64,000 nt of DNA from Bacillota bacterium (GTDB lineage: Bacteria > Bacillota > Ch66 > Ch109). The notes beneath the pieces were generated by a model. The model was not told where the DNA came from. It worked only from the letters and a program-made list of their open reading frames with translations, and ran no database searches. Where the stretch lies: assembly GCA_050952625.1 (NCBI GenBank), contig JBMNLH010000001.1, forward strand, positions 960,001 to 1,024,000, written 5' to 3'. Shown here in pieces: positions 1-64,000 of this stretch. Made by a program: the position numbers and the translations under genes. Within the stretch, counting starts at the first letter, position 1. The number at the start of each line of letters is the position of its first letter.

Positions 1-2
1 AC

Positions 3-203
3 AGGTTGTGCGTAGTCGATGTTAATCCGAGATTTGCAACTGGCGGACTACCGCTGGCGATTGCGGCCGGTTTTAATATTCCCGACTTACTGATAAAGCT
101 CTTATTAGGTCAACCACTTAAAATAGTTGAGCCAGAGGCAGGCGTAGTTATGATGCGGTATTGGCATTCAGTGTGCGTTAGAAGTGATCAACTCGTTAAC
201 TAA
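3..203 (+). CDS. ATP-grasp domain protein, C-terminal fragment (truncated by window start)
   Basis: VDVNPRFATG resembles the EINPRF motif at the end of ATP-grasp folds; the frame is open to the window edge. Confidence 0.6.
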   Translation, partial: RLCVVDVNPRFATGGLPLAIAAGFNIPDLLIKLLLGQPLKIVEPEAGVVMMRYWHSVCVRSDQLVN

Positions 204-328
204 AAGGAGATTTCAACTGCGGCTGCATTCTGAGCAGGGTGAAGAATCTTAAACTTTATAAGATTTGTTCCGGTTTAGCCTGCTGGCCAGGTTAAAACAT
301 AAGCGTTGTCTATTTTGGCAGGATTAGT

Positions 329-357
329 AAACCCGGGGTTAACACCCGGGTTTTTAT
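329..357 (+). terminator. Rho-independent terminator
   Basis: AAACCCGGG-gttaaca-CCCGGGTTT hairpin followed by a T run. Confidence 0.7.
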
Positions 358-688
358 CAAAATTGCTTAGGATTGTTCAATCATTTTATTTAGTTCATTT
401 ACCAAAACAGTTGGATTGACTTTGTGAGCTAGAGCAGCCTGCTCTAGTGTCTTACGACCATCACCACCTCAACAACCGACAGTGATATGGTATTTTTTAA
501 AAATGTTGTAAGTCCTAGGATATTTTTTTACAACGTCAATTACCCGCCAATCTGTAGTAATCACCAGATAATTTCCCCCTTTCCAAGTAATGCTTAGGCT
601 TCCTATATTTATTAAGATATTATCAACCGGTCAGATATGTTCAGACTTTAGAGTAAAGAATTGATTCGTTATTGTTGCTGTGTCATGT

Positions 689-717
689 AACACTTCCCCT
701 GGCAATCGAATAAATTA
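689..717 (+). promoter_or_regulatory. Putative sigma-K promoter of the Cys-rich gene
   Basis: AACA-N16-AATAAATTA fits the mACm-N16-CATAnnnTA consensus with one mismatch. Confidence 0.45.
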
Positions 718-841
718 TTGTAGAAGTTGGAAGTGCTGTTAAAAAAATAACAATCAAGGCAGATGAAACCAAACAGGTTATATTACTGGCTTGCTTTGGC
801 ACAACCGCTTTGCAGAATTATCAAAAAGGAGGATGCGTTAG

Positions 842-1504
842 ATGGCTATTACTTGTTTCGACCCGACCGGTAATTGTGGAGATTGTTGTACTATATTTAA
901 CAATCCTGAACTTAGAGCAAAGTTTGGAATTCTGAATCAAGAAGCCTTTTGTCACTGCCGGGATATCTGTGCCCATGAAGTCCGTCTCATTTGTGCTAAA
1001 CCGGTTGATTTTAGCATTCCGATTCCAGCCGTAGCGGACGGTTTGGGGCCCGGTTGCCGTGGAGAAAGGATCCCGTTGAATCCGGATGGCGGTTGCAATA
1101 TTGTGGTTACCTGTGCGGATGAGAGACTAGGGGAAAACTGTGACCGGGTATTTATCAATGTCGGGTTCCAGATAATCCTGAGCACAATCACCGGCACCTT
1201 AATGATTCAGCGAAACCTTCCCCTTGAGTGTACAGAGTTTTTTCCTTTCCCGGATGGAGGCGGTCCGATCAGTGGAGCGGCTCTCAGGGAAAGATTAAGA
1301 GAAATTGATGGCTCTTGTATTGTTGTCCAACTCCAGTGTGAAGTTCTAGATTCTGGTAATCCTCGGGTGCGGGTCTTTGGCAATGTGGTCGATAAACTGT
1401 GGAAGGAAGAAAACCTGTGGGTTCAAGCCATACGGCCATATCGTGGAATTACGGTTTCACAGAAATTCCCGGAGCCGCATGAAATCGGCCCCTGTCCGGT
1501 GTAG
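842..1504 (+). CDS. Cysteine-rich protein, probable spore coat/exosporium component
   Basis: 220 aa with many Cys, strong AGGAGG RBS, upstream sigma-K-like promoter, no recognisable enzyme motif. Confidence 0.55.
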   Translation: MAITCFDPTGNCGDCCTIFNNPELRAKFGILNQEAFCHCRDICAHEVRLICAKPVDFSIPIPAVADGLGPGCRGERIPLNPDGGCNIVVTCADERLGENCDRVFINVGFQIILSTITGTLMIQRNLPLECTEFFPFPDGGGPISGAALRERLREIDGSCIVVQLQCEVLDSGNPRVRVFGNVVDKLWKEENLWVQAIRPYRGITVSQKFPEPHEIGPCPV

Positions 1505-1618
1505 AAGGTTAATTAAATCGACATTAGCCGGGAATCTGAATCTGGATCAGAATTGACAGATATTTACCGGTTCATCTAGCATTTTTTAAAATAAACAGTA
1601 ATAATTGAGAATAAGAGC

Positions 1619-1646
1619 GAGCGGGCCTTTAATGACCCGCTCTTTT
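1619..1646. terminator. Terminator hairpin between convergent genes
   Basis: GAGCGGG...CCCGCTC followed by TTTT. Confidence 0.6.
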
Positions 1647-1739
1647 GTACTAAACTAGATAATTACGGTCGTTTTTTACTCTGAGTCATTAGGCTTTTTC
1701 ATTTTCTAACGTGTATCTATCTACATGGGATTCAGTAAC

Positions 1740-1845
1740 TAACCACCCATGCCCGTTAGGCACACCACGGATGAAAATAGCGGACATTTGTCATCCTGAG
1801 TGCTAGCGAATGATCTTGCTTCTTAGGGTGGAGGATCTCAGATAA
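1740..1845 (+). repeat. Dispersed repeat family A, copy with GTCATCCTGAG palindromic module
   Basis: TAACCACCCATGCCCGTTAGGCACACCACGGATGAAAATAGCGGACA closely matches the copy at 42617. Confidence 0.75.
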
Positions 1846-1874
1846 AGATATCTGTGTGGTTTTGCCTATGCCGG

Positions 1875-3245
1875 TTAACTGTTGTCAGTCTCAGGATTAT
1901 AGGGTTTAGTGCCGGTGTCACCGTTTTCGATAATTTTTGTACTTTGTGGTCTCTCGTCTTGTTGAACAAAATAATAAGCAGCAGCATTATTTGGTATAGA
2001 ATCAGTTTGGTTATCAGTTATAATCGTGGGTCTGTGCTTCCAAAGAGCAACTGGCGACCTAGAAGTAATAATAGGAGTATCCGAAGGTATAGTCTGGTCT
2101 TCCTCTTCTTGTTTAACGAGATCAGCTATACTATTTTCTATAATTTGGAGACGGGAGACTAGGTTAGCTAGCAAGTCATCGTATTTAGTTTGTATGTTCA
2201 GATCAGCCAAGTCGTTTTCAATTACCTGGAGACGGGAGACTAGGTTAGCTAGCAAGTCATCGTATTTAGTTTGTATATTCAGATCAGTCAAGTCGTTTTC
2301 AATAACCTGGAGGCGAGAGGTTAGGCTAACTAAGTCTTCGGCTTTAGCTCTTTTATCAAGCTCGCTAAATACTAATTCAATAGATTGAAAGTGGTAAATC
2401 ATTTCTTCTAACGGTTTAATAAGGCTGGCTTTAATTTCCAGGGTTTGAAGGCGAGAGATTATATCATCAAGAAGACCTTCATCGTTTTTTCTGTTCATTT
2501 CCGTTAGTTCTTGTTCTAAAGCTTGGAGACGAGATGTCAAATTTTTTAGTAATTCGTTTATTTTCCTGTTTTCTAATTCCTGCTCTATGTTCCAGCTTCG
2601 ATTTTTAACATATTCGGCTTGTTCGCCAGTTAATACGCCTTGTATTTGATCTAGATTAATTGTATCGGGTAGTAAGTAAATTTTAGTATCTTCTGTTTGG
2701 TAAACTAGGTTTTCATTATTTAAAAATTGTTCAAGTTCGGGAATGTCTAGAGGTGGATCACTTGTATCAGGGATTTGATTTGTAATCTCTTCTTGGTCTG
2801 ATTTCGATTTTTTCATATGTTTTTTGCCTCCGTGTTGATTTTTCTTGTTATTATGAAGCTTAGGATTTATCGGTTTTAAACGGTTAGCTTTTGCCTGGGA
2901 GGAGATTTTCCGGTTTTTTACCTTAGACGAGTTTGCAATCCGGGTATCAATTACTTTTGCTTTCGATTCAAGTTCTATCTCGTTAAGCGGTTTAAAAACA
3001 ATAGGTTCAAATTCTACATTTAGAAGTGGTTGATTTTCGATATTTTGGTCAATTAAAGATGAGGGTTTTTCGATAGCAATTATTTGAGGAAGTGCCAAAT
3101 TCCCTACAGCCTTGAACTCTTTAATTATTGATTTATGGACCTTCTCCTCAGTTGGTTTTGATCCAGGTTTTGAGCTTTTAGATTTTTTTTTCCCAATGGG
3201 AAGTCGATGCTGGGCAGATAGTAACGGTTTAACGTTAGGGTCCAT
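1875..3245 (-). CDS. Hypothetical coiled-coil protein with internal 27-aa repeats, possibly spore-associated
   Basis: 456-aa ORF with a basic low-complexity N-terminus and repeated SRLQVIENDL.DLNIQTKYDDLLANLV; AAGGAG RBS; sigma-K-like promoter upstream. Confidence 0.65.
   Translation of the reverse strand: MDPNVKPLLSAQHRLPIGKKKSKSSKPGSKPTEEKVHKSIIKEFKAVGNLALPQIIAIEKPSSLIDQNIENQPLLNVEFEPIVFKPLNEIELESKAKVIDTRIANSSKVKNRKISSQAKANRLKPINPKLHNNKKNQHGGKKHMKKSKSDQEEITNQIPDTSDPPLDIPELEQFLNNENLVYQTEDTKIYLLPDTINLDQIQGVLTGEQAEYVKNRSWNIEQELENRKINELLKNLTSRLQALEQELTEMNRKNDEGLLDDIISRLQTLEIKASLIKPLEEMIYHFQSIELVFSELDKRAKAEDLVSLTSRLQVIENDLTDLNIQTKYDDLLANLVSRLQVIENDLADLNIQTKYDDLLANLVSRLQIIENSIADLVKQEEEDQTIPSDTPIITSRSPVALWKHRPTIITDNQTDSIPNNAAAYYFVQQDERPQSTKIIENGDTGTKPYNPETDNS
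2132..2330 (-). repeat. 81-bp intragenic tandem repeat (about 2.4 copies)
   Basis: GGAGACGGGAGACTAGGTTAGCTAGCAAGTCATCGTATTTAGTTTGTAT occurs at 2147 and 2228, 81 bp apart. Confidence 0.9.
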
Positions 3246-3326
3246 AGTATTAACTCCTTTCTGGGCAAAGGTCTCTATTGAATGAATAAAACAAATCCGT
3301 TGTAAATTACGTAAACTAGCTATTGT

Positions 3327-3355
3327 TAATATATGCCTTGAAAGTAAATTTGGTG
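3327..3355 (-). promoter_or_regulatory. Putative sigma-K promoter
   Basis: Minus strand reads CACC-N16-CATATATTA, a full match to mACm-N16-CATAnnnTA. Confidence 0.6.
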
Positions 3356-3377
3356 AGCTAGTAGGTACATGATTTCG

Positions 3378-3446
3378 TTAACCACCCATGCTCGCTAGGC
3401 ACAACCACGGATGAAAATAACACAAACTATAAGGAAAGTATTATTT
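3378..3446 (+). repeat. Dispersed repeat family A
   Basis: TTAACCACCCATGCTCGCTAGGCACAACCACGGATGAAAATAACACAAAC matches copies at 42543, 58991 and 11668. Confidence 0.8.
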
Positions 3447-3475
3447 ACTTATAGGCATAAAAAGAGGCCCTGTCG

Positions 3476-3580
3476 AGTGAACTCGTTCAGCTTCGCTGAA
3501 CATCGAGGCGTCAGGTGGAGACTCTACTCCACCTGACGTTTGAACAAGAAAACCCCCACTTATAGAAGTAGGGGTCTTTT
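3476..3580 (+). repeat. Dispersed repeat family B (multi-hairpin, MITE-like)
   Basis: AGTGAACTCGTTCAGCTTCGCTGAAC...CGTCAGGTGGAG/CTCCACCTGACG...ACCCCCACTTATAGAAGTAGGGGT; related copies at 20146 and 25755. Confidence 0.75.
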
Positions 3581-3632
3581 AAACTCAGATAAATTCTCGA
3601 GGACCTGCTTCATCGCAAAGCAAACTCTTTAA

Positions 3633-4631
3633 TTATTCTCGACCATAAGCTTTAGGCAGCCGGCCACTGGTCACTGATTCGGCCCGTAATTGACGACCAA
3701 CGATCCGTTCGACCATTGCTCCCAGATCAAGGAGTTTATCAACGTCTATTCCGGTTTCGATGCCCATTCCATCCAGCATTACCACCAGGTCTTCGGTGCA
3801 GACGAGGCCGGTTCGGCTAGGATCGGAGTAATAGTACTTACCGGTTCCAGATACCGGAACTCCATCGATAAAGTTAGCCGGTTGGCCACCAATACCACCC
3901 AAAGTAGCGTCGAAACAGGCAATCCCTGCCTGCATTGCGGCTAAGACATTAGCCAAGCCCCAGCCTCGGGTAACGTGAAAGTGGGCAACGTGCCTTTCCG
4001 GATGCGGGTCACGGTCCAGGACCTTGGCGAAGTATTCATAAATCTTATCAGGACTGGCCTGACCATCATGGTCAGCGTGGCAGACATCGTCAACTCCCAT
4101 CTTTAACAGCCGGTCGGTAAAGTCTACTGCCCAGTCCATCGGGACCGGACCAGCAATTGGGCAGCCCCAGATGGTACTAACTGTAACTGAGAATTTAATC
4201 CCGGCATCGCGCGAAAGTTGCAACCACTTTTCGATATTGGCCCAGTGTTCGGTAATCGGCCTTCCCGCATTAACCAGGTTGTGAGCCTCACTCGTCGAGA
4301 TAGTCACTGAAATCCGGTCCGGGCCATATCCGGCTTCCTTATCTTTAATTGCGTCCATTACTGCTCGTTCAGTCATGGTTACGACGGTGTATTCCATTCC
4401 GGGAACCCGTTTGATTCGCTTCATCAGTTCATGGGCATCCTTGAATTGAGGCATCCGTTTGGGATTGCCAAAGTTTGATACCTCAATTTTTTTAAAACCG
4501 GCATCAACCAAGGCATCCAGAACATACATCTTGGCATCAGTGGGAATAAACTTCTCTTCGTGTTGGAAACCATCGCGGGCGGTGATGTCACAAACATGGA
4601 CAAACTTGGGCAGATTGGCAAATGGGTTCAT
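3633..4631 (-). CDS. Hydroxymethylglutaryl-CoA lyase-like protein (HMGL-like, DRE-TIM family)
   Basis: DITARDGFQHE active-site helix, HFH metal motif and DATLGGIGG. Confidence 0.85.
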   Translation of the reverse strand: MNPFANLPKFVHVCDITARDGFQHEEKFIPTDAKMYVLDALVDAGFKKIEVSNFGNPKRMPQFKDAHELMKRIKRVPGMEYTVVTMTERAVMDAIKDKEAGYGPDRISVTISTSEAHNLVNAGRPITEHWANIEKWLQLSRDAGIKFSVTVSTIWGCPIAGPVPMDWAVDFTDRLLKMGVDDVCHADHDGQASPDKIYEYFAKVLDRDPHPERHVAHFHVTRGWGLANVLAAMQAGIACFDATLGGIGGQPANFIDGVPVSGTGKYYYSDPSRTGLVCTEDLVVMLDGMGIETGIDVDKLLDLGAMVERIVGRQLRAESVTSGRLPKAYGRE

Positions 4632-4815
4632 GTAATTAAACTCGCTCCTTTCAAGCCTCTCGTGTAAAACTGATTAGGTTTGCGTTTTCCGGCTTATTGC
4701 TTACTGATTCTACAAATAAAGCACTTTTTCCTGCTAGCGGATAGGAAGAGTTGTCAAAGAAGATTGAAAAATCAAGCGGGTAAAACACAGGTATCAATTA
4801 GTTGTTAATTGCAAA

Positions 4816-4839
4816 TAACCCGCCTATACCGGCGGGTTA
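4816..4839 (-). terminator. Hairpin downstream of the sigK 3' half, probable sigK terminator
   Basis: TAACCCGCC-tatacc-GGCGGGTTA perfect 9-bp stem about 70 nt past the sigK stop. Confidence 0.6.
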
Positions 4840-4908
4840 AATTATGATTTAGCAGTAAGGGCAATTCAGTTTTATAATATAATGGACCGAATATTATCAA
4901 ACGAATAA

Positions 4909-5202
4909 TTATGGTTTGTATTTATTGGATGGGGAATCCATTGACAGTTCGCGCATCAGTTTTTGAATGGCTCGCTTCTCAATCCGACTAACATAACTCC
5001 TGGAGATTCCTAACATCCTAGCTATTTCTCGCTGGGTTTTTCGAAAACTGTTAAACAATCCAAAACGTAAGACTAGGACGTTTCTTTCGCGTGGGGATAG
5101 TCGTTTGACTCTTTCACGTAATCGGTCTTCCTCAAAACGTCCCTCTACTGTCTCTTGAACTATCTCCGGTTCAGTGCCTAGAACATCTAGCAGGGTGATT
5201 TC
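4909..5202 (-). CDS. sigK: sigK 3' half (spoIIIC-like; sigma regions 3-4), no start codon of its own
   Basis: Manual minus-strand translation: EITLLDVLGTEPEIVQETVEGRFEEDRLRERVKRLSPRERNVLVLRFGLFNSFRKTQREIARMLGISRSYVSRIEKRAIQKLMRELSMDSPSNKYKP*. It contains the sigma-K region 4 HTH TQREIA..LGISRSYVSRIEK. Not in the ORF track. Confidence 0.95.
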   Translation of the reverse strand, partial: EITLLDVLGTEPEIVQETVEGRFEEDRLRERVKRLSPRERNVLVLRFGLFNSFRKTQREIARMLGISRSYVSRIEKRAIQKLMRELSMDSPSNKYKP

Positions 5203-5226
5203 GTTAACCTCTCCATGTTATCTATT
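5178..5226 (-). other. Left recombination site (attR-like hybrid: P arm plus sigK B' arm); core GA at 5202-5201
   Basis: Minus strand reads ATAGATAAC-ATGGAGAGG-TTAAC-[GA]-AATCACCCTGCTAGAT; its P arm is the inverted mirror of the P' arm at 9648-9670. Confidence 0.85.
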
Positions 5227-5247
5227 GTATTAACCCGAGACAAAAGA

Positions 5248-5510
5248 CTACTTTTTATAAATGTCTCCGCGTGGCCCGATGACCTCAATAATTATTAATT
5301 GATCTTCAATTATAAGGTCATAAATAATCCGTATGTCGCCAATGCGACCCCTGTACTTCTGATTAAAGCCCCGTAACTGCTTAATATTTGTCCGCTGAGG
5401 GGATCAACGGAAATGGCTTCAATTGCAGCCGCAATACGTTTTTGGGTAGCCCTATCAACACGTTTAAGATAGTTGCGAGGCTGAGCTAACAGCTTGACCT
5501 CATAGGTCAA
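5248..5510 (-). pseudogene. RelE/ParE-family toxin, frameshifted near 5390
   Basis: A TTG start overlaps the antitoxin stop. MTYEVKLLAQPRNYLKRVDRATQKRIAAAIEAISVDPLSG continues in another frame as NIKQLRGFNQKYRGRIGDIRIIYDLIIEDQLIIIEVIGPRGDIYKK*, a typical RelE C-terminus. Confidence 0.8.
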
Positions 5511-5877
5511 GTTCTCGTTTGAGCTCATCCCAGCTAACGCCACCTTTCCGACGTTGTTCCTTACTCAAGGCTGCTATTTCATTTTCTGGCCAATCTAAGT
5601 AAATAGTATCTTGGCAGGAAGGGCAGATGAATTCATCATGCCAGGTTTTAGTTTCATCCGTGTTTGGATTATCCAGTAGATCAGCTAACACTAGGGGTGT
5701 GCTGCATGTGGTACAAAACGGGTCAATGTAGAAGGGGCTGCTCCCAGGCCGTGGTATGACCGCACTTTCTGGTTGTACCCTTTCTACTAGTTTTTCAAGA
5801 TACTTTTTGGCTCTCTCTATGTTTTGCTCCGGAAGCCTAGCAACTAGGCGGTAAAGCTCTTCCTTGGGTAAGCTCAT
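5500..5877 (-). CDS. Putative antitoxin with inserted CxxC...CxxC zinc ribbon
   Basis: Upstream of and overlapping relE; N-terminal KEELYRLVARLPE and C-terminal SWDELKRELDL are typical of small RelE partners; central CTTC and CPSC motifs. Confidence 0.65.
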   Translation of the reverse strand: MSLPKEELYRLVARLPEQNIERAKKYLEKLVERVQPESAVIPRPGSSPFYIDPFCTTCSTPLVLADLLDNPNTDETKTWHDEFICPSCQDTIYLDWPENEIAALSKEQRRKGGVSWDELKRELDL

Positions 5878-6026
5878 TAAAAATCATCCCTTCTGCTTTT
5901 CCCATTTTTTCTACCTTTCCCACAGTACTTTAGGTAGTTTTACCCCCTTCAACAATTAATCCAGTCTCTGGAGAGTAGCGTACATAATTATATTACCAAT
6001 TAGTTACTATAACTGTAAATTATAAT

Positions 6027-7598
6027 TCATATTAATAGATAAACATTAAGCGTAAAGTTATCAAGCCTTGCGCTTTTTTCTTTATAATACACGGCTTTAT
6101 CTACGATAGTTTTAAGTAGTGTATTTTTCTTTACTACATCGTCGGTGGCTTGGTAAGCGTCCAGGACATGCCGAATGGTCGGGATGATCTGCTGGTGGGT
6201 GCGCTCCCGTTCCTCAATTTCATTTATTTCATCCTGAACCTGTTGCAGAGACTTGCTCGCGGCCTCGATCCTCTCAGTAACAATCTTATTGCGTTCAAGG
6301 TAGGTGGGTATATCATAGACACCCTGTTCCAGAAGGTCCTGGAGGCGTGACTTTTGCTTTTGCAGTTCCTCTAGCTGCCTGGTCAAGTTCTCGATAACCG
6401 AATTAGGTATAAGCGGTTCAGCCGTGGCCGCTATCTCCCGGGCCAGTTGCTCCTGGTTCAGTTCTAAGTTTGCTAACTCTTCCTCCAAGGTTTGCAACAA
6501 CCTTTTTTCAACAAAACTGAAAAGGGACGATTTGTTGTCACATCCTGCATGGATGCATTTACACATATTAGATTTGTGTCCGGACTTTTGTTTATTGGAT
6601 TGTAAAACCATTCGGCGTCCGCATTTGCCACAAACGATCAGACCGGCTAAAGGATTTTTAGGTTTCGTCTTTGTGCGCACAACAGTATTTTTTTTAAGGT
6701 TGTTTTGTGCAGCATAAAAAATATCCTTCTCGATTAAAGGTTCATGCTTCCCTTCTACATCAATCCACTGCTCCCTGGGACGAGCATAACCTATTTTACG
6801 GGATCGATCCCGATATTTCTTTTTCCACTGAATTCGTCCGATATAAACCTCATTGCTAAGTATAAAACGAACAACAGAAGGTTCCCAAACACCTCCTCTA
6901 ACCGGGCTTTTAACCTTCATTTCATTTAATCGATTAGCAATTCTAGTACTGCCAATAGGGTTGCCATCGTTACCATTAACGTACCAGTTATAAATTAGAC
7001 GAACAATTTCAGCATCTTTATTGGGGATCAGGACCTTATCAGGCCCTCGATCGTAGCCAAAAGGGGGACGGGTCCCGATATACTTCCCGTCCTTAACCGC
7101 CATTACCCGACCCCGTTGAAGACGCTTGTTGATAATCTTCAGTTCCCGTCTAGCCATGAAAGCCTCGAATTCGCTCCATTCTTCATCGAGCTCATCATCC
7201 AAGTCATACACCTTCCGAGGGGTAATGATGAGGGTAGAGGAGGCTTTAAACGCCGCCAGAATGGTCCCCTGATCAATCATGTCGCCCCGTCCAAGCCGGT
7301 CCAGATCCATGCATAGGACCGCATCATATTCACCCGCTTCAACTTCATGGAGGAGGCGTTGCATTTCTGGACGGTCTGATATATGTTCGCCACTAACAAT
7401 TTCTTCGAAAATGGATACTACGTTAAGACGGTTGCGCTGGGCCAGTTCGGTAAGAGCTTTGCGATGCTTAGATAAAGTATCACCTTCACCCCGAGATTCA
7501 GCTTCAAAATCTGCCCGGGATTTACGAAGATACATGGCTACTTTATTAAGATCACGAGGAAAATCGGCTGGCAAGATAAACACCCCTGACGATAACAT
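6027..7598 (-). CDS. Large serine recombinase (SpoIVCA-like role predicted)
   Basis: YLRKS catalytic motif, RPEMQRLL, DLDRLGR, recombinase domain (PFGY, YIGRIQW), zinc ribbon LAGLIVCGKCG...CKC...C, then a coiled coil; 523 aa. Confidence 0.95.
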   Translation of the reverse strand: MLSSGVFILPADFPRDLNKVAMYLRKSRADFEAESRGEGDTLSKHRKALTELAQRNRLNVVSIFEEIVSGEHISDRPEMQRLLHEVEAGEYDAVLCMDLDRLGRGDMIDQGTILAAFKASSTLIITPRKVYDLDDELDEEWSEFEAFMARRELKIINKRLQRGRVMAVKDGKYIGTRPPFGYDRGPDKVLIPNKDAEIVRLIYNWYVNGNDGNPIGSTRIANRLNEMKVKSPVRGGVWEPSVVRFILSNEVYIGRIQWKKKYRDRSRKIGYARPREQWIDVEGKHEPLIEKDIFYAAQNNLKKNTVVRTKTKPKNPLAGLIVCGKCGRRMVLQSNKQKSGHKSNMCKCIHAGCDNKSSLFSFVEKRLLQTLEEELANLELNQEQLAREIAATAEPLIPNSVIENLTRQLEELQKQKSRLQDLLEQGVYDIPTYLERNKIVTERIEAASKSLQQVQDEINEIEERERTHQQIIPTIRHVLDAYQATDDVVKKNTLLKTIVDKAVYYKEKSARLDNFTLNVYLLI

Positions 7599-7641
7599 CT
7601 TTATCTATTGTTATTCGTCGAGGAGAGGGGAATTCCTGCAG

Positions 7642-7836
7642 TTACTTCCTTAACTCCAAGCGTAGCTGAATCAGTACCAACCGCAATTTCCCCATAAGTC
7701 TAATCAATTCCTCCCATAAGCGAAACTGGGTCAACGGGGAGCCAGTAAATGTTTGCTCGTTTGATAACCACCTGGCCAGCCCGAGTGTTCTTTCGACACG
7801 TGGATCGCTAGGTAAAACATCAGTCCTTTTCATCAT
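7642..7836 (-). CDS. Small hypothetical ORF immediately upstream of the recombinase
   Basis: 64-aa ORF with an AAGGA RBS, co-oriented with the recombinase; no recognisable motif. Confidence 0.35.
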   Translation of the reverse strand: MMKRTDVLPSDPRVERTLGLARWLSNEQTFTGSPLTQFRLWEELIRLMGKLRLVLIQLRLELRK

Positions 7837-8027
7837 AAATTCCTTGAATCCCTAGTAAATAGATTGGAAGTAGAATGTTAGGTTAATTACTAAACTTTAA
7901 TCGATCTCAAATTAGAAGTGCCTATATAAATATAAAAACCTGTCTTTTTATTATCCACAGGTTTTCAGTCGTATATCTATTTAATTTATCTAATCCTGTT
8001 AATTTCTGAATGTTTAATGACATTTTC

Positions 8028-8160
8028 TCACGCTGCCTTATTCACAAGAGCTAGGGCCTTTATCAACTTTTTTCGGTCCCATAATTCAATGTTAGAGTTT
8101 TTGGCTTCTTTCTGAGCCTGTTCAGATAAGCGAGTCTTAATGTTTTTTTCGTTTTCTTGT
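8028..8160 (-). pseudogene. Possible remnant of an Mrr-like endonuclease C-terminus
   Basis: Startless frame TRLSEQAQKEAKNSNIELWDRKKLIKAL resembles the A...A....VELWDR..L end of Mrr_cat domains. Confidence 0.35.
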
Positions 8161-8180
8161 CAGTCAAGAGAAATCGTGTA

Positions 8181-8372
8181 TTACTTTAACCGCTTAAGAA
8201 TAACGACTTCCTCTTCCTGGGTGGATAAGCGTTTGTCAATTCTTTTGATATCTTCCCAAACGTAACGGAGTTCATTTTTTATTGACGTTACATCTGCTTG
8301 GAGTAACTTTTGGCCTTCGGCCAATGTCTGGAGTTGTTGTAGTACAAGCTCCTGGAATTTCCCGTTATCCAT
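8181..8372 (-). CDS. Small coiled-coil hypothetical protein (true start probably MDNGKFQELVLQQL)
   Basis: AAGGAG RBS before the ATG at 8372; heptad pattern. Confidence 0.6.
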   Translation of the reverse strand: MDNGKFQELVLQQLQTLAEGQKLLQADVTSIKNELRYVWEDIKRIDKRLSTQEEEVVILKRLK

Positions 8373-8411
8373 AGCAATCTCCTTTCTGGTGCCCGATACG
8401 GATCTCAATTT

Positions 8412-8470
8412 AACGCGGCCAAGGAGATAATCGGGCGATACATTAAAAAAGTCAGCAATAACTAAACATA
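8412..8470 (-). pseudogene. Relic of an XRE-family HTH repressor (last two helices)
   Basis: LVIADFFNVSPDYLLGR matches the characteristic IADFFNVSLDYLLGR end of HTH_3 domains; the N-terminal helices are absent. Confidence 0.65.
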
Positions 8471-8644
8471 GCATCACCTTCCAGTTTATTATACTCACAT
8501 AATGTAAGTAAAACAACGCTCCTCACGTAAGTGAAAATAATTTGAATATGGGGCCCGACTGCTTTCGATCTGTGAGTATAATAACAAATAAAGTTGCTTA
8601 CTAAAAATATCCATGATTGGAGGTAATCACTTACAAAACACACG

Positions 8645-8674
8645 GTTTGTCCTTGACCGACAACTGCATAGATC
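8645..8674 (+). promoter_or_regulatory. SpoIIID-like box plus mother-cell (sigma-E-type) -10 upstream of a small ORF
   Basis: 8645-8654 reads AAGGACAAAC on the minus strand (WWRRACARNY consensus); CATAGAT at 8667. Confidence 0.5.
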
Positions 8675-8693
8675 AGTAGTGGGTGATGCCTTC

Positions 8694-8870
8694 ATGAAAC
8701 CGGAGATTAAGCTGGTCGGCGAAAAGAAAATAGAACGGACAACAATCCGCGTATTCCGTCCAGAGCTAAGTTTTGAAGAGCGAGAGTTTCGAATGAAGTT
8801 ACTGCACACTGCCGTTGCGGACTGCTATCGTTCGTCGACGAATCGGGTAGAGGGTAGCGGCACTAGTTGA
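8694..8870 (+). CDS. 58-aa protein, candidate recombination directionality factor
   Basis: MKPEIKLVGEKKIERTTIRVFRPELSFEEREFRMKLLHTAVADC...; GGGTGA RBS; lies inside the element; SpoIIID-like box upstream. Function is inferred. Confidence 0.55.
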   Translation: MKPEIKLVGEKKIERTTIRVFRPELSFEEREFRMKLLHTAVADCYRSSTNRVEGSGTS

Positions 8871-9145
8871 GGAGTACAAGATAGGTTGTACTAAGATAAG
8901 AATTTACGAATTAAATTTTATGCATCACTAATGTAGCCTGATTATCTTCTTCAGTACCGACACTTGGCCGGCTCCGAAACTATCAAAAAACCAATTACTC
9001 CCCCTAGAATCAAACTAATAATTGTGTTCTCAATCACGTTTAAACACCCTCTCTTTTTGATTTCACCTTATAAGCCCATCCGGAATAAACTGTAATTAAA
9101 CGCCAGGGTTTTTTCTCCAATTGATTTCCACATTTATCCTTCGAT

Positions 9146-9183
9146 TTGGACAGGCACTAGTTTACGATAACAACCATATTATG
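9146..9183 (+). promoter_or_regulatory. sigK promoter with SpoIIID-like box and sigma-E/K-type -10
   Basis: TTGGACAGGC (9146-9155) fits WWRRACARNY; CACT-N16-CATATTAT with the -10 at 9175. Confidence 0.6.
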
Positions 9184-9216
9184 TAGAGCAAGCTCCGCTT
9201 CAAAGGGGGATTAAAT

Positions 9217-9647
9217 GTGTACCTGGATCTTACGACACCCTGGTTATCCTTTTGTTTTCCTGGATTGCTCCTTTTAGTTGGATATATCACTAATCAAACT
9301 TTCCCGCATCCACTGTCCGAAGATCAAGAAACATCATGCCTTCGACGTTTTCGCAATGGCGATGAGGAGGCTAGAAATTTACTTATTGAACATAATCTTC
9401 GGCTCGTCGCGCATATTTTAAAAAAATTTGATGGAACTGGCGAAGATACCGATGATCTTATTTCTATTGGAACCATTGGATTGATTAAAGCAATCAACAC
9501 CTTCGATCCAGATAAAGGTGCTAAACTAGCCACTTATGCTGCCCGTTGCATCGAAAACGAGATCCTAATGCATTTACGAGCATCACGGAAAAATAAAGGT
9601 GAGGTATCCCTATACGATCCTATTGGCACGGATAAAGAAGGTAATGA
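9217..9647 (+). CDS. sigK: sigK 5' half (spoIVCB-like; pro-sequence plus regions 1.2-3); ORF runs on to a stop at 9726 in non-sigK sequence
   Basis: Hydrophobic pro-sequence then [57 protein letters not shown] and [16 protein letters not shown]; similarity to sigma-K ends right after this. Confidence 0.95.
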
Positions 9648-9670
9648 GTTAAGCTTGCTAAGTTATCTAT
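9622..9670 (+). other. Right recombination site (attL-like hybrid: sigK B arm plus P' arm); core GA at 9646-9647
   Basis: GATAAAGAAGGTAAT-[GA]-GTTAA-GCTTGCTAA-GTTATCTAT; GTTAA and GTTATCTAT mirror TTAAC and ATAGATAAC of the left site at identical distances from the core. Confidence 0.85.
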
Positions 9671-10119
9671 CAATTTACTGTGGTCAAAAAGTCCCAGGCC
9701 AGCGGGCACAGGAGCGTTTTTCATAGTAAGGCCAGTGCAATTTGTAAGTATTAACTAATTATAGCTTAACTTATTAAATTTAACTGTTTTTAATTTATTG
9801 CTAATATATCCAATAATACCTTTCCCCTGATTTGTCACACGGAATGAAAAAAGTCTCAAGCCTCCAGGTGTTATACGGACGTGCCAAGAAAACAATAGTT
9901 TTTCTCCGTCGATTCCGGTAAACGTATGCTCGTCTTTAAAACGAATTATTGTTTCTGGGCTTTCTGGAGTAAACTTACTTGAAAATTGACTAGGGTCAAA
10001 TTTTCCAGGTTGCCATCTAGTAAATTATTTGTTTAACTCATCTAATTAAAAAGTTTAATGCAACACTAATAATCAGGCTAACGAAAGATTCTTAAACTCA
10101 ACTGGAATCTATGGTTGAC

Positions 10120-10148
10120 TTGAGGCAATGTTTGGATGATGTTATAAT
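10120..10148 (+). promoter_or_regulatory. sigma-A-type promoter of the yqeG-aroE unit
   Basis: TTGAGG-N17-TATAAT with an extended TG. Confidence 0.5.
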
Positions 10149-10162
10149 GATAAACGAATTGC

Positions 10163-10693
10163 ATGGAGGGTATCGTTTTGAAGAAGAAAATCATCCAGTT
10201 GCTGAGACCGAAGCTTTTTGTCAGATCAATAACGGATGTTACTCCGGACATCCTTGATTCTTTTCAGGTTAAAGGGATTATCATAGACCTGGATAATACC
10301 CTTACTCCATGGCAAAGCGAGTTTTTAGCCCCAGATAATATTCGTTGGCTCAATACTATTAAGAGCCACGGTTTTCAAGTCTGTCTAGTTAGTAATAATA
10401 AGGGCGAAAGAATAAAGAAGATTGCCAGCATCTTGGATATTCCTTTTGTGGCCAAGGCCTCTAAACCCCGGCGACGGGCTTTCTTAAAGGGAATGAAAGC
10501 CATTGGGACTAAGCCTCAAGAAACAGCAGTAATTGGCGATCAGGTTTTTACTGATGTTTTAGGCGGAAACAGACTTGGGCTATGCACGATACTCGTCGAC
10601 CCTTTAAGTTCATATGAATTTGTTGGGACCCGTTTAATGCGGATTCCCGAGCGAGCGGTGCTAAACCTAATTCGGAGGCCGAATAAGTTATGA
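10163..10693 (+). CDS. yqeG: YqeG family HAD IIIA phosphatase
   Basis: DLDNTL, VSNN, KP and IGDQVFTDVLGGNRLG motifs. Confidence 0.92.
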   Translation: MEGIVLKKKIIQLLRPKLFVRSITDVTPDILDSFQVKGIIIDLDNTLTPWQSEFLAPDNIRWLNTIKSHGFQVCLVSNNKGERIKKIASILDIPFVAKASKPRRRAFLKGMKAIGTKPQETAVIGDQVFTDVLGGNRLGLCTILVDPLSSYEFVGTRLMRIPERAVLNLIRRPNKL

Positions 10694-11562
10694 GCAAAAG
10701 GAAAGAAATAACTGGTGTGACTGAAATATTTGGGGTGATGGGCTATCCGGTAGCCCATTCGCTATCTCCGGCCATACAAAATAAGGCATTTGATTATTAT
10801 GAATTAGATAAGATTTATTTGGCTTTTGCTGTACCCCCCAACTGCCTGACTCAAGCCTTGAATGGTTTAAGGGCTTTAGGCGTAATCGGGGTTAATGTCA
10901 CCTTGCCCTATAAAGAGGCTGTAGCCAGACAGGTCGATCTCCTTTCTCCAGAGGCCCAATTGATTGGGGCGGTAAATGTCTTGCGTTTTGACCAGGATCG
11001 TTTGGTTGGTCATAATACCGACGGTACCGGATTTCTGCAGTCACTTGAACAAGATGCTGGCTTTACGCCTGCCGGAAAAAAGGTTCTGGTTCTAGGGGCT
11101 GGCGGAGCAGCGAGAGCAGTTACTTTGACCCTGGCTCGATTTGGGGCGGCGCATATAAGCATAGCCAATCGAACTCGAAAACGGGCTACGGAACTGGCGA
11201 CAGAAGTTGAGGCAAGAACTGGCCTAAAAGCAGTGGGGCTAAGCTTAGAACCAAGTGAACTGAAACCCTGGGTTCCCGAGGCGGATTTGGTGATTCAAGC
11301 TACCTCGGTTGGTTTATACCCAAAGGGTGAATCGCCAAGTTGGTTTAATCCGGATTGGCTATCGCCAACTGCGTTAGTCTGCGATCTCATTTATCGGCCT
11401 CGACCCTCTGAGTTTTTAAAGAGGGCTGCTTTAAGAGGATGTCGTACCTTAGACGGGTTAGGCATGCTCTTATATCAAGGGGCGCAATCTTTCACCTGGT
11501 GGACGGGTTTGGAAGCACCGGTCGACGTAATGCGGCAGTCATTGTTAAAACAGCTTGGCTGA
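10690..11562 (+). CDS. aroE: Shikimate dehydrogenase
   Basis: HSLSP, NVTLPYK, GAVN, NTDG, GAGGAARA and DGLGMLLYQG motifs. Confidence 0.95.
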   Translation: MSKRKEITGVTEIFGVMGYPVAHSLSPAIQNKAFDYYELDKIYLAFAVPPNCLTQALNGLRALGVIGVNVTLPYKEAVARQVDLLSPEAQLIGAVNVLRFDQDRLVGHNTDGTGFLQSLEQDAGFTPAGKKVLVLGAGGAARAVTLTLARFGAAHISIANRTRKRATELATEVEARTGLKAVGLSLEPSELKPWVPEADLVIQATSVGLYPKGESPSWFNPDWLSPTALVCDLIYRPRPSEFLKRAALRGCRTLDGLGMLLYQGAQSFTWWTGLEAPVDVMRQSLLKQLG

Positions 11563-11667
11563 AGGAAAGTAGAATCAAATAGGAATATTACCATGTTTTC
11601 CTGCGTCCAAAAATAGGCACTCCAGAAAAGTGGTTTCTGTGTTTTTGGATTGCAGTAAGAATAAGCA

Positions 11668-11737
11668 AATAACACATTCGTTATCGTTTGTGTTGTTTTC
11701 ATAAAGTGGTTGTGCTCAGATAGGTATGAGTGGTTTA
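11668..11737 (-). repeat. Dispersed repeat family A, degenerate copy
   Basis: Minus strand reads TAAACCACTCATACCTATCTGAGCACAACCACTTTATGAAAACAACACAAAC. Confidence 0.6.
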
Positions 11738-11863
11738 TCTGAATCCGGAAAGCTTAATACAGATAGTGTTAAATTAGGCAGCAAATGCATGAAAATAAAC
11801 TAATTGGCTATTGTTAACAGGCGATTGGTCAATTTATCTTGGGAAAGAAGAGGTGGGGCCTAG

Positions 11864-12337
11864 ATTGCTAATCAAGGTTCAATTAAACATGTAGCTGGGT
11901 TTACCCTGGTTGAGCTATTAGCAGTATTGGTGGTTCTTGGAATGGTTTCTCTAATGGCTTGGCCGGTGTTTAATCGGACATTGGCTAACCACCAACTCAG
12001 GCAAACTGCTGAGCAAATGGCTTGGGAATTACGAGCGCAGCAGCAAGAAGCCATTGCTTTTGGTTCCTCACGCCAAATTGAGTTTTCCCTTTACGGTAAT
12101 TACTATAATGTGTTAAAACCAGAACTTCGGCGAGTTTACCTGCCCGAAAAAATCCGTTTTCATTATATAACCATCCCTAAAACGGGAGGGAACCGCTATT
12201 TGTTAGATTTTGACATTCTCGGTCGACCTAATCTTGGGGGGACGATTGCTTTGAAAAACGAATTTGGTTCGGAGCAATATGTAATCATCACACCGGTAAT
12301 CGGTCGAATCAGAATCTCCGATAAACCGCCGGAGTGA
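11864..12337 (+). CDS. Prepilin-like protein (GspH/FimT/ComGD-like), probable ATT start
   Basis: Frame upstream of the tracked ORF reads IANQGSIKHVAG|FTLVELLAVL (class III signal); GAGGTG RBS 8 nt before the ATT; in-frame stop at 11861. Confidence 0.75.
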   Translation: MANQGSIKHVAGFTLVELLAVLVVLGMVSLMAWPVFNRTLANHQLRQTAEQMAWELRAQQQEAIAFGSSRQIEFSLYGNYYNVLKPELRRVYLPEKIRFHYITIPKTGGNRYLLDFDILGRPNLGGTIALKNEFGSEQYVIITPVIGRIRISDKPPE

Positions 12338-12541
12338 GGTCCACTCTAATAGTAACTATCCTCGTGTTTGAACTCGTCAGCAGGCAGATTGGGAACGAAA
12401 ATAAATGATGCAAATCGTCAATCACGGACCTTCGTTATTACACGGCGCAGTCAGGGGTTTTCCTGTTCGGATGGTGTTGCCAAGTAATATGGGGGTCTAC
12501 TTAAATAATTTGACATAAAACTTTTATGGTGGTGTGACGTA

Positions 12542-13774
12542 ATGAGTACTTTACGATATCTAACAGCCGGAGAATCCCATGGACCGGCCTTGACTGCTAT
12601 CCTGGAAGGCGTACCCGCGGGTCTATTTTTGTTAACCGAGGCAATTAACCGTGATTTGATCCGACGTCAGGGAGGTTATGGCCGAGGAGGACGAATGAAG
12701 ATCGAGCGTGATCGAGTTACCCTGCTTTCAGGGGTCCGGGGAGGAGTGACCCTGGGGAGCCCGATTAGCCTGCTTATTCAAAACCGTGATTGGGAAAACT
12801 GGTCAACCATAATGGGGCCAGGACCAGAAGCAAATACTAATGAACGGAAAGTAACCCGACCACGGCCTGGTCATGCAGATTTGGGAGGGGCGTTAAAATA
12901 TCGCCATCAAGATCTGCGAAATGTTCTGGAACGAGCCAGTGCGCGAGAAACCGCGGCCCGGGTGGCCGTAGGATCAATCGCCCGAACCATCCTGGAGCAG
13001 CTAGGAGTTACAGTTATGGCGTGGGTTGAACAAATCGGTCCGGTCCGGTCAACTGAAGCCTCCCGGGAGGTTTTTGAGCAATGGCTTACCGAAGGGTCCA
13101 ACTTCTCTGGTCCAACGGACCAATCATTTCTCCAAAGTTGGCGGCAGAGAATCGAGAAATCACCAGTTTACTGCCCGGATGTGGAAGCTTCCCGGAAAAT
13201 GGTCGAAGCGATTGATTCTGCCCGAGAAGAGGGAGACACACTCGGGGGAATTTTTGTGATCACTGCCTGGGGTTTACCTTCTGGGCTGGGCAGTTATGTC
13301 CATTGGGATCGTCGGTTAGATGGCCGTTTAGCCGGTGCCGTGATGAGTATTCCCGGCATTAAGGGAGTGGAGATCGGGCAAGGGTTTGAAGTGGCTCAAG
13401 AACGAGGCTCAAAAGCTCACGATGAGATATTTTATTCTTCCCAAGCCGGCATTTACCGGGAGACTAATCGAGCTGGCGGGTTGGAGGGAGGCGTCACTAA
13501 CGGACAGCCGCTGGTAGTCAGAGCAGCGATGAAACCAATTCCGACCCTGATTAATCCATTGCGCAGCGTGGACCTCGAAACGCGAGAGGCGGTCTTCGCA
13601 GCAGTGGAACGGTCGGATGTTTGTGCTGTGCCGGCCGTGAGCGTTGTTGGTGAGGCTGCAGTCGCTTTTGTTTTAGCCCAAGCGGTGTTGGAAAGATTTT
13701 CAGGAGATACGATGGAGGAGCTCCAAAAGGACTGGGCAGATTACTTTGATTACCTCCGGAAAGTGAGGCAATAG
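12542..13774 (+). CDS. aroC: Chorismate synthase
   Basis: [21 protein letters not shown] and RSDVCAVP motifs. Confidence 0.97.
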
Positions 13775-13777
13775 TTA

Positions 13778-14368
13778 TTGAAGACCAATATAACCTTGAT
13801 CGGCTTTATGGGAACCGGCAAAACAGCGGTGGGGCGAAGTCTGGCCTCTCTAGTAGAAAAAGACTTTGTGGATACTGATGCCGAAATAGAGAAAGTGGTT
13901 GGCCTAAAAGTTGAAGAGATTTTTTCCCGCTTCGGCGAGGTGCGTTTTCGTTCCGAAGAGTCACTGATAATCAAGAAGGTAGCTGCACGGCAAAACTGTG
14001 TCATCTCGACTGGCGGGGGAGCAGTTTTAAACAAAGTCAATTGGGAGGCCTTGAGGGCCTCTTCTTATATCGTGTGTCTGGTTGCTTCCCCGGAAGTAAT
14101 TCAATCTAGAGTAGCCCGTCGAGTTCGTCCCTTGCTCCGCAAGGATCGTTCACTAGACCGAATACAAGAACTGTTAAAAGAAAGGGAACCCTTTTACCAG
14201 GGAGCAGATTTGTACATCGATACCTCTGAGGTCAGTTGCCAGGAAGTGGCGCAACAAATCTATGACTGGTGGAACAAACAGGAAAAAATGCAAGGGAGCT
14301 CGGTAAAGACATCCAGTAAGAACATAGATGATAAGATTATTATGGAAAAGGCGCGAAACGAACTCTAG
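13778..14368 (+). CDS. aroK: Shikimate kinase
   Basis: GFMGTGKT P-loop, DTD, STGGG and RPLL. Confidence 0.95.
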   Translation: MKTNITLIGFMGTGKTAVGRSLASLVEKDFVDTDAEIEKVVGLKVEEIFSRFGEVRFRSEESLIIKKVAARQNCVISTGGGAVLNKVNWEALRASSYIVCLVASPEVIQSRVARRVRPLLRKDRSLDRIQELLKEREPFYQGADLYIDTSEVSCQEVAQQIYDWWNKQEKMQGSSVKTSSKNIDDKIIMEKARNEL

Positions 14369-14394
14369 AAGATTGTAGTAAGGACGGGATTTAG

Positions 14395-15498
14395 TTGAAC
14401 ACTGTTAAGCACTCTTTAATGGTTAACTTGGGTGCAAACTCTTACCCTATTTATATCCAGGCCGGAGTATTGGAACACCTAGGCTTATTGGTGCAACAGG
14501 CGGGACTGGGGCCCAATGTTTTATTGGTCACTAATCCGACCGTGGGGGGTTATTATTTAGTCCCAGCGCAGAGAAGTTTGGAAGCGGCTGGACTTAGGGT
14601 CAGCGTGGCGACGGTGCCGGATGGGGAGGAGTATAAAAGCTTGGAATGGGCTAGTCGCCTGTATGATGCAGCTTTGGAGGCGAGGCTTGACCGACGGTCG
14701 CCAGTGGTTGCCTTGGGCGGCGGGGTAATCGGCGATTTGGCCGGCTTTGTTGCGGCTACCTATCTTAGAGGCGTTCCCTTGATTCAGATCCCGACCACTC
14801 TTTTGGCCCAAGTGGACAGCAGTGTCGGAGGAAAGGTGGCGGTGAACCACCCCCGAGGCAAAAACCTGATCGGTGCTTTTCACCAGCCGGCTCTGGTTTT
14901 AATTGATCCGGTTCTGCTCAGGACATTATCCCAAAGAGAATATATTGCTGGCATGGCGGAAGTGATCAAGTACGGCGTAATCTGGGATGGGGATTTCTTT
15001 GCTTATCTAGAAGAGGAAATAGCTAGGGCACTTCAATTGGATACCGAAGTCACCACGAGGGTGATCACGCGCTGTTGTTCGATCAAGGCTAAGATTGTCG
15101 AGCAGGATGAGCGGGAATATGGGGTCCGGACCCTGTTAAATCTGGGTCACACCGTGGGGCATGCCATAGAGGCAATAACCGGCTATCAAGCGTACCGACA
15201 TGGGGAAGCAGTCGCCATCGGCATGGTGGCAGCCGGTTTGCTGGCGGTTGAGCTTGGCTGGTGGGAAAAGTCAGACTGTGAGCGGTTAAATCAACTATTG
15301 ACCCGAACCGGCCTACCAATGACAATTCCAGGGGTTGACCCCAATCGACTTTTGGAACTGATGCAGCACGATAAGAAAGTGCTGGATGGAACCCTGAGAT
15401 GGGTGTTGCCCCGGAAGTTGGGCGAGGCAGGGGTGGTTAGTCAACTATCCGATGATCTGGTGTTAAGGTCTTTAAGGAGGATAATTTTAGATCGCTAG
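14395..15498 (+). CDS. aroB: 3-dehydroquinate synthase
   Basis: GGGVIGDLAGF, PTTLLAQVDSSVGGK, LNLGHT and HGEAV. Confidence 0.97.
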   Translation: MNTVKHSLMVNLGANSYPIYIQAGVLEHLGLLVQQAGLGPNVLLVTNPTVGGYYLVPAQRSLEAAGLRVSVATVPDGEEYKSLEWASRLYDAALEARLDRRSPVVALGGGVIGDLAGFVAATYLRGVPLIQIPTTLLAQVDSSVGGKVAVNHPRGKNLIGAFHQPALVLIDPVLLRTLSQREYIAGMAEVIKYGVIWDGDFFAYLEEEIARALQLDTEVTTRVITRCCSIKAKIVEQDEREYGVRTLLNLGHTVGHAIEAITGYQAYRHGEAVAIGMVAAGLLAVELGWWEKSDCERLNQLLTRTGLPMTIPGVDPNRLLELMQHDKKVLDGTLRWVLPRKLGEAGVVSQLSDDLVLRSLRRIILDR

Positions 15499-15681
15499 AT
15501 TGAAGTGCTTGAGAATTATAATAACTAGAGAAGATATTGGTAATAAATAAGGCGTCAGAGAAGGAATTGATTGGGGAATATAGAATATATAATACATTTA
15601 AGTCGAATATAGGTTATTACTATTTTGAGGTTTTGATAATAAACGAGATTAATCAATTCTTGTGTTGGTTTGGAGTGAGAA

Positions 15682-17373
15682 ATGTATCCTCAAAGGCACT
15701 TGCTTGGTGAAGTGATTAGAGATTTGGGCTTTATTAATCAGTTTCAGCTTGAAGAGGCCCTTCAGGAACAAAAGAATAGCGGCAAGCGATTAGGAGAAGT
15801 TCTGTTAGAAAAAGGTTATCTCACCGAAGAGGCTTTACTCAGCTGTTTGGAGCAGCATTTAGGAATCTCCAGAATAGGTTTAAGCCAGATAAATTTGAAT
15901 GGCGATCAACTTGAATTAATTCCACTTTCTATAATCCAAAGGCATCAAGTTGTGCCAGTTAAAATAAAAGACAATCAGCTTATCTTGGCGATGGTTGATC
16001 CACTAAATGTTTTAGCGATTGAGGATGTTCGGATGGCTTCTGGTTATGAAGTTATCCCAGTTTTAATCAGCCCACGGGAGATTAAATTAATAATTAATCG
16101 TTTAGTCAGTTTAAGAGCGCGGGTTGATCTGGAAAAAGCCGCCCAAAGCCTTAAAGAGGACACGGAATCTTACTTAGCGGCCAACCAGTCCGAACTACGA
16201 ACTCAGGAACCGGCAATTGAACCACTAGTAGTTAAAATAGTTAATGGAGTTATTAACCAAGGAGTGGTAAGCCGAGCGAGTGATATTCATATTGAACCAC
16301 AGGAGAAGGAACTGCGAATCCGCTACCGCATTGACGGTGTTTTGCATGAAGCTATGTCCTTGCCCCTGAAGAGCCACGGATCAATCGTATCTCGAGTAAA
16401 GATAATGGCTAATCTGGATATTGCGGAAAGACGCTTGCCGCAAGATGGAAGGATTCATCTATCTGGTGAAACCAACCCCTTGGATTTGCGAATTTCTACG
16501 CTGCCAACAGTTTTTGGCGAGAAGGTGATGCTTAGGATTCTGGATCGCCGGGAAACAGTTCCCACAATTGATAAGCTGGATCTACGCGGTTCAAATCTAA
16601 TTAATTTTAAAGATATCATTTCTCGATCCGCTGGTTTGATTTTAGTTTGCGGTCCGACTGGAAGCGGTAAGACAACAACACTGTATTCCCTTCTTACCTT
16701 TCTCAACAGCGTGACGCGGAATATGATCACTCTGGAAGACCCGGTTGAGTGTATTATCCCCGGGATTAATCAAGTTCAGATTAATTCGCGAAGCTGTTTT
16801 GGTTTTGCCTCTGGGTTGCGTTCCGTTTTACGTCAAGATCCGGACGTAATTATGGTCGGTGAAATCAGGGATCGAGAAACGGCTGAGCTAGCAGTTCGGG
16901 CAGCAATTACCGGACATTTGGTGCTAAGTACTATTCATACCCGTCGGGCAGCCGGGGCGGTGACTCGTTTAATCGATATGGGTATTGAACCATATCTATT
17001 AATGTCTTCTTTAGTAGGAGTTATCGCCCAGAGATTGGTTAGAAGGGTTTGTCTTGAGTGTGGGACCCCAATTCCAGTTACTGTCGAGTCAGCCCGCCAG
17101 TTGGGCATCAACCCTGAAAATGCCCAATTAAGGCAAGGTCAGGGGTGCTCTTGGTGTGGTGATACCGGCTACTGGGGTCGGATGGCGATCCATGAGGTTA
17201 TGGTGATAACCCCTGAAATTCAAGAATTGATCAGGCAGCAAGTGCCCGAAGGGATATTGGAAAAGACTGCGGTTGCTCAAGGAATGATAACCCTCAGGCA
17301 GGATGGTCTGGACAAGGCTTTACTGGGCGAAACCGCTATTGAAGAGGTTTTGAATGCTGTTGATCAGTATTAG
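15682..17373 (+). CDS. pilB: Type IV pilus/T2SS assembly ATPase with N-terminal MshEN-like domain
   Basis: RLGEVLLEKG MshEN-like motif, ASDIHIEP, GPTGSGKTT, LRQDPDVIMVGEIRD and zinc Cys pairs. Confidence 0.92.
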   Translation: MYPQRHLLGEVIRDLGFINQFQLEEALQEQKNSGKRLGEVLLEKGYLTEEALLSCLEQHLGISRIGLSQINLNGDQLELIPLSIIQRHQVVPVKIKDNQLILAMVDPLNVLAIEDVRMASGYEVIPVLISPREIKLIINRLVSLRARVDLEKAAQSLKEDTESYLAANQSELRTQEPAIEPLVVKIVNGVINQGVVSRASDIHIEPQEKELRIRYRIDGVLHEAMSLPLKSHGSIVSRVKIMANLDIAERRLPQDGRIHLSGETNPLDLRISTLPTVFGEKVMLRILDRRETVPTIDKLDLRGSNLINFKDIISRSAGLILVCGPTGSGKTTTLYSLLTFLNSVTRNMITLEDPVECIIPGINQVQINSRSCFGFASGLRSVLRQDPDVIMVGEIRDRETAELAVRAAITGHLVLSTIHTRRAAGAVTRLIDMGIEPYLLMSSLVGVIAQRLVRRVCLECGTPIPVTVESARQLGINPENAQLRQGQGCSWCGDTGYWGRMAIHEVMVITPEIQELIRQQVPEGILEKTAVAQGMITLRQDGLDKALLGETAIEEVLNAVDQY

Positions 17374-17427
17374 GATGGTGCGGTCATTAACACGCAATCC
17401 TTATGGTGAGAGGGAGTACTCGTATCC

Positions 17428-18645
17428 ATGGCAATTTATGGATATGAAGCCCGGGATGCAAAAGGGAATAAGTTGAAGGGGACCCTGGAAGCCGAAACCC
17501 AAGAAGCTTTAGTCGAACAACTGTTTAAGCAGGGTTTTTTTGTTATTCGGGTGACCACTCAGAATTCTGCCTATGGGGAATCTTGCCTGAAGTCGATTGC
17601 GCGAAAACCGGTTAGGCTATGGGATTTGGCGATCTTTACCCGTCAGTTTTCAATTATGTTCAAGGCCGGAATTCCGTTAGACCAGATACTAAGGACCCTT
17701 CAGCACCAAACCTCTAATCGGGCTTTAAGCGAAGTAGTATTCAAGGTGCATCAGGAGGTAAACCGGGGAGAGCCGTTATTCGCAGCATTAGCCAGGCATC
17801 CGGGGGTTTTTAATAGCCTTTATGTGGCTATGGTCAAGGCTGGGGAAATGGGGGGCATTCTAGATGTAATACTCGATAAACTAGCTCTGATCATCCAGAA
17901 GGAATTAGATTTAAAGGGACGGGTTAGAGCCGCAGTTTTTTATCCGGGATTATTAATCGTATTTGCCCTGATCGTAGTTGCTTTTTTTGTCTTAGGAGTC
18001 GTGCCGAGTTTAGTAAGTGCTTCGATACAACTAGGAGCCGAACTCCCCGCGTCAACTCAGTTTTTAATCATTTTTCACCAAACAGTTCGCGATTGTTTCT
18101 GGTTAATCGTAGTGGGATTTATTAGTATCATCGCGTTCCTAAAATGGTTTTATCATACTCAGAGGGGAAGAGTACTGACAGATCAGTTGTTGCTTAACCT
18201 ACCGATAATGGGAAAGCTTATTTTGAGGGTTGAGACTGCCCGTTTTGCTAGTACCTTATCTGCCCTCGTATCTAGCGGAATTCCATTAGTTCAAGCGATG
18301 GAAATTGTTGAGGGTATTATGACTAATCGGGTAATCGGTAGAGCCATAGCCCAGGTTCGACAGCGAATAACCGAGGGAGACAGTATGGCGATTCCGCTTG
18401 CCAGTGTCGGAGTATTTGAGCCTATGGTAATTCAGCTGGTTTCAGCGGGTGAAGAAAGCGGGGAACTGGAGAAAATGCTCGCTCATGTTGCTGATTATTG
18501 CCAAATGGAGGTAGAGAATGTTGTCGCGATCGTAACTCCTCTGATTGAACCGGTTTTGATAATACTCATTACCATATTAGTTGGCTTTATCGTCTTATGT
18601 ACGGTAATGCCTATGTTTGAAGTCATGAACACGATTGCTTTATAA
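17428..18645 (+). CDS. pilC: Type IV pilus platform protein (GspF family)
   Basis: Two GspF domains; AGEMGGIL, GEESGEL and IEPVLI motifs. Confidence 0.92.
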   Translation: MAIYGYEARDAKGNKLKGTLEAETQEALVEQLFKQGFFVIRVTTQNSAYGESCLKSIARKPVRLWDLAIFTRQFSIMFKAGIPLDQILRTLQHQTSNRALSEVVFKVHQEVNRGEPLFAALARHPGVFNSLYVAMVKAGEMGGILDVILDKLALIIQKELDLKGRVRAAVFYPGLLIVFALIVVAFFVLGVVPSLVSASIQLGAELPASTQFLIIFHQTVRDCFWLIVVGFISIIAFLKWFYHTQRGRVLTDQLLLNLPIMGKLILRVETARFASTLSALVSSGIPLVQAMEIVEGIMTNRVIGRAIAQVRQRITEGDSMAIPLASVGVFEPMVIQLVSAGEESGELEKMLAHVADYCQMEVENVVAIVTPLIEPVLIILITILVGFIVLCTVMPMFEVMNTIAL

Positions 18646-18711
18646 ATAGTCTGAGTTTGTGTAGTTTAGTATTCACTATTAACAATCGGGAGTCTATTTG
18701 TAAAGTGAGGA

Positions 18712-19191
18712 GTGATGATGATCAACAGGAGAACTCTCTTTAATCATCTGGCTAGATCAAGATTTTCATCTAGAAAAATGAAGACGTATGGTGCGGTTAT
18801 CGGCATATTACCTCAAAGCTTACGCGGAAACAAAGGTTTTACGATTGTCGAGCTATTGGCAGTTCTGGTTATCTTAGGTGTTATAGCTGGGATTGCGGTC
18901 CCCAAGGTTAGTCAAACTATCCAAAATTCTAAGGTTAAAGCCTGTGAGGCCAATCTGGACCTGATTACCCAGGCCATAGAACGTTATGGAATGGACCATA
19001 TTGATGCGACGACCGGTCAACCGGATTATCGCGGAATCGGTGAAGATGATTGGGATGAACTGATACCGGATTATTTTGATGTAAAGAATAAATCAGCAGG
19101 CAAACCAACTTGCCCGGTAGATGGAGAGGTCTATTCACTTTCCGCCGGAGGATTAAATACCATGCCGGAAGTAAAGTGTAATGGCCATTAA
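18712..19191 (+). CDS. Major pilin-like prepilin (start uncertain, possibly 18778)
   Basis: NKG|FTIVELLAVLVILGVIAGIAVP signal; C-terminal Cys pair. Confidence 0.85.
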   Translation: MMMINRRTLFNHLARSRFSSRKMKTYGAVIGILPQSLRGNKGFTIVELLAVLVILGVIAGIAVPKVSQTIQNSKVKACEANLDLITQAIERYGMDHIDATTGQPDYRGIGEDDWDELIPDYFDVKNKSAGKPTCPVDGEVYSLSAGGLNTMPEVKCNGH

Positions 19192-19199
19192 TAACAAGT

Positions 19200-19625
19200 A
19201 TGACAATGCTTTTAAGTCTGCCTGACAGATTAAAAACAGAACAGAAAGGTTTTTCCTTAATAGAGGTCTTAGCTGCTATCCTGATCATAGCCGTGACAAT
19301 AACGCCGATTTATTATGTCTTAACCTATAACTCTCTGGTTATAGCCGCTTCGGGACGACAGACTCAGGCAATGTTATATGCTCAGGAGATAATGGAGCGG
19401 CTAAAAGCTAATCCACATTCCTTAGGAGTAGCAGAAGGGGAATATGACGCCAGTAACCTAGACCAGTTGGGTATTTCCGAAGCTCCGCCGGTTGGGTTAG
19501 TGCCGTTGGTCATTATTGCTTGGGAGAATCAGAGTTTGGGACTGTATCGAGTAACGGTCAAAGTTCAGTGGCAGCTCAGAAAAGTCAGAGAGGTTGAGTT
19601 AACCACTTTGCTATTTTCACGCTAG
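19200..19625 (+). CDS. Minor pilin (PilV-like)
   Basis: KG|FSLIEVLAA signal; AQEIMERLK and VTVKVQW. Confidence 0.8.
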   Translation: MTMLLSLPDRLKTEQKGFSLIEVLAAILIIAVTITPIYYVLTYNSLVIAASGRQTQAMLYAQEIMERLKANPHSLGVAEGEYDASNLDQLGISEAPPVGLVPLVIIAWENQSLGLYRVTVKVQWQLRKVREVELTTLLFSR

Positions 19626-19658
19626 GTTTAATAACTAGAGAAATATGAAGGCAGAAAA

Positions 19659-20150
19659 ATGCGAGCTCTTTTGCTTGGGATCAGGTTATGGCGCGAAAAA
19701 GGGTTTACGTTAATCGAGTTGCTGGCAGCATTATCCATAATTTCTTTAGTGATTTTGATTGCTTCGACGGTCCTTTTGACCGGTCAAAAGGCAATATATC
19801 AAAATGGTAGTGTCGTCGAAATGCAGCAAGTCGTTCGTTCTACTATGCAGTTTATGATTAGAGAAATTCGGTCGGCCCAGAAAATAGTAGAGATTCAACC
19901 AAACCGATTGACGCTGATTAATCATGAGGGAAATAAAATAGCATACCGGATGAGCGGAGGGACCTTGTGGCGAGATTTTTACCTTACTCCTACTTCGACT
20001 ATTAGGAGTACAAGCCACCCTTTAGCGAATCAAATTGTAGACATAACTTTTACTGCCAGTGAAACCAGGGGAGTTAAGATTTGTTTAACTGCCGGGCAAG
20101 AAAATAAAGAGTATTATTTAAGTACTTTTGTATACCCACGGGTAGAGTGA
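19659..20150 (+). CDS. Minor pilin (PilW-like)
   Basis: KG|FTLIELLAA signal; REIRSA motif. Confidence 0.8.
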   Translation: MRALLLGIRLWREKGFTLIELLAALSIISLVILIASTVLLTGQKAIYQNGSVVEMQQVVRSTMQFMIREIRSAQKIVEIQPNRLTLINHEGNKIAYRMSGGTLWRDFYLTPTSTIRSTSHPLANQIVDITFTASETRGVKICLTAGQENKEYYLSTFVYPRVE

Positions 20151-20246
20151 ACTTGTTTAGCTTCGTCGAACACAGAGGCATCAGACGGAGACTCTGCTTC
20201 ACCTGAAGCGGTAAACAAGGTAATCCCCACATAGAAGGGAGTCTTC
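20146..20246 (+). repeat. Dispersed repeat family B, degenerate copy overlapping the pilin stop codon
   Basis: AGTGAACTTGTTTAGCTTCGTCGAACACAGAGGCATCAGACGGAGACTCTGCTTCACCTGA aligns with the copy at 3476. Confidence 0.7.
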
Positions 20247-20290
20247 AGATTTAGACAAAGCCGAGAATTCAAGGAGTTCAATAGATAATT

Positions 20291-20773
20291 GTGTCTAATG
20301 TTAAAAATATAACATTAATAAATAGGCGGAATAATACTCGCAATGAGCCAGGGTCAGTATTGATTGTGGTGGTGTTGATAGTTGCCACTTTAATGGCGAT
20401 CAATGGTGCCTTACTGATCAACTCAGCCTTTGAGGCGCGGATAGCGGCAAACCATGAACGTGCCGTAGTTTTGCAGTATTTAGCTGATGCCGGAATTGAA
20501 AAAATGCGGGCTGAACTAATCCATAATGAAGGTTTAGTTAATTATGAGAACGAATCAACTTTGGAAGACATTCAGTTTATCTTTGGGATGATGACCAATT
20601 TCGGGGAGGCAGAGATATCCAGTAGCCTGCGTGGTCCAAATTTACGAGATAACTTGGAAATCCAATCAACCGCCAGACTACCGGACGGGTCAAAAAAGAC
20701 AATTCTGGTTGAGCTAAAACCACCGTTTAATGAAGCAGCAATTAGTACTTATTCAGAAATATACCTCCCGTAG
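20291..20773 (+). CDS. PilX-like minor pilin (no Glu5)
   Basis: NEPG|SVLIVVVLIV signal and YLADAGIE motif. Confidence 0.75.
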   Translation: MSNVKNITLINRRNNTRNEPGSVLIVVVLIVATLMAINGALLINSAFEARIAANHERAVVLQYLADAGIEKMRAELIHNEGLVNYENESTLEDIQFIFGMMTNFGEAEISSSLRGPNLRDNLEIQSTARLPDGSKKTILVELKPPFNEAAISTYSEIYLP

Positions 20774-20814
20774 ATTGGCGGAAGCAATAATTTTGAAAGG
20801 TTGATGAGGGTATC

Positions 20815-22425
20815 ATTTGTTGCCTTGGGAAACGGAGTCAAGTTGTAGATAGAGTTAGTCTCGACATAAACAGTCATTCAATTAAAATGGTGCAACTTAG
20901 GCAGCACCGGGGTGAATTGTGCCTGGTCAAATGGGGGAGAGTGGATACACCAGCCGGGATTATTGATCGAGGCCTGGTGAATGACCCGATAAAACTGGGT
21001 GAGGCGATCAGTTCTCTTTTCAGTCAGCTGGGAGTCCGAAAGCCAGGGGTTGCCGCTGCCGTTTCTGGGCAACAGATTTTTCTCCGTCACCTTACTCTCC
21101 CGTTAATGCCTCATAGGGAGATGGTTCAGGCAATTAAATACCAGCTTCAAGGTCTGCTGCGGATTCCGTCGGCAGAGATCCGCTATGACTTTATCCGGTC
21201 AGACTTAAATACTCAACCATCAGAAGATGGACTCATCGAAGTTACGGTGGTGGCAACCAGACGCTCCGTGATTGAGGGTTTAAAAGAGAGCATCGTCAGG
21301 GCCGGGGCAATTCCGCTTGTTTTGGGGATCGAACCATTAGCCATATATCGTTTGCTCCAAAGCAAAGAACCGGTTCCGGCTGCACCGTCAAGGGTTTTGC
21401 TAGTCAGTATTGGTCGGACGATCACCCAACTCAGTATCTTTGAACAGGGCGTGCTCCGATTTAATCGGACGTTAATGTTGAATGCAGCTACTGATCAGGA
21501 AAGTGTTGATTTCCAGAACGTGGTTAGGGAGGTTTCCACAGAAGTCTGGAGAACCTTGGAATATTATCAGTTGGAATATCCGGAGGCTCAGGTGGAGAGG
21601 ATTCTCCTGACGGGAGAGGCAACCCGGTTTGGGGGCTTCTCGGCCGTGTTGGGTCAGGTGGATATTCCCATAATTAAGTTGGATCCGTTGGCGAGGATTC
21701 GGTTTGAGAAATCAGTTACTGAGGCGGAAGCGGAAGAGCTCAGGACGAGTTATGGCGTGGCCCTGGGCTTAGCCGCCAGTGTAATCGATGCGCCAGCTGG
21801 TTATATCAATCGGTTGACCCACGGCAAGAGAATTCCCTCTTTCCGACGGATTTCATGGCCGGGGCGGCTGGACCGACACTTATGCGCTAACCAGATCAAT
21901 TTATTTAGGGAAGACAATCTACCTGATTCCTCAAAGAAGAACCTAATCCTAATTGGTGCCTTAAGCTTATTGCTCGCTTTCTCTTTGCCGGGCTACTTAT
22001 GTTACAGTTTAAGTCAAAAAGTGCAGGAACAAGAGAGTCGCTACCAGGAATTGCGCGATATCTTAATCGCAAAGGGCCTGCTAGTCAGTCAGGGGGCCAA
22101 TCGGGATTTATTTGCCTCCACCGCTTGGGAAAAAGAACTTCAACTCAGTCAATGGCAGATTGACCGTGATCAATGGTCGAAAACACTATCGGAGATATAT
22201 AAAACGATTCCGGTTGGCTGTTATTTGAAGGAAATACGCCAATATGAGACTGGAGTCAGATTGATCGGACAAGCCCGGTCTTATCCTGATTTAGCTCAGT
22301 TTATTGCTGCCATTGAAGAGCTAGAGATGTTCACAGAGGTGGACCTGATTAACAGTAAATACGACTCATTAGCCAAAGAAGTGCCTTTTGAACTACAATG
22401 CAACCGATTTAGCAAGAATTATTAA
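20815..22425 (+). CDS. PilM-PilN fusion protein (start probably upstream of the tracked 20887)
   Basis: Upstream frame gives VSLDINSHSIKMVQL (PilM start); actin-like PilM body ending VALGLA, then QINLF, a TM helix and a PilN domain. Confidence 0.75.
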   Translation: MCCLGKRSQVVDRVSLDINSHSIKMVQLRQHRGELCLVKWGRVDTPAGIIDRGLVNDPIKLGEAISSLFSQLGVRKPGVAAAVSGQQIFLRHLTLPLMPHREMVQAIKYQLQGLLRIPSAEIRYDFIRSDLNTQPSEDGLIEVTVVATRRSVIEGLKESIVRAGAIPLVLGIEPLAIYRLLQSKEPVPAAPSRVLLVSIGRTITQLSIFEQGVLRFNRTLMLNAATDQESVDFQNVVREVSTEVWRTLEYYQLEYPEAQVERILLTGEATRFGGFSAVLGQVDIPIIKLDPLARIRFEKSVTEAEAEELRTSYGVALGLAASVIDAPAGYINRLTHGKRIPSFRRISWPGRLDRHLCANQINLFREDNLPDSSKKNLILIGALSLLLAFSLPGYLCYSLSQKVQEQESRYQELRDILIAKGLLVSQGANRDLFASTAWEKELQLSQWQIDRDQWSKTLSEIYKTIPVGCYLKEIRQYETGVRLIGQARSYPDLAQFIAAIEELEMFTEVDLINSKYDSLAKEVPFELQCNRFSKNY

Positions 22426-22454
22426 TAGATTCGATTGTTGAGCCATAAAGGCAT

Positions 22455-23096
22455 TTGAAGGGTTCGGATATGTCAATGACCTTACGCGAGAAGATATTAG
22501 TTGGAGCCGCTTTAGCAACTGTAATATTAGGAATAATCTACCATTACTGGTACCAGCCCACTCAATTAAAGCTAAGTGAGCTGACTAATCAGATCGAGAT
22601 ATATGAGACAGAATTAAATCGCTTTCAGAATAAATCTGATAATTACCATAATGGTTTAGATAGTACGGACACTTTTCAAAGTCTACCGGAAATGCAGCGG
22701 CAACTAACCGAACAGGTTCCTTACCGGGAAGCCGTCCCAGAGTTAATTATTCATTTACATACATGGGCCGGACAAACCGGGACTACGTTAACCGGGTTTG
22801 GTTTGGAGAAAAAAACAACTGATTCAAGGTATAAGACTTCCGCTTATCGCCTTCAGGTATATGGTGGATTTACCGAGATTTGCGAGTTTGTCCGAAGACT
22901 GGAGCAATCAAAACGGTTAATCAGGATTGAAGAAATTAACCTAACTAGCGGAGATTCAAGCTTGGGCACGGCTATTAGTCAACTAGAGCCAGCAACTGCC
23001 TCTGGTTTAGAATCTTCTTCATCGGCGAAGAGCAACTCTCTGAAGGCGGAAATTCGATTTTCTACTTATATTGATACTGCTCCGGACGCTAAGTAA
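22455..23096 (+). CDS. pilO: PilO-like protein
   Basis: TLREKIL then TM helix and coiled coil; FVRRLEQSKRLIRIEEINL. Confidence 0.75.
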   Translation: MKGSDMSMTLREKILVGAALATVILGIIYHYWYQPTQLKLSELTNQIEIYETELNRFQNKSDNYHNGLDSTDTFQSLPEMQRQLTEQVPYREAVPELIIHLHTWAGQTGTTLTGFGLEKKTTDSRYKTSAYRLQVYGGFTEICEFVRRLEQSKRLIRIEEINLTSGDSSLGTAISQLEPATASGLESSSSAKSNSLKAEIRFSTYIDTAPDAK

Positions 23097-23340
23097 TAGC
23101 CATCATGAAAAATTGCTCGCGCATTGTTCTAATACTGGTCAGCGATTGGTGATTTACCTCATTTATTCTCGTTCCCAGTCTAGGCTGCTGACCGTGTTAA
23201 AACACACGCGTTAGAGTTTTGGGGTAGTAGACTACCCGGGATAGTAAACCTGTCTTCGTGTCCCACGTTGCGATAAGTGATGAACTATGTTAAGCTATTA
23301 TTAGTTTCATTGGTTAGATAATAGAATATAAGCAGATTTC

Positions 23341-23421
23341 AGCTAGGGGTGCCGTAAGGCTGAGAGGGAGTGATCCCGACCCTTTGAACCTGATATGGGT
23401 AATTCCATCGTAGGGAAGCGA
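23341..23421 (+). promoter_or_regulatory. TPP riboswitch
   Basis: CTAGGGGTGC...GCTGAGA...GACCCTTTGAACCTGAT.TGGGTAAT.CCA.CGTAGGGAAG consensus upstream of thi genes. Confidence 0.95.
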
Positions 23422-23450
23422 AACTATAGAGTGGATTGGACACATTATTT

Positions 23451-23480
23451 GAGCTTACCCTTGAGGTAGGCTTTTTTATT
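23451..23480 (+). terminator. TPP riboswitch expression-platform terminator
   Basis: GAGCTTACC-cttga-GGTAGGCTT followed by TTTTATT. Confidence 0.75.
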
Positions 23481-23535
23481 GGATCAATCAGGCTTTGTGG
23501 TTAGCTGTGGATGATGACTGCGGAGCAAATATAAC

Positions 23536-23754
23536 TTGGGGGTGGATCCGGTTTTGAAGCTGTTGATTAACGGGAAAGAGGAAACATTGTCTAGGGAAAT
23601 GACCTTGGTGGAGCTTATCTCACAGCGCGGGTTAAATCCAAAATCAATTATTGTTGAGTATAATTATGAACTAGTTAAGGAGGAGGTATGGCCGCAGATT
23701 AAACTAAAGGAAAGTGATCGGGTTGAAATACTCAGATTCGTCGGAGGGGGTTAA
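23536..23754 (+). CDS. thiS: Sulfur carrier protein ThiS (true start may be slightly downstream)
   Basis: Ubiquitin-like, ending [10 protein letters not shown]. Confidence 0.93.
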
Positions 23755-23758
23755 ATAT

Positions 23759-24529
23759 TTGTCGGATGCATTAATTATCGGTGGACAAGAAGTAAATAAC
23801 CGGCTTTTTTTAGGGACCGGGAAGCTAGCCTCTAACCAACTCATTCCCGAGATCGTAAAGGCCTCAGGGAGTCAGGTCGTAACTGTTGCCTTAAGAAGAG
23901 TGGACTTTGAGAGTGAGGATGAAAACATCGTTAGTTATGTCCCCAAGGACTGCATTCTAATGCCCAATACTTCGGGGGCCAGAACCGCCGAGGAAGCAGT
24001 CCGCATTGCCCGGCTGGCCAGAGCAGCCGGTTGCGGGAATTGGGTTAAGATCGAAGTAATTACCGACACCAAGTATTTGCTGCCGGACAATTATGAGACG
24101 GTTAAAGCTACTGAAATCTTGGCTGGGGAAGGATTTGTGGTTTTGCCATACATCAGCCCGGATTTAATGGTGGCCAGGCAATTACAAGCCGCCGGAGCTG
24201 CCGCAGTAATGCCCCTAGGTGCCCCGATTGGCAGTAACCGAGGGCTCAGAACCAGGGAGTTGATTAGAATCTTGATTGAGGAGATTTCTCTCCCAGTCAT
24301 TGTCGATGCCGGGCTTGGCCGACCTTCCGAGGCAGCTGAGGCAATGGAAATGGGAGCAGCGGCTGTGTTAGTCAATACAGCCATCGCTACGGCCAGAGAT
24401 CCAGTGGCGATGGCCAAAGCTTTTAGCCTGGCCGTAATGGCCGGCCGGATGGCATATTTGGCTGGACCTGGAGCAATCCGGTTATATGCGGAGGCCTCTT
24501 CTCCGCTGACGGGGTTTTTGCGAGATTAG
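23759..24529 (+). CDS. thiG: Thiazole synthase
   Basis: [28 protein letters not shown] and [12 protein letters not shown]; TTG start after thiS. Confidence 0.96.
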
Positions 24530-24643
24530 ATTATTATAGCATTAATGTTGAATATTTATTTTTACCAAACAAGTAATTGTGGTGAAAGGTGATGGATCCA
24601 GTTAATGCTTGAATACCTAACTTTAAGATAGAAGGCGATATAG

Positions 24644-25747
24644 ATGAGTTTCTATCAAGAATATCGGCAATATAAAGATTTTGATTATGCGGGATTTTTT
24701 GCTCAGATTAACGAGGCTGATATCGAAAGGATTTTGGGTAAAGAACGGATCAATGAATTAGATTATCTGGCTTTGCTTTCTGAAACGGCCGAGCAGTATT
24801 TGGAACCCATGGCCCAAAAGGCGCACCGGCTGACGGTCCAACACTTTGGTCGGGTTATTCAGCTATATACCCCAATTTACCTGGCTAATTACTGTGCGAA
24901 TTTTTGTGTTTACTGCGGTTTTCGGGCGAGCAATAAACTGAAACGCAAAAAGTTAAGTCTGGCCGAGGTGGAAAAGGAAGCCGCACTGATTGCCGCCACC
25001 GGCCTAAAGCATGTGATCATCTTGACTGGTGAATCGCGAAAAATGTCGCCGGTTTCATACATTAAAGATTGCGTCGAAGTGCTTAAAAAGTATTTTGCTT
25101 CCATCTGTATTGAGGTCTACCCCTTAGAAGAACATGAGTATGCGGAATTGATTCAGACGGGCGTGGATGCTTTAACCATCTACCAGGAAACATACAATGA
25201 AGATTTGTATTTGGAATTGCATCCCGCGGGTCCCAAGAGAAACTACCTTTACCGTTTAGAAGCTCCGGAGCGAGCCTGTCAGGCTGGCATCAGGTCCGCT
25301 AACCTGGGAGCTTTATTGGGTCTGGACCAATGGCAGCCCGATGCCTTCCTGACCGGATTACACGCTCATTACTTGCAGAAGAACTACCCGGGAGTAGATG
25401 TCGCCATTTCCTTGCCCCGCCTGCGGCCGCACTTGGGTGGTTACCAACCTCGCTGTATAATTAGTGATAAAAACTTGGTGCAATACATGCTGGCCTTTAG
25501 ACTATTTATTCCCCGCGCCGGGATCACTATTTCCACCCGGGAACGGGCTGAGTTTCGGGATAATTTGCTTCGGTTGGGTGTAACCAAAATGTCGGCTGGG
25601 TCATGTACGGCGGTCGGGGGCCGGGCTAGCGACAATGAGGTAATTGGCCAGTTTGACATATCTGATCAACGTGGGGTGGAAGAGATGAAGAAAATGGTTT
25701 ACGCCCAGGGATATCAGCCAGTTTTCAAAGACTGGCATCAGTTTTAA
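24644..25747 (+). CDS. thiH: 2-iminoacetate synthase (tyrosine lyase, radical SAM)
   Basis: [18 protein letters not shown] and SAGS motifs; operon context. Confidence 0.93.
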
Positions 25748-25754
25748 CCGTAAT

Positions 25755-25778
25755 AGTGAACTCGTTCAGCTTCGCTGA
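25755..25778 (+). repeat. Family B repeat, truncated 5' part
   Basis: AGTGAACTCGTTCAGCTTCGCTGA is identical to the start of the 3476 copy. Confidence 0.65.
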
Positions 25779-25819
25779 CTTGATTTTACTATATATCCAT
25801 TGCTATCCGGAGGAAACTA

Positions 25820-26470
25820 ATGAATGACTTTGAACGGGCTCTAGTTGCTTGTATCGGGCGGGACCGTTTGACGATCATCCAAAGTATTCAGGTTGGGATT
25901 GCCGGGGCTGGTGGCTTAGGCTCAAATTGTGCCCAATTTCTGGTTAGAAGCGGGTTTAAGAAACTAAAGATCGTTGATTTCGACGTGGTTGACTGGACCA
26001 ATCTTAACCGCCAGTTTTACTTTGCGGATCAGGTGGGATCCAAGAAAGTTGAAGCCTTGCGGCAGAATCTGCTGCGCATCAACCCGGACCTGGATCTTGA
26101 GTTATTAGATCAAAAAATAACCCGGGATAATGCAGATAGTTTGTTTGCGGACTGTCAGATTGTCGTTGAAGCCCTAGATCAGGTCGAGAGCAAAAAACTA
26201 ATGGTTGAAACATATCTGAATTCAGGCAAGCTGCTGGTCTGTACTTCTGGCTTGGCTGGTTGGGGTAAGAGTGATGATATTGTCATCAACCGGCTCAAAG
26301 AAAACTTTTACTTAGTGGGGGATCTGATTCGCGAAGTGGGGCCGGCTGATCCACCCATGGCCCCGCGAGTGAGTATTGCCGCGGCCAAGGAAGCGGATGT
26401 GATCCTTGCTTATGTGTTAAATTGTCTTGCGGAAGGTGGACAGAATGATGAAAAAAACCGCCATGGCTAA
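25820..26470 (+). CDS. thiF: ThiS adenylyltransferase
   Basis: GIAGAGGLGS and DFDVVDWTNLNRQ motifs. Confidence 0.92.
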   Translation: MNDFERALVACIGRDRLTIIQSIQVGIAGAGGLGSNCAQFLVRSGFKKLKIVDFDVVDWTNLNRQFYFADQVGSKKVEALRQNLLRINPDLDLELLDQKITRDNADSLFADCQIVVEALDQVESKKLMVETYLNSGKLLVCTSGLAGWGKSDDIVINRLKENFYLVGDLIREVGPADPPMAPRVSIAAAKEADVILAYVLNCLAEGGQNDEKNRHG

Positions 26471-27104
26471 TTTATTGGCGGCTGATCTGTATGGTTTAAC
26501 GGCGGAAGAGTATTCGCTAGGCCGAAATAATGTCGAAGTAGTTTCCCAAATGATCAAAGCCGGACTTAAAGTGATTCAGTATCGAGAGAAAGATAAAAAG
26601 ATGCGGGAAAAGTATCAAGAATGTTTGAAATTACGGGAGATAACCCGGCAGGCTGGGGTTACTTTTATCGTCAATGATCATGTAGACTTAGCTCTTTTGG
26701 TTGGCGCTGATGGGATCCATCTGGGCCAGGATGACCTCCCAGTTAATCGGGTGAGAGAATTGGTCGGTAAGGATATGCTGATTGGGTTATCTACCCATTC
26801 GCCGGCTCAGGCTCAATCCGCCCTGGAAATGGGCGTTGATTATATCGGGGTGGGGCCGATCTTTAGCACGCAGACCAAAAAGGATGTTTGTGCTCCAGTC
26901 GGTTTGGAATATCTAGACTATGTAGTCAAGCATATCCCTCTTCCTTTTGTCGCGATTGGCGGTATTAAGGAACATAACATCGCTGAAGTTGCCCGGCGGG
27001 GAGCCATATGCATTGCTTTAGTCACGGAAATTGTGGGGGCCACAGATATCGAAGCTAAGATTCGTAACCTGAGGGCCTGCCTTAACCGCAGCAATCGACT
27101 CTGA
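26445..27104 (+). CDS. thiE: Thiamine-phosphate synthase
   Basis: QYREK, IVNDHVD, HLGQDD, GLSTHS and AIGGI. Confidence 0.95.
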   Translation: MMKKTAMANLLAADLYGLTAEEYSLGRNNVEVVSQMIKAGLKVIQYREKDKKMREKYQECLKLREITRQAGVTFIVNDHVDLALLVGADGIHLGQDDLPVNRVRELVGKDMLIGLSTHSPAQAQSALEMGVDYIGVGPIFSTQTKKDVCAPVGLEYLDYVVKHIPLPFVAIGGIKEHNIAEVARRGAICIALVTEIVGATDIEAKIRNLRACLNRSNRL

Positions 27105-27263
27105 CAGAAATAATGCTTATTCATCTCCCGCCTTCACTTTCACTTCGTGAGCCAGGCAGCTTAGAGGCGAGAGACTTTTTGGCCCATGATGTTAAATGTT
27201 AAAGCTAATACGGTTATGCTTGTTATGTTTTAGAATCTAACAGGATTGAAGGGAGACGGATTG

Positions 27264-28547
27264 ATGAATTATACGACGCAGATGGATGCTGCGCGCAAGG
27301 GGATTATCACTGGGGAAATGGAGAAGGTAGCCAGTAAAGAGAACATAGCGGTCGAGCGGCTTCGTCAATTAATGGCAGATGGCCGAGTAGTTATCCCGGC
27401 CAATAAAAACCACCGGTCATTAGATCCAGAAGGCATTGGTGAAGGGTTGAAAACCAAAATTAATGTTAATCTTGGTGTTTCGCCGGACTGCTGTAATATC
27501 GAACTTGAACTAGAAAAGGCCCGCCAGGCCATTGATTTAAAGGCTGACGCCATTATGGACCTGAGTTGTTACGGGAAGACCGAAGAATTCAGACGAAAGC
27601 TGGTGGGCATGTCGCCAGTCATGATCGGTACCGTGCCGGTCTATGATGCGGTTGGGTTCTATGATAAAGAGTTAGCGGACATTACCGCTGAAGAGTTCTT
27701 GAGGGTGGTGGAAAAGCATGCCCAGGACGGGGTCGACTTTATGACCATTCATGCTGGAATCAATCGGGAAACAGCCGCCCGGTTCAAGAAAAATCCCCGG
27801 TTAACCAATATCGTATCCCGGGGTGGGTCGCTGCTCTTTACCTGGATGGAGCTTAATGGACAGGAAAACCCATTTTATGAACATTATGACCGCCTGTTGG
27901 AGATTTGTGCCCGTTATGATGTGACCATCAGTCTGGGGGATGCCTGCCGCCCGGGCAGTATCAAGGACGCGACAGATGCTGCGCAAATTCAAGAACTGAT
28001 TATTCTCGGTGAATTGACCCAACGGGCCTGGGAACGAAACGTTCAGGTCATGATTGAGGGACCAGGGCACATGCCGTTAAATGAAATCATTTCCAATGTA
28101 CAATTGGAAAAGAAGCTGTGCCATGGGGCTCCTTTTTATGTGCTTGGTCCGCTGGTGACGGATGTGGCGCCCGGGTATGATCATATTACTAGTGCAATTG
28201 GCGGGGCACTAGCCGCGGCCCACGGGGCTGATTTTCTTTGTTATGTTACGCCAGCGGAGCACTTGCGGCTACCTGACCTGGAAGATATGAAAGAGGGGAT
28301 CATTGCCTCCCGCATTGCGGCTCATGCCGCGGATATCGCCAAAGGTTTACCTGGAGTCCGGCAATGGGATGACGCCATGAGTGAGGCTCGTAAAAATCTG
28401 GATTGGGAGCGGATGTTCCAATTGGCGATTGATCCGGAAAAAGCTAAGCGGTATCGGGCGGAATCACTTCCCGAACACCAGGATACATGTACGATGTGCG
28501 GCAAAATGTGTGCTGTTCGAAATATGAATAAGGTGTTAAGCGGGTGA
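27264..28547 (+). CDS. thiC: Phosphomethylpyrimidine synthase
   Basis: [26 protein letters not shown] and CTMCGKMC. Confidence 0.97.
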
Positions 28548-28918
28548 GAATTGTTTGACATCGGTAAAAGTTTGAACGGTTTATTACAAGAATTAGCGAT
28601 GAAGGTTAATCGGAAATTAAATTTTTCTGTTCTGATAGTGCTGTCAAGCAGCATGAGGGTCTCCTATAGAACTAAGCAAGCAATGGTCAGCCGCCGGGTT
28701 GGCCATTATTACGTAAAATACTGTTTTTTGGTAATAATATGATATGCGATAGAAGTACTATTATTCAATTGAAAAGGTATTCAATAGAAAAGGCTGAGGT
28801 TTACTAATCGTATGCATAGCGTTTAGACAACTAGTGGACAATAATTTCAGGAAGCGATATTATGGTAATCAACAGGTATGAAGGAAGGGCCTGGAAATAT
28901 GGTTCGAGGTGAAAAGTA

Positions 28919-30379
28919 TTGATCGGAAAAGATGGATTAAAAGAAATACTATCAATCGCTTTGATCAACGGCGGAGACTTTGCCGATATCTTTTTGGAGC
29001 GGCGCCGGACAAGTATGGTTTTCTGCGAAGATAATCGGATTGAGCGAGTGAATACCGGTTTGGATGTTGGAGCCGGAATCAGGGTCATTCAAGGGGACAA
29101 CACTGCTTATGCCTATACCAATGATCTGTCCCTGACCGGCCTGAATGAGGCGGCCCGGATCGCTAGTCATGCGGTGCAGGGTGAGAACCGGGATTTAACT
29201 ATTGATTTAAGGACTGTCACGTCGCCAGTTGAACTAATAATTGAGGAAAGGCCCGATTCAGTGGCCATTGACCGTAAAGTTGAGGAAGTAGAGCGGGCCA
29301 ACCGCACCGCCCGAGCCGTCGATCCGCGGATCAAGCAAGTGGCTGTATCTTATGGCGACGTGGTGCAGAACGTGGTTGTGGCTAATTCCGAAGGAAGCTA
29401 CGTCGAGGACGAACGGATTCGGACCCGTTTTGTGGTCAATGCGGTTGCAGCGGAGGGATCCTTGATTCAAACCGGCTATGAGGCTGTTGGGGGCCACGTT
29501 GGTTATGAGTTGTTTAAGGAGAAAGGCATGTCGCCGGAAGCAGTCGCTAAGGAGGCTGCCCGCCGGGCAATCCTGATGTTAGGGGCCAGACCGGCTCCGG
29601 CCGGTCGGATGCCGGTCGTGATGGCCGGGGAAGCTGGCGGCACGATGGTGCACGAGGCCTGCGGCCATGGCCTGGAGGCGGATCATATCCAGAAGCAGTT
29701 GTCTGTTTACGCGGGTAAAGTTGGACAGCCGGTGGCTTCAGAATTAATTTCCGTAATTGATGATGCGACTTTGCCGGGTAAGTACGGATCCTATCGTTTT
29801 GATGATGAAGGGGTTCCGGGACAGCGGAAGGTTTTGATAAAAAACGGCATTCTCCAAGACTATATGTATGATGGACTGACCGCTCGCAAAGAGGGGCGGC
29901 CTTCAACGGGCAATGGTCGGCGCGAATCCTTTCATTACCGACCAATTCCCCGCATGACGAATACTTATATCAAGGCTGGCCAGGAGGCTCCGGAGAAAAT
30001 AATCCGTGACACGCGGCGAGGACTGCTGGTTAAGAAGATGGGTGGGGGCCAGGTGAATACGGTTAATGGTGATTTTGTTTTTGACGTTTCCGAGGGTTAC
30101 TTGATTCAAGATGGGGAGATTGGCCCCCCGGTACGCGGGGCCACCCTTACCGGCAATGGCCCGGAGACGTTACGCATTGTCGAGCGGGTCGGCAAAGATC
30201 TCGGTTTTGGGATCGGTACTTGCGGTAAAGATGGTCAGGGAGTCCCCGTTTCTGACGCGCAGCCAACGTTGGCGATTCGCGAACTGGTCGTTGGTGGAGT
30301 GGAGGTGCCGATATCGCCTAATGGTGAGATTTGTCGTTTGGAGCTTAAAGAAGCAAATCGATCGAGTTGGGACTGGTAG
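28919..30379 (+). CDS. tldD: TldD family metalloprotease
   Basis: HEACGHGLEAD, GNGRR, PRMTNT and CGKDGQ. Confidence 0.93.
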   Translation: MIGKDGLKEILSIALINGGDFADIFLERRRTSMVFCEDNRIERVNTGLDVGAGIRVIQGDNTAYAYTNDLSLTGLNEAARIASHAVQGENRDLTIDLRTVTSPVELIIEERPDSVAIDRKVEEVERANRTARAVDPRIKQVAVSYGDVVQNVVVANSEGSYVEDERIRTRFVVNAVAAEGSLIQTGYEAVGGHVGYELFKEKGMSPEAVAKEAARRAILMLGARPAPAGRMPVVMAGEAGGTMVHEACGHGLEADHIQKQLSVYAGKVGQPVASELISVIDDATLPGKYGSYRFDDEGVPGQRKVLIKNGILQDYMYDGLTARKEGRPSTGNGRRESFHYRPIPRMTNTYIKAGQEAPEKIIRDTRRGLLVKKMGGGQVNTVNGDFVFDVSEGYLIQDGEIGPPVRGATLTGNGPETLRIVERVGKDLGFGIGTCGKDGQGVPVSDAQPTLAIRELVVGGVEVPISPNGEICRLELKEANRSSWDW

Positions 30380-30474
30380 ATGTCTTTGTCGTTTTCATTC
30401 TCTATTTGTCCCGTCTGGTGGCATGAAGGTCAACTCTAGAGTGATGTAAAGGGCACAGGAAGGAGTAAGGTTCA

Positions 30475-31818
30475 ATGCAAAGTCAGCTTTCCCAGAGAGC
30501 TGTTGAAGTGGTGCACAGAGCTCAACAATTAGGCGCGGCCATGTCAGAGGTGTTTTTTGTTAATTCCAAGGTGTTAACAATCGAGGTTCGTGAACAAACG
30601 GTCGAGAATCTGAAGCTGGCCGAGGAACGAGGCTTAGGTCTGCGAGTGTTTAGGGATGGCCGGATGGGTTTTGCCTATTCTGCAGATTTAAGCCCGGAAG
30701 CTGTGGAAGAAGTCATCCTGGCGGCCTTAGCTAATAGTCGGCAAACAACAGTTGACGAAGGAAACTGCCTCCCCTCACCGGTTGCCGGTTACCCAGAATT
30801 AGACTTGTATGACCCAAGAATTCGTCAAGCGGAGGTCGAAGCAAAAATAGAACTAGCTAAAGAAGTAGAACGTGTCGGCCGCGAATATGATCCACGAATC
30901 AAGATTACGGAATCTGCTGGTTATGAAGACAGCGAGTATCAGATAACTGTAGCTAACTCGTTGGGGTTAAACGCTTCCTATAGTGGAGCCTATTGTGGAT
31001 TGTATCTAGTAGTGGTGGGTCAAGAGCAAGATGATAACCAAACCGGATTTGCTGTCCAGTATCGTTTGCGATATGATGAGTTAGAGCCAAATAAGGTTGG
31101 TCGTGAGGCAGCTGAAAAAGCGGTTCGCATGCTAGGGGCCAGGAAAATAGAGACCTGTCGCGTACCGGTGGTCCTGGATCCGTATGTCGCGACCAGCTTT
31201 TTGGGGGTGCTGGCACCAGCATTGACAGCGGAGGCGATGCAAAAAGGCAAATCTCTTTTTGCGTCCCGGCTGGGACAGTCAGTTGGTTCAGAAGCCATAA
31301 CCATCATTGACGATGGTACCTTGGCCAACGGTATTGCTTCTTCCCCTTTTGATGGCGAAGGGTTCCCATCGAGTCGGACGGTCCTGATCGATCGAGGGAA
31401 TTTGCAAACATTTTTATATAACACCTATACAGCAGCCCGAGATGGAGTGGTCTCTACCGGCAACGGGGTGCGGGGTTCATTTAAATCTACTCCCGAAGTT
31501 GGCACCACTAACTTTTTTATTCAGCCCGGATCTATTTCGCCGGAAAAATTAATCAGCGATATAAGTGAAGGGCTTTACATCACTGAAGTTATGGGGATGC
31601 ATACAGCAAATCCCATCTCTGGTGATTTCTCGGTTGGAGCGGCTGGTCTTTGGATTAAAAACGGCGAATTAACCACGCCGGTTCGGGGAGTGGCGATCGC
31701 TGGCAATTTGGCTGAACTGCTTCAGGCAGTTGAAGGAGTAGCGGATAACCTGACCTTTTTTGGCGGCAAAGGGTCACCCACCATTAGAATTGGTCGGATG
31801 ACGGTTAGCGGGGCTTAG
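30475..31818 (+). CDS. pmbA: PmbA/TldE family protein
   Basis: PFDGEG and NPISGDFS motifs, no HExxxH, paired with tldD. Confidence 0.9.
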   Translation: MQSQLSQRAVEVVHRAQQLGAAMSEVFFVNSKVLTIEVREQTVENLKLAEERGLGLRVFRDGRMGFAYSADLSPEAVEEVILAALANSRQTTVDEGNCLPSPVAGYPELDLYDPRIRQAEVEAKIELAKEVERVGREYDPRIKITESAGYEDSEYQITVANSLGLNASYSGAYCGLYLVVVGQEQDDNQTGFAVQYRLRYDELEPNKVGREAAEKAVRMLGARKIETCRVPVVLDPYVATSFLGVLAPALTAEAMQKGKSLFASRLGQSVGSEAITIIDDGTLANGIASSPFDGEGFPSSRTVLIDRGNLQTFLYNTYTAARDGVVSTGNGVRGSFKSTPEVGTTNFFIQPGSISPEKLISDISEGLYITEVMGMHTANPISGDFSVGAAGLWIKNGELTTPVRGVAIAGNLAELLQAVEGVADNLTFFGGKGSPTIRIGRMTVSGA

Positions 31819-31925
31819 CTTTTTTGGCCAGAAAGTAGTGATCTAATTATGATAAATCGCCCAATCGCTGCCCTTCGTTAAAACACTACGCAATTATATA
31901 ATACTCTTTCTCTGATGAAGGGGGG

Positions 31926-32420
31926 TTGCTTGTGCCTAAGATTCTGGTTCTGCATGGACCTAATTTAAATCTGCTTGGTCTTCGTGAGCCGAGTGTTTAC
32001 GGAACAACCTCACTTCAAGAGATTAACCGGTCCCTTGAAGAGGCGGCTAAAAGGGCTGGCTTGGAAATCGAGATCCTTCAGTCAAATCATGAAGGAGATC
32101 TAATTGATGCCGTCCACCAGGCCTTGGGACGAGTAGATTTTATTTTAATTAATCCGGGGGCTTTGAGTCATTATAGTTTCGCGCTGCGAGATGCCTTAAA
32201 GGCCGTAAACCTGCCGGCGATTGAGATTCATCTGTCCAATATTTATGCCAGAGAGAAATTCCGACATCATTCCGTAATTGCCCCAGTAGTATTAGGACAG
32301 ATTTCGGGTCTTGGCCCGGCTGGTTATCTGCTAGCCCTGGAGGCAGCTCGGAATTGGTTAAAAACCCATGAATCAAATAATGGCACCAAAGCATATCCTG
32401 ATACGAGTGAAATGTCTTAG
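31926..32420 (+). CDS. aroQ: Type II 3-dehydroquinate dehydratase
   Basis: HGPNLNLLGLREPSVYG, QSNHEG, INPGA and EIHLSN. Confidence 0.96.
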   Translation: MLVPKILVLHGPNLNLLGLREPSVYGTTSLQEINRSLEEAAKRAGLEIEILQSNHEGDLIDAVHQALGRVDFILINPGALSHYSFALRDALKAVNLPAIEIHLSNIYAREKFRHHSVIAPVVLGQISGLGPAGYLLALEAARNWLKTHESNNGTKAYPDTSEMS

Positions 32421-32669
32421 TCCTACATACTACTTAGGTAGCGATTCAGCACCATGGGAGTATACTATATTAAATATATTTTTGGATTCCAGGGAGAGGG
32501 GGATAATTCCAGCTAACCTTATGGCTGGTCAGCACCTATGTTAGGCTTTAAGAATTGTCATCATCGTAATCACAATCAAACTGTTTGTCTCAAAGAACAA
32601 CATTTGAAAGGTAATCTCCCCTCAAGGAGTGACCAGGGTATAGTAAACCCAATAATCAAGGAGTTTGCT

Positions 32670-33761
32670 GTGCCTGAGCTAAAGGATGTCTATAAAAATC
32701 GTCTCGACCAGTTTCGACAGCGAATGGAAGAGGCTGGTGCCGAGGCTTTGATAATTTTAAAACCGGAAAACCGGGCTTATCTGAGCGGTTTTGAGGGATC
32801 GGCCGGGATGCTGTTAATAACCAAAAATCAGGCATTATTGCTAGTTGATTTCCGTTATCTAGAGCAGGCGAAAAACCAGGCCCCTCATTTTGAGATTATT
32901 CAGTATCGGCAGCCCCTTAGTGAGACATTGCGTCGGGTTTTTCAAGAACTCAATCTGGAAATGGTCGGTTTTGAACGGGATTATGTAACTTGGGAACAAT
33001 ATGAAATATGGACCACCCGGTTAGGCGACCTGGTAGAGTTTATCCCTTTACCGGATCTAACTCAAAAACTGCGCATGGTTAAGGGGTCAGAAGAACTCAA
33101 GTCAATCATGGCAGCGGTGGCGATTGCTGATTCAGCCTTCTTAGATATTCTTCCCCTGATTAGACCGGGCTTTCAAGAACGAGAGTTAGCGGTTGAACTG
33201 GAATATGCTATGCGCCGGCGGGGAGCTCAGGCGATGGCTTTTGAAACGATTGTTGCTTCCGGGCCTCGTTCATCTTTGCCGCACGGAGCACCAACCGAAA
33301 GGGTACTTCAAGCCGGTGATCTGGTCATTATTGATTTTGGGGCAAAGTGTCAGGGTTATTGTTCAGACTGTACCCGGACCGTGAGTATTGGCTCCCCCAC
33401 TCCGAAACAAAGAGAGATATATGACCTGGTCCAAAGGGCCCAGGACGCTGCCTTAAAGGCGATTAGTCCAGGAGTCCCAGCATCGAGGGTGGATGCAGTG
33501 GCGCGCCAGATTATTAATGAACAGGGTTATGGGGAAACCTTTGGCCACTCTCTCGGGCATGGTGTCGGTCGAGTGGTGCATGAGGAACCAACGCTGATAA
33601 ACCGAGATCAAACTATTTTACAACCGGGTATGGTGGTTACGGTGGAGCCGGGGGTTTATTTGCCTGGCTGGGGTGGTGTGCGGATTGAGGACCTGGTAGT
33701 CGTGACTTCCTCTGGCTGTGAAGTTTTAACGCATTGCATTAAAGGCCTATCGATAACCTAG
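32670..33761 (+). CDS. Xaa-Pro aminopeptidase (M24, YqhT-like)
   Basis: DFRY, IDFGA..GYCSD.TRT, HSLGHGVG, VHE and EPGVY...GVRIED; GTG start after AAGGAG. Confidence 0.92.
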   Translation: MPELKDVYKNRLDQFRQRMEEAGAEALIILKPENRAYLSGFEGSAGMLLITKNQALLLVDFRYLEQAKNQAPHFEIIQYRQPLSETLRRVFQELNLEMVGFERDYVTWEQYEIWTTRLGDLVEFIPLPDLTQKLRMVKGSEELKSIMAAVAIADSAFLDILPLIRPGFQERELAVELEYAMRRRGAQAMAFETIVASGPRSSLPHGAPTERVLQAGDLVIIDFGAKCQGYCSDCTRTVSIGSPTPKQREIYDLVQRAQDAALKAISPGVPASRVDAVARQIINEQGYGETFGHSLGHGVGRVVHEEPTLINRDQTILQPGMVVTVEPGVYLPGWGGVRIEDLVVVTSSGCEVLTHCIKGLSIT

Positions 33762-33998
33762 GTTAATTCGTACCAGTTTGGCCCGCTGCAAGTTAAAACA
33801 TATGCCTAGTAGTTATCGGAACATGAAAAATTGATCACGCCGCGTTTTAACAAAGGGCAGCGATTAGTGCTCTGCATCACCCATTAATTTATTATCAGAA
33901 TAGCATATCCTATGGAAAAACGCGGTAACATGGGTTAAAATTAAACGGTGTAACGAGATAAGAACCGAGGTATGTAGTAAAAGGGGGCAGAAAACGGG

Positions 33999-34556
33999 AT
34001 GATTTCAACCAATGATTTTAGAACTGGTCTAACGATTGAGTTGGAAGGTGATGTGTGGTCAGTTGTAGAATTCCAACACGTCAAACCAGGGAAGGGTTCG
34101 GCTTTTGTTCGGTCGAAGTTGAAGAACGTTAGAACTGGAGCAATTATTGAACGAACTTTTCGAGCTGGGGAAAAAGTCCCCCGGGGTCGGTTGGACCGTC
34201 GACAGATGCAGTATCTTTACCAGGAAGAAGATAATTTTGTAGTCATGGATACCGAGAACTATGATCAAATAACCTTAAGTAAGGAGCAGATGGCTGATGC
34301 ACTGAAATGGCTTAAGGAGAATATGATTCTATCTGTTCTGTTTTTTCAGGGGACAGCCATTAATGTGGAACCGCCTAACTTTGTCGAACTAGAAGTAGTC
34401 GAGACTGATCCCGGGATTCGGGGTGATACTGCTTCCGGCGGCGGCAAACCAGCTAAATTAGAGACCGGGGCAATAGTTAACGTGCCTCTGTTTATCAATG
34501 TTGGCGATATAATTCGGGTCGATACGCGGAGTGGGAATTATTTAGAACGGGCCTAG
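33999..34556 (+). CDS. efp: Elongation factor P
   Basis: [16 protein letters not shown] and KPAKLETG. Confidence 0.98.
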
Positions 34557-34781
34557 CTCTAATTAATAAGTCAAATTAATATAGAAATCATCTGCAAGTG
34601 CGGCATTACTTAGTTGGATAAATAACCCAACTGGGTAATTTTTTTTGCGGGATTGTTTTGGCTCAATGATGACTATTTTTCGCTTAGCGTTATAGGATTG
34701 AGGTATAAAATTGCCGCCTAGAGGAATAATATACCTGGTGCACCCTGCCCGAAACCTTTAGTTTAAAAAGGGGGTTCTTTA

Positions 34782-35243
34782 TTGATGAAGGAACTGAAGG
34801 AAAGAGTTTCTTATTTGCAGGGACTGTCTGAAGGATTAGATGTTCAGAACAATACCCGAGAAGGCCGAATTATTAACGGTCTGATAGAAGTTTTAGGTGA
34901 CATGGTCAACAGTTTGGATGATTTGTGGGATGCCCATCGAGAACTTGAGACTTACATGGAAGCAATTGATGAAGACCTCTACGAATTAGAGGGGGACATG
35001 TATGATGGTGAATATGGGGATCTAGATGAAGAAGCTGTAGTTGAAGTGATGTGTCCGAAGTGTAATGAGCCGGTTTTTTTCACGCCGGATGTGCTTGAGG
35101 AAGATAGTGTCGTTGAAGTAACCTGCCCTACCTGCAATGAGGTGGTTTTTGTTAATGACGGCTCTTTCGACTTTCAACCGGAGGTAATAGAGCCAGATGT
35201 TAACAATGGAGAATCAAGTCGTACTAATATAGTTGATATTTAA
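34782..35243 (+). CDS. CD1247-N-like acidic protein with zinc ribbon
   Basis: KERVSYLQGLSEGL, CPKC and CPTC; typical neighbour downstream of efp in Clostridia. Confidence 0.75.
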   Translation: MMKELKERVSYLQGLSEGLDVQNNTREGRIINGLIEVLGDMVNSLDDLWDAHRELETYMEAIDEDLYELEGDMYDGEYGDLDEEAVVEVMCPKCNEPVFFTPDVLEEDSVVEVTCPTCNEVVFVNDGSFDFQPEVIEPDVNNGESSRTNIVDI

Positions 35244-35290
35244 TACAGTTCAATTCGGTTTCCTAACATATAAACTGTTCACCAAAGATT

Positions 35291-35317
35291 ACCGTGGGTT
35301 TTACTCACGGTTTTTTA
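35291..35317 (+). terminator. Rho-independent terminator
   Basis: ACCGTGGGT-ttt-ACTCACGGT followed by TTTTT. Confidence 0.7.
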
Positions 35318-35433
35318 TAGTTTCGCGACTTTGAAAAGACGTGGCTTTTGCTATTGGCCTAATAATCTCCTATAATATTTCCAGATTAATTATTCCGGTC
35401 AAATACGAATAGGATAATTGGGGGATTAACTGA

Positions 35434-37299
35434 ATGAGAATCCTGCTCACTACTTTAAATGCTCGATTTAGCCACTCGTCTCTTGCTTTGCGGTATCTGC
35501 GTAGTTATTGCCGGCCGGTGTTTCCTGAGCTGGATCTAGTAGAATTCACGATTAATGACCACCTGGACTCAGTCTTTGGAGAAATATATCGTTACCGGGC
35601 TCGTGTTGTTGGCTTTTCCTGTTATATCTGGAACATTGCACAGACCCTAGAGATCTGCGGCAAGCTGAAAAAGGTCGCCCCGGAGACTATTATCGTTCTC
35701 GGAGGGCCGGAGGTATCTTTTGACCCAGCGGAAATAATAAATGCTCATCAATATGTGGACTATGTGGTGATGGGAGAAGGCGAAGAAACATTTAAGGAAT
35801 TGCTTATCAGTCTTGAGGTAAGGGCAAATCAATCTATTATTCCTGAATTTAACCCATCCAAATTTAATATCTTGGGGTTAGCTTATCGCGCCGAAGGACA
35901 GGCGGTTGTTAATCCAGCCCGACCATTAATGCGGAATCTGGATCAGATTCCACCCGCCTATGGGTTACCAGAGGTTCCCCCTGCTGAGTTGTCCGAATTA
36001 AAAAACCGCGTTGTTTATTATGAAAGCTCCCGGGGTTGCCCTTTCGAGTGCCAGTACTGCCTTTCTTCCACTCAGCCTGGCGTCCGCTATTTTTCTCTAG
36101 AAAGAGTTAAGGCAGAATTGTTGGCTTTAATTAGAGCTGGCGTGGAGCATATCAAGTTTGTGGATCGTACTTTTAATTGCCATCGGGAACGAGCGCGCGA
36201 GATCTTTCGGTTTTTAATTGAGGAGATAGGTCGGGACGGTAAAACCAGCTTTCATTTTGAGATCGGGGCCTCCCTTTTAGATGAAGCTACTTTAGACCTC
36301 CTGGAAACTGCTCCAGTAGGCTTGTTTGAGTTTGAGATAGGTATTCAATCGACTAATCCCCGGACCCTGCAATACGTCAAACGAAAGAATGACTGGTCGG
36401 TGCTAGCCCCAGTAGTGCAACGCTTGACCAAAAACCAAAATATCCATCTGCATCTGGATCTGATTGCCGGATTGCCTGAGGAATCCTACCAGTCATTCAG
36501 ACAGTCTTTTAATCTGGTTTATGCGCTGCAACCTCACCTCCTTCAATTAGGATTTTTAAAGCTTCTTAAAGGATCAGGCCTTAGAGCCAGGACAGATAGT
36601 TTTGGCTGTGTTTTTTCGGATCAGCCGCCTTATGAGGTCCTGTCTACAGATGTTCTTAGCTTTGACGAAATTCTTCAATTACGGGCAATTGAGGATATAG
36701 TAGAAAAATATTATAATTCTCACCGGTTTCAATACTCCCTGCGTTTTTTATTAGCTTGTACTTCTCTGACTCCCTTTGACCTTTTTCAATCCATGGCTCT
36801 ATATTGGGTAGAAAGAGGCCTGCATCGGCAGGCGCATAGTACCAATGGCTTATTTGAGATTTTTCATCAGTATGTAGTTGCTAGTGGCACCCTATTTTTA
36901 AACAAAGAATTGTTCTCGATTTTTTTGGAGTTATTAAAATTTGACTATCTTCTCCAATCGCGAGGTGTCCAACCTCTTAGCTGGTTTCCCCGGCGTTTCT
37001 TGAAAAACCAAAAACAGCGGGTACATGCTTTCCTGGGATCAGAAGAAAAAATAACTCGACTATTGCCTCATTTTCGAGGCCGGTCAGCCCGGGATATTAA
37101 TAAAAAGGTACATATCGAAGTGTTTGACGTGGATGTGATAAAATTGATAAATTGGTTGGAGAATAATCAACTTAATGAATTTTCGGTCAATCAATCAGGA
37201 GTTTTTTTGCCAATTCTCCGCCAAACTACCGTTCTATTCGATTACTCCAGCTTAGTCGGCCTTCTGAAACGTCCATTTTGTTGTATGATAGAGCTATAA
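35434..37299 (+). CDS. B12-binding radical SAM protein (DUF4080-type C-terminus)
   Basis: FSCYIWNI, GGPEVS, RGCPFECQYCLS and HLDLIAGLP. Confidence 0.88.
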   Translation: MRILLTTLNARFSHSSLALRYLRSYCRPVFPELDLVEFTINDHLDSVFGEIYRYRARVVGFSCYIWNIAQTLEICGKLKKVAPETIIVLGGPEVSFDPAEIINAHQYVDYVVMGEGEETFKELLISLEVRANQSIIPEFNPSKFNILGLAYRAEGQAVVNPARPLMRNLDQIPPAYGLPEVPPAELSELKNRVVYYESSRGCPFECQYCLSSTQPGVRYFSLERVKAELLALIRAGVEHIKFVDRTFNCHRERAREIFRFLIEEIGRDGKTSFHFEIGASLLDEATLDLLETAPVGLFEFEIGIQSTNPRTLQYVKRKNDWSVLAPVVQRLTKNQNIHLHLDLIAGLPEESYQSFRQSFNLVYALQPHLLQLGFLKLLKGSGLRARTDSFGCVFSDQPPYEVLSTDVLSFDEILQLRAIEDIVEKYYNSHRFQYSLRFLLACTSLTPFDLFQSMALYWVERGLHRQAHSTNGLFEIFHQYVVASGTLFLNKELFSIFLELLKFDYLLQSRGVQPLSWFPRRFLKNQKQRVHAFLGSEEKITRLLPHFRGRSARDINKKVHIEVFDVDVIKLINWLENNQLNEFSVNQSGVFLPILRQTTVLFDYSSLVGLLKRPFCCMIEL

Positions 37300-37708
37300 A
37301 CACCAAATTGATTGCAATCTTAATTAGTAAATAAGATTTTATATTACGGCTTGCCATTGCTATGAATATAACCATTATTGGTTTTATTAGTTTATCATGG
37401 TGTGGTAGGATATTACCTATCGGGCATTAAGCCCGATAATCTGCACTAAACAAGAATAGTTTTTTATCCTTTATTTTTTATCCCTTAAGGAAAGTTTTCG
37501 ACAGTCTTAGAATAAAGTATAATAAGCACGGTAAGCCAGGGACCCATGGAGGATTAATTTTGGGACTATTCTCCCTAAATTATCCAAATGTTTAAAAAAT
37601 ACCTTGCCTATCGACAGAAATATTGGGTAATCGCAATGAATTTATGTTAAGCTCAGTCTTAAGTGAATAATTAAAGGGTATAGATTAAAGAGAAGGAGCG
37701 AACAAAGA

Positions 37709-39001
37709 ATGTCTGACTTTGAAATGGCGGTAGACCGAGCGGTTGAAACCAGAGAATTCAAGTCCGGTAAGTTGTACGCTCTCCCAATAAAAGATAAGAT
37801 TGATCAAGGCAAGGATAATTTTTTTTATACGATTGCGAATAACCTACCGGTTAGTAGTGTAATTGATAGTATGTCTGAGCCGATTCTTTTAGTAACTCAA
37901 AATAGACAAGTAACTATGGCTAATTCTGCGGCAATTGACTTTTTTGATCTTCCGCAAACTTATCCATTGCCGCCAATCAGTTATTCAGATTTAATCAGGC
38001 AGGTTTCCCCTGAATCGAATCAGCAGCAACTTGCAGAAATGCCCGTAAACAGAGCTTTACAAGGAGAAACGCTGTCATGTGTCCAACTGGCTCTTAAGCT
38101 TGCCAAACAAGCTTCAACTGTAGTAGAAATGAGTGCTGCCCCGGTTCGAGACGAGCAGGGCGAGATCGTCTGTGCTATCTTAGTAATTCGCGATATAACA
38201 GAACGGGTCTGTTTTGACCGGGCGAAGGATGAATTTCTTTCAGTCGCTAGTCATGAACTGCGCAACCCTCTCGCAGTGGCGCAGGGATTGATTCAGTTAA
38301 TCAAGATGCGGTTTAAGCGACGAGCGGAGATTGCCGAACAGTTGGGTGAGCCGGGGCCGGATCAAATATCTGTCCAACATTCGGAGTTGTTTGACTACCG
38401 TAAGGACCTTAAGCAATTAGATAGTGTTTTGCACAATATCAACCAGATGAGTCGAGTGATTTCGGATTTGATGGATGTCACTAAGATCGAGACCGGACAC
38501 CTGCAAATAAACAATCAGCCGATAAATCTTATCGAGTTGACGGAAGAGGTAACCCGAAGGATACAGGCGACCAACACGAAGCATCAATTGCAAAATATCA
38601 CGGATCTTAACCAATTTGTTAACCATGAGTGCTGGGTTTTTGGGGACTATTTACGCCTGGAACAGGTGCTAGTAAATTTATTAACTAATGCTATCAAATA
38701 TTCACCGCCGGGTAAGGCTATTTTGGTGAGAGTCGAAACCAGCGATAAATGGGCAGTTGTGTCAGTTAAAGATTTTGGAATCGGGATCTCCAAACAAGAT
38801 CAATCCTGTTTATTCCAACGTTTTTTTCGGGCCAGTAACGTTGATCGGCTTGAAAAAAGCGGTCTCGGTTTAGGCTTGTTTATTAGTGCCAACATTGTCC
38901 GGGAACACGGCGGACATATCTGGGTTGAAAGTGAACCCGGTTGTGGTAGCACTTTTTATTTCTCTTTACCTTTAGATGATGACCGGTTGACTGAATCCTG
39001 A
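37709..39001 (+). CDS. Orphan cytoplasmic PAS-domain histidine kinase
   Basis: PAS/PAC domain, H-box ASHELRNPL, N-box NLLTNAIKYS, D.GIG and GLGLGL; no TM segment; no adjacent response regulator. Confidence 0.9.
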   Translation: MSDFEMAVDRAVETREFKSGKLYALPIKDKIDQGKDNFFYTIANNLPVSSVIDSMSEPILLVTQNRQVTMANSAAIDFFDLPQTYPLPPISYSDLIRQVSPESNQQQLAEMPVNRALQGETLSCVQLALKLAKQASTVVEMSAAPVRDEQGEIVCAILVIRDITERVCFDRAKDEFLSVASHELRNPLAVAQGLIQLIKMRFKRRAEIAEQLGEPGPDQISVQHSELFDYRKDLKQLDSVLHNINQMSRVISDLMDVTKIETGHLQINNQPINLIELTEEVTRRIQATNTKHQLQNITDLNQFVNHECWVFGDYLRLEQVLVNLLTNAIKYSPPGKAILVRVETSDKWAVVSVKDFGIGISKQDQSCLFQRFFRASNVDRLEKSGLGLGLFISANIVREHGGHIWVESEPGCGSTFYFSLPLDDDRLTES

Positions 39002-40702
39002 ATCCGTGGCACACGAAAAAAACTTGTTTAAATTTTCCCCAAATCAGATATTCATGCGATCAATTCGCTAATATATGACTTTTAGTTTCAAACATAACAA
39101 TTATAATTTTACAAGTTTTTTTCACTATCACTTGACCCAAATAATTTTCCCTAAAAAAGCAATAAATATTTAAACCCCTGATTTTTTTCAAGTGCTATAC
39201 GTTAGCCTATATATACGATATACGGTTGTGAGTATCTGCCTAAGTTAAAGCAGCATTTATGTTATTAAAAACCGACCACCATGCGCACTGTTTTCCAAAA
39301 CGTAGTTTCACCTGGCGGGAATGTTTTACTATATGGGCAGCCATTGTTATTAGGTTTTGGATAACCGTTCTGATTCTACGTCTTTGAGCTTTTTTCCGTA
39401 GTGGAACCATCTGATCAGGCAACTTAACTGTCATTTGACCCAGAATTCGCAATATGTTATAGGCTAAAGCAGCTAGATGCAGTACTAGGTTATTGGTAGC
39501 AAACTTACCACTAGGTAACCGTTCCAGGTCAAGATCTGTCTTCAGTTCACTATGAAACTGTTCGGAAGTTCCATGTTCATGGTAGAGCCTTATGATATCT
39601 TTTTCGGGATCCGGCAATGATGTCCAGTAGGTATCTACTTCAATTTCGGGTAGTAAGAGTGTCTGCCCATTACTCAAGATGGTTCTTTCAACTACTTGAA
39701 AAACTATACGGATTTCTTTATCAAGCATACTATTCTTTCGGTAAATGCTGCCAGTATACACGGTTTTTCCTTCGCGTGGGGTCTGTTTATCGCCATGTTT
39801 TTGAGCAGTTTTAAGCCATTCTTCGGGTTTTTCTTTTCGGAGATTCCGTTTGATTATGTAGTCGGTTTTAGTCTGTGAATTTTCGAACATCATTATATTT
39901 TCGATGCTATCATTACCCGAATCCATTCTGACTAAAAGAGGAAGGGAACTCACCCTATTGGCGTACTGAATGCTATTTTTTAAAAAGACAGCTGTACCGT
40001 TTTGACAGTGATCCTTCCCTTCTCGGAATTCAAGATTGACTAAATAACCTTCCTGACCTAGGTAGGCGAAAATCGGAGCAAAACCATCAAAGCCCTTGTA
40101 GGTTCGTGAGGATCCCTCTTTCTTGGTTTTTGAGTTGTCAAATGGTGAAACGTCAACATCCAACGGCAAATAACAACGCTTGTTTTGACCATTTCCAAGT
40201 GTAATAGGAGTGAGGGGAGCCCCAACTTTATTGAGTAAATCCACAGATTCTTCCATAATAATTTTATCCCATCCTGATGTTGGAGCTGCCTGGTCCAAAC
40301 GTTGCCTTAAGGTAGGGCTGGAAGGTACAGTATCAATGCCCATGGCATAAGCAAAGAAATCATCATCACGATACGCTTCAATATGGTCAAAGTCATTTTT
40401 CCCGTGGCATAACAGTCCCACATAGGAAGACACTATATTGAAATGACTGATTTCAGGTTTTATGCATCCGGGTACATTCGTATTGGATAGTCGTTTTTTA
40501 AGTGAAGTTTTGTTCATCAAGTGACCAACCAAACTAAGTCCTGCAATCGGGGTAAGTATCTCATCAGAACGCTCGATAATGAATCGCATCACAGACACCT
40601 CGGGTGAATTATTCGGAATATGTTTATCTCATCTAATCTTTATTATACTCTATTATGCTTCAATTATCGAGTGCTTTTAAGTTTTCGTGCCACGGATTCA
40701 GG
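38997..40702 (-). mobile_element. IS1380-family insertion sequence, 1706 bp
   Basis: Perfect 16-bp TIR CCTGAATCCGTGGCAC at 38997-39012 and 40687-40702; 5-bp TGAAT target duplication at 38992-38996 and 40703-40707. Confidence 0.95.
39240..40598 (-). CDS. IS1380-family DDE transposase
   Basis: LDVD, VRMDSG, YHEHGTSEQFHSELKTD and LAYNILR. Confidence 0.93.
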   Translation of the reverse strand: MSVMRFIIERSDEILTPIAGLSLVGHLMNKTSLKKRLSNTNVPGCIKPEISHFNIVSSYVGLLCHGKNDFDHIEAYRDDDFFAYAMGIDTVPSSPTLRQRLDQAAPTSGWDKIIMEESVDLLNKVGAPLTPITLGNGQNKRCYLPLDVDVSPFDNSKTKKEGSSRTYKGFDGFAPIFAYLGQEGYLVNLEFREGKDHCQNGTAVFLKNSIQYANRVSSLPLLVRMDSGNDSIENIMMFENSQTKTDYIIKRNLRKEKPEEWLKTAQKHGDKQTPREGKTVYTGSIYRKNSMLDKEIRIVFQVVERTILSNGQTLLLPEIEVDTYWTSLPDPEKDIIRLYHEHGTSEQFHSELKTDLDLERLPSGKFATNNLVLHLAALAYNILRILGQMTVKLPDQMVPLRKKAQRRRIRTVIQNLITMAAHIVKHSRQVKLRFGKQCAWWSVFNNINAALT

Positions 40703-40889
40703 TGAATCTAAAAATTAAGCCATAACTATAAAGCTCTTCGGTTAGGTATCGGTTTCTGGTACAACCATTAACCATCCACCATCTGTTTTATTATCAGGAG
40801 GGGTTGTTTTTACAATCCTTCCTTTTATTGTTTGTCCCTGGAATAAAGAGGTCGGATTAGCCGTATCTATATAGGGGAGGAGAAAGAAC

Positions 40890-41924
40890 ATGACAACGGT
40901 TAACTTTCGACCGCCATCAGAGGGAATCATACTCCGGCCTTCAATGGACCCGTCAGCCGGCGGTGAGGTTATTTCTTATCTAGTACCCTGGTTACAGCAC
41001 TTATTAGCCAAACTAGGGGCCGGTATTTTAAGTGAACTGGAAGAAATCCGGATGAGGCAGGGACAAACACTGTTACTGCGGGTAGGGACAAAAGAATTTG
41101 GCATAACTGAGGAAGGGATATTAACTGATCGGTCAGAGGAAGGGGTGACGATTAGGGCCGATGACCTACTCAAGACCCTCCAGATAATTAGTCAGAGTTC
41201 TATTTACGCCCTGGAAGAAGAACTGCGGAACGGTTTTTTAACCCTGCCGGGCGGACATCGAGTCGGCATGGTGGGGCAAGCCGTAATTGAACGGGGTCGA
41301 ATCAAAACCCTAAAACATATATCTGGTCTAAACTTTCGCATTGGCAGACAGGTTTTGGGAGTAGCCGATCGAGTAATCCCTTACATAATCGATAACCGTA
41401 ACAATCGGGTTTACCATACATTACTAATCTCAGCTCCTCAAGGAGGAAAAACCACTCTCTTGCGAGATATAATTCGTCAATTGAGTGATGGAATACCCGG
41501 ACTAGGCTTTCCCGGGATTAATGTCGGCGTGGTAGATGAACGTTCGGAAATTGCTGGTTGCTATGCGGGAAAACCTCAGAAAGCGGTGGGTAGGCGGACC
41601 GATGTTTTAGATCGGTGCCCCAAAGCAGAGGGGATGTTAATGCTGTTGCGTTCTATGTCACCTCAGGTAGTCGCGACTGACGAGATTGGACGACGGGAAG
41701 ATGCCGCAGCAATTGAAGATTTACTTAATGCTGGAGTAACTGTGCTTACGACCGTTCATGGTTCCTCATTAATTGATATCGAACAGCGACCCGTGATCCG
41801 AGATCTGATGGGACAAAAGATATTTGAGCGTCTTATCTTATTAGGTCGTTCCCGGGGAGCCGGGACCATTGAAGCCATAGTCGATGGCCGGAGCGGTCGA
41901 ACCCTGATGGGGAAGGTTCCATAG
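40890..41924 (+). CDS. spoIIIAA: Stage III sporulation ATPase AA
   Basis: LEEIRMR, TLPGGHRVG, PQGGKTTLLRD, VDERSEIAG and SMSPQVVATDEIG. Confidence 0.96.
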   Translation: MTTVNFRPPSEGIILRPSMDPSAGGEVISYLVPWLQHLLAKLGAGILSELEEIRMRQGQTLLLRVGTKEFGITEEGILTDRSEEGVTIRADDLLKTLQIISQSSIYALEEELRNGFLTLPGGHRVGMVGQAVIERGRIKTLKHISGLNFRIGRQVLGVADRVIPYIIDNRNNRVYHTLLISAPQGGKTTLLRDIIRQLSDGIPGLGFPGINVGVVDERSEIAGCYAGKPQKAVGRRTDVLDRCPKAEGMLMLLRSMSPQVVATDEIGRREDAAAIEDLLNAGVTVLTTVHGSSLIDIEQRPVIRDLMGQKIFERLILLGRSRGAGTIEAIVDGRSGRTLMGKVP

Positions 41925-42021
41925 AAGGCCTCCCCGTGACCCCCACGCCTCATGCTGTGTAAGCATCGGGCTTGAATAGCGTTAAACATCTATTATTAAC
42001 CGAATCAATCAGGAGGGAAAA

Positions 42022-42546
42022 ATGAGTGCCCTAAAATTAAGCGGTGCTTTACTGATAGTATTGGCCGGCTGGTTTATTGGTTTTTCGATAGCCGAAAAAT
42101 ATCGTTTGCGGCCAGTTCAACTACGATCTCTGCAGTCTGGTTTATTGATGCTGCAAACTGAAATAAGCTACACAGCTACCCCATTGCCGGAAGCTTTGTC
42201 CCAGGTAGCTGAACGTTGTGACTTGTCGGTGCGAGAACTCTTTAAAGGAACAGCCCAAAAATTAATGACCCGACAAGGGTTTACGGCGGCTGAAGCCTGG
42301 AATATGACGCTAAAAGATTGGCAGTTAAGAGTCGCCCTTATCCCTAGCGACGTCAATATTTTACGAAACTTAGGTAGTGTTTTAGGAACTTCAAGTCGGG
42401 AAGAACAGGAAAAACATCTCCTGTTGGCCCGGGAACAACTGCGTCAGGAAGAGATTAAGGCAGAACAGGAAAGAAATAAGAATGAAACTTTATGGAAATA
42501 CACCGGCGTTTTAACTAGCCTATTAATTGTAATTATTTTATATTAA
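42022..42546 (+). CDS. spoIIIAB: Stage III sporulation protein AB
   Basis: EISYTATPLPEA and LGTSSREEQEKH; operon order. Confidence 0.93.
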   Translation: MSALKLSGALLIVLAGWFIGFSIAEKYRLRPVQLRSLQSGLLMLQTEISYTATPLPEALSQVAERCDLSVRELFKGTAQKLMTRQGFTAAEAWNMTLKDWQLRVALIPSDVNILRNLGSVLGTSSREEQEKHLLLAREQLRQEEIKAEQERNKNETLWKYTGVLTSLLIVIILY

Positions 42547-42740
42547 CCGCCCATGCCTGCTAGGCACAATCAAGGATGAAAATAACACAATCTACAAGGA
42601 ACGTGTTATTGTCTGGTTAACCATCCATGCCCGTTAGGCGCAACCATCCATGAAAATAGCGGACATACGTCATCCCGAGCGTTAGCGAAGGAACTTGCAT
42701 CTCGAAGTGGGAAGGATTCTTTGCTTCGCTCGGAATAACA
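42543..42740 (+). repeat. Two tandem family A repeats (42543-42610 and 42617-42740) between spoIIIAB and spoIIIAC
   Basis: Both start TTAACC.CCCATGCC..TAGGC.CAA...ATGAAAATA; the second carries a GTCATCCCGAGCG...CGCTCGGAATAAC palindrome. Confidence 0.8.
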
Positions 42741-42787
42741 CGATATTAAACCATCTTACTAACAACTTTAAGTGAGGGGGGAGAAAA

Positions 42788-42982
42788 ATGAGTATAGACT
42801 TGGTTTTTAAAATTGCCATTGTCGGGATTGTGGTTTCGGTCCTGCATATTGTGCTTAAACAGGCGGGGAAGGAAGATATTGCCCAAATTGTGACTTTGGC
42901 CGGGGTTATCGTCGTGCTGGTAATGGTGATCGAGTTGATCAGTGATCTTTTCGTCATGGTCAAGACAGTGTTTCAACTTTAG
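42788..42982 (+). CDS. spoIIIAC: Stage III sporulation protein AC
   Basis: IDLVFKIAIVGI...VLKQAGKEDIA. Confidence 0.95.
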   Translation: MSIDLVFKIAIVGIVVSVLHIVLKQAGKEDIAQIVTLAGVIVVLVMVIELISDLFVMVKTVFQL

Positions 42983-43018
42983 TAAGTTTTAATACACCAG
43001 ACAAGGAGTGAAGGCTGG

Positions 43019-43402
43019 GTGGAAATTTTACAAATTGTCGGTGCCGGTCTGGTAGTTACTGTCTTGATCTTGGTTATTAAGCCGCAGAGGCCAGAGTTAG
43101 CCCTTCAGGTCAGCCTGGTTTTTGGAGTCCTGGTATTCCTCCTCATTTTAGGTAAAATTTCCGGGGTTATCCATGTCCTTGAAGAATTAAGCCAGAGAGC
43201 TAATATCAATCAATTCTATCTTTCAACTATCTTAAAGATAATTGGGGTAGCCTATATTGCCGAGTTTGGTGCCCAAGTCTGTCGGGATGCTGGTGAAGGT
43301 TCGATAGCTGCCAAAGTAGAATTAGCCGCCAAGGTCATTATCATGGTTATGGCTGTACCAATTATTGTCGCAATTCTCGATTCGCTGATTAAACTGGCTT
43401 AA
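43019..43402 (+). CDS. spoIIIAD: Stage III sporulation protein AD
   Basis: LKIIGVAYIAEFGAQVCRDAGE. Confidence 0.96.
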   Translation: MEILQIVGAGLVVTVLILVIKPQRPELALQVSLVFGVLVFLLILGKISGVIHVLEELSQRANINQFYLSTILKIIGVAYIAEFGAQVCRDAGEGSIAAKVELAAKVIIMVMAVPIIVAILDSLIKLA

Positions 43403-43429
43403 GGGTCAGGCGGTTTTTGGAGGTGTTTT

Positions 43430-44656
43430 ATGGATAAATTCCGCATACTGACCCTCATTCTTTTCATGGGTTTATTATTATTGCTGATAGTACCGGCCAG
43501 TTGGGCTTCAGCCCAATCTGGGGATCCTGAATCTTCTCAAATAATAACACCAAGTATACCTGACCCGGATGAATTAATTAATCAGCAAATTCAAAAACTG
43601 GACTTTCGGGAAGTTGAAAAGACCGTAGAACAGATGAACCAGGAATTGCGAGATTATCTTCCAGCTATAGATTGGCAGCAATTCCTTCAAGATATTCGAC
43701 GGGGCGAGGTTAACTGGGACCTAAAGTCGATTCTGGGTGGGATTGGACGTTACATTTTTCGGGAAGTGATTGCTAATTCAGCCTTATTGGCCCAATTAGT
43801 AATTCTGGCAGTTGTCTGTGCGGTATTACAAAATCTTCAAGGCGCATTTGAGGAAGGTACGGTCGGTAAGTTAGCCCACGCTGTTTGTTATCTAGCCCTG
43901 CTGACTATTGCGCTAGGGTCATTTGCCATGGCAGTTGAAGTGGGACGGGAAGCAACCACTCGAATGGTCACTTTTGTTCAGACCTTATTGCCTATCCTGC
44001 TAACCATGATGGTTGCTTTAGGCGGGTTCACTTCAGCAGCAATTATGCATCCGTATATTATTGCTTCGTTAGGAATTTTTAGTACCTTGGTTAATTATGT
44101 GATATTTCCGTTGATTTTTCTAGCAGCGGTACTAAGCATTGTCAACCAACTATCGGATCGGTTTCGGGTGTCGCGGTTAGCCGGTTTGTTGCGGCAAGCT
44201 AGCACCTGGTGCCTCGGTTTAGTCATGACCCTGTTTATTGGGGTGCTTTCAATTCAAGGAGCGATGGGAGCAGTCGCCGACGGGATCACCCTGCGGACTG
44301 CCAAGTTTGCTGCGGGTACTTTTGTCCCAGTCGTGGGAGGAGCCTTTGCTGATGCCATTGATGCAGTAATTGGTTATTCCCTGTTACTGAAAAATTCGAT
44401 CGGTATTCTCGGGCTGATTATTCTCTTTGGCTTATGCGTATTTCCAGTATTAAAGATTTTGGCGATTACAATCGCTTATAAAATCGCCGCTGTCTTAGTA
44501 CAGCCTCTGGGCGATGAAGGAACCGCTGAAGCTCTGCAAGACTTAAGCAGCAGCCTAGGGTTGATAATGGTGACTGTGGCCAGTATTGGTTTGATGTTTT
44601 TTATGACTATTGCCATTATTTTGGGGGTCAGCAGCTTGACGACAGTGTTACGTTAA
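43430..44656 (+). CDS. spoIIIAE: Stage III sporulation protein AE
   Basis: Multi-TM protein with RTAKF..GTFVPVVG and LLKNSIG. Confidence 0.95.
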   Translation: MDKFRILTLILFMGLLLLLIVPASWASAQSGDPESSQIITPSIPDPDELINQQIQKLDFREVEKTVEQMNQELRDYLPAIDWQQFLQDIRRGEVNWDLKSILGGIGRYIFREVIANSALLAQLVILAVVCAVLQNLQGAFEEGTVGKLAHAVCYLALLTIALGSFAMAVEVGREATTRMVTFVQTLLPILLTMMVALGGFTSAAIMHPYIIASLGIFSTLVNYVIFPLIFLAAVLSIVNQLSDRFRVSRLAGLLRQASTWCLGLVMTLFIGVLSIQGAMGAVADGITLRTAKFAAGTFVPVVGGAFADAIDAVIGYSLLLKNSIGILGLIILFGLCVFPVLKILAITIAYKIAAVLVQPLGDEGTAEALQDLSSSLGLIMVTVASIGLMFFMTIAIILGVSSLTTVLR

Positions 44657-44694
44657 ACATTAATGTTTAACTTAGACAGAGGCGGTGATGTTCT

Positions 44695-45435
44695 CTGGAG
44701 GCAATTCGCAATATAATTCGCGAGGTTATTGTCATAGTTCTCCTGGCTGGATTACTGGAAATGCTTCTGCCCGGAAACAGTCTGCGTCGGTTTGTTAAGG
44801 TGATTATGGGCCTGTTTATTATTGTGACCTTACTGGTACCAGTGGTTTCTGTTATCGGGCAAGGCGAATCCTTAGCCATTAGTTCCTGGTTGCATTCCAG
44901 TGATGCATCCGGGGAGGTGGCTAGCGTTTTATCTAATGGTCAGCAGATAAATGAAGAACTGACAGGCATCGCAGTTGGAGAGTACGAAAAAAAATTGAGT
45001 CGTCAGGTCGCCGCAATGGTTGCTCTAGTTCCTGGCGTAAAGTGGGTTGAAGCTAGGGTGCAAATGAAATCAAGCAGCGAGGATCCTTGGGCCGCTTTAG
45101 ACAGCGTCTGGCTTGACGTCGGTTTAACCACGGCAAAGCCAACTACCCGGGAGAGGATCGGACCTGAGGATAGGGATGCGTCAGAAAAAACAGAGATTGA
45201 GGCTGAAGCAGTAAATCCGGTTAAACCAGTTGCGCCAGTAGAGATAATTAAACCGAGTGACGGAACAGAGCCGGTCAAACTGGATGAAGGGGGGATAACG
45301 GATCAGATTGGGCCGGGAGAATCAGACCAATTAATCAATTCATTAAACCGGGAACGGATTGAGGAGCAGATTCGGGATACAGTTGCTAATTTTTACGGAG
45401 TCTCTCGGGAAAAAATTCAGATTGAATTTTTCTAA
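44695..45435 (+). CDS. spoIIIAF: Stage III sporulation protein AF, probable CTG start
   Basis: Frame extends upstream of 44761 as LEAIRNIIREVIVIVLLAGLLEMLLP to a CTG after a GGTGA RBS; in-frame stop at 44686. Confidence 0.85.
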   Translation: MEAIRNIIREVIVIVLLAGLLEMLLPGNSLRRFVKVIMGLFIIVTLLVPVVSVIGQGESLAISSWLHSSDASGEVASVLSNGQQINEELTGIAVGEYEKKLSRQVAAMVALVPGVKWVEARVQMKSSSEDPWAALDSVWLDVGLTTAKPTTRERIGPEDRDASEKTEIEAEAVNPVKPVAPVEIIKPSDGTEPVKLDEGGITDQIGPGESDQLINSLNRERIEEQIRDTVANFYGVSREKIQIEFF

Positions 45436-45463
45436 GGCTAGGCCAACAAGCGAGGTGTTGGAT

Positions 45464-46093
45464 ATGAAGGGAATTAGGGAGTTAATCAAGTCCCCGATGC
45501 AAAATTGGAGCAAACCTCTTATCATCTTGGGCGGCTTAGGAATCTGCTTAATGCTGATTTCGAGCATGCGGTCAGACTTTAGTTCAGATGTTTCTCCCTT
45601 GCCCGAACAAGGTATGTTAGTCTCTACTTCCTCTTCCAATGAAATAATTAGCTCCACCCAGAATGCTTCTGTAGCTGGTTCTGAGGAAGAGGTTTTGGAG
45701 CGTCGATTGGAATCAGCGTTACAGCCAATTGTCGGGATTGGCCAGGTTAAGGTGGCTATTTCATTGGATTCTGGAACCCGTTATGAGTACGCTACCAATC
45801 TAAATACTAATCAACGCGAAGTTACGGAAAGGGATGACCGGGGAGGAGTGCGGAGCACTGTAGAAAAAATCCAGGATCAAGAACTAGTGCTTATGCCAAA
45901 CAGCCAACAGTCTTCCAGTCAATTGTTACTGGTCCAGGAAATTAGACCAAGTATTAAGGGTGTCCTTGTCGTCGCCGAAGGAGCTGAGGATGCTCGGGTC
46001 AGGGAGGAACTAACCCGGACAGTGCAGATTGCTCTAGATGTACCAGCGCACAAAATCAAAGTGATGCCCGGTGAAAAACGAGAAGGCAGGTGA
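45464..46093 (+). CDS. spoIIIAG: Stage III sporulation protein AG
   Basis: TM helix, IVGIGQVKVAI, PSIKGVLVVAEGA and VPAHKIKV. Confidence 0.93.
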   Translation: MKGIRELIKSPMQNWSKPLIILGGLGICLMLISSMRSDFSSDVSPLPEQGMLVSTSSSNEIISSTQNASVAGSEEEVLERRLESALQPIVGIGQVKVAISLDSGTRYEYATNLNTNQREVTERDDRGGVRSTVEKIQDQELVLMPNSQQSSSQLLLVQEIRPSIKGVLVVAEGAEDARVREELTRTVQIALDVPAHKIKVMPGEKREGR

Positions 46094-46097
46094 GAAG

Positions 46098-46715
46098 ATG
46101 ATTACCTTGGTGTTTCAACGTCGTAAGCTTTGGCTGGGATTAGGTGCCTTAGCCATCCTGGTTCTGTTAATTTATTTCTGCTGGCATTATATCGGTTTGG
46201 TTAAAGCAACTTTGGCCGAAGCCAATCCGTTGCTTGTTCCGGTCGAAGAAATCAGGATAAGCAATAGCTCCGAACCGTTAAGTGCGTTGGAAAATCAGGC
46301 TATTTCTGAAATGGAAAATGAATTAATTCCAGTAACCGCGGTGGGGGCGCAAGCCAAGGAGAATAGCCGGCAATTTTTTGCGGAGTTTCGGATGGAGCGG
46401 GACCGAGTTCGCAGTCAGCAGGTTGAGCTTTGCCGAGAAATTATCAACAATCCTGGTTCAACCACGGAAATTCGTCAGGAAGCCCAGCAAAAATTGTTAA
46501 ATTTAACGCAAGAAATTGACAAAGAAATGAAAATAGAAAATTTACTAACTGCCCGAGGTTATTCTGAGGCAGTGGTTTTTTTGCAGCCGCAAACAGTAAG
46601 CGTAGTTGTTTTAAGCCCGGGGTTTACAGAGGAACAGAAGCAAGCAGTAATCAAGCTGGTTAGCAACGCTCTGGGCTATAAAGAAAATATGGTTTCGGTT
46701 ATAACTCGAGAATAG
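46098..46715 (+). CDS. spoIIIAH: Stage III sporulation protein AH
   Basis: FFAEFRMERDRVRS and IENLLTARGYSEAVV. Confidence 0.9.
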   Translation: MITLVFQRRKLWLGLGALAILVLLIYFCWHYIGLVKATLAEANPLLVPVEEIRISNSSEPLSALENQAISEMENELIPVTAVGAQAKENSRQFFAEFRMERDRVRSQQVELCREIINNPGSTTEIRQEAQQKLLNLTQEIDKEMKIENLLTARGYSEAVVFLQPQTVSVVVLSPGFTEEQKQAVIKLVSNALGYKENMVSVITRE

Positions 46716-46879
46716 GAGATAAATGCTTATTGCCAAACCTTATCCTGACCAACTATAATTAAAGATGGAGTTTTATAAACTCAGGTAACCAGTGGGTACC
46801 TGAGTTTCAATTTGTTAAGGTAGGTTGTATACAGAATTTCTAAGCCGTATTATATTGTCGGGAGACAGGAGGATATTTA

Positions 46880-48235
46880 ATGGAAAGACTAAAAATTACG
46901 GATACCACCTTGCGTGATGGGCATCAGAGCTTGTGGGCGACTCGGATGCGGCTAGAAGACATGCTGCCGATTTTAGAGCGGATTGATCAAATTGGTTATC
47001 ATTCCCTAGAGGTTTGGGGTGGAGCGACCTTTGATGTTTGTCTCCGCTTTTTGAATGAGGATCCTTGGGAGCGGCTGCGGGTTATTCGCCAGAAGGTGAA
47101 GAAAACCAAATTGCAGATGCTGCTGCGGGGACAGTCTTTGGTAGGCTATAGCCACTATCCAGATGATGTTGTGGAAAGATTTGTCGTTAAAGCAGCGGAA
47201 AATGGAATTGATATTTTTCGAATTTTTGACGCCCTCAATGACATCAGAAATTTAGAAAAAGCCATGCAAGTGGCCAAAGAAACTGGTAAGCATGTTCAGG
47301 CTTCAGTGGTTTATACAATTAGTCCGGTACACACTCTGGAGCACTACGTGGAAACTGCCCTGAAGCTAGAGGATCGCGCCGCGGATTCTATCTGCATCAA
47401 GGATATGGCCGGACTACTTTCTCCTTACCGGGCTTTTGAACTCATCTCCGCCCTGAAAGCACGTTTGCGAATACCAGTTCAATTACATACCCATTATACT
47501 GGAGGTATGGCGGTGGCGACCTATCTTAAAGCAGCCGAAGCCGGCGTCGATGTGGTAGATACCGCTACGGGCCCGCTCGCTTTTGGTTCCTCCCAACCAC
47601 CAGTTGAAACCATGGTCCGGGTGATGCAGGAAAGTCCGCGGCAGACTGGGCTGGATTTAAGCCAACTATTTGAGATTTCTGATTACTTTGAAGACGTCCG
47701 GATTAAACGAGGACATGAACGGGGGATTACTAGAATCTCTCACCTGCGGGTATTCGAACATCAAGTGCCGGGCGGCATGATTTCCAACTTGGTCGCCCAA
47801 TTAGAGGAACAGCAAGCCTTGAACCGGCTACCTGAAGTCCTGGTGGAGATTGCCCGGGTGCGTGAGGAACTGGGTTATCCTCCGCTGGTTACTCCAACCA
47901 GTCAGATTGTCGGGACCCAGGCTGCGGTTAATGTGCTTACTGGCAAACGATACGGCATGGTCCCTGGCGAGGTTCGCAAGTATGTCCAGGGTTATTATGG
48001 TAAAGTTCCGGGCGAGATCAAACCAGACATCAGGAAAAAGATACTCGGTAAAACTCAAGCCATCGAATGTCGACCGGCTGATTTAATTGAGCCCCGACTC
48101 CAGCAGTGCCGCGAGGAAATTGGGAGCTTGGCCCAAACTGAAGAAGATCTCCTAAGTTATGCTCTTTTCCCCATGGTCGCCAAAAAATTTCTGGAGGAAA
48201 AAGCTAACAAACCGGCACAAAATGAGGATAATTAA
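46880..48235 (+). CDS. Pyruvate carboxylase subunit B / oxaloacetate decarboxylase alpha carboxyltransferase (no biotin domain)
   Basis: DTTLRDGHQSL, EVWGGATFD, IKDMAG, HTH, VPGGMISN and YPPLVTPTSQIVG. Confidence 0.9.
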   Translation: MERLKITDTTLRDGHQSLWATRMRLEDMLPILERIDQIGYHSLEVWGGATFDVCLRFLNEDPWERLRVIRQKVKKTKLQMLLRGQSLVGYSHYPDDVVERFVVKAAENGIDIFRIFDALNDIRNLEKAMQVAKETGKHVQASVVYTISPVHTLEHYVETALKLEDRAADSICIKDMAGLLSPYRAFELISALKARLRIPVQLHTHYTGGMAVATYLKAAEAGVDVVDTATGPLAFGSSQPPVETMVRVMQESPRQTGLDLSQLFEISDYFEDVRIKRGHERGITRISHLRVFEHQVPGGMISNLVAQLEEQQALNRLPEVLVEIARVREELGYPPLVTPTSQIVGTQAAVNVLTGKRYGMVPGEVRKYVQGYYGKVPGEIKPDIRKKILGKTQAIECRPADLIEPRLQQCREEIGSLAQTEEDLLSYALFPMVAKKFLEEKANKPAQNEDN

Positions 48236-48298
48236 TAAAAAACTGGACGCAATGATTAATATTTGGTACAATAAGTAAAACTACCCAGGGATGGAGGT

Positions 48299-48691
48299 GT
48301 GAGAATGGAAAAGGTTGAACGGGGTGATCTTGGCTCAATTCGGATTGCTGATGAGGTCGTGTCAATCGTTGCCGGTTTAGCAGCCACAGAGGTTCCCGGG
48401 GTAGCCGGTATGAGCGGCGGGATTGTTGGCGGTATCGCGGAAATGTTAGGTCGCAAGAATCTGACCAAGGGAGTTAAAGTTGAGGTAGGAGAAAAAGAAG
48501 CAGCGGTTGATCTGTATATTATTGTTGAGTATGGGGTGAGGATACCGGAGGTAGCCTTACGAATCCAGGAAGCAGTGAAACGGGCAATTGAAAGCATGAC
48601 TGGCCTAACGGTAGTTGAAGCTAATGTTCACGTTCAGGGCGTTGCCCTTCATCCAGGGGAGACTAAGGAAGAAGAGCCCCGAGTAAAATAA
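48299..48691 (+). CDS. Asp23/Gls24 family protein (YqhY-like)
   Basis: IADEVVSIVAGLAA and AIESMTGL. Confidence 0.92.
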   Translation: MRMEKVERGDLGSIRIADEVVSIVAGLAATEVPGVAGMSGGIVGGIAEMLGRKNLTKGVKVEVGEKEAAVDLYIIVEYGVRIPEVALRIQEAVKRAIESMTGLTVVEANVHVQGVALHPGETKEEEPRVK

Positions 48692-48706
48692 GAAAAGCGA
48701 GAGTCA

Positions 48707-48732
48707 AACCCCCTGCGCTAAACAGGGGGTTT
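48707..48732 (+). terminator. Hairpin terminator
   Basis: AAACCCCCTG-cgctaaa-CAGGGGGTTT. Confidence 0.65.
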
Positions 48733-48757
48733 AAGTTATACGAGGAGTTGTGGTACC

Positions 48758-49294
48758 ATGAAGGTAAAGGCGAGGCTATTGGTGTCGCTGTTATCCCTTT
48801 TATTGATCGGGTTGGGTGTGCTTGCCATAGCAATTGGCTTGGGATGGATGGTGCCCATTGACCAATTATTGAGTGTCCTGAATCAGACCCAGGGAAAATG
48901 GTTAGTCGGTCTGGTGGGAGCTGTTCTGCTTCTGCTAGGGTTAATCCTCTTCTTTGATAATTTTAGGACTGCTCCCGTTCCCCAGGGAGTTATCAGAGAA
49001 CTAAAATTGGGCCGAGTAGTAACCACGGTTCAAGCCCTGGAAAGTGTCGTGCACCGGGCGGTTCGTCAGGTGCGCGGAGTCAGGGAAGTGAAACCCCTGA
49101 TCCGAGTCGAGGCAGCTGGCTTAATTGTTGTGGTGCGCGTTGTCCTTTCACCAGAAGTGAAAGTACCCGAGATAGCCGAACAAATCCAACAAAACGTCAA
49201 GACTCAAATTAACGACACCATAGGGACAGAAGTGGTCGAAGTGCGGGTCAAGGTAGATAATATCGGCTACGACGCGGCGGCCCGGGTGGAATAG
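48758..49294 (+). CDS. AmaP-like Asp23 membrane anchor protein
   Basis: Two N-terminal TM helices, an Asp23-like domain and a C-terminal RVE. Confidence 0.8.
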   Translation: MKVKARLLVSLLSLLLIGLGVLAIAIGLGWMVPIDQLLSVLNQTQGKWLVGLVGAVLLLLGLILFFDNFRTAPVPQGVIRELKLGRVVTTVQALESVVHRAVRQVRGVREVKPLIRVEAAGLIVVVRVVLSPEVKVPEIAEQIQQNVKTQINDTIGTEVVEVRVKVDNIGYDAAARVE

Positions 49295-49321
49295 GGTTTT
49301 TCTATTGGAGGGGATCGTATA

Positions 49322-49540
49322 GTGATGAATGAGATTCTGACCGAGCTTTGGGCACAACATCGAGGGAAAATTTTAGGTGTCGCTGCCGGCGTAGGGTTTA
49401 GTTGTTGTATACTTGCCTTTGGGTTCTGGCGATCGCTCTTTGTTGTTCTTTGTGCTGTCCTGGGATATTTTATAGGTAAGCGAATTGACGAAAAGGGTGG
49501 TTGGCGGGACTTTTACAACCGAATGTTTCCGGAACGCTAA
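49322..49540 (+). CDS. DUF2273 small membrane protein
   Basis: HRGKILG...FGFWRSLF...GYFIGKRID. Confidence 0.8.
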   Translation: MMNEILTELWAQHRGKILGVAAGVGFSCCILAFGFWRSLFVVLCAVLGYFIGKRIDEKGGWRDFYNRMFPER

Positions 49541-49634
49541 CTAAAAGAACTTTGGCGATTGAGGAGGTCTGGCCGGAAGGTGGCAATTGGTCATAATAGA
49601 GTAGGCCTAAGCCTTATATCGGCTGAGATAGTGA

Positions 49635-50063
49635 ATGAGTAGAAGAAAAGCACGCGAGACCGCGTTAATGGTGATTTTTCAAATGGATTTGGTCAAAGCA
49701 GAGTTGCAAGACGCTCTCGATTTTGTGTTACAAGAGTTTGCCGTTCAGCCTTCGGCGATTGATTATGCTCGCGAATTGGCTAGCGGAGTGTGGGGATATC
49801 GCGAAAACCTGGATGCCTTAATTCAGCGGGAAAGCACCGAATGGGAAGTACCAAGGATGGCCGTAGTTGATCGCAATATTTTGCGTTTAGCGGTCTATGA
49901 GATGTTTATTCTGAATGAAGTACCAGATCGGGTAGCCATTAATGAAGCAGTCGAATTAGCTAAACGGTTTGGCGGACCTGAATCAGGTAAATTTGTAAAT
50001 GGGATTCTGGGCAGTCTGATTAAGAATGATTCCTCTTCACCTCAGACGGGCGGGGGAGTATAG
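49635..50063 (+). CDS. nusB: Transcription antitermination factor
   Basis: RRKARE, DRNILRLA, AINEAVELAK and FVNGILG. Confidence 0.97.
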   Translation: MSRRKARETALMVIFQMDLVKAELQDALDFVLQEFAVQPSAIDYARELASGVWGYRENLDALIQRESTEWEVPRMAVVDRNILRLAVYEMFILNEVPDRVAINEAVELAKRFGGPESGKFVNGILGSLIKNDSSSPQTGGGV

Positions 50064-50066
50064 ATT

Positions 50067-51050
50067 ATGGCTTGTTTTTTAGGGTTAGATACCAGTGCTT
50101 ATACAACATCGGCTGCGGTTATAGACAATAATGGTAATCTAGTAGATGAGGAAAGACAGTTGTTGACTGTTTTGCCCGGGGAGCGGGGGTTGCAGCAGTC
50201 GCAAGCTGTCTTTCAACATATCCAGAACCTCCCTATGATAATAACCCGATTATTCGGACGTTGTTCTGATCTGAGCTTGGGTGACTTGACTGGCGTAGCG
50301 GTAAGTCAGCAGCCGCGGCCAGTGAAAGGTTCTTATATGCCGGTGTTTCGAGTAGGTTTGAGCCTAGCCGAAAGTTTTTCAACCATGAGTCGGGTTTTTT
50401 TAAAGAGAGTTTCCCACCAGGAGGGTCATTTGCGAGCCGGTCTTTTTTCCGCCGGTGGGCCGACCGCCGATAGGTTTTTAGCGGTTCATTTTTCTGGGGG
50501 AACTTCTGAAATCTTAAGGGTCGATCGCCTAACCGGAGGGTTTGCCATCAACATTTTAGGAGCCACGACTGATCTCCATGCGGGTCAATTGGTTGACCGA
50601 GTTGGAGTTCGGCTGGGCTTGCCGTTTCCGGCCGGTCCGGCTTTGGAGGCTTTGGCCAATAAAAGCCAAACTCCTGAAGAATCTCCTTTTTATCTACCTT
50701 CAGCCGTGAAGGGCTGCAATTTCAGCTTCTCGGGAGCAGAAACCAAAGCCCGATCTTGGATAGAGACTGGCGGGTCACCGATAAATGTTGCTCGGGCTGT
50801 AGAAGCCTGTATCGCTAAAACTCTTGAGAAGGTACTGCGGCAGGCGATTCGGGATACCGGCATTAAGGATATTCTTTTCGTTGGTGGGGTAATGGCCAAC
50901 CAATATTTGCGCCAGCGGTTAAAACAAAGACTGGAACATCCAGCTATTCAGGCTAAACTGTGTTTTGCGGCCCCTCACTTGAGTTCTGACAACGCGGTTG
51001 GTGTTGCTTTATTAGCTTTTGATGAGTGGCAACAGCAACAAATCGCATAG
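50067..51050 (+). CDS. TsaD/Kae1-like paralog (often annotated O-sialoglycoprotein endopeptidase)
   Basis: LGLDTSAYTTS, SHQEGH, SGGT, GGVMAN and SDNAVG. Confidence 0.82.
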   Translation: MACFLGLDTSAYTTSAAVIDNNGNLVDEERQLLTVLPGERGLQQSQAVFQHIQNLPMIITRLFGRCSDLSLGDLTGVAVSQQPRPVKGSYMPVFRVGLSLAESFSTMSRVFLKRVSHQEGHLRAGLFSAGGPTADRFLAVHFSGGTSEILRVDRLTGGFAINILGATTDLHAGQLVDRVGVRLGLPFPAGPALEALANKSQTPEESPFYLPSAVKGCNFSFSGAETKARSWIETGGSPINVARAVEACIAKTLEKVLRQAIRDTGIKDILFVGGVMANQYLRQRLKQRLEHPAIQAKLCFAAPHLSSDNAVGVALLAFDEWQQQQIA

Positions 51051-51202
51051 GATGATTGCACAGGGTTATTACGAAGGTCGGCGATTGATGGTTTGGATTA
51101 TTATTTTCGTTCCCAAACCAGTCTGCTGATCGAATATAAACACGTGCTTAGAAATATTTCAGAGATGAATCAATTAGACGATGCTTTAGAAGGAGTGAGA
51201 AA

Positions 51203-52057
51203 ATGACGGCCAAAATCATCGATGGAAAGTCGGTAGCAGCTCAAATAAGGATGGAATTAAAAGCTGAGGTCGAGGAACTTAAGCGTGGGGGCATCTGTCC
51301 GGGAATAGCGGTTATTATGGTCGGGGATGACCCAGCCTCCCAGATGTACGTGAAAATGAAAGAAAAGGCGTCTCAGGAGATTGGGCTGCATTCGGTTTTA
51401 CGGTTAATGCCGGTTGGTACGACGCAGGAACAGTTACTTCAGGTGATTGGCGAGATGAATCGGGATTCTAACATCCACGGGTTTATGGTACAGCTTCCTT
51501 TGCCGAAACCGCTTCGTGAGAAGGAAGTGCTCGAAGCTATTCATCCTGATAAGGATGTTGATTGCTTTCATCCCTACAATGTCGGGCGTTTATTAGTCGG
51601 AGAAGCGGGGGTAAAACCTTGTACACCTCTAGGCTGCCTGACCTTGCTGGATCGCTATGGGCTTGAGATAGAAGGGAAGAAAGCGGTGGTTGTGGGTCGC
51701 AGCAACATTGTTGGTAAACCAGTCGCAACCATGCTGCTGCACCGAAACGCCACAGTAACCATTTGTCATTCGCGGACGAAGGATCTAGCGGCTGAACTTC
51801 GTCAAGCGGATATAGTTGTCGCAGCAGTCGGTCAGCCGCAACTGATTACTGGGGAAATGCTTAAGCCAGGGGCCGTGGTTATTGATGTCGGTACAAATCG
51901 CTTACCCAGCGGCAAAGTAGTGGGGGATGTTGATCTAGCCAGTGCCAGCCAGGTAGCTGCCTGGATTACGCCGGTACCAGGCGGGGTAGGTCCGATGACA
52001 ATCGCGATGCTGATGAAAAATACGGTGGAGGCGGCAAAAAACCAGTGCATGGGCTGA
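51203..52057 (+). CDS. folD: Methylenetetrahydrofolate dehydrogenase/cyclohydrolase
   Basis: [17 protein letters not shown] and [11 protein letters not shown]. Confidence 0.97.
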
Positions 52058-53310
52058 GAATCCTTTCGGTCAGCGAAGCAGTAGGCCGGATCCAGGGGTT
52101 ACTGTCAGAAGACAAAATCTTGAATAATTTATGGTTGCGCGGGGAGATTTCTAATTTTCGGGCACCTCGTTCTGGACATTGGTATTTTACTTTAAAAGAT
52201 TCTGTCAGTTCATTACGTTGTGTAATGTTTCGTTCCCGGGCGAACCGAACTGCTTTTCTACCGCAGGATGGACTAAGAGTCATTATTCGCGGCTATGTTT
52301 CTCTGTATGAACGGGATGGGACCCTGCAAATATATGTTGAGGAATTGCAGGCGGATGGCCTTGGCGCGCTTTGGCTAGCTTTTCAACAGTTGAAGGAGAA
52401 ATTGGCGGAAGAAGGGCTATTCGCACCGGCTAGAAAGCGAACTCTACCAGGATTCCCCAAGGTGATCGGGATTGTTACTTCTCCGACCGGGGCTGCTTTC
52501 CAGGATTTGCGCACAATTATTCATCGCCGTTGCCCCATAGCGAAGATTGTTCTGGCTCCAGCTTCAGTTCAAGGTCAGGAAGCTCCCCAGGAGATCGCGG
52601 CTGCTTTGTCTTGGTTGAATCAGCGGCCGGAGATAGAGGTCATTATCATTGGCCGAGGAGGCGGCTCCCTGGAGGAGCTGTGGGCTTTTAATACTGAGAT
52701 CGTGGCCCGGGCTGTTTTTGCTTCGCGAGTACCGGTAATTTCCGCCGTGGGACACGAGACTGATTACTCAATCACCGATTGGGTGGCTGATTATCGGGCC
52801 GCTACCCCATCAGCCGCGGCCGAAATAGTGGTGCCGGTATTAACAGAATTAACCACCCGACTGAGCACCTTGCAGAATCATTTAGGTCTCGCGATGACCA
52901 GATATCTACGAAGACAACGGGAACAAGTACAGCAGTTAGCAAACCGAAGAGTGTTGACCAATCCGCGCGTTTTTACAGAATTACGTAAAACTGAGCTTAA
53001 CCGAAAACAAAGAGAATTAAAGTTTTTCTTAAATCAACTGCTACAGAATAAGCGAACTAGGTTAGCGGCGGCAACTGATCAACTTATGGCCCTGAGTCCT
53101 TTAGGCGTCTTGGGGCGAGGGTATGCTATTTGCCGAAAACAGCCAACCCGGGAGTTGGTTCGATGTAGCACTCAGGTTGAGCTCGGGGATACGGTTGAGG
53201 TTTGCTTGAATCAGGGTTGGCTGATCTGTCAAGTTGAGGACAAGCAGAGCGGTACCGCAAGGTCGATTAGCGGCCATCATCACAATTGGCGACCGTTAGT
53301 GTCCGAGTAG
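52045..53310 (+). CDS. xseA: Exodeoxyribonuclease VII large subunit
   Basis: [29 protein letters not shown] and GHETD. Confidence 0.96.
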
Positions 53311-53342
53311 CTGTTCTTTGATTTTTGAGGGATTAAACATTA

Positions 53343-53384
53343 TTTAGAGTAGTCTTTTAGAGTAGTCTTTTAGAGTAGTCTTTT
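53343..53384 (+). repeat. 13-bp tandem repeat (TTTAGAGTAGTCT) x3.2
   Basis: Three exact copies in the xseA-xseB intergenic region. Confidence 0.9.
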
Positions 53385-53406
53385 CGAGAGTGAGGTCGGG
53401 GATTAA

Positions 53407-53649
53407 TTGGTAAAAACGCCGGAAAACTTGAGTTTTGAAGGGGCAATGACCCGCCTGGAAGAAATAGTAAAACAGTTGGAGCAGGGGGAGCTGTCCTTAG
53501 ATGAAGCTCTGGGGTGTTTCCAGGAAGGAGTCGGCCTGGTACGATTATGTAATAACCAACTCCGGTCTGTTGAAGGACAAGTCGAGATTTTAATGCAACA
53601 ACTAGAAGGCGAATCTGGGGAAGAAGGCAATACAGATGAAATGGATTGA
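53407..53649 (+). CDS. xseB: Exodeoxyribonuclease VII small subunit
   Basis: FEGAMTRLEEIVKQLEQGELSLDEAL. Confidence 0.95.
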   Translation: MVKTPENLSFEGAMTRLEEIVKQLEQGELSLDEALGCFQEGVGLVRLCNNQLRSVEGQVEILMQQLEGESGEEGNTDEMD

Positions 53650-54532
53650 GCAGGAATTAGTGAGGCGAGCCCGGGAAATCGATCAAATGTTAACAGAGTT
53701 TTTACCCTCGGAGAATGGATATCCGCCAGTGATTCATCAGGCCATGCGTTATAGTGTATTGGCGGGAGGAAAAAGACTGCGGCCGATTCTGGTTATGGCA
53801 GCGGCGGAAGCGGTTGGCGGTAACTTACGTTCAGTACAACCAGTTGCCGTCGCGTTAGAATTTATTCATACTTATTCATTGATTCACGATGATCTTCCCG
53901 CAATGGATAACGATGATTTCCGCCGGGGGAAGCCGACCTGCCATAAGATTTTTGGCGAAGCTGCGGCTATCCTGGCCGGAGATGCCTTGCTTACCCTGGC
54001 TTTTGAGGTGCTGGCCAAAAGTGCTAGTACTTTTGGCAGCCCCCCTCCATCGGTTATTCTGCAGGTCATTCAAGAAGTGGCTCAGGCTGCTGGCACTTTA
54101 GGAATGATCGGAGGTCAGGTGGTTGATTTAGAGTCTGAGGGTCAACCAATTGATGAGGCTACTTTGGAGTATATCCATCGCCATAAGACCGGTGCCCTGA
54201 TCCGAGCCTCGGTCCGGGCTGGGGCTTTATTTAGCGGAGCAAATTCAGATGATCTGGCTGACTTAACCGAATATGCTGAGGATTTCGGACTGGCATTTCA
54301 AATTGCGGACGATATATTGGATGTGGTTGGTGATGAGCGTAAGCTAGGCAAACCAATTGGCAGTGATCTGCGGAATAAAAAGTCTACTTTTCCATCTCTT
54401 TATGGTTTAGAACAATCTCGTAAAATAGCTCAAGACAGTGTAACACGAGCGGTTGCTAGGTTAGTGCGGTTTGGCGGTCGGGCTAGATTCCTAAAAGAGT
54501 TAGTGGAACATGTAATCGAACGGGATAATTAA
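53636..54532 (+). CDS. ispA: Farnesyl/geranyl diphosphate synthase
   Basis: GGKRLRP, SLIHDDLPAMDNDDFRRG and FQIADD. Confidence 0.96.
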   Translation: MKWIEQELVRRAREIDQMLTEFLPSENGYPPVIHQAMRYSVLAGGKRLRPILVMAAAEAVGGNLRSVQPVAVALEFIHTYSLIHDDLPAMDNDDFRRGKPTCHKIFGEAAAILAGDALLTLAFEVLAKSASTFGSPPPSVILQVIQEVAQAAGTLGMIGGQVVDLESEGQPIDEATLEYIHRHKTGALIRASVRAGALFSGANSDDLADLTEYAEDFGLAFQIADDILDVVGDERKLGKPIGSDLRNKKSTFPSLYGLEQSRKIAQDSVTRAVARLVRFGGRARFLKELVEHVIERDN

Positions 54533-54764
54533 ATCGAGATAATAAGAATATGAGATTAAATTGGCAGATAATGAGTATAAAGCGGTCAGTCACGTTATTC
54601 ACTGCTGATTTAAATTTATAGGCATAAGCATCTAATCTCAACCTGATGTTACTGAAAGAACGAGTATATTGAAGCACTAATGCGTTTGGAAAAGGGCGTT
54701 GTTGAGGTTTCATATTTAATGCGCAATTAAACTCAGAGTACCCTTGAATCATTCCAGGTAACCT

Positions 54765-54794
54765 TTGAATCATTATCAAACTGTATGCTATAAT
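54765..54794 (+). promoter_or_regulatory. sigma-A-type promoter of the OLE RNA
   Basis: TTGAAT-N18-TATAAT with an extended TG, about 16 nt before the OLE 5' stem. Confidence 0.6.
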
Positions 54795-54810
54795 TGGACC
54801 AAACGATAAT

Positions 54811-55397
54811 GTGGGTGGTGCAGTATTCTAGTCAGCCATCCAATCTTGAAGGCGGGCCTAAAAATCCGTCAAGGGCACATCGATGAAGTTCCTGGTGCTG
54901 GCTTGTGACGCCCAGTCAGGGGCTGGTACTGGGAAATAAGGGGGATGGGGCGATCTACAAGGGCATGTAGGCGTTGACCCCGCCTCCGTGGAGGCCCAAG
55001 TATGTGGTGACTGTCGAAAGGCAGAGCTATGGCTTGGTGTTGAACCTGCTCGTGGTGTGGTAGCTGCGTGCAGTGTAGCCTGCCTTGAGTGATGACGGTG
55101 GATACCAGGAGACCGGACCATTTAACCGAGGCCTAGGTTGAATGGCCCGGGGTTGAAACCGGCATTGCAAAAGAGGCTAGAGATTGGCTTGGTCTGTCGA
55201 GGAAAACTCCTAGACTGTGTACTCAGTACAGTTTCCTGGGGATTAAAGTGTGTACTAAGTGGTAATCCAGCCTTGATCTCGGTGACGAATCAAAGCTGAC
55301 TTAATGGGAAACCGCCAGAATGGCGACATTCTGGAGTCGAGCTGGGAAATCCTGCTGGACCTATGTCACAGCGTTTACCCAGGCAACGACCACCCAC
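54811..55397 (+). ncRNA. ole: OLE RNA (ornate, large, extremophilic RNA)
   Basis: About 590 nt GC-rich non-coding stretch closed by GTGGGTGGT/ACCACCCAC; OLE-like segments CAGTATTCTAGTCAG and ACTAAGTGGTAATCCAG; diagnostic ispA-ole-oapA-dxs context. Confidence 0.9.
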
Positions 55398-55499
55398 CCA
55401 AATTTATTATTACCTGCTATTGATTATATTGTCCTTATTCATGGGCAATATATACTTTAATATTAGGACCGAAGCAGTAAATTTTCGGAGTGAATAGTA

Positions 55500-56135
55500 T
55501 TGGGAAGGAATCGAATTAGTTCCAATTACCCCAACTCCCGATCAAGCAGAACCCAAGTACTTAATTGGCTCCGTGGAGTTATGCTTATTTCTGGAGGCAC
55601 TTTTATTTTAGCCATTATTGTCAGTTTAGCCTCAGAGTTTTTTTTGCGGAGCGTTACTTCACTCCTTCTGGCTTTTCTAATTTTATTAACAATTATCTTA
55701 ATTGGCGTCGTGTTTGATGCAATCGGGGTAGCTGCCGCTGCTGCTCAGGAACCTCCTTTTCACGCTAAAGCAGCTGACCGGATTCGGGGAGCTTCGGAAG
55801 CGGTCCAATTAGTTCGGCGTGCTGATCGGGTATCTAGTTTCTGTAATGATGTAGTGGGCGATGTCTGCGGAACCATTAGTGGTGCAATCGGAGCAATGAT
55901 CGCCCTGCGTCTTTTATACATAAAACCAACCATGGGCGAAATGGCGGTCACGGTTGTCATGACCGGTTTGATCGCCGCGTTAACCGTCGGGGGTAAAGCA
56001 GCCGGAAAAACATTTGCGATTAACCAAGCCAATGATATTATTTTTCGGGTAGGGCAAACCATATCTTGGTTTAAAAGGATTACTGGCTGGTCAAGGGCTA
56101 TTGGCGGGAAAAGAGGTAAAAAAAGAACCAGGTGA
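55500..56135 (+). CDS. oapA: OLE-associated protein A
   Basis: Membrane protein with [16 protein letters not shown] and [18 protein letters not shown], directly downstream of OLE. Confidence 0.88.
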
Positions 56136-58063
56136 AAAAAGTGAGATTACTAGACACAATCAATCACCCCGAGGAATTAAAATCCTTGAATACAAATCAG
56201 TTAACCCAGCTAGCGAATGAAATCCGCGAAGAACTAGTGGCTACAGTTTCTAAAACCGGAGGACATTTAGCCCCCAATTTAGGGGTGGTCGAGTTAACCT
56301 TGGCTCTGCATCAGGTTTTTAATACACCACGGGATCAAATAGTTTGGGATGTGGGTCACCAAAGTTATGTTCATAAGCTGCTCACCGGACGGCGAACACA
56401 GTTTGCCACCTTGCGGCAACTGGGGGGGCTTAGCGGTTTTCCCAAGCGGACCGAGAGTGTCCACGATGCTTTCGGCACTGGCCACAGCAGCACCTCGATT
56501 TCAGCTGCCCTGGGATTAGCTTTAGCTAGGGATCTAAAATACGAACAACACCATGTCATTGCGGTTATTGGCGATGGAGCTTTAACTGGTGGAATGGCTT
56601 TTGAAGCCTTAAACCACGCTGGTCATCTCCGAACAAATTTAATCGTTGTTCTAAATGATAATGAAATGTCTATCGCCAATAATGTTGGTGCTCTGTCTCG
56701 CTACCTTAATCGCTTGCGGACTGAACCAGTATATTTTCGAAGCAAGGAAGAGGTAGAGTCCCTGCTCAGGCGGATTCCCAAAATTGGGACCCGAGTCCTA
56801 TCCGCGGTTGATCGATTCAAGGATGCCGTCAAGTACCTAGTAGTACCAGGTGTTTTATTTGAGGAATTAGGGTTTACTTACCTAGGGCCGATTGACGGGC
56901 ACAATCTGCCGGCGGTCCGGGATATACTGAAAAATGCTAAACAGGTCGAGGGACCAGTCCTTGTTCATTTGTTGACTAAAAAAGGTAAGGGCTATGGCCC
57001 GGCTGAACGAAACCCGGATAAGTATCATGGGATCGGGCCGTTTAATATTGCCAACGGACAGCCTCAAGCAGGTGCAAACAAGCCTTCTTATACCGAGATT
57101 TTTGGTCAGACTTTAGTCCGGCAGGCCGAACAGGATAAGCGGGTTTTGGCGATAACTGCAGCTATGCCGAGTGGAACTGGCCTGGAAGAGTTTGCCCGTC
57201 GGTTTCCAGAGCGCTTTTTTGATGTTGGTATAGCCGAACAACATGCTGTTACCTTGGCGGCCGGCTTAGCTTGTCAGGGATTTCGACCAGTGGTGGCGGT
57301 TTATTCGACTTTCCTCCAACGCGCTTATGACCAAGTGATGCACGATGTTTGCCTGCAAAATTTACCAGTCGTGTTAGCCATTGATCGCGCTGGCTTGGTG
57401 GGCGAAGATGGTGCTACCCATCAAGGTATTTTCGATATTGCTTTTCTGCGCCATATTCCAAATTTGACCATTATGGCTCCCAAGGATGAGAATGAACTAC
57501 AACATTGTTTAGAAACAGCTAGGGGGATAAACGGGCCAGTTGCGGTACGTTATCCACGGGGAGCCGGTCGAGGCATCCAGTTAGACTCTGAATTTCAGTC
57601 TTTGACCATCGGCCAGGCTGAGGTAATTAGAGATGGCCAGGATTTGGTGATTATTGCTGTCGGGCCAATGGTCTATACCGCAGTAAACGCCGCGATGATC
57701 TTAGAAGAGCAGGGACGGAGCGTCGCGGTGATTAATGCCCGATTTGTTAAGCCGCTTGACGAAGCACTTATTCTACATTATGCTCTCAAGACTCAACGCC
57801 TGATAACCCTGGAGGAGCACTGTTTAGCCGGCGGTTTTGGCAGTGCGGTTGCGGAACTGATTAATCGCCAAAGCAGAACCTGGAAACCGGAATATTCTCC
57901 AGAGCTGTTACATTTGGGAATTCCGGATGAGTTTGTTGAACATGGTTCGCCCGACAGCTTACGTGAGATATATGGTTTAACTCCTTCTGGAATAGTCCAG
58001 GCGATAAACGAACGGTGGCCTGAACGTCGGCGTTTAAGAGCTGCCGGAGCTATTCGATCATGA
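56132..58063 (+). CDS. dxs: 1-deoxy-D-xylulose-5-phosphate synthase
   Basis: [24 protein letters not shown] and DVGIAEQHA. Confidence 0.97.
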
Positions 58064-58076
58064 CTTTAATTTTTGA

Positions 58077-58916
58077 GTGATGAAGATGAAAAAAGAAAAA
58101 AAGAGATTAGATATAATTTTGGTTGAGCAGGGATTATTTGAGAGTAGAGAAAAAGCCCGGGCGGCAATTATGGCTGGCCGGGTTTTAGTTAATGGTCAGC
58201 CGGCCAATAAGGCGGGGGCCCAGTTTCCTAATGATGCTTTAATCCGTCTTCGAGGTGAAGATCCACCTTTTGTTAGTCGAGGCGGACTAAAATTGGCTAA
58301 AGCTTTAGCTGTATTCCCGGTTAGCTTGAAGGATAAGGTGGTTCTAGATATTGGGGCTTCAACCGGTGGGTTTACCGATTGTGCCCTGCAAAATGGGGCG
58401 GCCTGTGTGGTGGCGATTGATGTGGGTTATGGGCAATTAGCTTGGTCCTTACGCCAAGATCCCCGAGTGGTGTGTCTGGAAAGGACAAATATCCGCTACC
58501 TAATGCCGGATCGACTAGCACTTAAAGGAGACATCGGGACGATTGACGTCTCCTTTATTTCATTAAACAAAGTCTTACCCAGTGTGAAGCGGTTGTTAAA
58601 AACTGAGGGTCAGGTAATTGCCCTGATTAAGCCCCAGTTTGAGGCAGGCCCAGATAAAGTAGGTAAAAAAGGGGTAGTAAAAGACCCGGTAATCCACCAA
58701 GAAGTAATCTTGAGAGTCATCAGCACCGCCCAGGAACAAGGGTTTACTGTGAAAGGTTTAAGTTTCTCACCTCTGTTGGGGCCGGAAGGAAATATTGAGT
58801 ATCTGATCTGGTTAGCAGTAAAGCAACCAACGGACAGTAACGAGGAGAATTATCTGTTTCTTGAGGAAGAGGTTAAAAAAGTTGTCCATCAGGCACATAG
58901 CAGCTTAATAAAGTAA
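58077..58916 (+). CDS. tlyA: TlyA family rRNA methyltransferase (YqxC)
   Basis: S4 domain, SRGGLKL, DIGASTGGFTD and LIKPQFE. Confidence 0.94.
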   Translation: MMKMKKEKKRLDIILVEQGLFESREKARAAIMAGRVLVNGQPANKAGAQFPNDALIRLRGEDPPFVSRGGLKLAKALAVFPVSLKDKVVLDIGASTGGFTDCALQNGAACVVAIDVGYGQLAWSLRQDPRVVCLERTNIRYLMPDRLALKGDIGTIDVSFISLNKVLPSVKRLLKTEGQVIALIKPQFEAGPDKVGKKGVVKDPVIHQEVILRVISTAQEQGFTVKGLSFSPLLGPEGNIEYLIWLAVKQPTDSNEENYLFLEEEVKKVVHQAHSSLIK

Positions 58917-58990
58917 AATTAAACAATGATGCGCGTTGTGTTTTTGTGAAGCTTCGCGATTAGTCTTTCAGATTATATCTTTTAGAAAGT

Positions 58991-59059
58991 AAATAACACG
59001 TATATTGATGTTTGTGTTTTTTTCGTTGGTGGTTGTGCCTAACAGGCATGAGCGATTAA
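58991..59059 (-). repeat. Dispersed repeat family A
   Basis: Minus strand reads TTAATCGCTCATGCCTGTTAGGCACAACCACCAACGAAAAAAACACAAAC...CGTGTTATTT. Confidence 0.7.
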
Positions 59060-59108
59060 TAAAAAAAGAGAACTCCAGGTCGCTAGGAAGAGGGACTTAG
59101 CAAACAGT

Positions 59109-60012
59109 ATGAACAATAACAATAGTTTAAAAATAAAAAAAGAAAAACCCGTAAAAAAGGTCGGAATAATTCATAACCACCAGAAGCCGGGCGGACAAGC
59201 GTTAGCCCGGGAACTTCAGGCTTGGTTTAACTCTCGTGGTGTAGAAGTCCGTATACCGGCAAATTCTAGCCAAGAACCTGAGCTGGTGTATCCAACATTC
59301 AGTAATGGGGATTTTTATGTTGGACTAGATTGCCTGGTGGTCATGGGAGGAGATGGAACTTTATTAAGGGCTGCTCGAGCGATGGATGATCTGAGCATTC
59401 CAATTCTTGGGGTTAATTTAGGTAATTTGGGTTTTTTAACCGAGGTCGAACTATCAGATATTTACCCTTATCTTGAAAGATTAGTAACCGGAGACTATGA
59501 GATTGAAGAAAGAATGATGCTGGAATCCCAGGTGGTTCATCAGGGACGGATTGTTGATACCTCGCGGGCCCTTAAATGATGTCGTAGTAGGTAAAGGACC
59601 ATTATCCCGAATTATTACTCTTGATACCTATATTGATGAGCATTATTTTGCAACATTTAGCGGTGATGGTCTGATTATTTCCACCCCTACCGGTTCCACC
59701 GCTTACTCCCTCTCAGCCGGCGGACCGATTGTCAGTCCAGCGGTGGAGATGATTCTGTTAACCCCTATTTGTCCTCATACTTTTTATTCACGTCCAGTAG
59801 TGATCGCGCCGACGCAGCGAATAAGGATTATTATCAGGCCTCGTTTTGATGTGGTATCATTTACTGTTGATGGTCAACACGGTTTTAGTCTTCAGGCTAA
59901 TGATGAAATTATTGTCTCTCGTTCCACCTGTCGGACACGACTAATTAAGGTAAGAGGTCGGCATTTTTTTGATGTGATTAGAGAAAAAATGGGACTTACT
60001 AATCTACTGTAG
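59109..60012 (+). pseudogene. nadK: NAD kinase split by a 1-nt frameshift near 59570 (real or assembly error)
   Basis: First ORF has GGDGT and GNLGFL; second has ND, GDGLIISTPTGSTAYSLSAGGP. Removing one base in GCCCTTAAAT restores ALND. Confidence 0.85.
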
Positions 60013-60037
60013 TTACACAGAAAATTGGGGTGGATTA

Positions 60038-60607
60038 ATGCGGTTTTTGAAAAATCCAGTTATTTTAGCTCAGCATCTACTCCGCGAGATTCTTAGACCT
60101 GGAGGAAGAGCGATTGATGCCACTGCTGGCAATGGGCAGGATACCGTTTTTTTGGCTAGTGTAGTGGGGAATGACGGGGAAGTGTTTGCCTTTGATACCC
60201 AGCCTCTGGCCATTCATCGGACCGCGGAGCGGCTTAAACAAGCCGGCATAGAGACACGAGTTTACCTGATAAACGCCGGACATGAAAAAATGAAGGATTA
60301 TGTCCACGGTTTATTTCAGGCAGTAATGTTTAATCTCGGTTATCTACCGGGAGCCGGGAAGCAGTTTGCGACCCGACCGGAAACCACCGTCCCGGCGTTA
60401 CAGCAGGCAGTAGAATTATTAACTCCCGGAGGAATCCTGACGGTCGTAATCTATGTTGGGCATCCGGGAGCCCTAGAAGAACAAAAAGCCGTGGAGGAAT
60501 GGGCTGCTTCCCTCCCGCAGGACAAGTGGGATGTTATCAGATGTGATTACCCCAATCGAATTAATGATCCCCCCTATCTGCTGGTAGTTCAGCGGGTAGA
60601 TCTTTAA
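60038..60607 (+). CDS. YtqB/MnmM-like SAM-dependent methyltransferase
   Basis: IDATAGNGQDT, FNLGYLPG and YVGHPG. Confidence 0.82.
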   Translation: MRFLKNPVILAQHLLREILRPGGRAIDATAGNGQDTVFLASVVGNDGEVFAFDTQPLAIHRTAERLKQAGIETRVYLINAGHEKMKDYVHGLFQAVMFNLGYLPGAGKQFATRPETTVPALQQAVELLTPGGILTVVIYVGHPGALEEQKAVEEWAASLPQDKWDVIRCDYPNRINDPPYLLVVQRVDL

Positions 60608-60642
60608 TTGTGTATTATTGTGTACTAGAGCCATGAGAGGGT

Positions 60643-62340
60643 GTGTCTATGCTTTGGGAATTGAGCATCCACAATTTTGCTTTAATTGAAGATCTGACAA
60701 TAGAATTTGGTCCAGGACTTAACGTTCTGACTGGAGAGACTGGGGCTGGCAAATCAATCATTGTTGATGCAGTAAGCCTGGTATTAGGGGGGAGGGCTTC
60801 GACCGATTTTATTCGCGAACCGGCAGAAAAGGCCCGGATAGAGGGTGTATTCGAACTACCGTTAGTTGAGACTCTTGGGCACACCCTAGAAGAATTAGGT
60901 GTTGAGGTTGGTGAAGATAAAACCCTAGTGATGTCCAGGGAGATATCACGCAACGGGCGAAATCTTTGCCGGATTAATGGTCGGACGATGACTCTAAGCA
61001 ATTATCGCCGTGTTGGTCAGTATTTGATTGATTTGCACGGCCAGCATGAACATCAATCTTTACTTAACCCAGAACGGCATTTGGAGCTTCTGGATAGTTT
61101 TGCTGGAGAAGAACTGCTTACTCTTCGAGAACAAGTTCAAGCTCGGTATCGGGAACTTCAGACCGTGCTCAGAGACCTCAATCACTGGCAAAAAAAGAAG
61201 CAAGAGATTGACCAACGTCAGGATTTATTGATGTTTCAAGTGCAAGAAATTGAATCAGCTAATTTAGCAGCTGGGGAAGAAGATGAACTGCAGCAAGAAA
61301 AAACTATTCTGCAGAATGCCGAAAAATTAGTAAACGGTGTAGCTAAGGCTTATCAGTGTACTTATGGGGGCACTTCTCAGCAGACCTCAGCTTTTGACCT
61401 CCTTAGTCAAGCAATAAACGAACTCAGATCACTGGGTAATCTTGATCCAACGCTGCTACCGATCATATATAACCTGGAAACTGCTCTTTATCAGGCGGAA
61501 GAGGCGGCTCATGAATTACGACGATACTTGGATCGGATTGAAGCAGACCCTGACCGTCTGGAAATAATTAACGAGAGATTAAACTTAATCCGTCAATTAA
61601 AACGAAAATACGGTAATTCAATTGAAGAAATTAGGCAGTATGGTCAGGAGATCGCTAAAGAGCTTGAAGAAGTAACCGGTTATGGCAACCGGATTGATGA
61701 GTTTCAGCAAAAGCAGGTTCACCTTGAAGAGGAGTATCGGACACTAGCCCGTAGCCTTTCCGAACGACGGAAGCAAGTAGCGACGGTCTTGGCAGAGGGG
61801 ATAAATCAAGGGCTGGGTTTTTTGGGCATGTCCAGTGCTCAATTTACTATTGATTTTCAATGGCGAGAGCAGCCGGCGGTAAACGGACAGGACGAAATAG
61901 AATTCCTATTATCCCCGAATCCAGGGGAACCCCTCAAACCACTGGCGCGGATCGCCTCCGGTGGAGAGCTATCGCGAATTATGCTTGTCTTAAAAACTTT
62001 ATTAGCTCAAGCTGATCGGATACCAACATTGATTTTTGATGAAATCGACACTGGTATCGGTGGCCGGACGTTGGAAGCAGTAGCGATTCGTTTGAGTGAA
62101 GTAGCCATTTCCCATCAGGTTATTTGTGTTACTCATGCGGCGCAAATTGCTAGTCGGGCCGATGCCCATTTGTTTATAGAAAAAAAAGTATCGGAAGGGC
62201 GGACCCATACCCAGACCTCCCGCTTATCGGCAGAAGAGCGAATTACGGAGATTTCACGAATGTTGGGTGGAAACACAGATAGTCCGGTTAGCCGCAAACA
62301 TGCAATCGAAATGTTGAAACGAGCTCGTGGACGGAAATAA
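60643..62340 (+). CDS. recN: DNA repair protein RecN
   Basis: TGETGAGKS, HGQHE, ASGGELSR and IFDEID. Confidence 0.97.
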   Translation: MSMLWELSIHNFALIEDLTIEFGPGLNVLTGETGAGKSIIVDAVSLVLGGRASTDFIREPAEKARIEGVFELPLVETLGHTLEELGVEVGEDKTLVMSREISRNGRNLCRINGRTMTLSNYRRVGQYLIDLHGQHEHQSLLNPERHLELLDSFAGEELLTLREQVQARYRELQTVLRDLNHWQKKKQEIDQRQDLLMFQVQEIESANLAAGEEDELQQEKTILQNAEKLVNGVAKAYQCTYGGTSQQTSAFDLLSQAINELRSLGNLDPTLLPIIYNLETALYQAEEAAHELRRYLDRIEADPDRLEIINERLNLIRQLKRKYGNSIEEIRQYGQEIAKELEEVTGYGNRIDEFQQKQVHLEEEYRTLARSLSERRKQVATVLAEGINQGLGFLGMSSAQFTIDFQWREQPAVNGQDEIEFLLSPNPGEPLKPLARIASGGELSRIMLVLKTLLAQADRIPTLIFDEIDTGIGGRTLEAVAIRLSEVAISHQVICVTHAAQIASRADAHLFIEKKVSEGRTHTQTSRLSAEERITEISRMLGGNTDSPVSRKHAIEMLKRARGRK

Positions 62341-62585
62341 TATTATAAAAATTATTCTCTGCTAAACTATTAATTTTTATTATTCCCAATAACTGGCATG
62401 GCTTAGGGAAGTGGAGATATTACATAAAATCGCGAGCTGGAGAATATCAGCCACAAAATACAGATTTTCATCAACATAAATGATATAAATCGGGGAAAAT
62501 TAAGGTTGGCTAATAAAAAAATTTAGAAGGAGGTTGTAATAAAGAATTTTCTCTAAAAAATAGCGACAGGAGTGGCTGGTAACAT

Positions 62586-63971
62586 ATGGCGATAAAAAGG
62601 TGGATCGGCACCAAAAAACCCCGTTCCATCCAATATCGCCAGATCATCGGACTGATTCTCATTACTGTTTTAGTTTTTGGGGCAAGTACCCAATTCATCG
62701 GCTTTTTTTTCTTCCCCCCTCAAGTTAAAGTCAGTGTGGGTGAGCCGTTACAGATTCCATTGTTCTTACCTCAGGTGTTAACGGACTTTTTTAGTTTGAA
62801 AATAAAATCTGTTGATGGAACTAAAGGAGTATTAATACTTGAAGGTAATGAAGTTAAACAGGGTTTTGACTTAAGAGGACTGCCAGTTGCTGAATGTCCC
62901 GGGACCGTCGATCTGGAACTGCGGCTTTTTGGCTTCATCCCTTTAAAAAAGATGGTAGTTACCGTTGCTAGTCCAGTAAAAGTAGTGCCCGGTGGTCATT
63001 CAATTGGCGTGTTTCTGAGACAGGGTGTACAAATTATCGACTTAGCACCCATTCGGGATGAGACCGGTCAGGAACACTGCCCAGGAAAAAATGCTGGTCT
63101 TCAAACTGGTGATGTACTTCTGAGTGTTAATAATGTTGCAATTATGGATGAACTTGACCTTGCCCGGGCGGTGAATCAGGCGGGTCAGGAAGGAAAAGCA
63201 GTTAAGCTGTTGATTGAAAGAGGAAGCGAACAATCGGAACTGGCAATTGAACCAATTTTTTGTCTTGATACAAAACGTTATCGCATTGGTCTATTAGTGA
63301 AAGATGGTTCGGCCGGTGTCGGAACCTTAACCTTTTACAATCCGGAGTCTCGGGTTTATGGTGCTCTTGGTCATGTTATTGTAGATGCCCGTTCAAACCA
63401 GGAAATAAAAATCAAAAATGGTCGGGTAGTTTCCGCTTCAGTTCGAGGAATTCAACCTGGTCGGAAGGGGCAGCCGGGAGAAAAGATCGGAGTCATAGAA
63501 AGCGAGAGTCTCTATGGGACCATTGATAAGAATAGCAAGTTTGGCATCTTTGGGATCCTCAGTAAGGATATAGCAAACTCTTTGTATCCAGAGCCAATTC
63601 CAGTTGCCTGGCAAAACCAGGTGCATAAAGGTCAAGCAGAAATGTTAACAGTGATTAACGGTAAAGAAATCGAATCTTTTACCGTTGAGGTTGAAAAGAT
63701 TTTGACTAACCAATCTAACGGTAAAGGAATGGTGATTAGAGTAGTTGATCCCCGTCTTTTAGAATTAACGGGTGGGATAATTCAGGGAATGAGTGGAAGC
63801 CCTTTGATTCAAGATGGTCGATTAATCGGGGCCGTCACCCATGTTTTTGTTAATGACCCAGCGCGTGGCTATGCTTTACTAGCGGAGTACATGTTGACAG
63901 AAACATTACAAATCCCCCAGAAGATATCGTCGGTCAGGAATTTTTACCTGACCGATTTTTTCTTTATTTAG
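62586..63971 (+). CDS. spoIVB: SpoIVB serine peptidase
   Basis: PDZ domain, AGVGTLTF, ALGH, TGGIIQGMSGSP and GAVTHV. Confidence 0.95.
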   Translation: MAIKRWIGTKKPRSIQYRQIIGLILITVLVFGASTQFIGFFFFPPQVKVSVGEPLQIPLFLPQVLTDFFSLKIKSVDGTKGVLILEGNEVKQGFDLRGLPVAECPGTVDLELRLFGFIPLKKMVVTVASPVKVVPGGHSIGVFLRQGVQIIDLAPIRDETGQEHCPGKNAGLQTGDVLLSVNNVAIMDELDLARAVNQAGQEGKAVKLLIERGSEQSELAIEPIFCLDTKRYRIGLLVKDGSAGVGTLTFYNPESRVYGALGHVIVDARSNQEIKIKNGRVVSASVRGIQPGRKGQPGEKIGVIESESLYGTIDKNSKFGIFGILSKDIANSLYPEPIPVAWQNQVHKGQAEMLTVINGKEIESFTVEVEKILTNQSNGKGMVIRVVDPRLLELTGGIIQGMSGSPLIQDGRLIGAVTHVFVNDPARGYALLAEYMLTETLQIPQKISSVRNFYLTDFFFI

Positions 63972-64000
63972 TAAAATTTAACCATATTTTTACTAATTTT

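Follow-up and report, generated by a model that had tools for sequence, protein, structure and literature searches.

Developmental rebuilding of sigK by excision of an intervening element is a textbook case, and the locus described here, from the genome of a digester bacterium, raises the question of how a split sigK could be restored if its two parts lie on opposite strands. They do so in the 64-kb stretch of DNA that we analyzed as a whole and call the window. Our favored answer, to which we give a probability of roughly 0.58, is that an inverted attL/attR cassette carrying a large serine recombinase (LSR) and a candidate cofactor would rebuild sigK by inversion in the sporulating mother cell (Table 1).

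Table 1. Coordinates of features at the split sigK locus, numbered from the first letter of the window.
Feature	Position	Strand	Remarks
sigK 3' part	5202-4909	-	residues ~144-240, sigma region 4; start codon absent
attR	5180-5225	-	P arm 5225-5203, GA core 5202-5201, then sigK 3' part
Segment to invert for sigK rebuilding	5203-9645		4,443 bp; simulated
Small ORF with weak RelE-like toxin similarity	5310-5543	-	phrog_1213, E 0.0012; cargo, possibly degenerate
125-aa cargo ORF, no function assigned	5500-5877	-	73%-identical DNA paralogue on contig C4
Large serine recombinase	6027-7598	-	523 aa; catalytic Ser27 in YLRKSR; phrog_95 integrase, E 1.6e-112
XRE-type regulator remnant	8181-8516	-	only HTH end left; phrog_8, E 2e-5
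23-nt inverted repeat pair	8486-8584		83% complementary; operator-like; between XRE remnant and small gene
Small conserved gene, candidate recombination directionality factor	8694-8870	+	58 aa, 15 invariant columns
Left IS inverted-repeat end	8910-8933		DDE_Tnp_1 IS; 24 bp, identical to intact copies
12-bp target sequence copy	8934-8945		single copy in G001
Sigma-K/E-type promoter-like motif	9156-9183	+	34 bp upstream of sigK start, conserved in G001
sigK 5' part	9217-9647	+	GTG start, pro-sequence and sigma region 2
attL	9624-9670	+	sigK 5' part, GA core 9646-9647, P' arm 9648-9670
Second cassette piece	9648-10068		421 bp; right IS end about 10043-10068
Second 12-bp target copy	10069-10080		inverted orientation in present state

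The sequence-only reading had placed an N-half and a C-half of sigK on opposite strands with an LSR between them and had joined the halves at a shared GA into 431 + 292 = 723 nt encoding 240 aa; translations, Pfam and the NCBIfam model TIGR02846 (spore_sigmaK) agree with the former, and a simulated exchange bore out both the arithmetic and the geometry of the latter. From its GTG, the plus-strand frame is free of stops, resembles the N part of pro-sigma-K and matches Sigma70_r2 (E 1e-19), while the minus-strand part reads EITLLDVLG...SRSYVSRIEK to its stop codon, has stops directly upstream and matches Sigma70_r4 (E 2e-16). The two parts cover positions 12-140 (223 bits) and 141-226 (106.5 bits) of TIGR02846 and thus abut exactly (140/141), and its cut-off of 298.65 bits is passed by both together and by neither alone. 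In-silico exchange at the GA cores gives an open frame whose 240-aa product is identical in 229 of 241 alignment columns to the uninterrupted sigK of G001, a genome from the same genus, with nucleotide identities of 91% (5' part) and 94% (3' part). The corresponding dN/dS values are 0.066 and 0.085, which like the intact ORFs carry little information on present function because the element is absent from G001 and therefore young. The promoter-like motif ahead of the 5' part is of a type with 5 matches across both strands of the whole window. No second, intact sigK, which the earlier reading had considered damaging to its case if the inverted junction also never showed up during sporulation, was found elsewhere in the 96%-complete genome; a candidate at C1:673881-674510 was rejected, as its 257 bits fall short of the sigK cut-off and it lies beside another sporulation-sigma paralogue.

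The locus resembles skin-type elements in that the interrupted frame can be rebuilt, the recombinase gene lies next to a junction and the att sites share a core, which is here exactly the non-palindromic dinucleotide GA. The P arm repeats the P' arm in inverted form at 18 of 23 positions, and the layout of attR is that of attR in the excision-type relative L033. What is missing is the direct site orientation that lets skin-type elements leave as a circle, since the cores are inverted and each half occupies a different strand. Because attL and attR are in inverted orientation, excision is ruled out and inverting 5203-9645 is the one way to join the halves, as the sequence-only reading had held; simulating this inversion yields the 240-aa sigK together with a 48-bp attP-like site.

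Could the halves really be co-oriented and their present order be an artefact of assembly? Being a metagenome-assembled draft in 9 contigs, the genome would leave room for such an error, but the same split arrangement is present in contigs of all four public runs examined, which come from four studies. Each of the junctions 5202/5203, 8933/8934, 9647/9648 and 10068/10069 is bridged by independent Logan contigs in three of the four runs, a single 10,090-nt contig of run X2 spans all of them and with them the whole stretch (9 differences from the window), and the breakpoint repeats measure just 12-24 bp. As the same junctions recur in contigs of four runs, misassembly, against which the earlier reading had cautioned, is close to refuted. 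The rebuilt junction did not appear in the contigs of these 4 runs, and assembled contigs drop rare forms. A loose end behind 9648 in X2 was considered as such a junction but was assigned to another organism's sigK, because its match is limited to 33 nt with 2 differences and it then departs from the sequence of the window's sigK 3' part. A joint 10068-GTG-7979 in run X9 was likewise rejected as a circle or tandem form, since its 81-nt loose end is the interior of an intact insertion sequence (IS) and thus belongs to an IS copy that a variant strain carries at 7979. Less than 0.1 of the words were present in the RNA runs X19 and X20.

Under the favored reading, sigK would be off in germline and vegetative cells, and the LSR, aided by its cofactor, would recombine attL with attR in the mother cell during sporulation. 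Given the inverted sites, the segment would flip, so that the 3' part follows directly on the 5' part and its native promoter. The product would be the 240-aa pro-sigma-K, and the attP-like site would remain at about 9623-9670; no DNA would be lost, and the forespore would keep the off state. The same parts could instead form a heritable phase switch that flips both ways in growing populations, to off by the LSR alone and to on by LSR plus cofactor, so that only a subpopulation completes sporulation and the flip is not specific to the mother cell. Inversion does retain the two sites in cis and could in principle be undone, and the origin scenario given below requires an on-to-off flip in a germline cell. 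Yet the contigs of all 4 runs show the off state, though minority forms would drop out, and the LSR alone would return any germline on state to off. We consider a phase switch improbable.

The LSR itself has an integrase-type architecture (Resolvase, Recombinase and Zn_ribbon_recom domains in Pfam), with a weak SMC-like match at residues 368-483 that is consistent with a coiled-coil region. Its window copy is intact and has the conserved residue at each of the 89 columns that are invariant among 8 aligned sequences. The small gene downstream of the operator-like repeats is a candidate for its directionality factor, an assignment made by conserved neighborhood only: a homolog is the sole gene besides the LSR in the 2.3-kb excision-type relatives L033/L040 and L041, another occurs in L035, and the gene accompanies the LSR in all four of the closest loci. 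It matched no family in Pfam, PHROG or NCBIfam, a word-index protein search returned 2 matches, and its profile found nothing below E 0.3 in the flanks of other LSR loci (L031, L032, L034, L037 and L042-L056).

These two genes also bear on a different reading, in which the split is an accident locked in the off state: one attP x attB flip would have occurred with no reverse reaction in vivo, the lineage would be asporogenous or becoming so, and the locus would decay. The youth of the element fits this idea, as do the failure of the rebuilt junction to appear in contigs and the finding that, searched with the B. subtilis consensus, neither the LSR nor the small gene has a sporulation-type promoter motif upstream. 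The lineage moreover does well in digesters under continuous feeding, a setting in which spore formation may be of little consequence. Position 6619 reads T in three of the four runs (X9, X12 and X15), so that Glu replaces the invariant Gly327 of the zinc ribbon's CxxCG motif, and the recombinase may, judging from this G327E substitution, be decaying in some strains. Against an accident, X2 as well as the window carries an intact LSR, an intact small gene and intact attL and attR, and spo0A, spoIIID and spoIVA are present with scores over curated cut-offs alongside intact sigE and sigG paralogues. Recombination of attL with attR in the presence of a cofactor is, furthermore, the normal excision-direction reaction of this enzyme family, whose close relatives sit in excisable sigK elements, and an independent case (G353, see below) likewise has all its parts intact. 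We consider a locked-off accident unlikely, though a real contender.

How the off arrangement may have arisen is suggested by its borders. The inserted DNA consists of two pieces, 5203-8933 and 9648-10068 (4.15 kb in all), bounded by ends that match those of intact copies of a DDE_Tnp_1 IS at 24/24 positions on one side and 22/23 (95.7%) on the other. This IS is active in the genome, which holds at least 4 intact copies with 9-bp duplications. With no transposase inside and ends matching a resident autonomous IS, the insertion resembles a non-autonomous IS-end cassette. Its own duplication measures 12 bp strictly read, or 9 bp if the last 3 nt of the end differ from the intact copies. Compared with G001, only a 713-bp block comprising the sigK upstream region and 5' part is turned, and on this alignment the promoter-bearing 5' part is the piece that has turned relative to the ancestor. 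The IS ends and the 9-12-bp direct duplication take the proper form of a transposon only after the simulated inversion, from which we infer that the present state is the product of an LSR inversion. On this view, sigK would still have been intact when a cassette bounded by IS ends inserted 283 bp ahead of it, its attP in the opposite orientation to an attB within the gene; the normal attP x attB reaction of the LSR within one molecule would then have created the inverted, split state. Recombination between inverted 12-bp copies inside a canonical element was rejected as an origin, as the IS ends would then face each other across 12 bp and their identity would stay unexplained, and so was replicative IS inversion, because there are only two ends rather than two IS copies. 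Mobile insertion cassettes, a concept from work on Bacillus cereus, are non-autonomous cargo between IS ends; the locus shares with them the transposase-less IS repeats around cargo, the autonomous copies in the genome and the target duplication, but its cargo is a complete site-specific recombination module and its transposon register exists only in the rebuilt state.

Relatives of the LSR at 66-67% identity interrupt the same sigK codon at the same GA in co-oriented 2.3-kb excision elements that carry only the LSR and the homolog of the small gene. A more distant relative (47%) bounds a co-oriented element of 43 kb, and the genomes G002, G004, G018, G034 and G040 contain no LSR homolog at E <= 1e-30. 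At the metagenome locus L035, no sigK 3' part lies within 10 kb. A survey for anti-parallel sigK halves, which the sequence-only reading had proposed, turned up one further case: 2 of the 21 split loci among 401 genomes have sigK on opposite strands, the second being the independent G353, with all parts including the LSR intact and attP arms that are identical at 20/24 positions. At slightly less than even odds, we suggest that a cassette of integrase, directionality factor and attP between IS ends can turn a nearby sigK into a natural, DNA-conserving inversion switch, with off as the germline setting and on as that of the mother cell, and that inversion-type repair arose from excision-type elements at least twice in the phylum (G000, G353).

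In inverting a promoter-bearing segment with a serine recombinase, the proposed switch resembles the Hin/Gin/Cin type. Those systems pair a small recombinase (C-terminal HTH, ~190 aa) with inverted sites of identical sequence and also use Fis and an enhancer, whereas the window has a 523-aa integrase-type enzyme, non-identical hybrid attL/attR sites and a presumed cofactor. Engineered rewritable switches based on Bxb1-type integrases follow the same logic, in which integrase alone converts attB/attP into attL/attR and integrase plus cofactor reverts this, but they are man-made, whereas the present one would be natural and wired to a developmental sigma factor.

Among natural elements, those of Bacillus subtilis (skin, SpoIVCA) and Clostridioides difficile (CD1231 with the directionality factor CD1234) likewise encode an LSR, split sigK and have attL/attR with a short shared core, and a small cofactor sets direction so that sigK is rebuilt late in sporulation, as proposed here; their halves point the same way and the element is released as a circle (PMC5025042), whereas the window has inverted sites and nothing excisable, and the segment to be flipped takes in the 5' part together with its promoter. 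On a plasmid in E. coli, CD1231 inverted the DNA between attB and an inverted attP (PMC5025042). The gin element (GirC/GirX), which lies in gerE of Bacillus cereus ATCC 10987, is minimal and non-prophage, with a serine recombinase and one small partner gene (PMC5595907), as are the 2.3-kb sigK elements and the cassette studied here; the gin and 2.3-kb elements are excised, while the cassette has extra cargo, IS ends and a recombinase/small-gene pair turned relative to attP. A parallel in mechanism is Calothrix sp. NIES-4101, where XisF-like serine recombinases repair nifH1, nifB and hypF in heterocysts by inversion, likewise bringing an opposite-strand fragment into register in a terminally differentiating cell (PMC11249958). 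That case concerns cyanobacteria with other genes and recombinase lineages, the portion of the report used here describes no directionality factor or transposon origin, and its inversion has read and PCR support (PMC11249958), while the one proposed here draws on sequence and contigs. For sigK, on whose novelty the sequence-only reading had asked for a literature check, our literature searches returned no report of an inversion type; supplementary tables of papers on intervening elements may list orientations.

If the favored reading holds, skin logic does not need DNA elimination, and the locus would be a natural counterpart of synthetic integrase/cofactor memory switches, offering in compact form a recombinase, a cofactor and 48-bp sites that match one another. 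Its transposon-like borders hint at the way in which switches of this kind spread and in which parasitic DNA becomes part of a developmental program. Two independent cases, together with excision-type relatives that interrupt the same codon, allow a direct comparison across the change from excision to inversion. As for the remaining cargo, the RelE-like ORF had no Pfam or NCBIfam match, and the XRE remnant has partial paralogues on contigs C3 and C4.

The gene for sigma-K (sigK) is present in the window as two parts on opposite strands (table below), and their sequence and strands are as the sequence-only reading had described them: the translations agree, Pfam places Sigma70_r2 in the 5' part and Sigma70_r4 in the 3' part, and on the NCBIfam sigK model the 5' part spans positions 12-140 at 223.3 bits and the 3' part positions 141-226 at 106.5 bits, an exact abutment with a summed score above the model's cut-off of 298.65 bits. 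That reading had also named an intact sigK elsewhere, in combination with an inverted junction never detected in sporulation, as evidence that would speak against it, and no second sigK was found in the window's own genome (2.9 Mb in 9 contigs, 95.9% complete). Three further sporulation genes of this genome score above their curated cut-offs: spoIVA with 799.6 bits, spoIIID with 139.1 and spo0A with 414.1. Compared with G001, a genome of the same genus, dN and dS are 0.020 and 0.304 for the 5' part and 0.010 and 0.119 for the 3' part. Upstream of sigK, 34 bp from its start codon, the window has a sigma-K-type promoter-like motif (9156-9183) that is conserved in G001; the B. subtilis pattern used has 5 matches in the window over both strands.

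Features of the split sigK locus, its alignment to the sigK locus of G001 (L028) and bridging of its junctions in public sequencing runs (X numbers)
Feature	Position	Strand	Remarks
sigK 5' part	9217-9647	+	GTG start, no stop; hydrophobic pro-sequence and sigma region 2
sigK 3' part	5202-4909	-	EITLLDVLG...SRSYVSRIEK... to stop; stop codons just upstream; start codon absent
attL	GA core 9646-9647, then 23-nt arm 9648-9670	+	sigK 5' part ends in the GA
attR	23-nt arm 5225-5203, GA core 5202-5201, then sigK 3' part	-	
Large serine recombinase (LSR), 523 aa	7598-6027	-	Resolvase, Recombinase and Zn_ribbon_recom domains (Pfam); phrog_95 integrase, E 1.6e-112
L028 1-1181	11248-10069	minus	alignment
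L028 1170-1882	8934-9647	plus	alignment
L028 1877-3456	5206-3627	minus	alignment
Junction	5202/5203		bridged in X2, X12, X15 among pieces listed
Junction	8933/8934		bridged in X2, X9, X15 among pieces listed
Junction	9647/9648		bridged in X2, X9, X15 among pieces listed
Junction	10068/10069		bridged in X2, X12, X15 among pieces listed

A 2-bp non-palindromic core that sets the polarity of the site is a hallmark of serine recombinases. The only crossover letters common to both sigK junctions are GA, with mismatches on either side, and because the two GA cores are oppositely directed, recombination of attL with attR inverts the DNA between them and cannot excise it, so that the earlier claim of inversion as the sole geometry holds. 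On the plus strand, the two arms form a 78% "direct" repeat (repeat family D5), which is the pattern that a quasi-palindromic attP gives for its P and P' arms once attL and attR are on different strands; in the simulated inversion product, the arms become 18/23 inverted repeats around GA.

The opposite-strand arrangement is real. Anaerobic-digester metagenome data are the source of the window's genome, and at least half of the sampled words were present in 18 of the 24 public runs listed. Logan contigs were compared for four of these 24 (X2, X9, X12 and X15, from four studies, 2016-2024; 29 of 61 pieces listed). One X2 contig of 10,090 nt covers 4700-10300 gap-free and differs from the window 9 times, X2 being near-identical to the window and so possibly related to its source.

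In G001, the intact sigK is divergent from a pair of yqeG-like and aroE genes, followed by an HMG-lyase-like gene. Relative to this locus, the only turned block is 713 bp long and consists of the 5' part of sigK and the region upstream of it. The foreign DNA falls into two pieces, 5203-8933 (3,731 bp) and 9648-10068 (421 bp), and G001 has one copy of a 12-bp sequence that occurs in the window at 8934-8945 and, as its reverse complement, at 10069-10080. The terminal 23-24 bp of the foreign pieces (up to 8933 and up to 10068) correspond to the ends of an insertion sequence (IS) of 1.6 kb, with 100% identity at one end and 95.7% at the other. Four intact copies of this IS (C5:17219-18824, C5:112438-114040, C3:121452-123055 and C3:125961-127564), each with a 9-bp target duplication, are present; the transposase is DDE_Tnp_1, its frame lying in two ORFs in the copy examined. 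As assembled, both IS ends in the window face right, which no transposition yields. After simulated LSR inversion, a left and a right IS end enclose a cargo of ~4.15 kb (LSR, small genes and attP), with a direct duplication on the flanks.

The locus probably goes back to a non-autonomous IS-end cassette that inserted 283 bp upstream of an intact sigK, its attP and the attB within that gene being in opposite orientations. The LSR would then have recombined attP with attB intramolecularly, a reaction for which it needs no cofactor. The flanking duplication is a blemish on this scenario, measuring 12 bp when read strictly and 9 bp if the last three letters of the cassette's right end differ from the intact copies. 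It is the sole consistent reading of these sequences that we found and, if right, makes the present germline state evidence that the LSR inverts the segment. In the population this IS is active, and X9 contains an odd joint (10068-GTG-7979) whose loose end of 81 nt identifies it as an IS copy at 7979 in a strain variant. A solo left end of the IS is located at C1:959545-959567, ~435 bp left of the window. Also to the left of the locus are a cysteine-rich 220-aa ORF (842-1504) and a 456-aa ORF (1875-3245) with tandem 'LVSRLQVIENDLADLNIQTKYDDLLAN'-type repeats.

The nearest LSRs found (66-71% identical) are encoded in a Thermoanaerobacterales MAG (G193; loci L033/L036/L040), in G278 (L041) and at a metagenome locus (L035). 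At L033/L040 and L041, co-oriented sigK parts lie ~2.3 kb apart, broken at the same codon and with the same GA and similar arms as in the window, and these are ordinary minimal excision-type elements; an LSR with 47% identity borders a 43-kb co-oriented element in G102. Besides the LSR, the 2.3-kb elements contain one conserved gene, which sits immediately upstream of attR and diverges from the LSR gene, and its homologue in the window is the ORF at 8694-8870 (58 aa; 15 invariant columns in 5 sequences). Small partner factors of serine recombinases are described for the gin element (GirX; PMC5595907) and for C. difficile skin (CD1234; PMC5025042), and by analogy the ORF is the likely directionality factor. 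It matched no family in Pfam, PHROG or NCBIfam, and a profile of the small gene run against 1.84 billion representatives retrieved 67 proteins at E <= 0.001, of which the 15 fetched are 53-94 aa long and have the common motif RV(F/Y)RP-x-L(S/T)-x-EER-xx-RMK.

Relative to attP, the pair of LSR and small gene is turned in the window compared with its excision-type relatives, and ~1 kb with an XRE-regulator remnant lies between the two genes. Between this remnant and the small gene, a 23-nt inverted repeat pair at 8486-8584 carries a TATAAT-like box in each arm and looks like a leftover phage-type operator. At L035 (Ga0074195_1000896, 11558-16378), sigK is interrupted twice, the second insert being 4.4 kb long, located at residue ~66 and carrying a further LSR as well as two large ORFs, metabolic in appearance when judged by eye; the sigK 3' part beyond residue 144 falls outside the 10 kb examined.

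The locus is real and well formed, and it represents the skin-type rearrangement in a new form that inverts instead of excising. We propose that the LSR and the small protein recombine attL with attR in the mother cell during sporulation and that inversion of 5203-9645 would thereby turn sigK on, with the forespore staying off. The cofactor would have to remain, since inversion leaves attB and attP in cis, where the LSR acting alone would reverse the reaction. CD1231 alone inverts plasmid DNA between attB and an inverted attP, so that the inversion chemistry is established (PMC5025042). Heterocyst nifH1, nifB and hypF are likewise reported to undergo developmental inversion with XisF-like serine recombinases, and the principle is therefore already known in cyanobacteria (PMC11249958). 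Searches of the accessible full-text literature turned up no natural case in which inversion restores sigK or any other sporulation gene, nor did they bring up the inversion-type sigK of an alkaliphilic Bacillus to which the sequence-only reading alludes.

Position 6619 in the LSR gene is T in X9, X12 and X15, which results in G327E, while the glycine is kept in the window and X2; X9 also has T406N (window position 6382). Gly327 belongs to the CxxCG zinc-ribbon motif and does not vary among the 8 LSRs aligned; the enzyme may therefore be relaxing in part of the population, and this keeps alive the reading that sigK was split by a one-time event and is now locked off, without developmental rebuilding. 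The element is also young, and a sporulation-type promoter motif was found upstream of neither the LSR nor the small gene with the B. subtilis consensus. The rebuilt-state joint was likewise not seen among the contig pieces listed, contigs being assemblies that drop rare forms and are uninformative on mother cells. We consider such a locked-off accident unlikely and favor rebuilding of sigK by inversion.

In 276 of 401 genomes sampled across the phylum, sigK is matched without interruption (E <= 1e-85), and the remaining 125 were examined. Both sigK parts were on one contig in 21 genomes, co-oriented in 19 (G003, G018, G025, G030, G102, G193, G278, G043, G089, G120, G165, G201, G206, G242, G252, G258, G296, G304 and G356; the parts are 17 bp apart in G018, which may be a frameshift) and on opposite strands in two, the window's own genome and G353. 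Genomes with the parts on different contigs or with a single part were unscorable (e.g., G004, G034, G040, G078, G177, G224, G228, G297 and G320). The survey for anti-parallel sigK halves suggested by the sequence-only reading thus turned up a second case among the 401 genomes, and the window locus has at least one independent parallel besides its unexpected, probably transposon-like origin.

G353 belongs to another family, and its sigK halves are on opposite strands as assembled (G353:C1:79634-86142; L056 4626-11143). The locus starts with the 5' part (+), followed in turn by a 594-aa LSR (-), a three-gene cluster (+) that is transporter-like by eye from translations and lies inside the would-be inverted segment, 3' part (-), a small ORF (-) and a yqeG-like gene. 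The sigK break (...ARCIE|NEIL...) coincides with the site that most co-oriented elements use. Two AA cores point in opposite directions, and the arms match as inverted repeats at 20/24. When inversion of 6,214 bp is simulated, the result is a 270-aa open frame that aligns to residues 16-227 of G001 sigK. The LSR shares 42% identity with its counterpart in the co-oriented element of G030. The arrangement can be explained by a single secondary inversion in a canonical minimal element, with the LSR and the small ORF on either side of one of its breakpoints.

In G034, the end of contig C107 and the start of contig C211 each coincide exactly with a sigK break (model position ~135-138), which suggests a repeat or mixed states there; a close homologue of the window's LSR is absent from this genome. 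The 6.8-Mb genome G028 contains one intact sigK and seven partial sigK-like copies (model ~60-227) within 90 kb (C1:1.54-1.63 Mb).

Follow-up and report, generated by a model that had tools for sequence, protein, structure and literature searches.

Organization of the sigK locus

The 64,000-nt stretch analysed here (the window; Bacillota bacterium, GCA_050952625.1 JBMNLH010000001.1:960001-1024000) contains sigK, which we take to be a mother-cell-specific gene and its product to be sigma-K, the late sporulation sigma factor. Our analysis confirmed that sigK is cut into two oppositely pointing halves by a serine-recombinase cassette. The features of the locus, in window positions, are as follows.

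4909..5200, minus strand: sigK 3' half, ITLLDVLG... to the stop, with sigma-70 region 4 (PF04545, 2.3e-16)
5178..5225, minus strand: left recombination site, a hybrid of attR type made up of the B' half (5178-5200), the TC/GA core (5201-5202) and a P-type arm (5203-5225)
5243..5545, minus strand: putative RelE/ParE-like toxin gene, frameshifted (family from our reading of two frames in a three-frame translation)
5500..5877, minus strand: 125-aa ORF with two CxxC pairs, possible antitoxin (sub-threshold matches only)
6027..7598, minus strand: large serine recombinase (LSR), 523 aa (Resolvase, Recombinase and Zn_ribbon_recom domains; phrog_95; SPbeta integrase)
8181..8516, minus strand: probable remnant of an XRE-type HTH gene that keeps just its C-terminal part (our reading, no Pfam match)
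8644..8675, plus strand: promoter-like non-coding block that precedes the small ORF and is conserved in the window and in related elements L043, L050 and L045 (compared by eye)
8694..8870, plus strand: 58-aa ORF, candidate recombination directionality factor (RDF; homologue clusters, synteny, predicted complex)
8910..8933, plus strand: right-end terminal repeat of an insertion sequence (IS; end only, without transposase)
8934..8942, plus strand: 9-bp target-site duplication, copy 1 (TAGCCTGAT)
8943..9216, plus strand: native sigK upstream region, collinear with the congener genome G001
9217..9647, plus strand: sigK 5' half, with the pro-sequence and region 2 and extending as far as GNE, its last two bases being the GA core
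9624..9670, plus strand: right recombination site, a hybrid of attL type made up of the B half, the GA core (9646-9647) and a P-type arm (9648-9670)
9671..10045, no strand assigned: cassette DNA with an ORF remnant on the minus strand, unique in the genome except for its last 23 nt
10046..10071, minus strand: terminal repeat marking the left end of that IS (end only)
10072..10080, minus strand: second copy of the 9-bp target-site duplication, in reverse complement to the first

The plus-strand ORF from 9217 has a Pfam match to Sigma70_r2, and the minus-strand frame 5214..4909 matches Sigma70_r4. The break falls after codon 143 (GNE|ITL), and the residues that flank it (..DKEGNE / ITLLDVLG..) directly adjoin each other in G001, a genome of the same genus with an intact 239-aa sigK, to which the 5' half is 95% identical and the 3' half 96% identical (residues 144-239). 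Against TIGR02846, the NCBIfam sigma-K model with a curated cut-off of 298.65 bits, the 5' half scores 232.2 bits (model positions 12-149) and the 3' half 108.8 bits (138-226). Each half alone is thus below the cut-off and their simple sum is above it; a split Bacillus subtilis control also falls below. The sigE gene of the genome reaches 257.3 bits, again below the cut-off, and a search with the same model found no second, intact sigK in the rest of the 2.9-Mb genome. The gene can be rebuilt only by a 4.4-kb flip, not by excision. We found no comparable layout, with sigK halves inverted and rebuilt by a flip, in the literature on sporulation genes. In G001 sigK is intact and the site is empty, so that this genome supplies attB; its gene order (yqeG<>sigK>HMG-lyase-like gene) is that of the window's flipped state minus the cassette.

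The genome is apparently metagenome-assembled (9 contigs, with a digester metagenome run flagged as a possible source), which raises the prospect that the inverted halves are a mis-join at short repeats. The repeats are merely 23-26 nt, however, and independently assembled contigs from four other public runs, belonging to four studies, span both recombination sites and both IS-end junctions with 0-5 differences. Contigs with the junctions of the sequenced (OFF) state come from runs X4, X12 and X15 for the left site and X4, X15 and X8 for the right. With both junctions bridged in four runs, an assembly artefact is ruled out for practical purposes, and we give it next to no weight. At least half of the sampled words occur in 18 DNA runs, and 20 rows, from 19 studies, contain some part of the window.

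Recombination sites and crossover point

Read on the plus strand, the left site consists of the B' half, TC at 5201-5202 and the arm GTTAACCTCTCCATGTTATCTAT (5203-5225), and the right site of the B half, GA at 9646-9647 and the arm GTTAAGCTTGCTAAGTTATCTAT (9648-9670). The site sequences quoted in the earlier note all lie where it had placed them. Its description of the sites as inverted attL/attR holds for the composite sites (gene half, core and arm) but not for the arms themselves, which lie on the same strand as direct repeats with a start-to-start spacing of 4445. The arms are identical at 18 of 23 positions; the binomial probability of at least 18 matches at fixed positions is 1.6e-7, and the fraction of random 23-mer pairs drawn from the window that reach 18 is 2e-5.

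Both cores are GA when read in the sense of sigK. Because of mismatches beside the core at -1 (window and L050) and +1 (window, L043, L050 and G102), GA is the sole dinucleotide common to the sites at the dyad centre, between the two 23-nt arms. These mismatches, and the recurrence of the same codon and GA in related elements, support the crossover at GA that the earlier note had proposed. Both P arms carry the motif GATAA at a distance of 15 nt from the core, and the B half carries it at 10 nt, in agreement with the 5-bp attB/attP motif offset described in the accessible text of PMC11722253; no clear motif was seen on reading the sequence of the B' half. The sites display the anatomy of serine-integrase att sites, with a central 2-bp crossover, inverted arms that make up an attP near 50 bp in length, and a DBD2 motif 5 bp closer to the core in attB.

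Related elements occupy the same sigK codon (GNE|) with a GA core; L043/L052, L050 and G102 were read at both junctions and L045 at the sigK-N junction only. Identity to the window LSR is 71% in L045, 67% in L043/L052 (MAG Thermoanaerobacterales bacterium 50_218; element of 2.3 kb), 65% in L050 (genome G278; 2.4 kb) and 45% in the more distant G102 (43 kb, GA at both junctions). Their arms match those of the window at 12-19 of 23 positions in L043, L050 and L045 and poorly (8-11/23) in G102, with the left arm 5203-5225 being 19/23 identical to the LSR-proximal arm of L045. In the three relatives for which both sigK halves were found, the halves share a strand, so these elements can be excised. 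The relatives have the LSR-proximal arm joined to the sigK 5' half, whereas in the window its homologue is joined to the 3' half. The core polarity relative to the cassette is likewise opposite in the window to that in all four relatives, which we count against our best explanation.

A cassette bounded by insertion sequence ends

The ends of the cassette are the termini of a resident IS4-family insertion sequence (transposase families PF01609 and PF14294). The four full copies of this IS that we examined all share these ends, and each has a 9-bp duplication. Between its IS ends, the cassette contains no DDE gene. With both ends, a 9-bp duplication and no transposase inside, it is a passenger cassette bounded by IS ends, akin to a mobile insertion cassette. 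G001 holds a single, unoccupied copy of the 9-bp target site. In the window, both IS end types face the same way on the plus strand, and the duplication is inverted as sequenced; it becomes direct only after flipping 5201-9647, making it an independent sign of past inversion between these sites. The IS duplication thus shows that inversion occurred between the two sites. The earlier note had read the sequenced state as attL/attR-type hybrids whose inversion would give an in-frame sigK and a symmetric attP; the duplication that becomes direct once flipped and the intact sigK of the congener support this reading.

It is conceivable that the IS transposase, not the LSR, made the inversion. A circle with abutted IS ends would have been integrated canonically into sigK by the LSR, and intramolecular transposition into the sigK-yqeG spacer would then have inverted the segment carrying the promoter and 5' half. 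This scenario, which bears on origin only, yields an identical present structure when worked by hand, including the inverted 9-bp duplication. It takes more steps, however, than simple insertion followed by an unaided LSR reaction, the route that we favour, and it requires a circle whose IS ends abut, although cut-and-paste elements of the IS4 family usually take a different route. We consider it an unlikely, if respectable, account of how the locus arose.

The recombinase and a candidate directionality factor

The LSR gene sits between the sigK halves, within the invertible segment. The product of 6027-7598, taken for a large serine recombinase in the earlier note, indeed has a resolvase-type catalytic domain (PF00239, 2.2e-18), a Recombinase domain (DBD1; PF07508, 6.1e-22) and a zinc ribbon (DBD2; PF13408), the last a narrow pass at 26.1 bits versus a cut-off of 25.3. 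Ser27 lies inside an invariant YLRKSR block and is itself invariant in 40 homologues. The protein matches the phrog_95 integrase (1.6e-112), and its closest solved homologue is the SPbeta integrase YokA/SprA (E 4e-53, aligned over residues 17-502). Homology to SprA suggests that DBD2 carries a coiled-coil insertion.

The 58-aa ORF also lies inside the invertible segment. Its family comprises 96 clusters at E<=1e-3, and it is conserved in four related elements, with homologues in L043/L052, L050 and L045 that are divergent from the LSR there; none was found in the 20 kb of G102 examined. On viral (phage) contigs, an LSR accompanies the small ORF in 41 of 54 loci, divergent and 1.0-4.6 kb apart, and 11 of the 13 loci without one have less than 2.8 kb of upstream DNA. 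The predicted complex of the 58-aa ORF with the LSR scored 0.77, 0.78 and 0.77 versus 0.01 for the best control. In calibration, 58 of 80 solved complexes attained the mark for this score, as did 2 of 110 mismatched pairs; these counts hold only roughly here because our own alignments were used. At least 88% of contacts agree between runs, partner pLDDT is at least 76, and the modelled contacts on the LSR fall on residues 362-374, 467-498 and 512-523. Because the SPbeta integrase-RDF complex (9dxd) has been solved and the LSR is a homologue of that integrase, the pass may partly reflect this likeness; the small-ORF profile gave no sequence match to the RDF of 9dxd (SprB). Synteny and the predicted complex make the 58-aa ORF a candidate RDF, and its conservation speaks to the point, raised in the earlier note, that directionality must be controlled. 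Comparison of the block at 8644..8675 gave no match assignable to any mother-cell sigma factor.

Proposed history and switch

We propose, with a probability of roughly 0.6, that the locus is a sigK-interrupting LSR system with inverted hybrid att sites, formed by transposition and inversion and flipped back in the mother cell under an RDF. The cassette (IS end, attP, LSR, small ORF, IS end) would have moved by transposition into the yqeG-sigK spacer while sigK was still intact, and the LSR would then have recombined its own attP with attB inside sigK, 0.7 kb off. Integrases carry out the attP x attB reaction without help; with the sites in inverted orientation, this reaction would have flipped the segment and split sigK, giving the OFF state. 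The sigK promoter and 5' half now lie in the invertible segment with the LSR gene and the 58-aa ORF. In the mother cell, the small ORF would act as RDF, binding the LSR at the base of the coiled coil and at its C-terminal strand and enabling attL x attR. The flip back would restore the reading frame of the pro-sigma-K gene (ON) and leave a symmetric attP of 48 bp, and the germ line would stay OFF because the mother cell is terminal. As nothing is excised, the element cannot be lost, and if the proposal is true, directionality rests wholly on the RDF.

The same cis attP x attB inversion could also have broken sigK by accident and permanently, in a lineage that either no longer finishes sporulating or has had too little time since the event for decay to show, with the cassette having no developmental role. 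All records of the organism come from digester and bioreactor metagenomes, a habitat in which spores are possibly unneeded, and the YabG family was not found in its genome. No ON-form joints were present in the contigs of four runs, which is weak evidence because Logan contigs drop rare variants. Cassette genes are decaying, with a frameshifted toxin (a 77-aa piece of which has no Pfam match) and a truncated HTH gene, but beside these broken neighbours neither the LSR nor the small ORF nor either of the sites is damaged. The genes for SpoIIID, SpoIVA and BofA, the last a dedicated regulator of pro-sigma-K processing, are also intact, and both sigK halves have a dN/dS of about 0.07 relative to G001 (N half 0.066, C half 0.065), although these values span the entire divergence from G001 and not just the period after the split. 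The arrangement is, moreover, common to strains with different flanks, in runs dated 2016 to 2025, and all LSR-interrupted sigK genes known from the accessible text of PMC5025042 and PMC6957869 are working switches. A permanent break is therefore a possibility that we take seriously and nonetheless doubt.

Heritable phase variation, in which the segment flips both ways in growing cells to give sporulation-competent and sporulation-incompetent subpopulations, has in its favour that neither product leaves the chromosome, which makes the switch reversible in principle; the LSR by itself would be expected to turn ON into OFF, and the LSR together with the factor OFF into ON. Yet every site-bridging contig (four runs, four studies) is OFF, whereas a common ON form should give alternative contigs or breaks, and the known relatives are mother-cell specific as far as PMC5025042 and PMC6957869 describe them. 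We think such variation quite improbable. Returning to the mother-cell flip, inversion during sporulation is inferred; no ON-form DNA was seen.

Comparison with known systems

We considered and rejected two established classes for this locus. A classical invertible phase-variation switch does not describe it: the enzyme is a 523-aa LSR, and the two sites are unlike hybrids with nothing in common beyond the core and 18/23 of one arm. The element resembles skin-like intervening elements of sporulation genes in breaking up a mother-cell-specific gene and in encoding an LSR of its own, but the sigK halves are on opposite strands and the att sites are inverted, not direct. Because the sites are inverted, we file it not as a member of that class but only as a variant that works like one.

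The skin element of B. subtilis, like the window, encodes its LSR (SpoIVCA) on the DNA that interrupts sigK, and its 64-aa RDF, Skr, sets the timing (PMC6957869). There, sigK is rebuilt in the mother cell only, and the decayed mobile element is kept in the germ line (PMC6957869). Whereas skin is a defective prophage of 42-48 kb excised as a circle from direct sites, the window has a 4.2-kb cassette with inverted sites and no excision; in the ON state this cassette would lie beside sigK, bounded by IS ends, and not inside the gene. In skinCd of Clostridioides difficile, the recombinase CD1231 is constitutive and the RDF CD1234 (72 aa, without database similarity) is mother-cell specific; its site in sigK is described as differing from that of skinBs (PMC5025042). 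On a test plasmid in E. coli, CD1231 by itself inverted the segment lying between attB and an attP in inverted orientation (PMC5025042), the reaction that we propose made the OFF state of the window, although that was an engineered assay and the natural skinCd is excised.

In Bacillus cereus ATCC 10987, the mother-cell gene gerE is likewise broken by a minimal LSR element, gin, which is not a prophage (PMC5595907). It is akin to the 2.3-2.4-kb L043 and L050, but it is excised and the gene is a different one. Heterocyst-specific inversions restore nif genes in Calothrix sp. NIES-4101; as proposed for the window, gene parts lying on opposite strands are rejoined during development by serine recombinases that use inverted repeats, and the cell concerned is terminally differentiated (PMC11249958). 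That system differs in being cyanobacterial, in involving nif genes and in combining many elements; the accessible text describes no RDF or attP/attB logic and cites sigK as an excision case only (PMC11249958). Among solved structures, the closest to the window LSR is SprA with its RDF SprB (9dxd, 9dxh; E 4e-53). SPbeta is an active, excising phage, and SprB has no sequence likeness to the small-ORF family.

In engineered rewritable inversion memories, the state is set by integrase acting alone and reset when an RDF is supplied as well, in both cases through inversion of DNA between att sites. These devices are synthetic but follow the same logic as that proposed for the window, and, if our proposal is true, the window system is their natural counterpart.

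Identity and state of the split gene

Four features define the locus.

4909–5200, minus strand: 3′ half of sigK, the late sporulation sigma-K gene
6027–7598, minus strand: large serine recombinase (LSR), 523 aa
8694–8870, plus strand: small ORF, 58 aa, candidate recombination directionality factor (RDF)
9217–9647, plus strand: 5′ half of sigK

In a domain search, sigma-70 region 2 was found in the plus-strand ORF from 9217 and region 4 in the minus-strand frame that ends at 4909; the 6027–7598 protein matched Resolvase, Recombinase, and zinc ribbon, the domains of an LSR. The NCBIfam sigma-K model TIGR02846 (cut-off 298.65 bits) gives 232.2 bits for the 5′ half (model positions 12–149) and 108.8 bits for the 3′ half (positions 138–226); the best of the other genes, taken to be sigE, has 257.3 bits, and no gene in the 2.9-Mb genome lies above the cut-off. 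When the 5′ half is compared with its own genome, the single full match is itself, the weaker matches being other sporulation sigma genes. Judged by its sequence, the split gene is sigK, and the genome has no spare copy. A same-genus genome (G001) has an uninterrupted sigK of 239 aa, 95–96% identical to the two halves, which reads ..DKEGNEITLQDVLG.. across the break position. This uninterrupted reading places the split after codon 143, inside a glutamate codon whose first two bases are GA. As a control, Bacillus subtilis fails the TIGR02846 cut-off in a six-frame search, presumably since skin splits its sigK, so family searches of this type miss split genes.

Recombination sites and the putative GA crossover

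The two junctions read as follows on the plus strand.

Left site: reverse complement of the sigK 3′ half, to 5200; TC, 5201–5202; 23-nt arm, 5203–5225
Right site: sigK 5′ half, to 9645; GA, 9646–9647; 23-nt arm, 9648–9670

All site sequences quoted in the earlier note are present at the two junctions, and its statement that the first five and last nine arm bases are identical is borne out by comparing 5203–5225 with 9648–9670. The repeat finder (entry D6) reports the arms as a direct repeat, identical at 18 of 23 positions, with a spacing of 4445 nt. Such a match has a binomial probability of 1.6e-7 at predetermined positions and is equalled by random 23-mer pairs from the window at a rate of 2e-5.

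A search with the LSR recovered related elements at exactly the same sigK codon.

Relatives with an LSR element at the same sigK codon
L043, in a Thermoanaerobacterales MAG: LSR 67% identical
L050, in genome G278: LSR 65% identical
L045, a contig from a metagenome, listed as L114 among viral contigs: LSR 71% identical; 5′ side only
G102, a genome: LSR 45% identical

A further hit, L052 in genome G193, has statistics identical to those of L043 and is evidently the same sequence. In every same-codon element (L043, L050, L045, and G102), the last bases of the 5′ half are ..GGTAA(C/T); GA comes next, and then an arm beginning GTT. Apart from that of the window, three 3′ junctions were read (L043, L050, and G102); in each, the arm is followed by GA and then by the sigK 3′ half, with the arm ending ..AAC in L043 and L050 and ..AAT in G102. 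The base after GA is unlike between the two junctions in all four elements with both junctions read (window, L043, L050, and G102), as is the base before GA in the window and L050. Because the flanking bases differ, GA is the sole shared dinucleotide on the dyad axis of the arms. The exchange had been assigned to a GA core, and the same-codon elements lend this putative crossover comparative support.

Both P-type arms have a GATAA motif at 15 nt from the core, as do the arms of L043, L050, and L045; in the sigK 5′ half-site the motif is 10 nt from the core, and the 3′ half-site has no clear motif. In the serine integrase attB, the DBD2 motif is shifted 5 bp inward (PMC11722253). The offset of 10 versus 15 nt matches this shift, and the sites follow serine-integrase architecture.

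Geometry of interrupted sigK genes

The halves of sigK share one strand in all three relatives in which both were located (L043/G193, 2.3 kb; L050/G278, 2.4 kb; G102, 43 kb), and also in three unrelated interruptions near codon 115 (genomes G003, G030, and G025). Among 41 genomes compared, opposite-strand halves occur in the window's genome only; in G004 and G034 the halves are on different contigs. A wider sigK survey covered 401 genomes, 292 with a match; among the 150 of 293 matches listed, the truncated frames that extend to residue 142 include those of G102, G278, and G193, all with direct geometry. The frame of genome G297 was ruled out as a split case, its gene being intact and running off its contig.

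Interruption of sigK is common in the group, the gene being split in 6 of the 41 genomes (the window's own, G003, G004, G025, G030, and G034). The elements of G003 and G030 (L053 and L054) are minimal, at 1.8–2.5 kb, and sit near codon 115 in direct geometry with a different LSR (22–26% identical). In L045 (9561–14378) sigK is interrupted at least twice: residues 16–67 are encoded at 14378–14223 and residues 65–143 at 9797–9561, and between these pieces lie a second, unrelated LSR (9775–11310, 25% identical) and two ordinary-looking metabolic genes (11717–14014), after which the order continues with the LSR element related to that of the window. In other families (L043, L050, and L053), sigK is upstream of yqeG in the same direction; in the window's genus (G001 and the flipped window) sigK and yqeG diverge, and sigK is joined to an HMG-CoA-lyase-like gene. 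As the gene orders read, this difference is an older rearrangement of the locus.

IS ends and target duplication record an inversion

DNA present in the window and absent from G001 comprises 5203–8933 and 9648–10071. It is bounded by 24–26 nt matching both termini of a multicopy IS in the same genome, an IS4-family element of 1.6 kb encoding a 418-aa transposase (PF01609 plus PF14294), of which all four complete copies examined have the same ends and 9-bp target duplications.

8910–8933: right-end type IS terminus, followed by TAGCCTGAT at 8934–8942
10046–10071, opposite strand: left-end type IS terminus, followed on that strand by the same nine bases, 10072–10080

The 9-bp duplication is followed by 3 further identical bases, and G001 has a single unoccupied copy of the target, different at 2 of 9 bases. 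On the plus strand both cassette termini resemble right ends, which rules out simple insertion as the source of the present layout. Flipping 5201–9647 produces a left end and a right end, a direct 9-bp duplication, and a 4.16-kb cassette in the yqeG–sigK spacer, with gene order otherwise as in G001. Since a normal insertion appears only after the flip, the cassette must contain one inversion breakpoint, and the second must fall outside it and past the sigK promoter; from the split gene and the arms, both map to the two GA sites. To the extent that sequence can prove it, the IS ends and target duplication are proof of inversion independent of the att sites. It is a rare case in which the past action of a site-specific recombinase is legible from a single genome.

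In the simplest history, a passenger cassette would have entered a chromosome with intact sigK by IS-type transposition, and the unaided integrase reaction, attP × attB, would then have occurred in cis between inverted sites. The same structure would result if a circle with abutted IS ends had been integrated into sigK by the LSR and had then undergone intramolecular transposition, a course of events that we consider rather improbable.

The window cassette and the relatives share the order arm, LSR, small ORF, arm. Of the two window arms, the one at the 3′ side of the LSR (5203–5225) best matches the relatives' LSR-proximal arm, with 19 of 23 positions identical to L045 compared with 14 of 23 for the other arm. 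This LSR-proximal arm is joined to the sigK 5′ half in the relatives and to the 3′ half in the window, so the polarity of the 2-bp core is reversed relative to the cassette. Because of this reversal, the reaction in cis is an inversion and not a deletion of the sigK 5′ half. Worked by hand, no single inversion and no single LSR step leads from a relative-like canonical insertion to the window; derivation in one step fails because the core polarity is flipped.

In another strain, represented in metagenome run X8, a copy of the resident IS is inserted at 7979, within the cassette, in the stretch that separates the LSR from the small ORF, indicating that the IS is active in the population. An X8 joint (record 29: 10046–10068, GTG, 7979–8336) that was considered as a switch rearrangement is this same insertion. 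Elsewhere in the window's genome, a 6-kb stretch (C3:121452–127564, L065) holds three 1.6-kb IS copies beside an ISL3-type transposase fragment, an IS hotspot.

The small ORF as candidate directionality factor

Homologues of the small ORF occur in L043, L050, and L045, always divergent from the LSR, and the two are almost the only genes of the 2.3–2.4 kb elements. A profile search returned 96 clusters at E ≤ 1e-3, nearly all of 45–95 aa; the top match, a repetitive 963-aa protein with 14 stretches, was set aside. The family has no match in Pfam, PHROG, or PDB sequences, and Atlas features gave unnamed clusters only (best 0.87, below the 0.9 lead level), with a TnpW-containing cluster at 0.75, a level often due to chance. 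Among 54 viral-contig loci with a family member, 41 have an LSR 1.0–4.6 kb upstream on the opposite strand, a raw count that includes several near-duplicates; of the other 13, 11 extend <2.8 kb upstream, and in 2 no LSR occurs within 6 kb. The ∼96 clusters of small unannotated proteins beside LSRs are likely to share a directionality function.

For LSR residues 300–523 and the small ORF, each entered as an alignment, the predicted complex had scores of 0.77, 0.78, and 0.77, compared with 0.01 for the best control. In calibration, 58 of 80 solved complexes attained this mark, as did 2 of 110 mismatched pairs; these counts apply only roughly because the alignments were our own. At least 88% of contacts agree between runs, and the pLDDT of the partner is at least 76. 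Modelled contacts involve LSR residues 362–374 (just after the zinc ribbon), 467–498, and the last 12 residues, and the strand (residues 13–23) and helix (30–47) of the small ORF. As the LSR is a homologue of the SPbeta integrase (4e-53), whose complex is solved, the score may partly mirror likeness to that complex. The modelling supports binding of the small ORF to the LSR. A 64-aa ORF directly upstream of the LSR (7642–7836) was rejected as the RDF, having no counterpart in L043, L050, or L045.

The region upstream of the small ORF shares no clear motif with those upstream of the genome's own spoIIID, spoIVA, bofA, and sigK. A 21-nt direct repeat (17 of 21 identical) has one copy at the 3′ end of the small ORF (8859–8879) and the other in the sigK promoter region (9153–9173), a region conserved in G001; the repeat may be a chance match or a shared regulator site. 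Between an HTH gene remnant and the small ORF, a 23-nt inverted repeat (8486–8508 and 8562–8584, 83% complementary, 53 nt apart) looks like an operator.

Is the switch alive?

The stretch, whole or in part, was found in public metagenomes (20 rows listed, from 19 studies; one row may be the source run), and 18 DNA runs contain half or more of the words sampled from 4600–10400. All come from digesters, bioreactors, or fermenters and carry dates of 2016–2025. Contigs of four runs from four studies (X4, X8, X12, and X15) were aligned to the window. The left site is bridged in X4 (4600–6078), X12 (4931–5359), and X15 (4872–5263), the right site in X4 (6052–10076), X15 (9534–9954), and X8 (9340–10018), the IS-end junction at 8933 in X4, X8, and X15, and that at 10071 in X15 and X12. 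Bridging contigs differ from the window at 0–5 positions, and the sequenced split arrangement (OFF) is not an assembly artefact. Neither alternative joints nor the flipped form with sigK in frame (ON) was found among these contigs, which can miss a rare form. Three X4 contigs with loose ends at 9648 (agreement 0.69) were rejected as the ON form, their sigK-like continuation differing from the strain's 3′ half; we read them as uninterrupted sigK of other species mapped on the conserved stretch (depth 30 in bin 9450–9643).

We favor a developmental inversion, in which sigK is rebuilt by a flip during sporulation, and put its probability at about 0.6. The LSR (with Ser27 in its invariant block), the small ORF, the conserved block upstream of it, both cores, and the four half-sites are intact, amid neighbours that have decayed: a frameshift breaks a RelE/ParE-like gene, and only part of an HTH gene is left. 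The genome encodes intact SpoIIID, SpoIVA, and BofA, dN/dS against G001 is ∼0.07 in both sigK halves, as low as in neighbouring genes over a period that includes time before the split, and the OFF arrangement is common to strains with differing flanks. These observations together argue for a live switch. Against it count the lack of an ON form among the contigs, a small-ORF promoter without a sigma match, and YabG, which was not found in the genome. A dead-end rearrangement we think unlikely given the intact parts and low dN/dS. Vegetative phase variation, with flipping outside sporulation, is very improbable next to the developmental inversion.

The frameshifted toxin gene lies at 5243–5545 (minus strand), with the lesion near 5400; its antitoxin may be encoded by the 125-aa ORF upstream, which has two CxxC pairs.

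Comparison with known systems

In a full-text search of largely open-access literature, no sporulation gene rebuilt by inversion was found; the published rearrangements of such genes that it returned (sigK, spsM, gerE, kamA, and others) are all excisions. The only natural developmental inversions it returned are those that restore the heterocyst nif genes of one strain, Calothrix NIES-4101, and that paper mentions sigK solely as an excision case (PMC11249958). If our reading is true, sigK here would be the first case of a sporulation gene restored by inversion.

On balance we lean toward a natural, non-excisable integrase/RDF toggle, in which an LSR-attP-RDF cassette was brought by IS-type transposition to a place beside its own attB, sigK was captured by inversion, and sigma-K arises only after a flip specific to the mother cell. 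Unable to leave, the mobile element would be permanently fixed, and the toggle would represent a route to such fixation. In an inversion switch the element cannot be lost, and its state is in principle heritable. With both products kept in cis, ON would be reversed by the integrase acting unaided, and only the directionality factor can hold that state. The 523-aa LSR, the 58-aa candidate RDF, the 48-bp attP, and attB/attL/attR with a GA core constitute a candidate orthogonal inversion module.

The system resembles skin (SpoIVCA/Skr; PMC6957869) and skinCd (CD1231/CD1234; PMC5025042) in having an LSR, a small candidate RDF, and a sigK that would be rebuilt in the mother cell. Unlike the skin-type class, it lacks direct sites and excision, and it is therefore better described as a variant than as a member of that class. 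On a test plasmid, CD1231 by itself flips the segment that separates attB from an inverted attP (PMC5025042), which shows that the reaction from which the OFF arrangement would have arisen is within reach of such enzymes.

Follow-up and report, generated by a model that had tools for sequence, protein, structure and literature searches.

A small open reading frame with a mother-cell-type promoter as a candidate directionality factor for inversion of a split sigK gene in a Bacillota bacterium

The split sigK gene and its putatively invertible segment

The window, i.e. the whole stretch of 64,000 nucleotides analysed here, contains a sigK gene in two halves, between which lie a large serine recombinase gene, a small open reading frame (ORF) of 58 aa and remains of a phage. 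The features are as follows.

4909 to 5200, minus strand: 3' half of sigK
5178 to 5225, minus strand: left att site, made up of a phage arm and the 3' side of sigK, with its GA crossover at 5202-5201
5248 to 5877, minus strand: cargo, an antitoxin-like ORF (5500-5877) and a frameshifted RelE/ParE-like ORF
6027 to 7598, minus strand: SprA-like large serine recombinase, open frame of 523 aa
7642 to 7836, minus strand: orphan ORF of 64 aa, rejected as the directionality factor
8181 to 8516, minus strand: remains of a phage repressor region that points away from the 58-aa gene (phrog_8, E 2e-5)
8694 to 8870, plus strand: predicted recombination directionality factor of 58 aa (beta-hairpin plus helix), from homology, linkage and a complex model
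8857 to 8907, plus strand: what is probably left of a second family member, which lacks a start codon and is truncated at the IS end (profile E 6.7e-4)
8911 to 8942, plus strand: left boundary of the flipped block with the sigK 5' half, made of the remnant of an IS terminal repeat (8911-8933) and a 9-bp target copy (8934-8942)
9217 to 9647, plus strand: 5' half of sigK
9623 to 9670, plus strand: right att site, made up of the 5' side of sigK and a phage arm, with its GA crossover at 9646-9647
10046 to 10080, plus strand: right boundary of the same block, with a remnant of the other IS terminal repeat (10046-10071) and the 9-bp target copy in inverted form (10072-10080)

Joining both halves at the GA dinucleotide gives an in-frame SigK of 240 aa, and the second product of this recombination is a symmetric attP, ATAGATAAC-N14-GA-N14-GTTATCTAT, with 14-bp arms. 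A crossover at the shared TTAA was ruled out, because its product is out of frame. The invertible segment (5201-9647) is 4,447 bp long and includes the 58-aa ORF. No other sigK copy was found in the genome, so that the split gene is its sole sigK; spoIIID was found in the genome. As in skin-type elements, sigK is divided by att sites and recombination restores the frame. The halves are inverted rather than direct, so that recombination would flip the segment and release no circle.

Contigs from three other studies (X12, X15 and X9) cross the junctions in the orientation of the window: the left att site is bridged by X12 and X15, the right one by X15 and X9, and the stretch from the ORF to the sigK promoter also by X15 and X9. 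These bridging contigs rule out an assembly artefact as the cause of the inverted layout. One joint in X9, from 10068 to 7979, was taken not as a recombination joint but as an IS copy near 7979, because its loose end matches the interior of the genome's IS; from this insertion, the IS family appears to be still mobile in the element.

In a genome of the same genus (G001), sigK is intact and divergent from yqeG. Compared with this arrangement, the block 8934-10068 of the window is flipped, and it is flanked by both terminal repeats of a multi-copy 1.6-kb IS and by an inverted 9-bp target copy. Since the 58-aa ORF is located to the element side of this IS scar, it is an original gene of the element. 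An 89-codon open frame (9755-10024, minus strand) that lacks a start codon and lies between the IS end and attL looks like a cargo gene fragment. In two genomes of the same family (L030 in G003 and L031 in G004), sigK is split elsewhere, near codon 115; the recombinase of that element is distantly related (about 25% identity), and the orientation is direct in G003.

The small ORF, its relatives and its recombinase

The 58-aa ORF starts with ATG, preceded by GGTGA 7 nt upstream, and the ORF finder lists it as the tail of an 85-aa frame beginning with the ATG at 8613. It shares its element with the intact recombinase, whose true start is probably a few codons inside the 523-aa frame, and with the attL and attR sites. 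Its predicted fold (mean pLDDT 89) is a beta-hairpin (residues 5-13 and 16-23) followed by a single helix (27-54). Searches of Pfam, PHROGs and NCBIfam found no family for the 58-aa, 85-aa or 64-aa ORF, and a PDB sequence search gave no significant match. Fold searches gave no Foldseek match at E<=0.001 and a best Z of 4.0, being uninformative at such a small size. The best Atlas scores were 0.87 and 0.85, which serve as leads only; the nearest clusters are unnamed phage proteins.

The stump at 8857-8907 lies directly 3' of the ORF; the phage of Int30 likewise encodes two directionality factors, and a search at the other breakpoint did not turn up the rest of the second paralogue. A 23-nt inverted repeat with TACTCAC cores (8486-8584), located between the ORF and the repressor remnant, likely represents old phage operators. 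At 6382 and 6619, both within the recombinase gene, other runs have variants, both non-synonymous.

The best genome match of the recombinase (L016, 67% identical) belongs to a 2.2-kb element inserted in sigK at the same crossover, in direct orientation. This element contains only the recombinase, a homologue of the 58-aa ORF placed head-to-head with it (56% identity over 43 aa) and a 74-aa ORF without match in the genome of the window. In a second species (L042), the layout is like that of L016, also in direct orientation, with a recombinase 65% identical and a homologue 50% identical over 42-43 residues. These mini elements span 2.2-2.4 kb and hold just one further ORF besides recombinase and homologue. 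L043 is a full prophage in sigK, with a recombinase 71% and a homologue 54% identical, the latter sitting in the early operon opposite the repressor. Among the homologues, synonymous differences lie far above non-synonymous ones (pS 0.68-0.95 vs pN 0.29-0.35 over 42-46 codons). A survey of 15 skin elements reports the recombinase as the only shared gene (bioRxiv 2022.02.25.481979); the family of the 58-aa ORF is a second recurring gene in SprA-like sigK elements.

The att arm at the 3' end of the recombinase gene is nearly alike in the window (5178-5225) and in L043 (11520-11575). It is followed by GA and the sigK 3' half in the window, and by TC and the reversed sigK 5' half in L043; aligned in this way, the two loci indicate that the orientation of the element within sigK is switched through the central dinucleotide. 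In L043, sigK is doubly interrupted (11552-16372), its 5' half being itself split near codon 66, and the second element carries a different large serine recombinase and two metabolic genes.

A seed profile of five close sequences matched 45 representatives at E<=0.001, and the 45 family proteins gave no Pfam match above cut-off and weak PHROGs matches, all unnamed. P0013 (963 aa, 14 repeats) was excluded from the family alignments as a repeat artefact. Two distinct members, P0004 and P0006, have locus tags of one assembly, suggesting two elements or a mixed bin.

For linkage, we used 80 metagenome loci picked by the recombinase alone (the best 80 of 496) and 7 other loci, several of them duplicates or close kin. 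Five profile rounds gave 47 matches at E<=0.05, all upstream of the recombinase on the opposite strand. At E<=0.01, a match was present at 39 of the 55 loci with at least 3 kb upstream and at 28 of the 37 with at least 9 kb, and reversed decoys gave none in the five-round search. In the reverse search, the wider profile matched 13 of 401 genomes, and 11 loci from 10 matched genomes were checked, with the genome of the window, L016 and L042 set aside. A SprA-like recombinase was divergent from the match within about 8 kb at 8 of the 11 loci (one of the 8 being in the seed); the other three comprise one weak match with a distant recombinase on the same strand and two without recombinase. Searching the genomes with the wide profile A6 gave 7 of 401, three being weak matches inside long frames. 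Among viral sequences, the five-sequence profile found 4 loci, 3 with a divergent SprA-like recombinase (one being L043), while the fourth ends 2.7 kb upstream; a viral scan using P0018 confirmed nothing. At L142 (7544-10134), a family member and a SprA-like recombinase lie at the end of a 5' half like that of a sporulation gene, which we take to resemble spoVFB, as in vfbin. From the family, candidate directionality factors can be named for dozens of SprA-like recombinases; such factors are usually missed by sequence searches and are needed by genome engineers.

The directionality factors of Bt24 and Dn29, both active in vivo, partner LRKSR-type recombinases, as do those of Nm60 and Int30 (Shin et al. 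2025, PMC12286644). The Bt24 and Dn29 factors are small hairpin-plus-helix proteins like the 58-aa ORF, whose partner is also an LRKSR-type (SprA-like) recombinase. Compared by eye, the Bt24 factor and the family member of L060 agree at 80 of 82 residues, and their recombinases are identical over the first 79 residues; the Dn29 factor resembles the L051 member. L051 is a first-round match (E 1.1e-6), and L060 joins the profile only in round 2 (E 6e-7). The 58-aa ORF is about 11% identical to the L060 member (alignment A10), and direct profile-profile comparison of its family with the verified factors was weak (P 0.007, probability 5.5%, E 0.2). Given the second-round entry and the weak direct comparison, kinship with the Bt24 factor is likely rather than proven, and through this transitive link the 58-aa ORF is likely kin to Bt24/Dn29-type factors. 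The available text of PMC12286644 treats these factors as engineering tools and gives no sporulation promoter for them.

The closest solved relative of the recombinase is SPbeta SprA (E 4e-53). Its factor SprB (PMC4191935, PMC11722253; PDB 9DXD and related) likewise has 58 aa, a mother-cell sigma-E/K promoter near the start besides a phage-side promoter, and a C-terminal helix at the DBD2/coiled-coil hinge, a position also predicted for the helix of the 58-aa protein. Unlike the latter, SprB has an N-terminal helix. Five profile rounds gave no match to SprB and further comparisons gave E 0.19 and 0.1, so that no sequence kinship was detected; the fold comparison gave no clear structural match, the model being very small.

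The complex of recombinase residues 290-513 with the 58-aa ORF was predicted with a score of 0.77 (0.76-0.80 in three runs), whereas the best of 3 controls scored 0.00. It passes the score mark, which was attained by 116 of 157 solved complexes and 2 of 215 mismatched pairs. The runs agree in at least 78% of contacts, and the partner pLDDT is at least 73. The predicted contacts on the recombinase are residues 352-381, 462-488 and 502-513, at the DBD2/coiled-coil junction: ORF residues 16-22 pair with the last strand of the recombinase (504-511), and residues 36-46 touch 471-488 and the segment entering the coiled coil. Known factors are reported to add a strand to DBD2 and to place a helix on the inter-hinge segment, so the 58-aa protein is predicted to bind at the site and in the mode of known factors. 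Since solved SprA-SprB structures exist, the pass may reflect likeness to, or memory of, them, and bench tests did not bear out 4 of 11 comparable predictions (Shin et al., PMC12286644).

The promoter region of the small ORF

The following features bear on the transcription of the small ORF, the recombinase and sigK.

7601 to 7639, minus strand: sigma-H-like promoter of the recombinase (7611-7639), overlapping the att-arm-like box ACAATAGATAA (7601-7611)
8619 to 8633, plus strand: in-frame ribosome site GGAGGT, then TTA (ATG in the prophage homologue L043)
8645 to 8654, minus strand: SpoIIID-type box AAGGACAAAC, a WWRRACARNY match, kept in L016 and L042
8667 to 8673, plus strand: sigma-E/K-type -10 CATAGAT, 27 nt before the start codon, as in most family members
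9146 to 9155, plus strand: SpoIIID-type box in the sigK promoter, then CATATTAT; box kept in the same-genus genome

An earlier note, made from the letters alone, had placed the 58-aa ORF inside the invertible segment, behind an exact WWRRACARNY match and a CATAGAT -10, and proposed it as a mother-cell-specific directionality factor. The position of the ORF is borne out by the sequence, the ORF list and the in-frame sigK join, and the -10 is where the note put it. The box is present as an exact match, which by itself carries no weight: the window has 51 such matches where shuffles have 43.8±6.8, and 18 of 100 shuffles get to 51, so the count is no more than chance, and the motif match was dropped as stand-alone evidence. 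The joint pattern of box plus -10 occurs 18 times in the genome. The SpoIIID and sigma-E consensus sequences used are those of the note or those that we assume.

Before the homologues of L016 and L042, TTGTCCTTGA and ATAGATCA are kept at near-equal spacing in one gap-free block, while the flanks diverge, and it is this conservation that raises the putative box above chance. For the family, we collected 41 upstream regions, namely the window and 40 of the 47 matches (five near-duplicates, one partial and one weak match were dropped; seven starts were shifted by hand to a downstream start). A CATA-type -10 located 18-38 nt before the start was found in 32 of 41 family members and in 19 of 352 other genes of the same loci; the -10 together with a GACA/TGTC box further up was found in 15 of 41 and 4 of 352, and in at most 3 in shuffles, but since the patterns were chosen after seeing the sequences, these counts describe rather than test. 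One pattern variant was derived from the window's own site, and related loci are non-independent.

A second in-frame start with a ribosome site lies upstream of the promoter in 8 of the 41 members. The TTA that stands in its place in the window is likely a dead start of the phage operon, which suggests that the phage route was lost and the sporulation route kept. These results make it likely that the ORF is expressed solely in the mother cell, its promoter being read by sigma-E with SpoIIID as activator. Three RNA runs contain only 5-9% of the stretch's words.

The recombinase promoter is called sigma-H-like by a consensus that we assume; the pattern has 59 exact matches in the genome and is loosely kept in L043, not in L016 and L042. 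It may hint at an earlier, unrestricted supply of recombinase, such as is described for C. difficile and SPbeta. In the window, L016 and L043, the recombinase start is closely preceded by an att-arm-like box (TAGATAA), and self-repression of the recombinase through it is possible.

The proposed inversion and alternative readings

Retention in the mini sigK elements, two-way linkage to the recombinase, the complex model, whose prediction the earlier note had suggested, and the conserved promoter all support the note's view of the small ORF, and we consider it very probable that the 58-aa protein serves the SprA-like recombinase of its segment as directionality factor. In known systems, the recombinase alone is reported to join attP and attB and to be inactive on attL x attR, which the factor reverses. 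Here, the recombinase would be present earlier, from its sigma-H-like promoter, and alone would favour the split attL/attR state. In the mother cell, sigma-E and SpoIIID would switch on the 58-aa factor, whose hairpin strand is predicted to pair with the C-terminal strand of the recombinase and whose helix would pack on the coiled-coil base; factor and recombinase would then flip the segment between the att sites and join the sigK halves. Since the genome has only this sigK, a first round of expression would have to rely on sigma-E, not sigma-K, and sigma-E with SpoIIID is the likely trigger. The 58-aa gene and its promoter would ride within the segment and survive the flip. Both products remain on the chromosome, so that recombinase without factor would flip the segment back: cells lacking the factor would restore the split state, and the element would not be lost by its own reaction. 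To this whole mechanism (58-aa factor, mother-cell-only expression and inversion rebuilding sigK) we give a probability of roughly three in four.

Known elements share parts of this scheme. C. difficile CD1234/CD1231 (PMC5025042) and B. subtilis Skr/SpoIVCA (PMC6957869) likewise use a small factor, under sigma-E and SpoIIID in the former and sigma-E in the latter, to confine sigK rebuilding to the mother cell. Their sites are direct repeats and a circle is excised, whereas the sites here are inverted; the 58-aa gene, unlike theirs, is divergent from the recombinase gene. SPbeta leaves spsM by excision, and the outcome here would be inversion within sigK.

Among the other readings, a genuine factor in a system that is now a relic, with no inversion, no sigma-K and no mature spores, is unlikely. 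The inverted layout is recent and looks accidental, given the IS footprints and the intact sigK of G001; decay of the adjoining phage genes, among them a broken toxin and what is left of the repressor, would also suit a relic; and no recombined joint was found in the contigs of four runs out of 24 listed. On the other hand, both att sites, both sigK halves, recombinase, small ORF and both promoters are intact, and 17 runs contain at least half of the stretch's words. Contigs drop rare forms, and mother-cell DNA is rare. Moreover, serine recombinases are reported to invert inverted sites readily, both for the C. difficile pair on an inverted substrate and in inversion assays.

It is very unlikely that the factor is genuine and its timing is set not by the promoter at 8645-8673 but elsewhere, by recombinase level or phage-side read-through. 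The chance-level box motif would fit this, as would the divergent phage promoter region at 8486-8584, which is still there, and CATAGATC, which deviates from what we take to be the sigma-E consensus. In addition, one sigma-E promoter serves both skr and spoIVCA in the B. subtilis skin element (PMC6957869). Mother-cell timing from the ORF's own promoter is favoured by the retention of both boxes in three species with diverging flanks and in the family as a whole, and by the TTA that replaces the upstream start of the prophage homologue.

More improbable still is a phage early gene of other function that travels with SprA-like recombinases, the recombinase needing no factor or a host factor. Any early lytic gene could lie opposite the repressor, similarity to the verified factors is weak when direct, and the nearest Atlas clusters, scoring <0.9, are unnamed. 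Against this, the ORF is kept in mini elements stripped of all other phage genes, its complex model passes at the known site, and its family, by the transitive link, includes a near-identical copy of a verified factor. That the 64-aa ORF at 7642-7836 is the factor has next to no probability: skr also has 64 aa and lies just upstream of spoIVCA (PMC6957869), but the 64-aa ORF, rightly ranked by the earlier note as the weaker alternative, matches only itself among 5.8 billion clusters and one stop-broken sequence in 400 other genomes (E 0.009), lies in DNA missing from the closest elements L016 and L042, and is preceded by neither a ribosome site nor a CATA box where one would be expected.

The predicted 58-aa factor is a new member of a known functional class, and its novelty lies in the sporulation promoter found across the family and in the inversion setting. 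A sigK rebuilt by inversion was not found in the literature searched; none is described in the available sections of PMC5025042, PMC6957869, PMC11722253, PMC11795197, PMC10747680, PMC10745906, PMC4191935 and PMC12286644, or of the main text of bioRxiv 2022.02.25.481979. The 58-aa protein would complete the parts list for a sigK that can be rebuilt solely by inversion, a claim testable with four small parts on a plasmid.

Most family members carry the mother-cell-type promoter. We lean slightly towards the broader view that this strain makes sigma-K by a developmentally timed, self-resetting inversion, and that SprA-like phage factors carry their own sigma-E/SpoIIID promoter, pre-wiring exit in the mother cell. 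If so, this promoter would often be nested in the longer reading frame of a phage operon, prophages would leave the mother-cell chromosome whatever gene they occupy, and elements interrupting sporulation genes would thus arise repeatedly.

Elsewhere in the window, a 456-aa ORF (1875-3245) is built with 81-nt (27-aa) tandem repeats, and intergenic repeats of 42 nt (inverted) and 65 nt (direct) lie at distant positions (3411-3536, 11661-11702 and 20142-20206).
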